This document shows positions 1-26,448 of a DNA stretch of 26,448 nucleotides, piece after piece. Positions within the stretch are counted from its first letter, which is position 1. Each line of letters opens with the position of its first letter. Source of the stretch: Nitrososphaera sp. (GTDB lineage: Archaea; Thermoproteota; EX4484-205; JAAOZO01); contig JBAMLO010000035.1 of NCBI GenBank assembly GCA_039793485.1, forward strand, positions 9,506-35,953, read 5' to 3'. A model generated the notes under the pieces. That model was not told the DNA's origin. It worked only from the letters and a program-made list of their open reading frames with translations, and ran no database searches. A program made the translations under genes and the position numbers.

Positions 1-66
1 GCTTAAATTTAAAGCAAAGAAAAAGTAAACCTTTTATTTCTTCCTTAACCTAAGTACAGAAAAGGT

Positions 67-1383
67 ATGATAACTCTAGAAAAGAAAAGAGAATTATTTC
101 CATACGAATTGGACCAGCTATTTGAAGAAGGGAAAAACTTAAGCAGTTCTGAAATTGAAGAGTTAAAGAAAACAGTAGAGGACATGAGCGAGAGAGAAAT
201 AGATGAACTGTACGAAGAGTTAACTAATAGAGAAAACAGAAAAAACTGGAAATACATAGAACCTAATGAGCTAAATGAAATAAGGAAACTTTCAAATTTT
301 CCTGAAGAAGAGCAACATTTTAGGTTGGAAGAAATTAAAGAAAAAGTACGAGGGGCGTGGCTTGGGAGAGTAGCAGGTAACATGCTTGGAAAGCCTGTCG
401 AGGGGTGGAGTAGGGAAGATATTATTGAATACTTAAAAACTGCAGACTCTTATCCTTTAGATGACTATATTCCAGAATTAGTTCAAAAAAATGAGAAATT
501 TAAGCTAAGTAATTACATAATAGAAAGGGGATTGAGAGGAAAAATAAAGTGTGCACTAAGAGATGATGACATAGATTATACTATAATCAACTTAGAGCTT
601 CTAGAAGAGAGGGGCTTTAACTTTACTACCTACGATGTTGCGGAACAATGGATCAGTAAGATTCCGTATGCGATGACTTACACTGCTGAAAGAGAAGCCT
701 ATAGGAACATAATAATCGGTCTTAAGCCTCCACAAACTGCATCATTCTGGAATCCATTTCGAGAGTGGATAGGAGCACAAATTAGAGCAGATGTTTTTGG
801 GTATGTTCTTCCTGGGAAACCATGGAAGGCTGCAGAACTAGCTTACCGTGATGCTACGCTTTCTCACATTAAGAATGGAGTATATGGAGAAATGTTTGTA
901 GCGGCTACAATTTCAGCAAGTTTCTTTTCAGAAAATGTATTAGAAGCCATAGAAGCAGGGCGGTCTTGTATTCCAAGAACAAGCAGACTGTACGAAGCAA
1001 TAGATAGTTGTATATCAGCTTGGAAGAAGGAAAGTAACTTTGAAGAAGCGTACAACAAACTAATGGAGAAATATGGAAAGCTTAACCCAGTACACACAAT
1101 AAATAATGCAGTTATTGTAGTACTTTCGTTACTTTATGGGGAATCGAACTTTTCTAAGAGTATTAGCCTTGCTGTAACTGCAGGCCTTGATACTGATTGC
1201 AACGGTGCTACAGTTGGCTCTATAGTTGGAGCACTCGTAGGAGAAGAGAAGATCGAAGGCAAATGGAAAGAACCATTAAACGACACTGTGGAAACTGGCC
1301 TTTCAGGGCACAAAGATTCAAGGATTTCGGAACTCTCCGAAAGAACACTAAAACTTATTGAAAGCTATAAGAGCAACAGTTAG
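67..1383 (+). CDS. ADP-ribosylglycohydrolase (ARH/DraG) family protein with a ~100-aa N-terminal K/E-rich extension
   Basis: ATG at 67. The N-terminal ARH motif 'GAWLGRVAGNMLGKPVEGW' matches the G-x-x-x-G-D-A-L-G-x-P-x-E signature, with Asn in place of the usual Asp. The C-terminal motif 'GLDTDCNGATVGSIVGALVG' matches the G-G-D-T-D-T-x-A-A-I-A-G-A-L-x-G signature. The first ~100 aa are low-complexity and charged. Confidence 0.7.
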   Translation: MITLEKKRELFPYELDQLFEEGKNLSSSEIEELKKTVEDMSEREIDELYEELTNRENRKNWKYIEPNELNEIRKLSNFPEEEQHFRLEEIKEKVRGAWLGRVAGNMLGKPVEGWSREDIIEYLKTADSYPLDDYIPELVQKNEKFKLSNYIIERGLRGKIKCALRDDDIDYTIINLELLEERGFNFTTYDVAEQWISKIPYAMTYTAEREAYRNIIIGLKPPQTASFWNPFREWIGAQIRADVFGYVLPGKPWKAAELAYRDATLSHIKNGVYGEMFVAATISASFFSENVLEAIEAGRSCIPRTSRLYEAIDSCISAWKKESNFEEAYNKLMEKYGKLNPVHTINNAVIVVLSLLYGESNFSKSISLAVTAGLDTDCNGATVGSIVGALVGEEKIEGKWKEPLNDTVETGLSGHKDSRISELSERTLKLIESYKSNS

Positions 1384-1384
1384 C

Positions 1385-2371
1385 TTAAAGAGGAAGACTA
1401 ACTGTTCTGCTATCAAAGTTTGAAGAGATATAAGTTGCTTGAATTATTTCCGTCGCTCTGTAACCGTCTTCAACAGAAGCTAGAACTTCTTTCCTTCCAT
1501 TAACAAAGTCAACGAACCTTTGAATAACGTTCTCTCTTTCACGTGGGAGCTCTGGCACTATCCAGCCACCAAGCTTTTTAGAATAAACTTTTAGACCAAG
1601 TTCAGGAGATGATGACTTGAATATGAATCCAGAAGAGCCATAAACTTCGATAGGATTGTACCCAAAGCTTTGTGTCCATCCTGCCTCGAGCACACCTAGT
1701 GCACCATTAGAAAATTTCATAATTGAAACCCCATGGTCATCTATTTCATACCTTTTAGTTAGATTGATAACCAGGCCATGAACCTTTTCAACTTCACCAA
1801 TTAGCCATCTCATTAAGTCTGCTCCATGTACCCCAAGATCGAAGAATCCACCACCTCCCGCTTTTGCAGAATCTATGAACCAACTGCTTCTTTCAAACCA
1901 TCCATCTATAGCTGCTGAATGCGCAACTCTAACCTTTAATTCTAGAATGTCACCTATTACACCTTGAGAGATTAACTTCTTTACTAAGATGTTTCCGGGA
2001 TCAAGTCTTGAAGGAAAACTCATCATAAACTTTGGAGCGCTAGAGTTTACTAGTTCTACTATTTTCTTCCCCTCTGCAACATTAGTGCACAAAGGTTTTT
2101 CACAAAGAACGTGCTTATTGTGCTCAAGTGCAGCTTTTATATGTTGGTAGTGTTCAGAAGTTGGTGAAGTTATTATCACAGCCTCAACTTCTACAGAAGA
2201 CAAAAGGTCCTCGAGCTTATCGTAGTAACGAACGTTGTACTTTTTAGAAAAGGAATCTCCTCGCTCTTTGTCTTCATCCCAAACTCCAGCAATTTGGTTA
2301 CCAGATTCAAGTATTTGTGAAGCATAACTATAAGCGTGCATATGTGCCAGGCTAATAATTCCAAACTTCAT
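1385..2371 (-). CDS. Gfo/Idh/MocA-family NAD(P)-dependent oxidoreductase
   Basis: ATG at 2371. N-terminal Rossmann fold ('KFGIISLAHMHAYSY'), 'EKPLCTNVAEGKKIVEL' EKP motif and the C-terminal alpha/beta domain typical of the family. The stop is 1 nt from the stop of the convergent gene at 1383. Confidence 0.8.
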   Translation of the reverse strand: MKFGIISLAHMHAYSYASQILESGNQIAGVWDEDKERGDSFSKKYNVRYYDKLEDLLSSVEVEAVIITSPTSEHYQHIKAALEHNKHVLCEKPLCTNVAEGKKIVELVNSSAPKFMMSFPSRLDPGNILVKKLISQGVIGDILELKVRVAHSAAIDGWFERSSWFIDSAKAGGGGFFDLGVHGADLMRWLIGEVEKVHGLVINLTKRYEIDDHGVSIMKFSNGALGVLEAGWTQSFGYNPIEVYGSSGFIFKSSSPELGLKVYSKKLGGWIVPELPRERENVIQRFVDFVNGRKEVLASVEDGYRATEIIQATYISSNFDSRTVSLPL

Positions 2372-2708
2372 ACTATGAGCAAAAACAGGGGAAAATATTA
2401 ACTTTTCTTCGCTAGGAGTGCTTTGCTAGCTTAAGCGCTGTGAAAGCATTACGCTTCAAGTCATTGAACAAGAGCCGCTTCTTTTTAGCTAAAGTAATTA
2501 TTTTTTGGCGACTACTAGGCACGCTAAAGCCTTCGGATAAGCTCGATGTTCTGCTACCTAAAAACCTTTAAACGTCTCGAATGAGACTATTCTACTGCTT
2601 TGTTAACATGAGGTTTTTCTAGGTCAAGGGTTATCTCCTCTTATGTTTGAACTAAGCTTCAAGAGGAAGAGAACTTATGCTTAGTAGTTCTCTACGCTCT
2701 TTACTTAG

Positions 2709-2909
2709 TTGACCTTAAGTTATAGAAGAACTATGAAAGCTATTAAAATTTTCGTTAAGAGAAGCTACGTAGCAGTTTGGAAGTGGGTTCAAAGGTTTCC
2801 AGGCTTTAGAAAGCTCTTTAAAGTTAATTGTAGAGTTCAGCTTTTCTTAGTTAACGAAACTTTAATTAACGCTGGAGGAAAACTAAGTGGCTTACGAACC
2901 TTACTCTAA
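2709..2909 (+). pseudogene. Possible remnant of a transposase helix-turn-helix (IS630/Tc1-like), a degenerate fragment and not an intact gene
   Basis: The 66-aa ORF contains 'KRSYVAVWKWVQRF'. This resembles the C-terminal end of transposase HTH_Tnp motifs ('SRSTVYRWVKRF'). It sits in a 588-bp gene-free gap with slightly elevated GC. No full-length transposase or terminal inverted repeats were identified. Confidence 0.2.
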
Positions 2910-2913
2910 AAAA
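2908..2913 (-). terminator. Oligo-T tract (T6 on the minus strand) ~50 nt downstream of the operon's last gene; candidate archaeal terminator
   Basis: Plus-strand 'ctctaaaaaatac' reads as TTTTTT on the minus strand after the TAA stop at 2960. Archaeal RNAP terminates at oligo-T. Confidence 0.3.
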
Positions 2914-2959
2914 TACTTGGATTTTGGCTTTCTAGAAATTCTTATGAAGCAGTTTCCAT

Positions 2960-3952
2960 TTAGATGTCGAAAGTAATTGGAACATTAGCCTTAAAACCAG
3001 CGAATTTTTCAATTAAGCTAGCCACTTCCACTGTAGACAACAGAGAATCCTTCTTTGAAATTTCTTCTGAACCTCTTTCTTTTAAAGACAGAGCTGTCAA
3101 TAAAAGAGGAGCTGAACTAACAAGTGAACCAATAAAACCTAGCATGATCCCTAAGACTGCGTTACTAACTAGAATCGAACCTATCATCATGCCTCCTAAA
3201 CTTGAAGTAGCTACTATAGCAACAGAAGAGATTAGTAAGAAAGTCTTTGCCTCTCTACTCAACGGATATTCAACAAACATAACTCTTCCGTTTGTCCCAT
3301 CTATTAGCCCCTTGTAAGATTCATTTTTGTAGTTGTAGTGAAACTCCCAAATAGGATAGTGAACTAGACCAACGTAATTTACATCAACTTTGCTTACCTG
3401 CGAATAACCTCTGCAACTTTCATTGGCTTCTCTTAAAACTAAGGAATTAACTATGCTTTGAGATAAGTTTTTTGCAGATTCGCTTGGAATACTTGGAGGA
3501 TAGTACTTTCCTCTCTCAAGCACAGAAGGTTTAAAGAACATTCTTCCTCTAACAGAAAACTTATGAGACCTTAAGAGAGAATCAAACCAAAAACCGTTGT
3601 GAGCAGGAATTGCAAGGTCTAAAACTTTGTGGTAAGTTGCAGTGCCTTTTTTTGATTGGCAAGTTGCCTCAGCTTCTGCATGAAAGACGTGTAAGGGTAT
3701 GTAGTGAAGAATTATGTTTGTTATGTTCGAAGATTCATAAAAGTCATGCGGAACACCATACCTTCTTAGTATAAAACTTCTTAGTTTTAGCCAAGCTGAA
3801 TTTTGGTTAAAGTAAACTGGGAAGAAGTAATGGACCCACTCTTGAAGAGTTTGTAAGTTGAAAGTATAACCACAGTAAGGACAAGTTGTGAACGATGCAG
3901 TTTCTATAACTTCGAATGAAGCTCCACAATTTGGGCACTTTACTTGCTTCAA
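2960..3952 (-). CDS. Zinc-ribbon / two-TM membrane protein, paralog B (4th gene of operon), function unknown
   Basis: N-terminal zinc ribbon of the C-x2-C...C-x2-C type ('VKCPNCGASFEVIETASFTTCPYCGYTF'). Central domain has 'YPIWEFHYNYKNESYKGLIDGTNGRV', paralogous to the upstream protein. Two C-terminal hydrophobic helices ('TFLLISSVAIVATSSLGGMMIGSIL', 'AVLGIMLGFIGSLVSSAPLLLTALSL') are followed by a ~40-aa charged tail. There is no in-frame ATG before the Zn ribbon. The TTG at 3952 sits 6 nt after a GGTGG SD. Confidence 0.65.
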   Translation of the reverse strand: MKQVKCPNCGASFEVIETASFTTCPYCGYTFNLQTLQEWVHYFFPVYFNQNSAWLKLRSFILRRYGVPHDFYESSNITNIILHYIPLHVFHAEAEATCQSKKGTATYHKVLDLAIPAHNGFWFDSLLRSHKFSVRGRMFFKPSVLERGKYYPPSIPSESAKNLSQSIVNSLVLREANESCRGYSQVSKVDVNYVGLVHYPIWEFHYNYKNESYKGLIDGTNGRVMFVEYPLSREAKTFLLISSVAIVATSSLGGMMIGSILVSNAVLGIMLGFIGSLVSSAPLLLTALSLKERGSEEISKKDSLLSTVEVASLIEKFAGFKANVPITFDI

Positions 3953-4939
3953 CTAGTGCCACCTTTCGACTCTAACGTCACTTATTGCAGTACTTGAAAG
4001 CGAATATGCAACAATAAAGCAAAGAAAGCCAACTACGATGAAAAAGAGACTACTGTTAGAATTACTTAAGCTACCGATGTTTCTTAGCCATAAAGAAATT
4101 ACGCTTACTCCGATAAGCACTGCAACCAACGAACCAACCAAGTTTAAAATTCTCTGGCGAAAGAAAACAGGTTCCGTAGTTTTCAAAAAAACTAAATCAT
4201 AACCAGAAATTGCAGTATTATAAATTCCATTTTTGTACTTATATGTTATTACCCATAGTGGAACCAACAACAAAATTACTTCTGTTATAGTAGTACTACA
4301 AGAGTAAAAATTGAACTCACTTAAATTATTACTAGACCTTATTTTTTGCCTTGTGATATCTTCTGCTTTATCTTTGATTTCATCAATTGCCTCAGATTGA
4401 CTAATTTCAGTGTTCAAAACCTGAAGCTTAATGTCGCTCCAATTTGATTCTTCAAGCTTAATGTAGTTTGGAGGTAAACTGCTTACTTTTGAAATTAGTT
4501 CATCTAAACCAAATTCTTCAGCAGTCCTTCTTGCTGGGATAGAAAGTAATAGCCTATCTGAAAACTTACCTTCTTTTTGAATTCTTTCTATCCTAGTACG
4601 CTTGCCAGAAGAAACTGTTCTTACTTCAACTCCGCTCCATGTAGAGAAAACTTCAACCTTAGATAAGAAAGTTGGAACATAGACACCGTAAGTGTCTACT
4701 ACTTCTAGCTCTTGAACTATTCTGCCCATATCACTATCTTTCTTCATCCTATTCCAGAATGCCTCTAGAATTTTGTCTCTAGGTTTAGAAGGTACAACGA
4801 AGATCTGAACTTTAGACTCATCAACAAACCAGTTCGTGTACCCACAGTAGGAGCATACAACAAAAATGCTGTCTGGAGTGTACTCTATAGGAGCACCGCA
4901 TCTTTTGCACTTGACTACTGTTTCTTGTGTTCCCTGCAT
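3953..4939 (-). CDS. Zinc-ribbon / two-TM membrane protein, paralog A (3rd gene of operon), function unknown
   Basis: ATG at 4939. N-terminal zinc ribbon 'VKCKRCGAPIEYTPDSIFVVCSYCGYTNWF'. Central domain contains 'VPLWVITYKYKNGIYNTAISGYD'. Two C-terminal TM helices ('ILNLVGSLVAVLIGVSVISLWL', 'LFFIVVGFLCFIVAYSLSSTAI'). Clear paralogy with 2960..3952. Confidence 0.7.
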   Translation of the reverse strand: MQGTQETVVKCKRCGAPIEYTPDSIFVVCSYCGYTNWFVDESKVQIFVVPSKPRDKILEAFWNRMKKDSDMGRIVQELEVVDTYGVYVPTFLSKVEVFSTWSGVEVRTVSSGKRTRIERIQKEGKFSDRLLLSIPARRTAEEFGLDELISKVSSLPPNYIKLEESNWSDIKLQVLNTEISQSEAIDEIKDKAEDITRQKIRSSNNLSEFNFYSCSTTITEVILLLVPLWVITYKYKNGIYNTAISGYDLVFLKTTEPVFFRQRILNLVGSLVAVLIGVSVISLWLRNIGSLSNSNSSLFFIVVGFLCFIVAYSLSSTAISDVRVERWH

Positions 4940-4950
4940 GCTTAACTAAA

Positions 4951-5955
4951 TCACTTTTGCTCTTCTTTTATTTCAGCGCCACAAATTGGACAGAACTTTG
5001 CATCTGGAGCTACCAAATGACCATTTGGGCACCACTTCAGTTTAGCGCCGCACTGAGGACAAAATCTTGCCTTTACTGGAACAAAAGAATAACCACAGTA
5101 AGGGCACTTTATAAACTGTGGAGTTGTTTGCTGCGTGGGTGGAGGTGGAGGAGGCTGAGCTTGAGTAGTAGGAGGCTGTTGAGAAGGGGGAGGGGGATAC
5201 ATGACTGGAGGAATTATAGCAACTCCAGCACCAACCGCTGCTCCTGGGCTCTTAGAAAGTTCCTTTGCAACTTGCTTTGCAGTATCCATTTGCATTACGT
5301 AAGAAGCACTTCCAGTTTGTTTGATCCAGAAGACTCTTTGCCTCCAGTCATCTGAAGTATCAACGCCTTCAAATTTAACGTCTAGTAAGTCAAGGCCTAT
5401 TCTTTTGAATTCGTCCTGTAGCCTAGCGTTTACTTCAGAGCTTACTCTATCTAAGTTAGTAAACACGTCAACTATGCTGTACTTTGAAAGTAGCTTTATT
5501 AGACCTTCGTTGAAGTATCCTCTTAAGAAGTTGTTTAGGGACTCTGTGTCAAACAAGCTTTGGCCTCCAACAATTTCATTCACAAATAAGTTAGCATCGT
5601 TTACCTTAAACCAATACGTACCATGAAACTGAAGTGGGGCCAATTCTGTAGTTTGAGTGTTTCCACCAAACTTGCCTTTAAACTGCTTTAACGAAACAAA
5701 AATTACTGTAGACCTAAACGGGATTTTATCAAAACCAGCGATTGGGGAAAGCACTTTAGTTATTAATGGTAAGTTTAAGGTTGTTATCGTATGTCGACCA
5801 GCACCAAAGATGTCATAAACTTTTCCGTCTCTATAAAAGACAGCAACTTCAAACTCATGAACTATAAGTTGACTACCCCACTCTATTTCCTCAGAAGGGT
5901 ACTTCCAGACGATATCTTCAGAACTTGGGTTTATCCATTCGATAACTTTTGGCAT
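4951..5955 (-). CDS. SPFH/Band-7-like protein with Pro/Gln-rich linker and tandem C-terminal zinc ribbons (COG4260 / YdjI-like), no TM segment
   Basis: ATG at 5955, preceded by a GGGTGA SD 6 nt upstream. The N-terminal ~240 aa ('VIEWINPSSEDIVWKYPSEEIEWGSQLIVHEFEVAVFYRDGKVYDIFGAGRHTITT...') match the stomatin/prohibitin-like fold family annotated as COG4260. The linker is 'PPPPSQQPPTTQAQPPPPPPTQQTTPQ'. The C-terminus is 'CPYCG...CPQCG' followed by 'CPNGH...CPICG'. Confidence 0.75.
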   Translation of the reverse strand: MPKVIEWINPSSEDIVWKYPSEEIEWGSQLIVHEFEVAVFYRDGKVYDIFGAGRHTITTLNLPLITKVLSPIAGFDKIPFRSTVIFVSLKQFKGKFGGNTQTTELAPLQFHGTYWFKVNDANLFVNEIVGGQSLFDTESLNNFLRGYFNEGLIKLLSKYSIVDVFTNLDRVSSEVNARLQDEFKRIGLDLLDVKFEGVDTSDDWRQRVFWIKQTGSASYVMQMDTAKQVAKELSKSPGAAVGAGVAIIPPVMYPPPPSQQPPTTQAQPPPPPPTQQTTPQFIKCPYCGYSFVPVKARFCPQCGAKLKWCPNGHLVAPDAKFCPICGAEIKEEQK

Positions 5956-5957
5956 GT

Positions 5958-6443
5958 CTACTCACCCTTTGAAACATCAAATACATGATTTCTAGCGTCT
6001 ACTGCATTACTTAAAGCCCTGATTTTTCCCTTTAATTCAGCCAGCAATGAAGCGTTTTCTCTAACTTTTTGTGCTAGGGAGACTATTTCTTCACAACTAG
6101 AAACAAGTTCAGCATCTAACCTTTTAAGCTGTTCAAGCTCTTTTTCAGTTATCTTTATCCTATCAAAGTAACCAGAGTAGCCCATGGTAGAAACTCTTAT
6201 CTTCGTACCTAAAGAACTTAGATCTTTAGCAGTGGCATTCAGCTCAGAAACATTGATTGGAATCTTCCCATCTAGGGAGTCAGACAAATATGACCTAATG
6301 GTTTCTTCGGCTTCTTTTATTTTATTAAACAAGTAGTTTCTTATTAGTTTGTCATCTTCTCTTATAAGTTCTTTTTGTTTATAGCCTCTAAAGCCTGGAA
6401 TTATTAGCTCAAGTTTCTCCAAGGTCTTTAACTCTTTTGACAT
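5958..6443 (-). CDS. Small all-helical coiled-coil protein (1st gene of operon); candidate PspA/ESCRT-III-like membrane-remodelling partner, unproven
   Basis: The ORF track gives 5958..6542. The first 33 codons of that call overlap the TATA box, so the start was reassigned to the ATG at 6443 ('MSKELKTLEKLEL...'). The protein is 161 aa with heptad-rich, charged segments ('EKELEQLKRLDAELVSS...LLAELKGKIRALSNAVDA') and no TM helix. Its TAG stop is 2 nt from the next gene's ATG. Confidence 0.6.
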   Translation of the reverse strand: MSKELKTLEKLELIIPGFRGYKQKELIREDDKLIRNYLFNKIKEAEETIRSYLSDSLDGKIPINVSELNATAKDLSSLGTKIRVSTMGYSGYFDRIKITEKELEQLKRLDAELVSSCEEIVSLAQKVRENASLLAELKGKIRALSNAVDARNHVFDVSKGE

Positions 6444-6467
6444 TTTGAGTTTTATAATTATACAACC

Positions 6468-6475
6468 TTTATAAA
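6468..6475 (-). promoter_or_regulatory. TATA box (TTTATAAA) with an upstream purine-rich BRE-like 'AAAGC', centred ~-28 from the ATG at 6443; leaderless promoter of the four-gene operon
   Basis: The minus-strand reading is 'aaagcTTTATAAAggttgtataattataaaactcaaaATG'. Confidence 0.45.
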
Positions 6476-6547
6476 GCTTTTTGTTTCCTAATTTTGCCAA
6501 TAGAAAGCTGTGCTCTATAAGCAAAAAAGTCAGCATGCTCATAAAAG

Positions 6548-7726
6548 TTAAAGCAGTAAGAGTAAGAAGCTAATAAAGTTGATTGCCGAACCAAAAACGA
6601 ATGGTACCCAATGGCCATAGTTCCAAAGGGCTCCAGATATGAAAGGACCAAGAGAGCCAGCAAGCATAGTGAAAGAGTCAAGCACTCCAACTGCAGTTGC
6701 AAAATTCTCTTCTGAAACATCCTGCATTATTAGTCTTCTTGCTGGCATATCCATTGCACCTACAACACCTTGAAGTATCATAACTATAACAGCCAAGAAA
6801 AAAGAATTTATGAACGGATAGACCCACCAAATTAAGGAAGAAAGAAAGACGTGTGATAGAAGAATAATTTTCCCACCAACCCTGTCAGAAAGTCTTCCAA
6901 AGGGTATTTGAAATATTGCATTTCCAATGCTCCATATTGCAAGTAGGAGTCCAATTGTTGCATCGTCAAAATTTTGGTCTAGACGGGCAACCAACGGAAT
7001 GAAGGTGTACGAAGTTAAAAATCCTATAGTATGAAACGACAAAGCTATCGAGAGCTTCCTCACCGAAGAATTCTTTATGAAGAAGTCTAACCCTTTTTTA
7101 AAGTCGTCTAAAGTGAAGAGAATGAAATTGTTTTTTGCAGAACTGTTAGATTTACGAACAACGTAAGTTACTATGACCAATGAAAAAAAGGAAAGAGCAC
7201 CACCAGCTATAAACAATGATTTATAACCAAAGCTTTGTGCCATGATTCCGGAAAGGGTTTGGCCGATAACCTGAGAAGTCATGGTAAACGCATAGTACCA
7301 ACCAAATGCTAACGCAACCTTTCCTTTTGAAGAAGCTTTCGACACATACGAGGAAACAGATGGTCCATAGATAGCTGTTCCTATCCACAACAGGACAACA
7401 AGTATAGAAAAAAGAATAGGGTTTGAAACTAAGTACATAAGAAAAAGGGAGACGCTGCATAAAGAAAAGCTCCAAACAATAGGTAATCTATAACCAAGCT
7501 TGTCAGCTATAACACCACTTGGAAGAGTTAGCAGAGCAAATGCAAGCCTAGCTATAGTAACGACCAATCCAACCATGAAAGCATCAAGCCCCAGTTGACT
7601 AAGATAAAGAACTAACAAAGAAGTAGATAAATTAAAACCCAGAACAAGTAAACTAACTGAAAAACTTACTAAGACTAGATTTCTAGTTAGACCTAGGTCC
7701 CTAAGATTCAAGCTCGGAAGAACCAA
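6548..7726 (-). CDS. Major facilitator superfamily (MFS) transporter
   Basis: About 12 predicted TM helices. Loop motifs 'GVIADKLGYR' and 'GRLSDRVGGK' resemble the MFS signature G-x-L-a-D-r-x-G-r-k-x-x-l (loops 2-3 and 8-9). The start is TTG at 7726 or the TTG 15 nt downstream; the first ATG would truncate TM1. A TATA 'TTTTATA' lies ~20 nt upstream. Confidence 0.75.
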   Translation of the reverse strand: MVLPSLNLRDLGLTRNLVLVSFSVSLLVLGFNLSTSLLVLYLSQLGLDAFMVGLVVTIARLAFALLTLPSGVIADKLGYRLPIVWSFSLCSVSLFLMYLVSNPILFSILVVLLWIGTAIYGPSVSSYVSKASSKGKVALAFGWYYAFTMTSQVIGQTLSGIMAQSFGYKSLFIAGGALSFFSLVIVTYVVRKSNSSAKNNFILFTLDDFKKGLDFFIKNSSVRKLSIALSFHTIGFLTSYTFIPLVARLDQNFDDATIGLLLAIWSIGNAIFQIPFGRLSDRVGGKIILLSHVFLSSLIWWVYPFINSFFLAVIVMILQGVVGAMDMPARRLIMQDVSEENFATAVGVLDSFTMLAGSLGPFISGALWNYGHWVPFVFGSAINFISFLLLLL

Positions 7727-7946
7727 AGGTCTTTTCTTAGTATAAAAATATTGTGTTACAAGCTCAAACCTTTTATCACAAATTTCTTAAAACAAAAGGA
7801 AGAATTGTGAAGGAGTAATTGAAGAAAACTATATTTGTTATTGCTATAAGAAGCAAATCTATCTACAGTGTTACTATAAGTTGACTTGAAACTTAGATGT
7901 GAAGAGTTAAAGACTTATAAAGTTGTTAAGCTAACAAAATAGTATA

Positions 7947-9185
7947 ATGCAGGAATTAGCAATTCATGGTGGAAAGAAAACTAGAACGAAGCCATTTCCA
8001 AATAAAAGAGACATAGGAATAGAAGAGCTAAAGGAAGTAGCAGAAGTTATATGGTCTGGTCAACTTAATAGAGTAGGGGGAACGAAAGTTTTGAATTTTG
8101 AAAAAGAATTTGCGAAACTATATGGTGTTGAATATGCTGTGGCTTCTACTTCCGGAACTGCTTCGATTCATGTAGCACTTGGAGCATTAAATCTTGACCC
8201 TGGTTCTGAGGTAATAACTGGGCCAATAAGCGATATGGGTTCAATAATACCAATCCTGTATCAGGGCCTGATTCCTATTTTTGCCGATGTTGATCCTAAA
8301 ACCTATGCTTTAGATCCTGAAGATGTTGAAAGAAAGATAAGTGAAAAAACAAAAGCAATCATGGCAATTCATTTGTTTGGTCTTGCAGATAAGTTGGAAG
8401 AGTTGAAAAAGATTGCAAGGGAATACAACTTATACCTCATTGAAGATACGTCGCAGGCTCACCTGGCAGAGTATAAAGGTAAGCTTGCAGGTACGATTGG
8501 AGATATTGGGTGCTTTAGTTTGCAACAGTCGAAGCAAATGACAACAGGCGATGGAGGTATGACCATATTTAAGGATAAAGAACTTTATGAGAGGGGTTCG
8601 TTGTTTGCAGATAAGGCTTGGCCAAGGAGCGGAAAGTTAGCCGACAGAGGATACCTTTTTCTAGCAATGAACTACAGAATGACAGAACTTCAAGGAGCAG
8701 TAGGACTAGCTCAAGTAAAGAAGATTAGAAACGTAGTTGAGAGAAGAAGAAAAATGGGAGAAAAACTAGTGAAGATGATAGAGGAAGAGGTTGAGGGAGT
8801 AATACCTCCTTATATACCAAGTTATTGCAAACATTCTTTTTGGCTTTTTCCGATAACGTTGGATGAAGAAAAAATAAAGATAGCTCCAGAAATTTTCAAC
8901 GAAGCACTAAATGCAGAAGGCATACCTTCTAGCTTTGGGTACATAAAGAAGCCACTTTATCTTTATCCCGTGTTAAAGGAAAAAATTACGTTTGGAAAGT
9001 CTCATTACCCATTTGATTTACCGGAAGCAAGAAAAGTAGAATATAAAGAAGGTGATTGCCCAAATGCAGAGAAATTGTTGAAAAAAGTTATCACAATACC
9101 AATAAATGAGTTTTATGAAGATGAAGACATTGAAGACATAATTAAAGCTTTAAAGAAAGTTTCAAACTACTACACCAAAAAATGA
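7947..9185 (+). CDS. DegT/DnrJ/EryC1/StrS-family PLP-dependent (sugar) aminotransferase
   Basis: Fold-type I aminotransferase motifs 'GSEVITGPISDMGS' and 'EDTSQAHLAEYKGKLAGTIGDIGCFSLQQSKQMTTGDGGMTIF' (catalytic Lys in S-K-Q-M). TATA 'TTATAAAG' at 7906-7913. Confidence 0.8.
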   Translation: MQELAIHGGKKTRTKPFPNKRDIGIEELKEVAEVIWSGQLNRVGGTKVLNFEKEFAKLYGVEYAVASTSGTASIHVALGALNLDPGSEVITGPISDMGSIIPILYQGLIPIFADVDPKTYALDPEDVERKISEKTKAIMAIHLFGLADKLEELKKIAREYNLYLIEDTSQAHLAEYKGKLAGTIGDIGCFSLQQSKQMTTGDGGMTIFKDKELYERGSLFADKAWPRSGKLADRGYLFLAMNYRMTELQGAVGLAQVKKIRNVVERRRKMGEKLVKMIEEEVEGVIPPYIPSYCKHSFWLFPITLDEEKIKIAPEIFNEALNAEGIPSSFGYIKKPLYLYPVLKEKITFGKSHYPFDLPEARKVEYKEGDCPNAEKLLKKVITIPINEFYEDEDIEDIIKALKKVSNYYTKK

Positions 9186-9219
9186 GTTGAAGTTAGAAGC
9201 TCTTACTGCAGAAGATAAC

Positions 9220-10050
9220 TTAGTCTTTGAAGCTTTCCCTTATCAATTCAATCGATTTCCTTACTCCTAAAAATGGATCTTCTCTTCCTTCAAATTCTAT
9301 AGATATGTATCCTTTGTAGTTTACTTCTCTTAATATTTCGTAAATTTTTCTATAGTCTATGTCTAAAGTATACCAAACGCCCCCTCCAAAGTAAGTCTTT
9401 GCATGAACTAAGACTGAATACTTTGCGATTTTCCTTAAGCTTTCGTACGTATCTTCTATGAAGTTACCAGTATCCATAAGAGCTCTCAAGTACTTTGAAT
9501 TTAATGAACTTATTATTTTTACTAGATTTTCTGGACTTCTGGTTAGTCCCCAGTGATTTTCAAGAGCTAAAACAATTCCATATTCTTCAGCAACCTTTAA
9601 CAGCTCTTCGATAGAACTTACAACCCAATCAAACGCATCTTTCTCTGAATAACCTTCTATTGGTGGCTCAATGCCCTTGTTTTTCATGAACTCATCAAAG
9701 CTTTTTATCGTCATCCATCTACCAGAATTTATTCTTATAGCTGGAGCTCCCAAGTGATATGCCAGCTCTAAGGACTTTTTTGTTTTTTCGATTTCTTTCT
9801 CTCTAACCTCTTTGCTTGGAGAAACAAAGTTTTGATGGGTAGCGACACAGTAAATATCTAAGCCAAGTTCCAATGCTTTTGTTTTTATTGAGTTCAGGTA
9901 GTCTGTATCCCTTGATTCAAGTTGAACCTCAAGTATCTCGACACCACTTAACTCAAGTTTATGAGCTTGTTCCATAACGTACTCAATTGGAGTTTTAACT
10001 TCAGAAAAATGCCAAAACGAATACGTTGAAGTTCCAATCCTTAAGTTCAT
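9220..10050 (-). CDS. Sugar-phosphate isomerase/epimerase (xylose-isomerase-like TIM barrel, AP-endonuclease-2 superfamily)
   Basis: The ORF track extends to 10134. The start is better placed at the ATG at 10050 ('MNLRIGTSTYSFW', the canonical N-terminus of this family), with TATA 'TTAAATATA' centred ~-28. Motifs 'HLGAPAIRINSG' and 'LALENHWGLT'. Confidence 0.7.
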   Translation of the reverse strand: MNLRIGTSTYSFWHFSEVKTPIEYVMEQAHKLELSGVEILEVQLESRDTDYLNSIKTKALELGLDIYCVATHQNFVSPSKEVREKEIEKTKKSLELAYHLGAPAIRINSGRWMTIKSFDEFMKNKGIEPPIEGYSEKDAFDWVVSSIEELLKVAEEYGIVLALENHWGLTRSPENLVKIISSLNSKYLRALMDTGNFIEDTYESLRKIAKYSVLVHAKTYFGGGVWYTLDIDYRKIYEILREVNYKGYISIEFEGREDPFLGVRKSIELIRESFKD

Positions 10051-10156
10051 TTTAAAACAGTTGAAGCTAAAGCTATATTTAAGGTTTTTGAGATGTACGC
10101 TATGTCGTTGGAGGAAAAACTTATTAATGTACAAATTCTAAAAATTAGAAGAAAAA

Positions 10157-11644
10157 ATGACAAAGTTTCCTAAGGGATTCATGTGGGGAATTTCGATGGC
10201 AGCATTTCAGTATGAAATGGGGTATTCAAAGGAAGCTGTAGATCCAAACAGCGACTGGTACCTATGGCTACATAATGAAGAGAACAAAAAAAGAGGAATA
10301 GTTAGTGGAGATATTCCAGAAATGGGACCAGGATACTGGGACCTCTACAAAGCAGACCACGACTGGGCTGAGTGGCTAGGTCTAAATGCTTGGAGGATGA
10401 ATCCAGAGTGGAGCAGAATATTTCCTAAATCAACAGAAGAGGTTAAAGTTAATGTGGAATCCAAAGAAGGAGATATTATCGATGTAGAAATTACAGAGAA
10501 AGACCTTAAGAAACTTGATGCTATAGCAAATCAAAAGGCAGTAAAGAAATACAAGGAAATTTTTAAAGACATAAACAAAAGGGGAATAAAACTAATAATA
10601 AACTTGTATCACTGGCCGTTGCCAATATGGATCCACGACCCAATAAGGGTTAGGGATTCAAACTTAAAAGAAGGCCCAAAAGGATGGTTAGAAGAAAGAG
10701 CAGTAGTAGAATTCGCTAAGTTTGCAGCTTATGTTGCATGGAAGTATGAAGACTATGCTTACATGTGGAGTACAATGAATGAACCAAACGTAACTTGGAG
10801 CATCGGATACCTTGGGGGTAATTTTCCACCTGGCATTAATTCAATAGAAGCTGCAACAAAAGCAGCCTACAACATTGCTCAAGCCCATGCTAGAGCTTAT
10901 GACCAAATAAAAAGAGTAATCGGTAAAAAAGCAAAGGTTGGGGTAATATATGCAACAACACCTTCTGAACCATTAACCAATTCTGAAAAAGACATTGAAG
11001 CAGCAAAAATTTCAGATGAAGTTTCAACAAAGTGGTTCTTTAATGCAATAATAGATGGAGTAATTTCAAAGAATTTTGTTGGAGAAAAGATTAAGAGAGA
11101 AGACATGAAAGGAAAGGTAGATTGGATAGGAGTGAACTACTACTCTAGAAGCGTCGTTAGATCAAAACAGGAACCTCCAGGCTTTGAAGGTGTTGGTGGC
11201 TATGGTTTTAGTTGTGGCAACATGGAAAGGTCTAACGCAGGTTTACCAGTTTCAGAATTTGGTTGGGAAATTTATCCAGAAGGAATAAGAAAGGCTTTAA
11301 ACCTGTATAAAGAGTACGAAAAACCACTTATGATAACTGAGAATGGAGTGGCAGATAAAAAGGATAGGCATAGAACATGGTATATTGTTTCCCATCTTTA
11401 TCAAGTAGGTAAGGCCATAGAAGAAGATGGATTAAAAGTTATAGGATACTTACACTGGAGTTTAATAGATAACTTGGAATGGGCTTCAGGGTTTAGCAAG
11501 AGGTTTGGGTTAATATACGTTGATATGAGTACTAAGAGAAGAGTTCCAAGACCTAGCGCATACTTGTACAGGGACATCGTTACCTCGAATGAGATACCAG
11601 AGTACCTTCTGGAGTATAGCAAGTTTCCAAACTTTATTACTTAA
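10157..11644 (+). CDS. lacS: GH1 beta-glycosidase (LacS/CelB-type beta-glucosidase/galactosidase)
   Basis: Very strong family match along the whole length. 'FPKGFMWGISMAAFQYEMG', 'NLYHWPLPIWIHDPIRVR' and 'MWSTMNEPNV' contain the acid/base Glu. 'ITENGVAD' contains the nucleophile Glu. 'YLHWSLIDNLEWASGFSKRFGLIYVD' is also present. Resembles Sulfolobus LacS and Pyrococcus CelB. Confidence 0.9.
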   Translation: MTKFPKGFMWGISMAAFQYEMGYSKEAVDPNSDWYLWLHNEENKKRGIVSGDIPEMGPGYWDLYKADHDWAEWLGLNAWRMNPEWSRIFPKSTEEVKVNVESKEGDIIDVEITEKDLKKLDAIANQKAVKKYKEIFKDINKRGIKLIINLYHWPLPIWIHDPIRVRDSNLKEGPKGWLEERAVVEFAKFAAYVAWKYEDYAYMWSTMNEPNVTWSIGYLGGNFPPGINSIEAATKAAYNIAQAHARAYDQIKRVIGKKAKVGVIYATTPSEPLTNSEKDIEAAKISDEVSTKWFFNAIIDGVISKNFVGEKIKREDMKGKVDWIGVNYYSRSVVRSKQEPPGFEGVGGYGFSCGNMERSNAGLPVSEFGWEIYPEGIRKALNLYKEYEKPLMITENGVADKKDRHRTWYIVSHLYQVGKAIEEDGLKVIGYLHWSLIDNLEWASGFSKRFGLIYVDMSTKRRVPRPSAYLYRDIVTSNEIPEYLLEYSKFPNFIT

Positions 11645-11733
11645 CATAGAAAAGTAACAAACAACAAATTAAAGCTTTTTATTAGTTAAGTGTGTTAATT
11701 TGGGTTATGGGTACTTAGGAATAAGAATTTAGA

Positions 11734-13212
11734 TTAGATGTCTAAGTAAAGGTAAAATTCATAGGGGTGCGGGAGCGATGAGACTTGCTTATATTGAGAC
11801 ATTTCAAGTTCAACTAGAGCATCGATTAGGTCGTCAGTAAATATTGGTTTTAAGAAATCTGAGTCACTTTTTAATGCTTCAACAGCTTCCTTTAGACTTG
11901 TTGGAAGCTCTTTTATTCCAAGCTGTTTCTTTCTTTCTGGAGTTATAGAGTAAATGTTTTCATCTACTGGGTCTCCTGGGTCAATCTTCTTCTTTATGCC
12001 ATCTAGCCCTGCAGCTACTATGCTTGCAAAGCAAAGGTAAGGATTGCATGAAGGGTCGGGAGTTCTGAATTCAACTCTTTTCTTGCTAGCATTCTTTTCT
12101 CCTTTTTCGTAAACTGGAATTCTAACATTTGCAGACCTATTACTCTTGCTCCAAGCTATGTAAATTGGAGCCTCATAACCAGCTACAAGCCTTCTGTAAG
12201 AGTTAGTGGTTGGAGCAACTATTGCCGAAAGTGCACGACTGTGCTCAAGCAAGCCACCAACAAAGTACCTTCCAAGCTGACTAAGCTCAGCATATTCATC
12301 TGAAGCATCAAAGAAAAGGTTTGAAAGTTGAACTGTTTCCAAAGATGGAGTTGGATCTGATAAATCTTTTCCCCACAAACTAACATGTACATGCATGCCG
12401 CTACCATTATCACCATAAATTGGCTTTGGTAAGAAAGTTGCAACTTGATTTCTTCTGTACGCTACGTTCTTCGCAACATACTTTAAAGTTACAACGTTAT
12501 CAGCCATCTTAGTTAAAGTATCGCGCACCATATCAACTTCGCATTGCCCTGCAGTAGCTACTTCGTGATGGTGAGCCTCGCAAGGTATGCTAAAGTAGTT
12601 CTCCAAAGTGATAACGACTTCGTTTCTGTAATCCATTAATGTATCCTGAGGAGGCACTGGGAAGTAACCTTCCTTGAACCTAATTAAGTAGCCACCATCT
12701 TCTCTCGACCATGGCGCCTCCTTCGAAGTTATTGAATAGGATTGCCCTTTGAATGGAGAAAGAACATCCAAAGATACCTTGTCAAATACAAAGAATTCAA
12801 CCTCTGGACCCCAATACGAGGTATCAAAGCCTAAACTTCTTACGTAGTCTTCTGCCCTTTGAGCTACGTATCTAGGATCTCTTGAAAAATTTCCTTTTCC
12901 AAAACCCATATCAACGTTACATATTAAACGAGCAACTTTGTAGTTGCCATCGTACCATGGAACAATGGAGAAAGTGCCTAAGTCAGGCACTAAAACCATA
13001 TCGGACTCATGAATTTCTGTAAAGCCTCTTATTGAAGAACCATCAAGCTTTGGAATGCCTTCTACTAAGCTTTCTTGCGACAAGTTGGAGGTTGAGATTG
13101 TAACATGCTGAAGCCTTCCAGGAAGGTCCGTAAATTGAAGGTCCAAGAACCTAACGTTCTCTTTTTTTATTTTTTCAAGGACTTTTGCGCTTAGCTCTTC
13201 GTCCTGTAGCAT
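11734..13212 (-). CDS. glnA: Glutamine synthetase (type I)
   Basis: GS beta-grasp and catalytic domains ('DGSSIRGF', 'NGSGMHVHVSLW', 'SYRRLVAGYEAP', 'NRSANVRIP'). The ORF track starts at TTG 13224. The ATG at 13212 ('MLQDEEL...') is preferred because TATA 'TTTAAATA' (13234-13241) is centred ~-26 from it. Confidence 0.9.
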   Translation of the reverse strand: MLQDEELSAKVLEKIKKENVRFLDLQFTDLPGRLQHVTISTSNLSQESLVEGIPKLDGSSIRGFTEIHESDMVLVPDLGTFSIVPWYDGNYKVARLICNVDMGFGKGNFSRDPRYVAQRAEDYVRSLGFDTSYWGPEVEFFVFDKVSLDVLSPFKGQSYSITSKEAPWSREDGGYLIRFKEGYFPVPPQDTLMDYRNEVVITLENYFSIPCEAHHHEVATAGQCEVDMVRDTLTKMADNVVTLKYVAKNVAYRRNQVATFLPKPIYGDNGSGMHVHVSLWGKDLSDPTPSLETVQLSNLFFDASDEYAELSQLGRYFVGGLLEHSRALSAIVAPTTNSYRRLVAGYEAPIYIAWSKSNRSANVRIPVYEKGEKNASKKRVEFRTPDPSCNPYLCFASIVAAGLDGIKKKIDPGDPVDENIYSITPERKKQLGIKELPTSLKEAVEALKSDSDFLKPIFTDDLIDALVELEMSQYKQVSSLPHPYEFYLYLDI

Positions 13213-13318
13213 GCCAACAAACAAATATACCCATATTTAAATCTTTTGCTCATAAGTACCGTAAATTTGAAATTATTTGTACAATTGTGCATAAAAAGCA
13301 ATTTTTTCTTTACAATTT

Positions 13319-13774
13319 TCATAAAGCAATGTTCATGCTCTCCTTTATTGGCGTTAAAACCACGTGAGTATTTGTCCTTACTACGTTTGGTAGAGAAAGT
13401 AAAGACTTAGTGAACTTACTTAATTCTTCTGTTGACTTAAACTTACTTATGACTACGACGTCGTTTTCTCCAGTTATGTCGTAAACGATAAAAGTGTTCG
13501 GTATGCTTGCTATTTGACTCTCGACTTCAAGCAACTTCCCTCCAGAAACTGTTATTTCAGTAACTGCGGTCACGGAATAACCCAGCTTCCTGTAGTCTAC
13601 CTCAATTGTATAGCTTTTTATAACACCCATTTTCTCAAGTTTCTTTGTCCTTGCTAACACTGTACCAGCAGAAACCTTAAGTTTCTCTGCTACTTTTCTA
13701 AATGAAACTCTTGAATCTCTCATATACTCTCTTAGTATTTGAATGTCAAGGTCATCTACTTTTTCTTCGCTCAC
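13319..13774 (-). CDS. Lrp/AsnC-family transcriptional regulator (HTH + RAM domain)
   Basis: 'DLDIQILREYMRDSRVSFRKVAEKLKVSAGTVLARTKKLEKMGVIKSYT' is an AsnC-type HTH, followed by a C-terminal RAM/ACT-like domain. GTG start at 13774, with no upstream in-frame ATG. Immediately upstream of glnA on the same strand. Confidence 0.85.
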   Translation of the reverse strand: MSEEKVDDLDIQILREYMRDSRVSFRKVAEKLKVSAGTVLARTKKLEKMGVIKSYTIEVDYRKLGYSVTAVTEITVSGGKLLEVESQIASIPNTFIVYDITGENDVVVISKFKSTEELSKFTKSLLSLPNVVRTNTHVVLTPIKESMNIAL

Positions 13775-14065
13775 AATTTTTTATTCCTTAATTGGACTTA
13801 AAAAGCTTTATTTCCGAATAAAACTTAAGGCTTTTTGTAAATCATTTAATGCTACGAAAGTAGTAGACTGAAGGTACCTTTCTTTGCCCATAAAATCTAT
13901 TCTTTTGGCCCATATCGAGACTCGAAATCCTCCATAAGCTTTTGCAAAATAAAGAATTTTAGCTTTCAAGATTCAACCTTCTCAGTTATTTGAGTCAAAA
14001 TATGTATACAGTTTCAGAATTACTTTATAGATTTTAAAAGTAAGCTAAGGAACAAAAACGGTTAG

Positions 14066-15391
14066 TTATGTTAAGGCTCTGCCTCTAATTGTTTTTGCTA
14101 TACTCATTAATTCTTCTGGGCCAAGCTCCTCATAAGAGCCTGGGACCTTTGGAGGTTTTTTAGTTGCGCTTATGAGCCCAGCTCTCGGAATTCCAAGGGA
14201 ATGAATTAGTTCTATAGATTTTTTAGCTTCGTTCTCATCAATTTCTTCTATCTTTACTTCGTATCCTATTATTGGCGTTTTACCTTCCGAATCTAGGATT
14301 ACTATGTCGATATCTCCTTTTCCGTCTGGCAATATGGTATAACTTCTTTGTCCTCCTAGGTACTCAGCGAGCATTTCTCCCAAACTAAACTGAAACTCCC
14401 TGCTAAGAACACTTAAAACTAAGTTTTGATCAACTTTTCTATAAGCTGCTTCAGTGATGCTTAGTTTTTGATCAAGATAGTAAACTATTGACAGCAAGGG
14501 AGACCTATGCTTAAAGTAATGTCTTGAGCCTCTAGTCTTCCATAATGTAATTTTTTCTAAAATTCCCATTCCGGCCAATCTTTCAAGTAGTCCAGTTACA
14601 GTAGGGAGACCTCCTGAAATTAAGTTGTTAGAAGTTAGAATTCCTGAAATTTCTGTTGACTTCCATAAACCTTCTCCAACAAGCCTAATAACAGCATCGT
14701 AAACTCTAGTTAGTGCTCTTTCTTCCTCTTCGAAAACCTCTCCAATTAGCCCTGAAGCGGATATGAGAAAGTAGTAAGCCTTATCGCGAATCTCAGAAAC
14801 CACATCTCTATCAAGAGAAACCATTGGAATTACCCAAGGATCACGAATTATTAATCCCCAAAGCAAAGCATCCTTTAAAGAAGAGCAGATATCTCTAAGA
14901 GAAAGAATGGCGTCGGAATAGCTTATTAAGTCCATCTTAAATGGAGTAAGCAAACCAAGCAGTGGACTTTTCTTTTCAAAAACTCTTTTTAAAATTCCAA
15001 AGCTTGAGCCACTTACAATCAGCTTTCCATTTGGATGCTGCAAAGCTATAGCTTCCCAGTAGCTATCTGGAAGTCTTTGAAACTCGTCTAGTATGACAAC
15101 TTCTTTTGATTTTAGCAGTTTACCAATAAGCCCAATTGCTTCTTCGAGACCAATATAAGAAAGTTCATTCTTGTTTTTAACCACAACTCCACCAGATCTC
15201 GTTATTACGAAATAGCGAGATTGAGTAAATACTCTTCTTAGCAAAAATGTTTTCCCAGTTTTTCGTCTTCCATAAACTAGTATCCAGCCTTTCATACGCT
15301 TTATAGCTTCTTCTTCTCTTCTACTTACCACAATCCCTTCGCCTGCTTTATTTGTATTCTTTATGGAATATTCCACAAAGAATATTCTCAT
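14066..15391 (-). CDS. Archaeal ATPase (Arch_ATPase/PF01637-like AAA+ with C-terminal DUF234-like domain)
   Basis: Walker A 'GRRKTGKTFLLRR', Walker B 'VVILDEFQRL' and the long C-terminal winged-helix-like extension typical of this archaeal family. ATG at 15391. Confidence 0.7.
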   Translation of the reverse strand: MRIFFVEYSIKNTNKAGEGIVVSRREEEAIKRMKGWILVYGRRKTGKTFLLRRVFTQSRYFVITRSGGVVVKNKNELSYIGLEEAIGLIGKLLKSKEVVILDEFQRLPDSYWEAIALQHPNGKLIVSGSSFGILKRVFEKKSPLLGLLTPFKMDLISYSDAILSLRDICSSLKDALLWGLIIRDPWVIPMVSLDRDVVSEIRDKAYYFLISASGLIGEVFEEEERALTRVYDAVIRLVGEGLWKSTEISGILTSNNLISGGLPTVTGLLERLAGMGILEKITLWKTRGSRHYFKHRSPLLSIVYYLDQKLSITEAAYRKVDQNLVLSVLSREFQFSLGEMLAEYLGGQRSYTILPDGKGDIDIVILDSEGKTPIIGYEVKIEEIDENEAKKSIELIHSLGIPRAGLISATKKPPKVPGSYEELGPEELMSIAKTIRGRALT

Positions 15392-15530
15392 AAGTTTTTC
15401 TAATTTTATAGTTTACGGATGCCATTCTTTAAGCTTCTAAATGAAACTTAGCTAATTCTCGTTGACCTTGTTTACTATTTGCTGAATTGGCCCCAATAAG
15501 CATATTTTCTTAAAAAGATGAAACCTAAGC

Positions 15531-17894
15531 TCATAGCCCAAACTTTCTAAACACATAGTACTTTGGAAAATCAATGAGAAGTGTAAAGAACATTGAGTAT
15601 CCTAAAATGACCAATACTTCATATACTGTTAATGGATAAATGAAAATGCCAAAAACTCCTAGTATCATGAACCCAATTATAGTTGCTATACTCGTAATAA
15701 GCAATTCTCTTCCTGGGCGTGAAGACCAAAAGTGCCTTCGCTCCCTTATGATTAATACTCTAAATTGGCTGTTAAACACGAGGTTTAGTAACACTAGGCT
15801 ACGAAGATGTTCCCAGTTTAAATGAAAATACTGAACTCCTGTAAATATTACAAGCATACCTTCTACAACTAAAAATGCAGCGGGGACTAGTGATGCTAAT
15901 GTAATGTTTTTTACGTTCCACTTGTTAGGACTTTTTGTATGCTCAACGTTATCCGTTGCTAACGACATTGTTACGAAGTCATTTGCAAACACAAGTAAAG
16001 ACATGCCAAGAAGAGAAAGCACAAGGTCATGCAACCAGAAAAAGCTCAGAGTTAGTACAGAAATAAACTCTATGACTTTTGTAACCTTATTGATTACCCA
16101 CGAGAGCGCTCGCTGATATGTTTGTCGACTTACTTTAATTAGATCAACTATTACACCCATTCCTGGTTCAGTTAAGACTACACTTGCAGATGCCTTAGCT
16201 ACGTCAGTCGAGTTACTTACAGCTATACCCATTTCAGCTTGCTTCAACGCAGGAGCATCATTAACACCATCTCCAGTCATTCCAACCATATGACCCTTAG
16301 ATTGTAAAAGTTTAACTATCTTGTATTTGTCTTCAGGATATATCTCAGCAAATCCATCAGCTTCTTCAACAATTTTTTCTTGTTCTGCTTCACTTAAACC
16401 TTCAAGATCTGGTAGTCTTATGATTTTATCACCAATTCCCACTTGACGTGCTATTTCTTTGGCTATGGCAATGTTGTCGCCAGTTAACATAATCGGCTTT
16501 ACCTCAAGCTTCCTTATCTCTTCTATCATACTTTTTGAATCAGGTCTGGGGGGATCAGCTAACGACAATAAGCCTACAAGTTTAAGGTCCTCGTTATTGT
16601 TTCCTTCAGATTTAGCAACGGCTATTGTTCTGTAGCCTTTTCGTGAAAACTCTTCTATCATTTTATTTGCTGAGTCTATAGTTTCTTTATCTATATTTTT
16701 GCACAACGACATGATAACTTGAGGTGCTCCTTTAACTACCTTAAACTGATCTTCGCTTGCTTTAACAATGGCTTCTGTCCTCTTTGTAGAAGGATCAAAA
16801 GGCTTATAAGAGATTTGTTTATACTTGCTGAGGTCAACTTTGAGATCTTTAGCATAAGTAATTACTGCAAGGTCAATTAAGTCTAGACTTTCTTCTCTTG
16901 ATGCTAGAGCAGCTAGAGCTACAACCTCTTCTTTTTTGTAACCGTAGAAAGGCGTAACATCAACAACAGATAACTTATTTTGAGTTATCGTGCCCGTTTT
17001 ATCAAGGCAAAGAACATCAATTGAAGCTGCATCTTCGATTGAATCAAGCCTCGTTACAAGAGCTCCTTTTTTAGCGAGCTCTACAGCTCCAACAGCTTGA
17101 ATTATAGTTAATACTGCAGGAAGTGCTACTGGAACCGCACCCATAAGAAAAGTTACAACAAATGTTAAAACTGTTAACAAATCTACATTAATAAGCAAAG
17201 CATAGGAAGAAACTAAAAGCGATGCCGCAATACCAAAGTACATCATGTACTTAATTATAGCCATCATTATTTCTTCTTGATGTGACTTAGGCTTAGCTAT
17301 TTTAACTAGCTCGGTTGTTTTACCAAAGTACGTGTTCGCACCAGTATTAACAACAACGCATATTGCTTCACCACGTCTCACTATTGAACCAGAGTAAACA
17401 ATATCGGACTCATGAACATCAACAGGAAGAGACTCTCCAGTTAATGCAGATTGGTCAACAGAAAGTTCTCCATTTATAATCTTGGCATCTGCAGGTACTA
17501 TATCTCCAAGTCTAACAGAGATGACATCACCAGGCACTACTTCTCTAGCCTCTTTTATTGTCCAATTTCCGTCCCTTAGAACCTTTGCCTTTATGGCTAG
17601 CTTTTTCTTTAAAAGCTCAACTGCCTTTTGTGAGCCACGAGCATGCCAGTGTCCTATGACCGCGTTAACTGTTAGCAACACGAAGATTATAATCCCCTCT
17701 ATATAGTGTCCCAATAAGAGTGAAAGTACCGCAGCTAGTTCGAGCAACCATGGCATAGGCCCCCAAAAACGAAGTAAAAAATCAAGGATAGGGTTTCTCT
17801 TTTTCTCTACTACTTCATTATATCCAAACACCTCAAGACGTCTTTTTGCTTCAGATTCAGAAATGCCTTTTTCAGTAGTATCTAATAGTTTCAT
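15531..17894 (-). CDS. P-type cation-transporting ATPase, plasma-membrane H+-ATPase-like (P3-type)
   Basis: 'CLDKTGTITQN' (phosphorylation site), 'MLTGDNIAIAKEIA', 'MTGDGVNDAPALKQAEMGIAV' and 'TGES' as 'LTGESLPV'. About 10 TM helices. N-terminal 'EAKRRLEVFGYNE' matches H+-ATPase actuator-domain starts. Confidence 0.85.
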   Translation of the reverse strand: MKLLDTTEKGISESEAKRRLEVFGYNEVVEKKRNPILDFLLRFWGPMPWLLELAAVLSLLLGHYIEGIIIFVLLTVNAVIGHWHARGSQKAVELLKKKLAIKAKVLRDGNWTIKEAREVVPGDVISVRLGDIVPADAKIINGELSVDQSALTGESLPVDVHESDIVYSGSIVRRGEAICVVVNTGANTYFGKTTELVKIAKPKSHQEEIMMAIIKYMMYFGIAASLLVSSYALLINVDLLTVLTFVVTFLMGAVPVALPAVLTIIQAVGAVELAKKGALVTRLDSIEDAASIDVLCLDKTGTITQNKLSVVDVTPFYGYKKEEVVALAALASREESLDLIDLAVITYAKDLKVDLSKYKQISYKPFDPSTKRTEAIVKASEDQFKVVKGAPQVIMSLCKNIDKETIDSANKMIEEFSRKGYRTIAVAKSEGNNNEDLKLVGLLSLADPPRPDSKSMIEEIRKLEVKPIMLTGDNIAIAKEIARQVGIGDKIIRLPDLEGLSEAEQEKIVEEADGFAEIYPEDKYKIVKLLQSKGHMVGMTGDGVNDAPALKQAEMGIAVSNSTDVAKASASVVLTEPGMGVIVDLIKVSRQTYQRALSWVINKVTKVIEFISVLTLSFFWLHDLVLSLLGMSLLVFANDFVTMSLATDNVEHTKSPNKWNVKNITLASLVPAAFLVVEGMLVIFTGVQYFHLNWEHLRSLVLLNLVFNSQFRVLIIRERRHFWSSRPGRELLITSIATIIGFMILGVFGIFIYPLTVYEVLVILGYSMFFTLLIDFPKYYVFRKFGL

Positions 17895-18175
17895 AGTTTC
17901 TTCGATTGAAAGATTTTTGAACTCAGATGTGCTTTTTGATTTCAGCTGACGTCACCTCCATGAAACTACTTGACATTTGACTTTTAGCATCCCGTTCTCT
18001 TTCGCTTTATAAAGTTTGTGATTAGAGCCAAGCAGAGAATCAATGAAATGTTGAGCGATGACTTTTTAAAATTTAAGACACAAAATAAAAAGAAAAAGAA
18101 TTCTTTTATGCAGGAAATACTAAGTTAACGAGGCATTCTGAGTTTTTTGTAGTTTAAAGTTAGGTTTTCTCATTA

Positions 18176-18622
18176 CTATTTGTTCACTACTTTAACCGTA
18201 ATTTCAATGATTTTCTCAACTTTCCATTGAAGGGTGTCGACTATTACGATAGCTCGAACACCTCTTGAGTTAAGAAACAAACGAACTTTTGTAACCTGTC
18301 CAAGTACCTTCCCATTAGCATCTACTGAGATACTTGTGAAGAACTGAACAAAAGTAACATTGAATCCATTCGGAAAGAGAGCTCTAACGTCATTATCTTC
18401 CTCTACAACTTTGAGTATCTTGTTCTTAAAATCTGAACTCACACTTCTGTTGTTTAATACAAAATTCGAATGTTTAATCGCCAAGGGGCCTTTTGACCTT
18501 GCAAAATTAAAGTAGGATATTTGGTTTGAAGGATTACTAAAAACTATAAGCAACATTGATCCTGTTACTACAGCAGATAGTAAAATTATTGAAAAAGTTA
18601 TCAGAAGAGCTTTCTTCTCCAT
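18176..18622 (-). CDS. Hypothetical membrane-anchored protein (N-terminal signal-anchor, ~120-aa extracytoplasmic domain)
   Basis: 'KKALLITFSIILLSAVVTGSMLLIVF' is a signal-anchor helix. GGTGA SD 6 nt upstream of the ATG at 18622. No recognisable family. Confidence 0.45.
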   Translation of the reverse strand: MEKKALLITFSIILLSAVVTGSMLLIVFSNPSNQISYFNFARSKGPLAIKHSNFVLNNRSVSSDFKNKILKVVEEDNDVRALFPNGFNVTFVQFFTSISVDANGKVLGQVTKVRLFLNSRGVRAIVIVDTLQWKVEKIIEITVKVVNK

Positions 18623-18746
18623 ACTACGTCACCTGAACTTTCGAATTTGAATGTTCTTATATAAGGTTTGTGAACGAATCGTCTATCCTTTAAATTATCT
18701 TTAGTTTGCAAAACTTAGAAATTTTTCAGTAAATCTTTAACTTAAG

Positions 18747-19820
18747 CTAAAAAGAAAAGGTTCTTTTCCAGTCTAAGTTATTGAGTTTCTCAATGAACTT
18801 AGCTATTAACTTTGATGCATTCTCAATGTCGCTAAGAGAGACTACTTCAACCGGAGAATGCATGTATCTCAATGGAATCGAGATTAAACCCGTAATAACG
18901 CCTCCTCTGCTCACCTGTATTGCGGCCGCATCGGTTCCGCTCAAGTTTGGAAGAGCTTCTAGTTGATAAGGAATGTTAAACTCTTTTGAGATTTCTTCTA
19001 GCATTGTCCACATCTTTGGATGAAAGTTTGGCCCAATCCCTATAACAGGCCCTTTTCCTAAGTCTACTCCAGATATTAGATTTGGGTCTACTCCTGGAGA
19101 AACAGCATGAGTTACGTCTACAGCAATGGCAATGTCAGGCTTTACATTATAAGAAGAAGTGATGGCACCTCTTAAACCAACTTCTTCCTGGACAGTTGCT
19201 ACAGTATAGAGTTCTCCATTTATTCCATTACTTAGTGCAATGTATGTAGCGTAAAGTATTGCTACAACACCAGCTTTGTCGTCCAGTCCAACACCTGATA
19301 CTTTGCCATTAGCTAGTTCTGATAAGTAAGGAGTCGTGGTTCCAACAGTTCCCGGTCTTATACCTAAATTTAGAACATCCTCCTTAGAATTCGCTCCAAT
19401 ATCTATGTACATGTCTTCTATTTTTACTGCTTTTTCTCTTTCTTCAGGTTTAGTGAGATGAACTGCTTTTGCTCCTATTACGCCATTAATTTTTCCCTTT
19501 TCAGTGTACAACGTTACCTTTTGTCCGTAGATGACTCTTGGATCAAACGACCTTGATGAAAAGTAGACGAACCCTTTCTCATCAACGTTTGTGACCATTA
19601 ATCCAATTTGATCCATGTGCGCAGCTAACATTAACTTGTACTTTTCTCCACCTCTTTTAATTCCATAAAGATTACCCATGACATCAGACTCTACGCTCAT
19701 TCCCATACTAGTAAGAATTGAGGAAATCTTTTCCCTTGTTTCAGTTTCAAAACCAGATATGCTTGGAGAAAGAACAAGCTCTTCAATTAATTCTCTTATG
19801 TTAAAGCTTTGCGATTTCAT
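18747..19820 (-). CDS. M42-family (TET/FrvX-type) aminopeptidase / endoglucanase-like peptidase
   Basis: 'AAHMDQIGLMV', 'GLDDKAGVVAIL' and 'VQEEVGLRGA' carry the metal-binding His/Asp/Glu residues of M42 peptidases. ATG at 19820. Confidence 0.8.
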   Translation of the reverse strand: MKSQSFNIRELIEELVLSPSISGFETETREKISSILTSMGMSVESDVMGNLYGIKRGGEKYKLMLAAHMDQIGLMVTNVDEKGFVYFSSRSFDPRVIYGQKVTLYTEKGKINGVIGAKAVHLTKPEEREKAVKIEDMYIDIGANSKEDVLNLGIRPGTVGTTTPYLSELANGKVSGVGLDDKAGVVAILYATYIALSNGINGELYTVATVQEEVGLRGAITSSYNVKPDIAIAVDVTHAVSPGVDPNLISGVDLGKGPVIGIGPNFHPKMWTMLEEISKEFNIPYQLEALPNLSGTDAAAIQVSRGGVITGLISIPLRYMHSPVEVVSLSDIENASKLIAKFIEKLNNLDWKRTFSF

Positions 19821-20051
19821 TTGCCACTTAATGACTAGAATGTTGTATTAAAGCTTTTAAAAAATTCAAAAAGAAAGCTTAGAGTTTAGCCTTGAGACGA
19901 ATCGTCGAAAGTTTATTAGTTACTTTAGACAAAGCAAATGCAACATAACGAAGTACTAAATTATTTTTAGAGAATTCAATTATGCGTTCATCGAAGAAAA
20001 ATTTACTTTAAGCTAATGAGAAAAAAGTTTAACGAATAAAGAAGCTCTGAG

Positions 20052-20630
20052 TTAAGCCATAGAAGATGCGGAACAACCAAAGAAATTACAAAGAACCTTT
20101 TCTAAGTAAGCTAGCAAAGAAACAGAGCTTTTAAAACTTGACTTTAGGTTTAAGAATGGGTTAGCAAAATACTCAAGTTCTATTGAAATTGTGGGCTCAT
20201 TAAGCTGTAGCTCAGGAGCACCGTATAATCCTGGACCTTCTCTTGAGTTGTGAATATAGCTAACTTCAAGCCTTTGTACGTCAATTGCCTTAATTTTTTT
20301 AAGTAGTTCACCATCTGTGTTTAATAGCTCTTCTAAACTTTCGAGCTCAGCAACGTTTGCTATAAACTTCATTTTTTTACCGGACAAAAAGGAGCTTTTA
20401 AGCTCAAGAGACATGAGGCTACCAAAGCTAAAGTTAAGTTCTTTTTCTAATGCTAGAAGTCTTACGAGAAGTACAGAAACTTTGAAAGGAGAATCTCTTA
20501 TGTTTCTTAAAGTTAAAAAGACGTTATTAGGCATTAATTTTGGTTTAAGCTTTAAGAAATAATATTGGCCATTAATGTCAACTTCATCTATTAGCTCTTT
20601 TAGTTGTGCTAGTTCTTTAGGAAAGCCCAT
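20052..20630 (-). CDS. Hypothetical protein (192 aa), no recognisable domain
   Basis: ORF of adequate length with codon usage similar to its neighbours. Transcribed divergently from the threonine-synthase-like gene. Confidence 0.35.
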   Translation of the reverse strand: MGFPKELAQLKELIDEVDINGQYYFLKLKPKLMPNNVFLTLRNIRDSPFKVSVLLVRLLALEKELNFSFGSLMSLELKSSFLSGKKMKFIANVAELESLEELLNTDGELLKKIKAIDVQRLEVSYIHNSREGPGLYGAPELQLNEPTISIELEYFANPFLNLKSSFKSSVSLLAYLEKVLCNFFGCSASSMA

Positions 20631-20766
20631 CTACGAAGCTAAGAATAGAGGACTTACTATTTAAAAGTTATTTCTAAACAGATTTTTGCGCACTGTAGCT
20701 GAACTTCAATTACAATATTTTCGATAACCAGAAAGAATTAAAACATCCTTAGGTATCCTGTAAGAA

Positions 20767-21885
20767 ATGAGTTTTAGTGTGGTTTGCAGTAGATGCAACA
20801 ACTACAGGCAAATGGCAACAGAATGGAAGTGTAGTTGTGGTGCTCCTTTCAAAGTCATACTTCAAGAGAAGTTTAAAAAGGAAAGAATATTTAGAAACAA
20901 CAGATCGTTATGGCGGTACTTTCGCTTTTTTCCGTATGTTAGAAAAGAAAAAATTGTCAGTCTAGGAGAAGGATGGACGCCTCTAGTAAGAGTAAAAGAG
21001 AACTTATGGTTTAAGCTTGACTACCTTATGCCAACCGGGTCATTTAAAGATAGAGGATCTTCTGTTTTAATCTCAGGGTTACTTTCTGAAATCCCAGGAA
21101 TAGGTGGTATTTCCGAAGATTCTTCGGGCAATGCTGGAGCATCAATTTCAGCTTATTGTGCGAGAGCCGGAATAAAATCAAAGATTTACGTACCAGAAAA
21201 AGCTTCAGGGCAAAAAATGTTACAAACGTTAAGTTATGGTGCTCAAGTCTTTAAAGTTAAGGGTTCTAGAGAAGAGGTTTCAAAAAAGGCTCAAGAAGTA
21301 AATGAAGGCTATATTTACGCTGGCCACGCATGGCACCCATACTTTAGAGATGGAATTAGAACATTAGCTTACGAAATAGCAGAGCAAACAAGATGGAGAA
21401 ACTTCGACTATGTTTATCTTCCAGTTTCATCTGGAACTCTTTTGCTTGGATTTATGGATGGAGTAAAGCATATGTACGACTCAGACATAATAGATTCGAT
21501 TCCAAAGGTTATTGCGTCGCAAACTACTCAAGTTTCTCCAGTCTATCACAAATTAAGAAACCTTCCGTACTCGCCACCATCAGAAGTTAAAACAGTAGCG
21601 GATGCGCTAGTAAGCACAAACCCGCCTTTGCTAGAAGAGATGATGAATGCCCTAAAAGCAATGGATGGGGATGCAGAAATTGTAAGCGAAGAAGAAATCG
21701 TAAATGCTCATAACTTACTTGCAAAAAGTGGGTTTTATGTTGAACCAAGTTCTGCTGTAGCGTATGCAGCGTACTTAAAGCACTTAAAAGAAGGAACAAT
21801 CAACAAAAACAAAAGAACAGTGATTGTACTAACTGGAATAGGTCTGAAGTCACAACTTCATAGTGAAAGCTTTCTTAAGAGGTAA
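20767..21885 (+). CDS. thrC: Threonine synthase-like PLP-dependent enzyme (fold-type II) with N-terminal zinc ribbon
   Basis: 'CSRC...CSCG' is an N-terminal rubredoxin-like ribbon. 'GEGWTPLV' is present. 'PTGSFKDRG' contains the PLP-binding Lys, as in archaeal ThrC. The Gly-rich loop 'SSGNAGAS' is present. Confidence 0.75.
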   Translation: MSFSVVCSRCNNYRQMATEWKCSCGAPFKVILQEKFKKERIFRNNRSLWRYFRFFPYVRKEKIVSLGEGWTPLVRVKENLWFKLDYLMPTGSFKDRGSSVLISGLLSEIPGIGGISEDSSGNAGASISAYCARAGIKSKIYVPEKASGQKMLQTLSYGAQVFKVKGSREEVSKKAQEVNEGYIYAGHAWHPYFRDGIRTLAYEIAEQTRWRNFDYVYLPVSSGTLLLGFMDGVKHMYDSDIIDSIPKVIASQTTQVSPVYHKLRNLPYSPPSEVKTVADALVSTNPPLLEEMMNALKAMDGDAEIVSEEEIVNAHNLLAKSGFYVEPSSAVAYAAYLKHLKEGTINKNKRTVIVLTGIGLKSQLHSESFLKR

Positions 21886-21923
21886 AAGTAACTAAAAAAA
21901 GAAAAGAAAAAAGATTGAGAAAT

Positions 21924-23069
21924 TTAGAATTTTACTGTAACTCGTTTCCCAGTTTCTGCTGACTCAAGAATTGCGTCGAGAATTACTGCATTTCTATAGC
22001 CATCTTCAAACGTCGCACCGTATGGCTCTATTTTTTTGTCGTTAACTATTGCGTCTATAAAGTGGTAAACTTCGTTTATGAACGTGTGCTCCCACCCAAT
22101 TATGTGACCAGGTGGCCAATAGTGAGAAATGTATGGATGATCTTTTTCAGTAACTAGTATTTCACTCCAGCCTAATGTTCTTGCTTCTCCATCTGCAGAA
22201 TAGAATCTCAGTTCGTTCAATCTTTCTAAGTTAAACTCTATTGAACCTTTCTCTCCATTGATTTCAAAATTATTGTAGTTCTTCCTCCCTGTTGCAAACC
22301 TTGAAGCTTCAAAGGTACCTATAGCACCGTTTTCAAACTCTAAGACTGCAGCAAAAGCATCTTCAACAGTTACTTTTCCTTTCTTAGTTGGGTCTTCTGG
22401 CAAAGGTCGTTCGTTTATGAACGTTCTTGTAACTGCAGAAACTGCAGTAACTTCTCCTAAGATAAACCTAGCGAGGTCAATTATATGGCTTCCTAAGTCC
22501 CCTAGGGGTCCACTCCCAGCCTTTTCTTTAATAAGTCTCCAAACTAGAGGGAAGTTTGGGTCTACAATCCAGTCTTGAAGGTACCTTGCTCTAAAGTGGT
22601 ATATTCTTCCTAGTTTTCCAGACTTAACAATTTCTCTCGCTAAAACAACTGCAGGAACGAAACGATAGTTAAAAGCAACCATCGTTTTTACAGAGCTTTT
22701 CTTTGCTGCCTCAAACATCTCCTTAGCTTCCTTGCTGTTTCTAGCCAAAGGTTTCTCACAAAGAACGTGTTTCCCTGCTTCTATTGCTGCGATTGATGGC
22801 TCGGCGTGCATATCGTTTGGGAGAGAATTATCTACGATTTCTACCTCTTTGTCTTTGATTACTTCTTTCCAATCTGTTGTATACCTCTTAAAACCAAAAT
22901 TCTCAGCAGCTTCTTTCACTTTACTTTCAGTTCTTCCAAATATTGTTACTAGCTCCGGAATTGCTGGGGCAGGCCAAAAGAAGTGAGGCATGTCTTTGAA
23001 GGCATGAGAATGTGCTTTACCCATGAAGGCATAACCAAGTAACCCAACTCCAATCTTCCTAGTCGTCAT
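21924..23069 (-). CDS. Gfo/Idh/MocA-family oxidoreductase
   Basis: 'KIGVGLLGYAFMGKAHSHAF' (Rossmann) and 'EKPLARNSKEAKEM'. The ORF track starts at 23081 and overlaps the upstream gene by 10 nt. The ATG at 23069 has a strong GGTGG SD 5 nt upstream, and the upstream gene's stop lies 2 nt before it. Confidence 0.8.
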   Translation of the reverse strand: MTTRKIGVGLLGYAFMGKAHSHAFKDMPHFFWPAPAIPELVTIFGRTESKVKEAAENFGFKRYTTDWKEVIKDKEVEIVDNSLPNDMHAEPSIAAIEAGKHVLCEKPLARNSKEAKEMFEAAKKSSVKTMVAFNYRFVPAVVLAREIVKSGKLGRIYHFRARYLQDWIVDPNFPLVWRLIKEKAGSGPLGDLGSHIIDLARFILGEVTAVSAVTRTFINERPLPEDPTKKGKVTVEDAFAAVLEFENGAIGTFEASRFATGRKNYNNFEINGEKGSIEFNLERLNELRFYSADGEARTLGWSEILVTEKDHPYISHYWPPGHIIGWEHTFINEVYHFIDAIVNDKKIEPYGATFEDGYRNAVILDAILESAETGKRVTVKF

Positions 23070-23071
23070 CT

Positions 23072-24037
23072 TTACCACCATGGTTTAACCTCTGGGGGTT
23101 CAACATTAACTAAAGGCTTTAAGTATGCGATTGCTTGTTCAACACCAGACTTTCTACTAAAGCAGGGATCTTCGTGCTCCACGCTAAGAACATAGTTGTA
23201 ACCAACTTCAAGTAGTGCAGTGATTACTTTCCTCCAAGGTACGTCGCCCCATCCAATTGTTCTGAATCTTACAGCCCTTGCAATTTGATTCCAAGGACCA
23301 GTTATTAGTACACCTGTTCTTGAAGCACTATGCTTCACTACTTCTACGTCTTTTGCATGAACATGATAAATCCTTTCGTTTAGTTCGTAGATGAATTGAA
23401 CTGGATCCATCTGCTGCCAAACTAGGTGAGAAGGATCATAGTTAAACCCTAAGGCTTTATGGTTGTCAGCAACTTTAAGTAGTGTTTTTGCAGTATCTAA
23501 GTTGTAGTTTAGCTCTTGAGGATGAGTTTCAAAAGCAATTTTTATTCCATGGTCTTTTGCATAGTCTAAGATTGGAAGCCACTTCTCCTTAAATAAGTCG
23601 AGATAGCTTTCCCAAACTTTTTGATTTCCCGGAGGGTAGCCATACCACTTGCCCCACTCTGGAACTCCAGTAAAAGAATTAACAACAGGAACTTCTAGTG
23701 CAGCTGCTGCCTCAATCGTCTTCTTTAGCCTTTCAACACCATACTTTGATTTTTCCTCTGGAGTTCCTTTAAACCACTCATCTGTTGAAGGATCGTGAGG
23801 CCCAAGTACGAGCTGCCCTTCTAAATGGTTGCTTAATGCGGAAATCATGAGACCATATTTCTTTACTGTACTTTTGTACTCAGAAGCCCCGCCCTTTATG
23901 ATTTTTTCTATGTCAATATGGTTGCTTCCTTTCCATGCTGCGATTTCAACTGCTTGATAGCCAATAGACGAAACGTATTCTAGTGTTTTTTCTAACGGTT
24001 GGTCGTTGTACAAAGCTAAGAATATGCCTACTTTCAT
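23072..24037 (-). CDS. Sugar-phosphate isomerase/epimerase (xylose-isomerase-like TIM barrel)
   Basis: 'KVGIFLALYNDQPLEKTLEYVSSIGYQAVEI', 'IAFETHPQE' and 'VHAKD' metal-binding motifs. GGTGA SD 6 nt upstream of the ATG at 24037. Translationally coupled to the downstream Gfo/Idh/MocA gene. Confidence 0.75.
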   Translation of the reverse strand: MKVGIFLALYNDQPLEKTLEYVSSIGYQAVEIAAWKGSNHIDIEKIIKGGASEYKSTVKKYGLMISALSNHLEGQLVLGPHDPSTDEWFKGTPEEKSKYGVERLKKTIEAAAALEVPVVNSFTGVPEWGKWYGYPPGNQKVWESYLDLFKEKWLPILDYAKDHGIKIAFETHPQELNYNLDTAKTLLKVADNHKALGFNYDPSHLVWQQMDPVQFIYELNERIYHVHAKDVEVVKHSASRTGVLITGPWNQIARAVRFRTIGWGDVPWRKVITALLEVGYNYVLSVEHEDPCFSRKSGVEQAIAYLKPLVNVEPPEVKPWW

Positions 24038-24210
24038 CTTCTTTCACCGCTTATCAGTAATATTTTTTGAAAATATAAGCTTTACTAGCTCAACTACTTA
24101 ACCTTAAGCTTACTTCAGGTGACACGTTAGGAACCACATACAGCAAGAACTTTACATTAAGAAAGTAAGAGATGGTTGAAAAAAGACTTACGAGCTATTC
24201 TTAGAGCAAC

Positions 24211-25671
24211 TCACAAACTAGAAATTTGAATTGAGATTACGTTAACTGAATGTGGATTAAGCAACAAGTTGATTTTTCCATCGAAAAATCTATCTACTTT
24301 GTTATTCGTTACCTCTACTTTGTTTGGTTCATCAAAACTATTCTTATCTTCTACAGATTCTCCAGAGAAACTGGATACCTGAAAATGACCCTGAGAGAGG
24401 CCATCTAAATGGATCTCACATGACAATTTATCTTTTTCATGCCTATTCACAACGTAGACATAAGCTCTATTAGAGGAACTACTGTACGAAGCCGTTACGT
24501 CAACGTATGGAACTTCACTAAGCTTACTAGACTTATAAGTCGGAGAGTTTACTTTTACGTCCAGAACTTTATCCCCCCTATTTTGAGAAAAAAGTTTGAA
24601 AGCTAGATACTGAGGATTAACAAAAAATGCACCATCATCTCTAGTGTATATTAGTGGTAGCACATTTATTGTTTGGGCAAAGGTTGAAATAGAAACTATA
24701 TCGTAAAGCCTATGCAAAGCATTCAACATCATTGCAGTATAAAGCCCATCCTTTACTGAAGTTATTTGGTGATGGAGAACTGGCTTAGCTTCAGGATACC
24801 AAACATTCCACTCATCAAACGAAATCTTTATATCTTTTCGTACTTTTCCAAGTCTTTCAGCAACTTTGATATTTCTATATATTTCTCTTAGCCAATTTTC
24901 TATTTCAATAGGCAAAGCCATATAGTCATAGTAGTTCATTGAAGAAGGGTTGTCGTATCTGTGGATAGAAAGATAGTCAAACCAGTTTCCAGCAGTTTTT
25001 ACCATTTCCATGTCCCATTCAGGATTTCCACTTCCCACTGCAACTAATTCTATATTACTGTCTACTTTTTTCATTTCGTTTGAAAACTCTATAGTTCTCT
25101 TAGCAAAGTCTTTTGGATCTAATGCAAAACCTATTTGCCAAGAGCCATAAGCTTCATTTCCAATCCCCCACAGCTTTACGCCATAAGGTTCTTCGTGACC
25201 ATATTTGGCACGTAAAGTAGCATAGTAAGAATTTCCTCTTCTGTTGCAGTATTCAACCCACCTTGCTGCTTCCTCTGGAGAGCCATTACCAGCATTAACA
25301 ACAATAAAAGGTTCTGCACCTATCAGTTTGCACCATTGAATAAACTCATCAGTACCAAACTGGTTACTTTCCTCTACACCCCAAGCTAGATCATATCTTA
25401 CTGGCCTTTTTTCTCTTGGGCCTAGTCCATCTTCAAAATGGTAGCCTGAGGAAAAGTTTCCTCCTGGCCATCTTATTACCGAAGGAGCTATAGCTTTTAC
25501 AGCTTCAAGGACATCCTTTCTGTAACCATTTACATTTTGAATTTGAGAACTTTCTCCCACCCATACGCCACCATATATGCATCGCCCAAGGTGTTCTATA
25601 AATTGCCCATAGATCCTTTTATCAATTGTACCCTTTACTTTGGTAAGATTTACCTCTATCTTGACATCCAT
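24211..25671 (-). CDS. abfA: GH51 alpha-L-arabinofuranosidase
   Basis: 'IYGQFIEHLGRCIYGGVWVG', 'IRWPGGNFSSGYHF' and 'WGIGNEAYG' (acid/base Glu), plus the C-terminal beta-sandwich. ATG at 25671. Confidence 0.85.
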   Translation of the reverse strand: MDVKIEVNLTKVKGTIDKRIYGQFIEHLGRCIYGGVWVGESSQIQNVNGYRKDVLEAVKAIAPSVIRWPGGNFSSGYHFEDGLGPREKRPVRYDLAWGVEESNQFGTDEFIQWCKLIGAEPFIVVNAGNGSPEEAARWVEYCNRRGNSYYATLRAKYGHEEPYGVKLWGIGNEAYGSWQIGFALDPKDFAKRTIEFSNEMKKVDSNIELVAVGSGNPEWDMEMVKTAGNWFDYLSIHRYDNPSSMNYYDYMALPIEIENWLREIYRNIKVAERLGKVRKDIKISFDEWNVWYPEAKPVLHHQITSVKDGLYTAMMLNALHRLYDIVSISTFAQTINVLPLIYTRDDGAFFVNPQYLAFKLFSQNRGDKVLDVKVNSPTYKSSKLSEVPYVDVTASYSSSSNRAYVYVVNRHEKDKLSCEIHLDGLSQGHFQVSSFSGESVEDKNSFDEPNKVEVTNNKVDRFFDGKINLLLNPHSVNVISIQISSL

Positions 25672-25858
25672 AAAACTAAGGAAAACTCTTAAGTATTTAA
25701 GCTTTATTAGCTCACTGACGTTCTGATAATTTGGTCGAAAGAATGGAGATCAACTACACCTAGAGCATTCTACTTATTTAAAAGACAACTCATCTAAAAA
25801 AATACAACCATAGGAAAATAATAAATACTCCTATATGCTCATATAATGAGAAGAAAAA

Positions 25859-26448
25859 ATGAACAAAGTAAAAGTTGGTATTGTTGGTTGCGGGAACATA
25901 GCTGAAGCGCATTTAAAAGCTCTTTCAACTAATCCTTCTGTAGAACTAGTTGCATTTTGCGACGTAGACTTAAGTAGAGCTGAAGCAAAAGCAAAAACAT
26001 ATGGAGCACAAGATGCCAAAATATTTAAGAGCGCTGAAGAAATGATAAGTACGACCGCACTAGATGCGGTTTACTTTCTTCTTCCACCTTTTGCACATGG
26101 AGATGAAATCTTTGCTATAAGAAAAGGAATTCCATTTTTTGTTGAAAAGCCAATAGAATTAAAGTTGGAGAATGCAAAGAAGATTTTAAGAGAACTAAAG
26201 AAAAAGAAGATCATTAACGCTGTTGGCTATATGAATAGGTACAGAGAAGGCGTAAAACTAGCAAAGAAAGAATTTGAAAATGACGTGCCAATATTAAGTT
26301 TTGGAGGATGGATCGGTGGAACTCCAAGGAACGAGAACTGGTGGATAGTAAAAAATAAGAGCGGAGGGCAATTTCACGAACAGGTAACACATACTGTTGA
26401 CTTAGTTAGGTTCTTGTGCGGTGAAGTGAGAGAAGTTCAAGCTTACAA
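25859..26448 (+). CDS. Gfo/Idh/MocA-family oxidoreductase (5' part; runs off the window end)
   Basis: Absent from the ORF track because there is no stop in the window. Hand translation from the ATG at 25859 gives 'MNKVKVGIVGCGNIAEAHLKALSTNPSVELVAFCD...EKPIELKLENAKK'. This has the Rossmann G-x-G-x-x-G and EKP motifs. Confidence 0.7.
   Translation, partial: MNKVKVGIVGCGNIAEAHLKALSTNPSVELVAFCDVDLSRAEAKAKTYGAQDAKIFKSAEEMISTTALDAVYFLLPPFAHGDEIFAIRKGIPFFVEKPIELKLENAKKILRELKKKKIINAVGYMNRYREGVKLAKKEFENDVPILSFGGWIGGTPRNENWWIVKNKSGGQFHEQVTHTVDLVRFLCGEVREVQAY

Follow-up and report, generated by a model that had tools for sequence, protein, structure and literature searches.

A four-gene operon probably encoding an archaeal version of the SPFH-YdjG membrane module

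Does an archaeal operon that combines a soluble SPFH protein with zinc-ribbon membrane proteins encode a counterpart of the Bacillus subtilis pspA-ydjGHI (also pspA-samGHI) system, as suggested in an earlier note on this DNA? The operon, whose genes are called g1 to g4 in the order of their reading, lies in a stretch of 26,448 nucleotides from an archaeal contig (hereafter the window). We consider it probable that the locus encodes the SPFH-YdjG ('Sam') membrane module in an archaeal form, with the roles for the four proteins proposed below.

Operon layout and the soluble pair g1-g2

The four open reading frames, all on the minus strand, are tightly coupled at 2960-6443 of the window, with spacers of 2 nt (g1/g2), 11 nt (g2/g3) and 0 nt (g3/g4), and the close packing described in the earlier note therefore holds. 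A candidate TATA box, TTTATAAA (6468..6475, minus strand), was read from the sequence as the operon promoter; its centre lies ~28 nt before the g1 ATG, a distance that would imply a leaderless or near-leaderless mRNA. That ATG, at 6443, is the start of all 33 aligned homologs, and a longer g1 frame from 6542 was rejected. GGTGA is found upstream of g2 and AGGTGG upstream of g4, the latter within the codons for a conserved ERW at the C-terminus of g3, and a T6 tract (2908..2913, minus strand), ~47 nt past the g4 stop, is a candidate archaeal terminator. The operon is probably transcribed into a single leaderless mRNA, and translation of its genes is probably coupled. The genes around it are housekeeping or metabolic. 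An MFS transporter gene (6548-7726) lies directly upstream, as it does in two other loci (L009 and L029); among ~110 loci, this neighbour is limited to the Brockarchaeota-like clade.

The second gene, g2 (4951..5955, minus strand; 334 aa), encodes an SPFH protein of the Band_7_1/COG4260/YdjI-SamI type (Pfam Band_7_1 1.6e-27, Band_7 3.5e-21, DZR 2.2e-10), and a hydropathy scan found no TM segment, so that both the family and the missing helix were correctly predicted beforehand. The SPFH domain (~16-213) is followed by a Pro/Gln-rich linker (~244-278) and a double zinc ribbon (284-325). Two Cys4 ribbons had been claimed; this is true of the first, but the second is Cys3His (C309-x3-H313 ... C322-x2-C325, 'CPNGH'), a form kept in the Brockarchaeota-like and Thermococcus clade, with CxxC in other clades. 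We recovered 974 relatives of g2 at E<=1e-10, and among the best 120 of these the source names, where given, are only archaeal. On the proposed reading, g2 would most likely form a higher-order oligomer at the cytoplasmic face of the membrane.

The first gene, g1 (5958..6443, minus strand; 161 aa), encodes a soluble protein with a compact four-helix fold (AF2 model, pLDDT 83, pTM 0.79) and two surface loop motifs that are invariant in the 33-homolog alignment, IPGFRGYKQKExxREDDxLIR (residues 15-35) and GYSGxFDRVKxxE (residues 88-100). All 32 g1 members match the NCBIfam model NF047596 LIMLP_15305 of Leptospira (best E 7.4e-18) and align over nearly its full length, but with scores below the curated cut-off and far under its 210-bit equivalog threshold; these alignments indicate that g1 is related to the uncharacterised LIMLP_15305 family.

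In archaea, g1 almost always accompanies the SPFH gene on its upstream side: it lies directly upstream of g2 in 26 of the 27 genome loci examined that hold g2, the sole exception (L017) being a locus whose upstream DNA is absent from the sequence, and g2 comes directly next in 71 of the 80 g1 loci from metagenomes. The pair is spread from Thermococcus to Bathyarchaeia, frequently with overlapping stop and start codons at the junction, and this near-obligate dyad is the core of the module. From this linkage, g1 would probably bind the SPFH oligomer stoichiometrically, as a regulator, cap or output subunit.

The membrane paralogs g3 and g4

The two remaining genes encode zinc-ribbon membrane proteins of the YdjG/SamG family. 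In g3 (3953..4939, minus strand; 328 aa), an N-terminal Cys4 ribbon (C11, C14, C29, C32) precedes an α/β core with long β-hairpins and the motif 'PLWxxxYKYKxGxY', followed by C-terminal TM helices at 260-286 and 294-319 (AF2, pLDDT 82); no PDB structure matches the core significantly. Its paralog g4 (2960..3952, minus strand; 330 aa), which starts with TTG right after the g3 stop codon, has an N-terminal ribbon (C6, C9, C24, C27), an α/β core with the motif 'YPIWxxHYNYKNxxY', two TM segments at ~238-289 according to hydropathy, and a cytoplasmic tail of ~45 aa. Orthologs of g4 occur in Thermococcus and at locus L001. The four ribbon cysteines are invariant in each protein, and the two, weakly but genuinely similar, are ancient paralogs. 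Alignment, the AF2 model of g3 and the hydropathy of g4 all bear out the N-terminal ribbon and two-helix C-terminal anchor first noted for both.

A profile search with g3/g4 gave 2744 cluster representatives at E<=1e-3, including Clostridia proteins with two zinc ribbons, the same core and one TM segment. Against the g3 HMM alone, YdjG-like proteins of bacteria reach 72-86 bits, and against a joint g3/g4 HMM 102-133 bits; in Clostridia, Enterococcus and Comamonas such relatives adjoin genes for Band_7_1 SPFH proteins with zinc ribbons and/or TPM (YdjH-type) proteins. The YdjG-like gene is directly 3' of a Band_7_1+DZR SPFH gene in L114 and L115, 5' of a TPM gene in L116, and between the two in L117 (Enterococcus). 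Judged by their architecture, by HMM scores against these SPFH/TPM-linked homologs and by the published description of YdjG, g3 and g4 belong to one family with the bacterial YdjG-like proteins. The architectures published for YdjG, YdjH and YdjI (PMC11237479; PMC8581546) agree with those of the bacterial relatives. Since B. subtilis YdjG consists of zinc ribbons, a globular domain and a TM segment (PMC11237479), and the bacterial homologs share this layout, a zinc ribbon plus TM anchor is the normal architecture of the family, and the fusion pointed out earlier is not a novelty of the locus.

The four-gene arrangement recurs in many lineages and is more than chance. The same order is found in a Brockarchaeota MAG (L009) and in L010, the order g3-g4-g1-g2 in five Thermococcus loci and Geocrenenecus, and the set is split by 3 kb in L001; the genes thus co-occur beyond the source genome, as had been anticipated. 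The g3-g4 pair is one among several interchangeable membrane partners of g1-g2. In 41 well-flanked g1-g2 loci, a small 4-TM protein, 'g5', is absent from 8 of the 9 with TM-bearing YdjG-like pairs and present in 11 of the 13 with a TM-less single YdjG-like protein, a complementarity that supports g3 and g4 as a four-helix anchor. In 12 of the 41, neither a YdjG-like gene nor g5 lies within ~6 kb, and the L004 lineage has g3-g4 without g1-g2 nearby, which indicates that the two halves can work, or at least be encoded, apart. A g1-g2 core with exchangeable partners had been missed by the earlier note.

Likeness to known SPFH systems

The operon and B. subtilis pspA-ydjGHI both encode a Band_7_1 SPFH protein that is soluble and has a low-complexity linker as well as a C-terminal zinc ribbon (YdjI/SamI, the counterpart of g2), and both encode membrane proteins in which an N-terminal TFIIB-type zinc ribbon is combined with a globular α/β domain and with an anchor of TM type (YdjG/SamG, the counterpart of g3 and g4). 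In both, the gene of a helical protein comes first and all soluble parts are cytoplasmic. It differs in its archaeal host and leaderless promoter context, in a first gene from a four-helix family unrelated to PspA/ESCRT-III, in the doubling of the YdjG-like gene into two ancient paralogs, each with a single ribbon where YdjG has two and a pair of TM helices where YdjG has one, and in lacking the TPM protein YdjH/SamH, no such partner being present in any archaeal locus examined. The proposed likeness to PspA-YdjGHI is therefore partial: YdjI and YdjG types are present, YdjH and PspA are not. In Bacillus, YdjH/SamH is the carrier of the signalling phenotype.

SPFH-YdjG-like dyads also occur in bacteria. 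In Christensenella (L114), Clostridia (L115), Enterococcus (L117) and Comamonas (L118), a Band_7_1 gene, with or without ribbon, adjoins a YdjG-family gene, with no pspA within flanks of 4-6 kb on each side, which points to SPFH-YdjG as the conserved core; these dyads differ from the archaeal operon in having no g1 homolog, a single YdjG-like gene and often a TPM gene after it. The Band_7_1/DUF4178/DUF350 polyamine operons of Proteobacteria (Ravi et al. 2024; Novosphingobium L032, Ralstonia L033) likewise have Band_7_1 followed by one or two proteins that begin with the same CPxCGA...CxxC ribbon, and a small multi-TM DUF350 protein comparable to g5, although g5 has no Pfam match to DUF350. There, however, the partner proteins have the β-rich DUF4178 in place of the YdjG core, genes of polyamine synthesis are included and the SPFH protein has no C-terminal ribbon.

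Among archaeal systems, the stomatin-NfeD pair (e.g. Pyrococcus PH1511/PH1510) also joins an SPFH protein and a membrane partner in one operon, but stomatin is TM-anchored, of another SPFH family, and paired with an NfeD protease/OB-fold protein, whereas g2 is a soluble protein and none of g1-g4 has an NfeD domain in Pfam. The 'Meth_adaptin' ESCRT loci contain a protein that unites SPFH, coiled-coil and Zn-ribbon parts and that its authors relate to YdjI-PspA (Makarova et al. 2024, PMC11188069). It resembles g2 as an SPFH protein of archaea that bears a zinc ribbon, but its loci also carry genes for Vps4, ESCRT-III, adaptin-appendage and GOLD-domain proteins, of which the window and the related loci show none. 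As previously stated, the literature searched holds no characterised archaeal counterpart.

SamI of Bacillus is recruited by SamG/H and in turn restrains their signalling (bioRxiv 10.64898/2026.02.06.704340). By analogy, g3 and g4, each with a cytoplasmic ribbon and α/β domain and a TM hairpin, would most likely assemble into a heteromeric anchor or sensor with four membrane helices, which recruits g2 and is regulated by it, with g1 in the operon position of pspA without being its homolog. Such a module would likely act at the membrane in housekeeping surveillance, in organisation or in the signalling of stress.

Alternative readings

An unlikely alternative is that g2 with g1 forms a stomatin/HflKC-like enclosure controlling an unlinked membrane client (a protease, transporter or channel), g3 and g4 being only adaptors or themselves clients, with no stress signalling. 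Scaffolding of FtsH, NfeD or channels is a common role of SPFH proteins (10.64898/2026.02.06.704340, discussion), and both the 12 of 41 loci without a linked membrane partner and the upstream MFS gene fit this idea. Across ~110 loci, however, there is no recurring client gene (protease, NfeD or other), the clade restriction of the MFS neighbour speaks against it, Band_7_1 proteins have no TM anchor, and g2 appears to have none of the long coiled-coil wall typical of cage-forming SPFH proteins. It is very unlikely that g1 is instead a highly diverged membrane-remodelling effector of PspA/ESCRT-III type, making the operon a true PspA-YdjGI equivalent. The gene does hold the position of pspA, its product is all-helical with a very weak Pfam match to PspAA (E 0.15), and a phmmer comparison of E. 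coli PspA with a local ORF set has g1 proteins among its weak, non-significant matches; Pfam, profile comparison and predicted fold nevertheless all argue against PspA, in line with the earlier judgement that the upstream partner is not a canonical one.

The abortive-infection alternative raised earlier, in which an SPFH scaffold senses infection and the ribbon-TM proteins or the g1 helical bundle permeabilise the membrane, is highly improbable and finds nothing in its favour in PADLOC (0 of 4 proteins matched at E<0.01) or among 2.9 million viral contigs of IMG/VR (no g1 or g3/g4 relatives). The neighbouring genes are metabolic, the module is in every Thermococcus locus examined with an inheritance that looks vertical and not patchy, and structural matches are generic helical bundles or have a probability <0.1. 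There is scarcely any likelihood that TFIIB-like ribbons bind nucleic acid and make the module a membrane-tethered regulator of transcription or translation. DNA binding by the YdjG ribbon is a speculation of Popp et al. (PMC9239133), the Comamonas SPFH protein bears an HTH domain, and g3, g4 and their bacterial homologs give weak-to-moderate matches to the Pfam TFIIB zinc-ribbon model; but a short Cys4 ribbon is a generic module for structure or protein-protein contact, and neither an HTH nor any other DNA-binding domain is present in the archaeal proteins. In bacterial Band_7_1 operons, the β-rich DUF4178 proteins begin with a ribbon of this type too, which suggests that it serves as a module of SPFH partners.

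Layout and signals of the operon

The operon comprises four minus-strand genes, g1 (5958-6443, 161 aa), g2 (4951-5955, 334 aa), g3 (3953-4939, 328 aa) and g4 (2960-3952, 330 aa, with a TTG start), separated by gaps of only 2, 11 and 0 nt, which confirms the tight packing described in the earlier note. The expression signals proposed there can likewise all be read in the sequence: a candidate TATA box (TTTATAAA, 6468-6475), whose centre lies ~28 nt upstream of the g1 ATG, a spacing that fits the expectation for an archaeal TATA box and a leaderless mRNA; putative Shine-Dalgarno motifs ahead of g2 (GGTGA) and g4 (AGGTGG); and a T6 tract (2908-2913) after g4. The longest possible g1 ORF reaches back to 6542, and we place the start at the ATG at 6443 because all 33 aligned homologs begin there. 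As publicly annotated, the identical protein (P0019, 192 aa) has ~31 more residues at its N-terminus (window 6444-6542), which, from the homolog alignment, represent a mis-called start.

The AGGTGG ahead of g4 lies within the codons for a conserved Glu-Arg-Trp at the C-terminus of g3, an arrangement kept in relatives. At this junction (3950-3975), the codons GAAAGGTGG appear to double as the g4 Shine-Dalgarno sequence, and the same arrangement is found in the related loci L009 (L009:5607-5650), L011, L004 and L010. In the clade of the window, the TAG stop of g3 is followed directly and in the same frame by the TTG start of g4, so that stop read-through would yield a g3-g4 fusion protein; of the 21 genes in the window, 5 end normally at TAG. 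The spacer between g4 and the next gene (2372-2959) measures 588 nt, where the closest relative, L009, has just 43 nt, and its last 72 nt alone resemble the equivalent spacer of L011. No Rfam family, tRNA or Pfam domain was found in it and it is not repeated elsewhere; scanning the entire window likewise revealed no Rfam family or tRNA. The idea that an ORF in this spacer (2709-2909) is an IS fragment found no support, as it has neither a Pfam match nor a repeat elsewhere.

The SPFH protein g2 and the YdjG-like paralogs g3 and g4

The product of g2 (4951-5955) matched both SPFH families well above their cut-offs (PF13421, Band_7_1: 96.9 bits, E = 1.6e-27, cut-off 24; PF01145, Band_7: 76.5 bits, E = 3.5e-21, cut-off 23.6) and, after a Pro/Gln-rich linker, the Pfam DZR family at its C-terminus (E = 2.2e-10), in line with the Band_7/SPFH and COG4260 affiliation expected for it. 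No TM segment was detected by hydropathy. The two Cys4 ribbons previously assigned to the C-terminus do form a double ribbon, the second of which is instead of Cys3His type (C-x3-H...C-x2-C, 'CPNGH'; residues 309-325, window 4981-5028). The CPNGH knuckle is kept in Brockarchaeota-like, Thermococcus and some other clades (P0095, P0101, P0109 and other homologs), and the second ribbon carries a CxxC in Bathyarchaeia, Thermofilaceae and bacteria. Among 974 relatives of g2 at E ≤ 1e-10, the best 120 (50-96% identity) have only archaeal source names where these are given, among them Thermococcus, Thermofilaceae, Bathyarchaeia and Nezhaarchaeota. The window most closely resembles a Candidatus Brockarchaeota MAG, and its g2 is 94-100% identical to the contigs of L009, L011 and L029.

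Judged by its sequence, g2 is a predicted Band_7_1/COG4260 SPFH protein of the YdjI/SamI type. It adjoins a YdjG-family gene, g3 beginning 11 nt downstream, and a like adjacency is seen in bacteria, where the SPFH proteins of two loci (L114 and L115) have the same layout as g2, with no TM anchor, a linker and a C-terminal ribbon. As had been argued, the module is not the textbook archaeal stomatin-NfeD pair: that operon encodes a TM-anchored stomatin together with NfeD, whereas g2 has no TM segment and none of g1-g4 matches NfeD. g2 also differs from the SPFH protein encoded in ESCRT loci of the Meth_adaptin type (PMC11188069).

g3 and g4 both carry a ribbon, the motifs [SA]IPA and P[LI]WxxxYxYKxxxY, and two TM helices, with R..[VI]E at the C-terminus, and can be regarded as weak but genuine paralogs. 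Thermococcus and a distant Thermoproteota-type contig both have separate orthologs of the two, and the duplication is therefore ancient. The ribbon and two-helix anchor first recognised in the sequence of both proteins are borne out by closer analysis: the four ribbon cysteines are invariant in the alignment, the TFIIB-type ribbon PF08271 is among the best weak matches of both, and the AF2 model of g3 (pLDDT 82) has an N-terminal ribbon followed by a helix (residues 54-67), a long β-hairpin (79-135), two helices (145-154 and 181-203), more β-strands (206-254) and TM helices at 260-286 and 294-319. The core of g3 was unmatched among solved structures (best Foldseek match against the PDB non-significant, E = 0.06).

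A search of 1.84 billion cluster representatives with a g3+g4 profile gave 2744 matches at E ≤ 1e-3, of which 560 reach E ≤ 1e-10. One coherent subgroup is composed of bacterial proteins of 340-360 aa (Christensenella, other Clostridia) with two N-terminal ribbons, a P[LV]WxxxYxYKxxxY...G core motif as in g3/g4 and one TM segment; the archaeal g3 and g4 have one ribbon and two TM helices each. A joint g3/g4 HMM aligned over nearly full length, at 102-133 bits, with bacterial proteins whose genes are linked to those for SPFH and/or TPM proteins. Such YdjG-like genes directly follow a Band_7_1+DZR SPFH gene in L114 and L115, directly precede a TPM_phosphatase gene in L116, stand between SPFH and TPM genes in L117 (Enterococcus gallinarum), and follow an SPFH+HTH gene in L118 (Comamonas). 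The published layouts of the B. subtilis proteins are two ZnRs, an NTF2-like domain related to YpeB and a TM segment for YdjG, a TPM domain for YdjH, and a band-7 domain with a ZnR for YdjI (PMC11237479; PMC8581546; PMC9239133). Because the bacterial homologs match this published architecture and partnership, we assign g3 and g4, as predicted members, to the YdjG/SamG family, on the basis of the architecture in PMC11237479 and the Enterococcus SPFH-YdjG-like-TPM trio, B. subtilis YdjG being compared by its published description only. The fusion of ribbon and TM anchor, which had been taken for a peculiarity of this locus, is thus no such thing, since the bacterial homologs and published YdjG combine both.

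The resemblance to a PspA-YdjGHI module proposed in the earlier note holds for its YdjI-type (g2) and YdjG-type (g3/g4) components and fails for PspA and YdjH. Pfam detected no TPM (YdjH/SamH) domain in window ORFs of at least 100 aa, nor among the Pfam-annotated genes of a subset of the archaeal loci. In a phmmer search for PspA, run with an approximate E. coli sequence, no ORF of the window or of 113 fetched loci reached an E-value below 0.004, and the top match was a short ORF of ~80 aa. In contrast to the Bacillus YdjI-YdjG system, the window operon has neither PspA nor a TPM protein, its YdjG-like protein is duplicated with two TM helices in each copy, and it adds the tightly linked g1, all in an archaeal, leaderless-promoter context. 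Because the bacterial dyads of L114, L115, L117 and L118 are also without PspA in the fetched flanks (4-6 kb on either side), SPFH-YdjG, and not PspA, is the conserved core.

Gene neighbourhoods, the helical partner g1 and the proposed membrane anchor

Among the fetched genomes, 27 loci hold g2, and in 26 of these g1 lies directly upstream, including those of the cultured Thermococcus eurythermalis and Infirmifilum lucidum and of a Desulfurococcus MAG; the exception, L017, has no upstream DNA. At least 564 stretches in the metagenome collection encode g1, and among 80 metagenome loci with g1, 71 have g2 directly downstream. Of the other nine, most are truncated by the contig end; two are real exceptions, namely L079, with two genes inserted, and L113, from which g2 is absent. 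All four families also co-occur outside this genome: in the order g1-g2-g3-g4 in L009 (Brockarchaeota) and L010, as g3-g4-g1-g2 in five Thermococcus loci and Geocrenenecus, and split into two dyads 3 kb apart in L001. L004 holds g3-g4 alone. L010 (DUGO01000098.1) is a 4.9-kb contig labelled Methanoperedenaceae, with the gene order of the window. Its g2, at 71% identity, is much closer to that of the window than are the Thermococcus or Bathyarchaeia copies, which suggests horizontal transfer or a mis-binned contig.

g1 is more than the short coiled-coil protein it had seemed. Alignment of 33 homologs gave two invariant motifs, IPGFRGYKQKExxREDDxLIR and GYSGxFDRVKxxE, and the AF2 model (pLDDT 83, pTM 0.79) is a compact four-helix bundle (24-57, 65-84, 100-126, 133-152) with both motifs within connecting loops. 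A kinship of the protein encoded at 5958-6443 with PspA/IM30/Snf7, raised earlier, was rejected, as all tests of relationship to PspA/ESCRT-III failed: neither PF04012 (PspA_IM30) nor PF03357 (Snf7) was listed for g1 at E ≤ 1 or figured among the 25 most frequent Pfam families over 32 g1 members, a PDB profile search with g1 returned generic coiled coils only, hhalign against E. coli PspA (approximate query sequence) gave a probability of 0.09%, and g1 does not have the long α1-α2 helical hairpin of the PspA/ESCRT-III fold. The PspAA domain (PF22743), which combines three helices with a β-sheet of four strands, was also discarded (E = 0.15, with 12.8 bits where the cut-off is 27), the g1 model being all-helical. 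All 32 g1 members matched NCBIfam NF047596 (Leptospira LIMLP_15305; best E = 7.4e-18), and g1 therefore has bacterial relatives, themselves uncharacterised. With 24.2 bits for the window g1 against a curated equivalog cut-off of 210 bits, g1 is best classed as a homolog of NF047596 and not as a member of that equivalog. The one paper that mentions LIMLP_15305 does no more than list it beside an sRNA. No tblastn match to g1 was found on plasmids.

The commonest metagenomic layout is unlike that of the window: a single TM-less YdjG-like protein of ~250 aa precedes g1 and g2, which are followed by g5, a 4-TM protein of ~115 aa. g5, whose members span ~105-140 aa, is absent from the window, recurs beside g1-g2 in related loci and is a real family by HMM (L007:7494-7823, L008:7536-7883, L001:9999-10319, L018:1280-1642 and ~40 other loci). 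It has no match in Pfam, DUF350/YjfL included, and kinship with the TM region of g3/g4 found no support, its HMM missing the window g3 and g4. Anchors were classified in the 41 g1-g2 loci with at least 2.5 kb on both sides. g5 was absent from eight of nine loci with a TM-bearing YdjG-like pair and present in 11 of 13 with a single TM-less copy; the loci with no YdjG-like gene comprised seven with g5 and 12 without. On these data the membrane anchor would be modular, being either a duplicated YdjG-like protein with fused TM hairpins or a separate 4-TM protein. The complementarity of the hairpins (2+2) and g5 suggests that g3 and g4 jointly form the anchor that g5 supplies elsewhere.

In the Desulfurococcus MAG (L028:9456-13879), three genes lie downstream of g1-g2, encoding a 328-aa protein with a weak MIT-domain match (E = 4.9e-4, below cut-off), a ribbon protein of 491 aa that is weakly related to g3, and a 4-TM protein. 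Because MIT domains bind ESCRT-III tails, the first of these may be a lead to an ESCRT link.

Proposed function of the module

The best-supported reading of the module, in view of its family assignments, gene linkage, predicted folds and topology, is an archaeal Sam-like system. In B. subtilis, SamI is brought in by SamG/H, stabilises PspA foci and keeps signalling by SamGH in check (PMC8581546; bioRxiv 10.64898/2026.02.06.704340), and, as known for this species only, the focal membrane localisation of YdjI (SamI), which recruits PspA, depends on membrane partners (PMC8581546). If protein contacts and a role in stress can be extended from Bacillus by analogy, g2 would oligomerise on the cytoplasmic face of the membrane, anchored by a g3-g4 heteromer that probably also senses membrane state, and the invariant loops of g1 would bind g2 stoichiometrically, making g1 a regulator, cap or output.

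It seems unlikely to us that g1 is the effector itself, a new helical-bundle family in an ancient, PspA-independent form of membrane maintenance, loaded onto or released from the stressed membrane by a YdjG-anchored SPFH scaffold. Were this true, archaeal g1 would fill the role of PspA/ESCRT-III of Firmicutes, and SPFH-YdjG, present in Bacteria and Archaea, would be the ancestral core, with PspA a later bacterial add-on. The abortive-infection function offered as an alternative in the earlier note found no support. PADLOC-DB v2 gave no match for g1 and g2 and only ribbon-level noise for g3 and g4 (E > 0.01), neither g1 nor g3/g4 was found in viral contigs (IMG/VR), and all the Thermococcus loci that were fetched contain the module. 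The other genes of the window are metabolic or housekeeping (ADP-ribosylglycohydrolase, Gfo/Idh/MocA oxidoreductases, MFS transporter, DegT aminotransferase, GH1, glutamine synthetase, Lrp/AsnC, P-type ATPase, M42 peptidase).

The Sam-like reading concerns a module most of whose components belong to recognisable families, its functional role being proposed by analogy with Bacillus. To our knowledge, the pspA-samGHI operon of Bacillus, usually viewed as a PspA accessory system, is the sole studied partnership of a soluble Band_7_1 SPFH protein with a YdjG-type protein. Our analysis shows that the SPFH-YdjG pair is conserved in Bacteria and Archaea, often without PspA, and that archaea added a tightly linked, uncharacterised partner, g1, which recasts 'a PspA recruiter' as 'an autonomous SPFH membrane module'. 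Some archaeal proteins labelled just 'SPFH domain-containing protein' would thereby gain defined partners. These hypotheses can be put to the test in Thermococcus, since some members of the genus are genetically tractable and its loci contain the full set of four genes.

A ribbon of like type occurs in proteobacterial Band_7_1 operons on DUF4178 proteins. On bacterial chromids and plasmids (L032:5997-7915, L033:6073-7521, L031:6944-7522), the products encoded after Band_7_1 genes begin with CPxCGA...CxxC. Those in polyamine operons are DUF4178 proteins, and the one in Bacteroides is a zinc-ribbon protein. This ribbon, also found in g3, g4 and YdjG, may be a module that serves generally to pair proteins with Band_7_1 SPFH partners.
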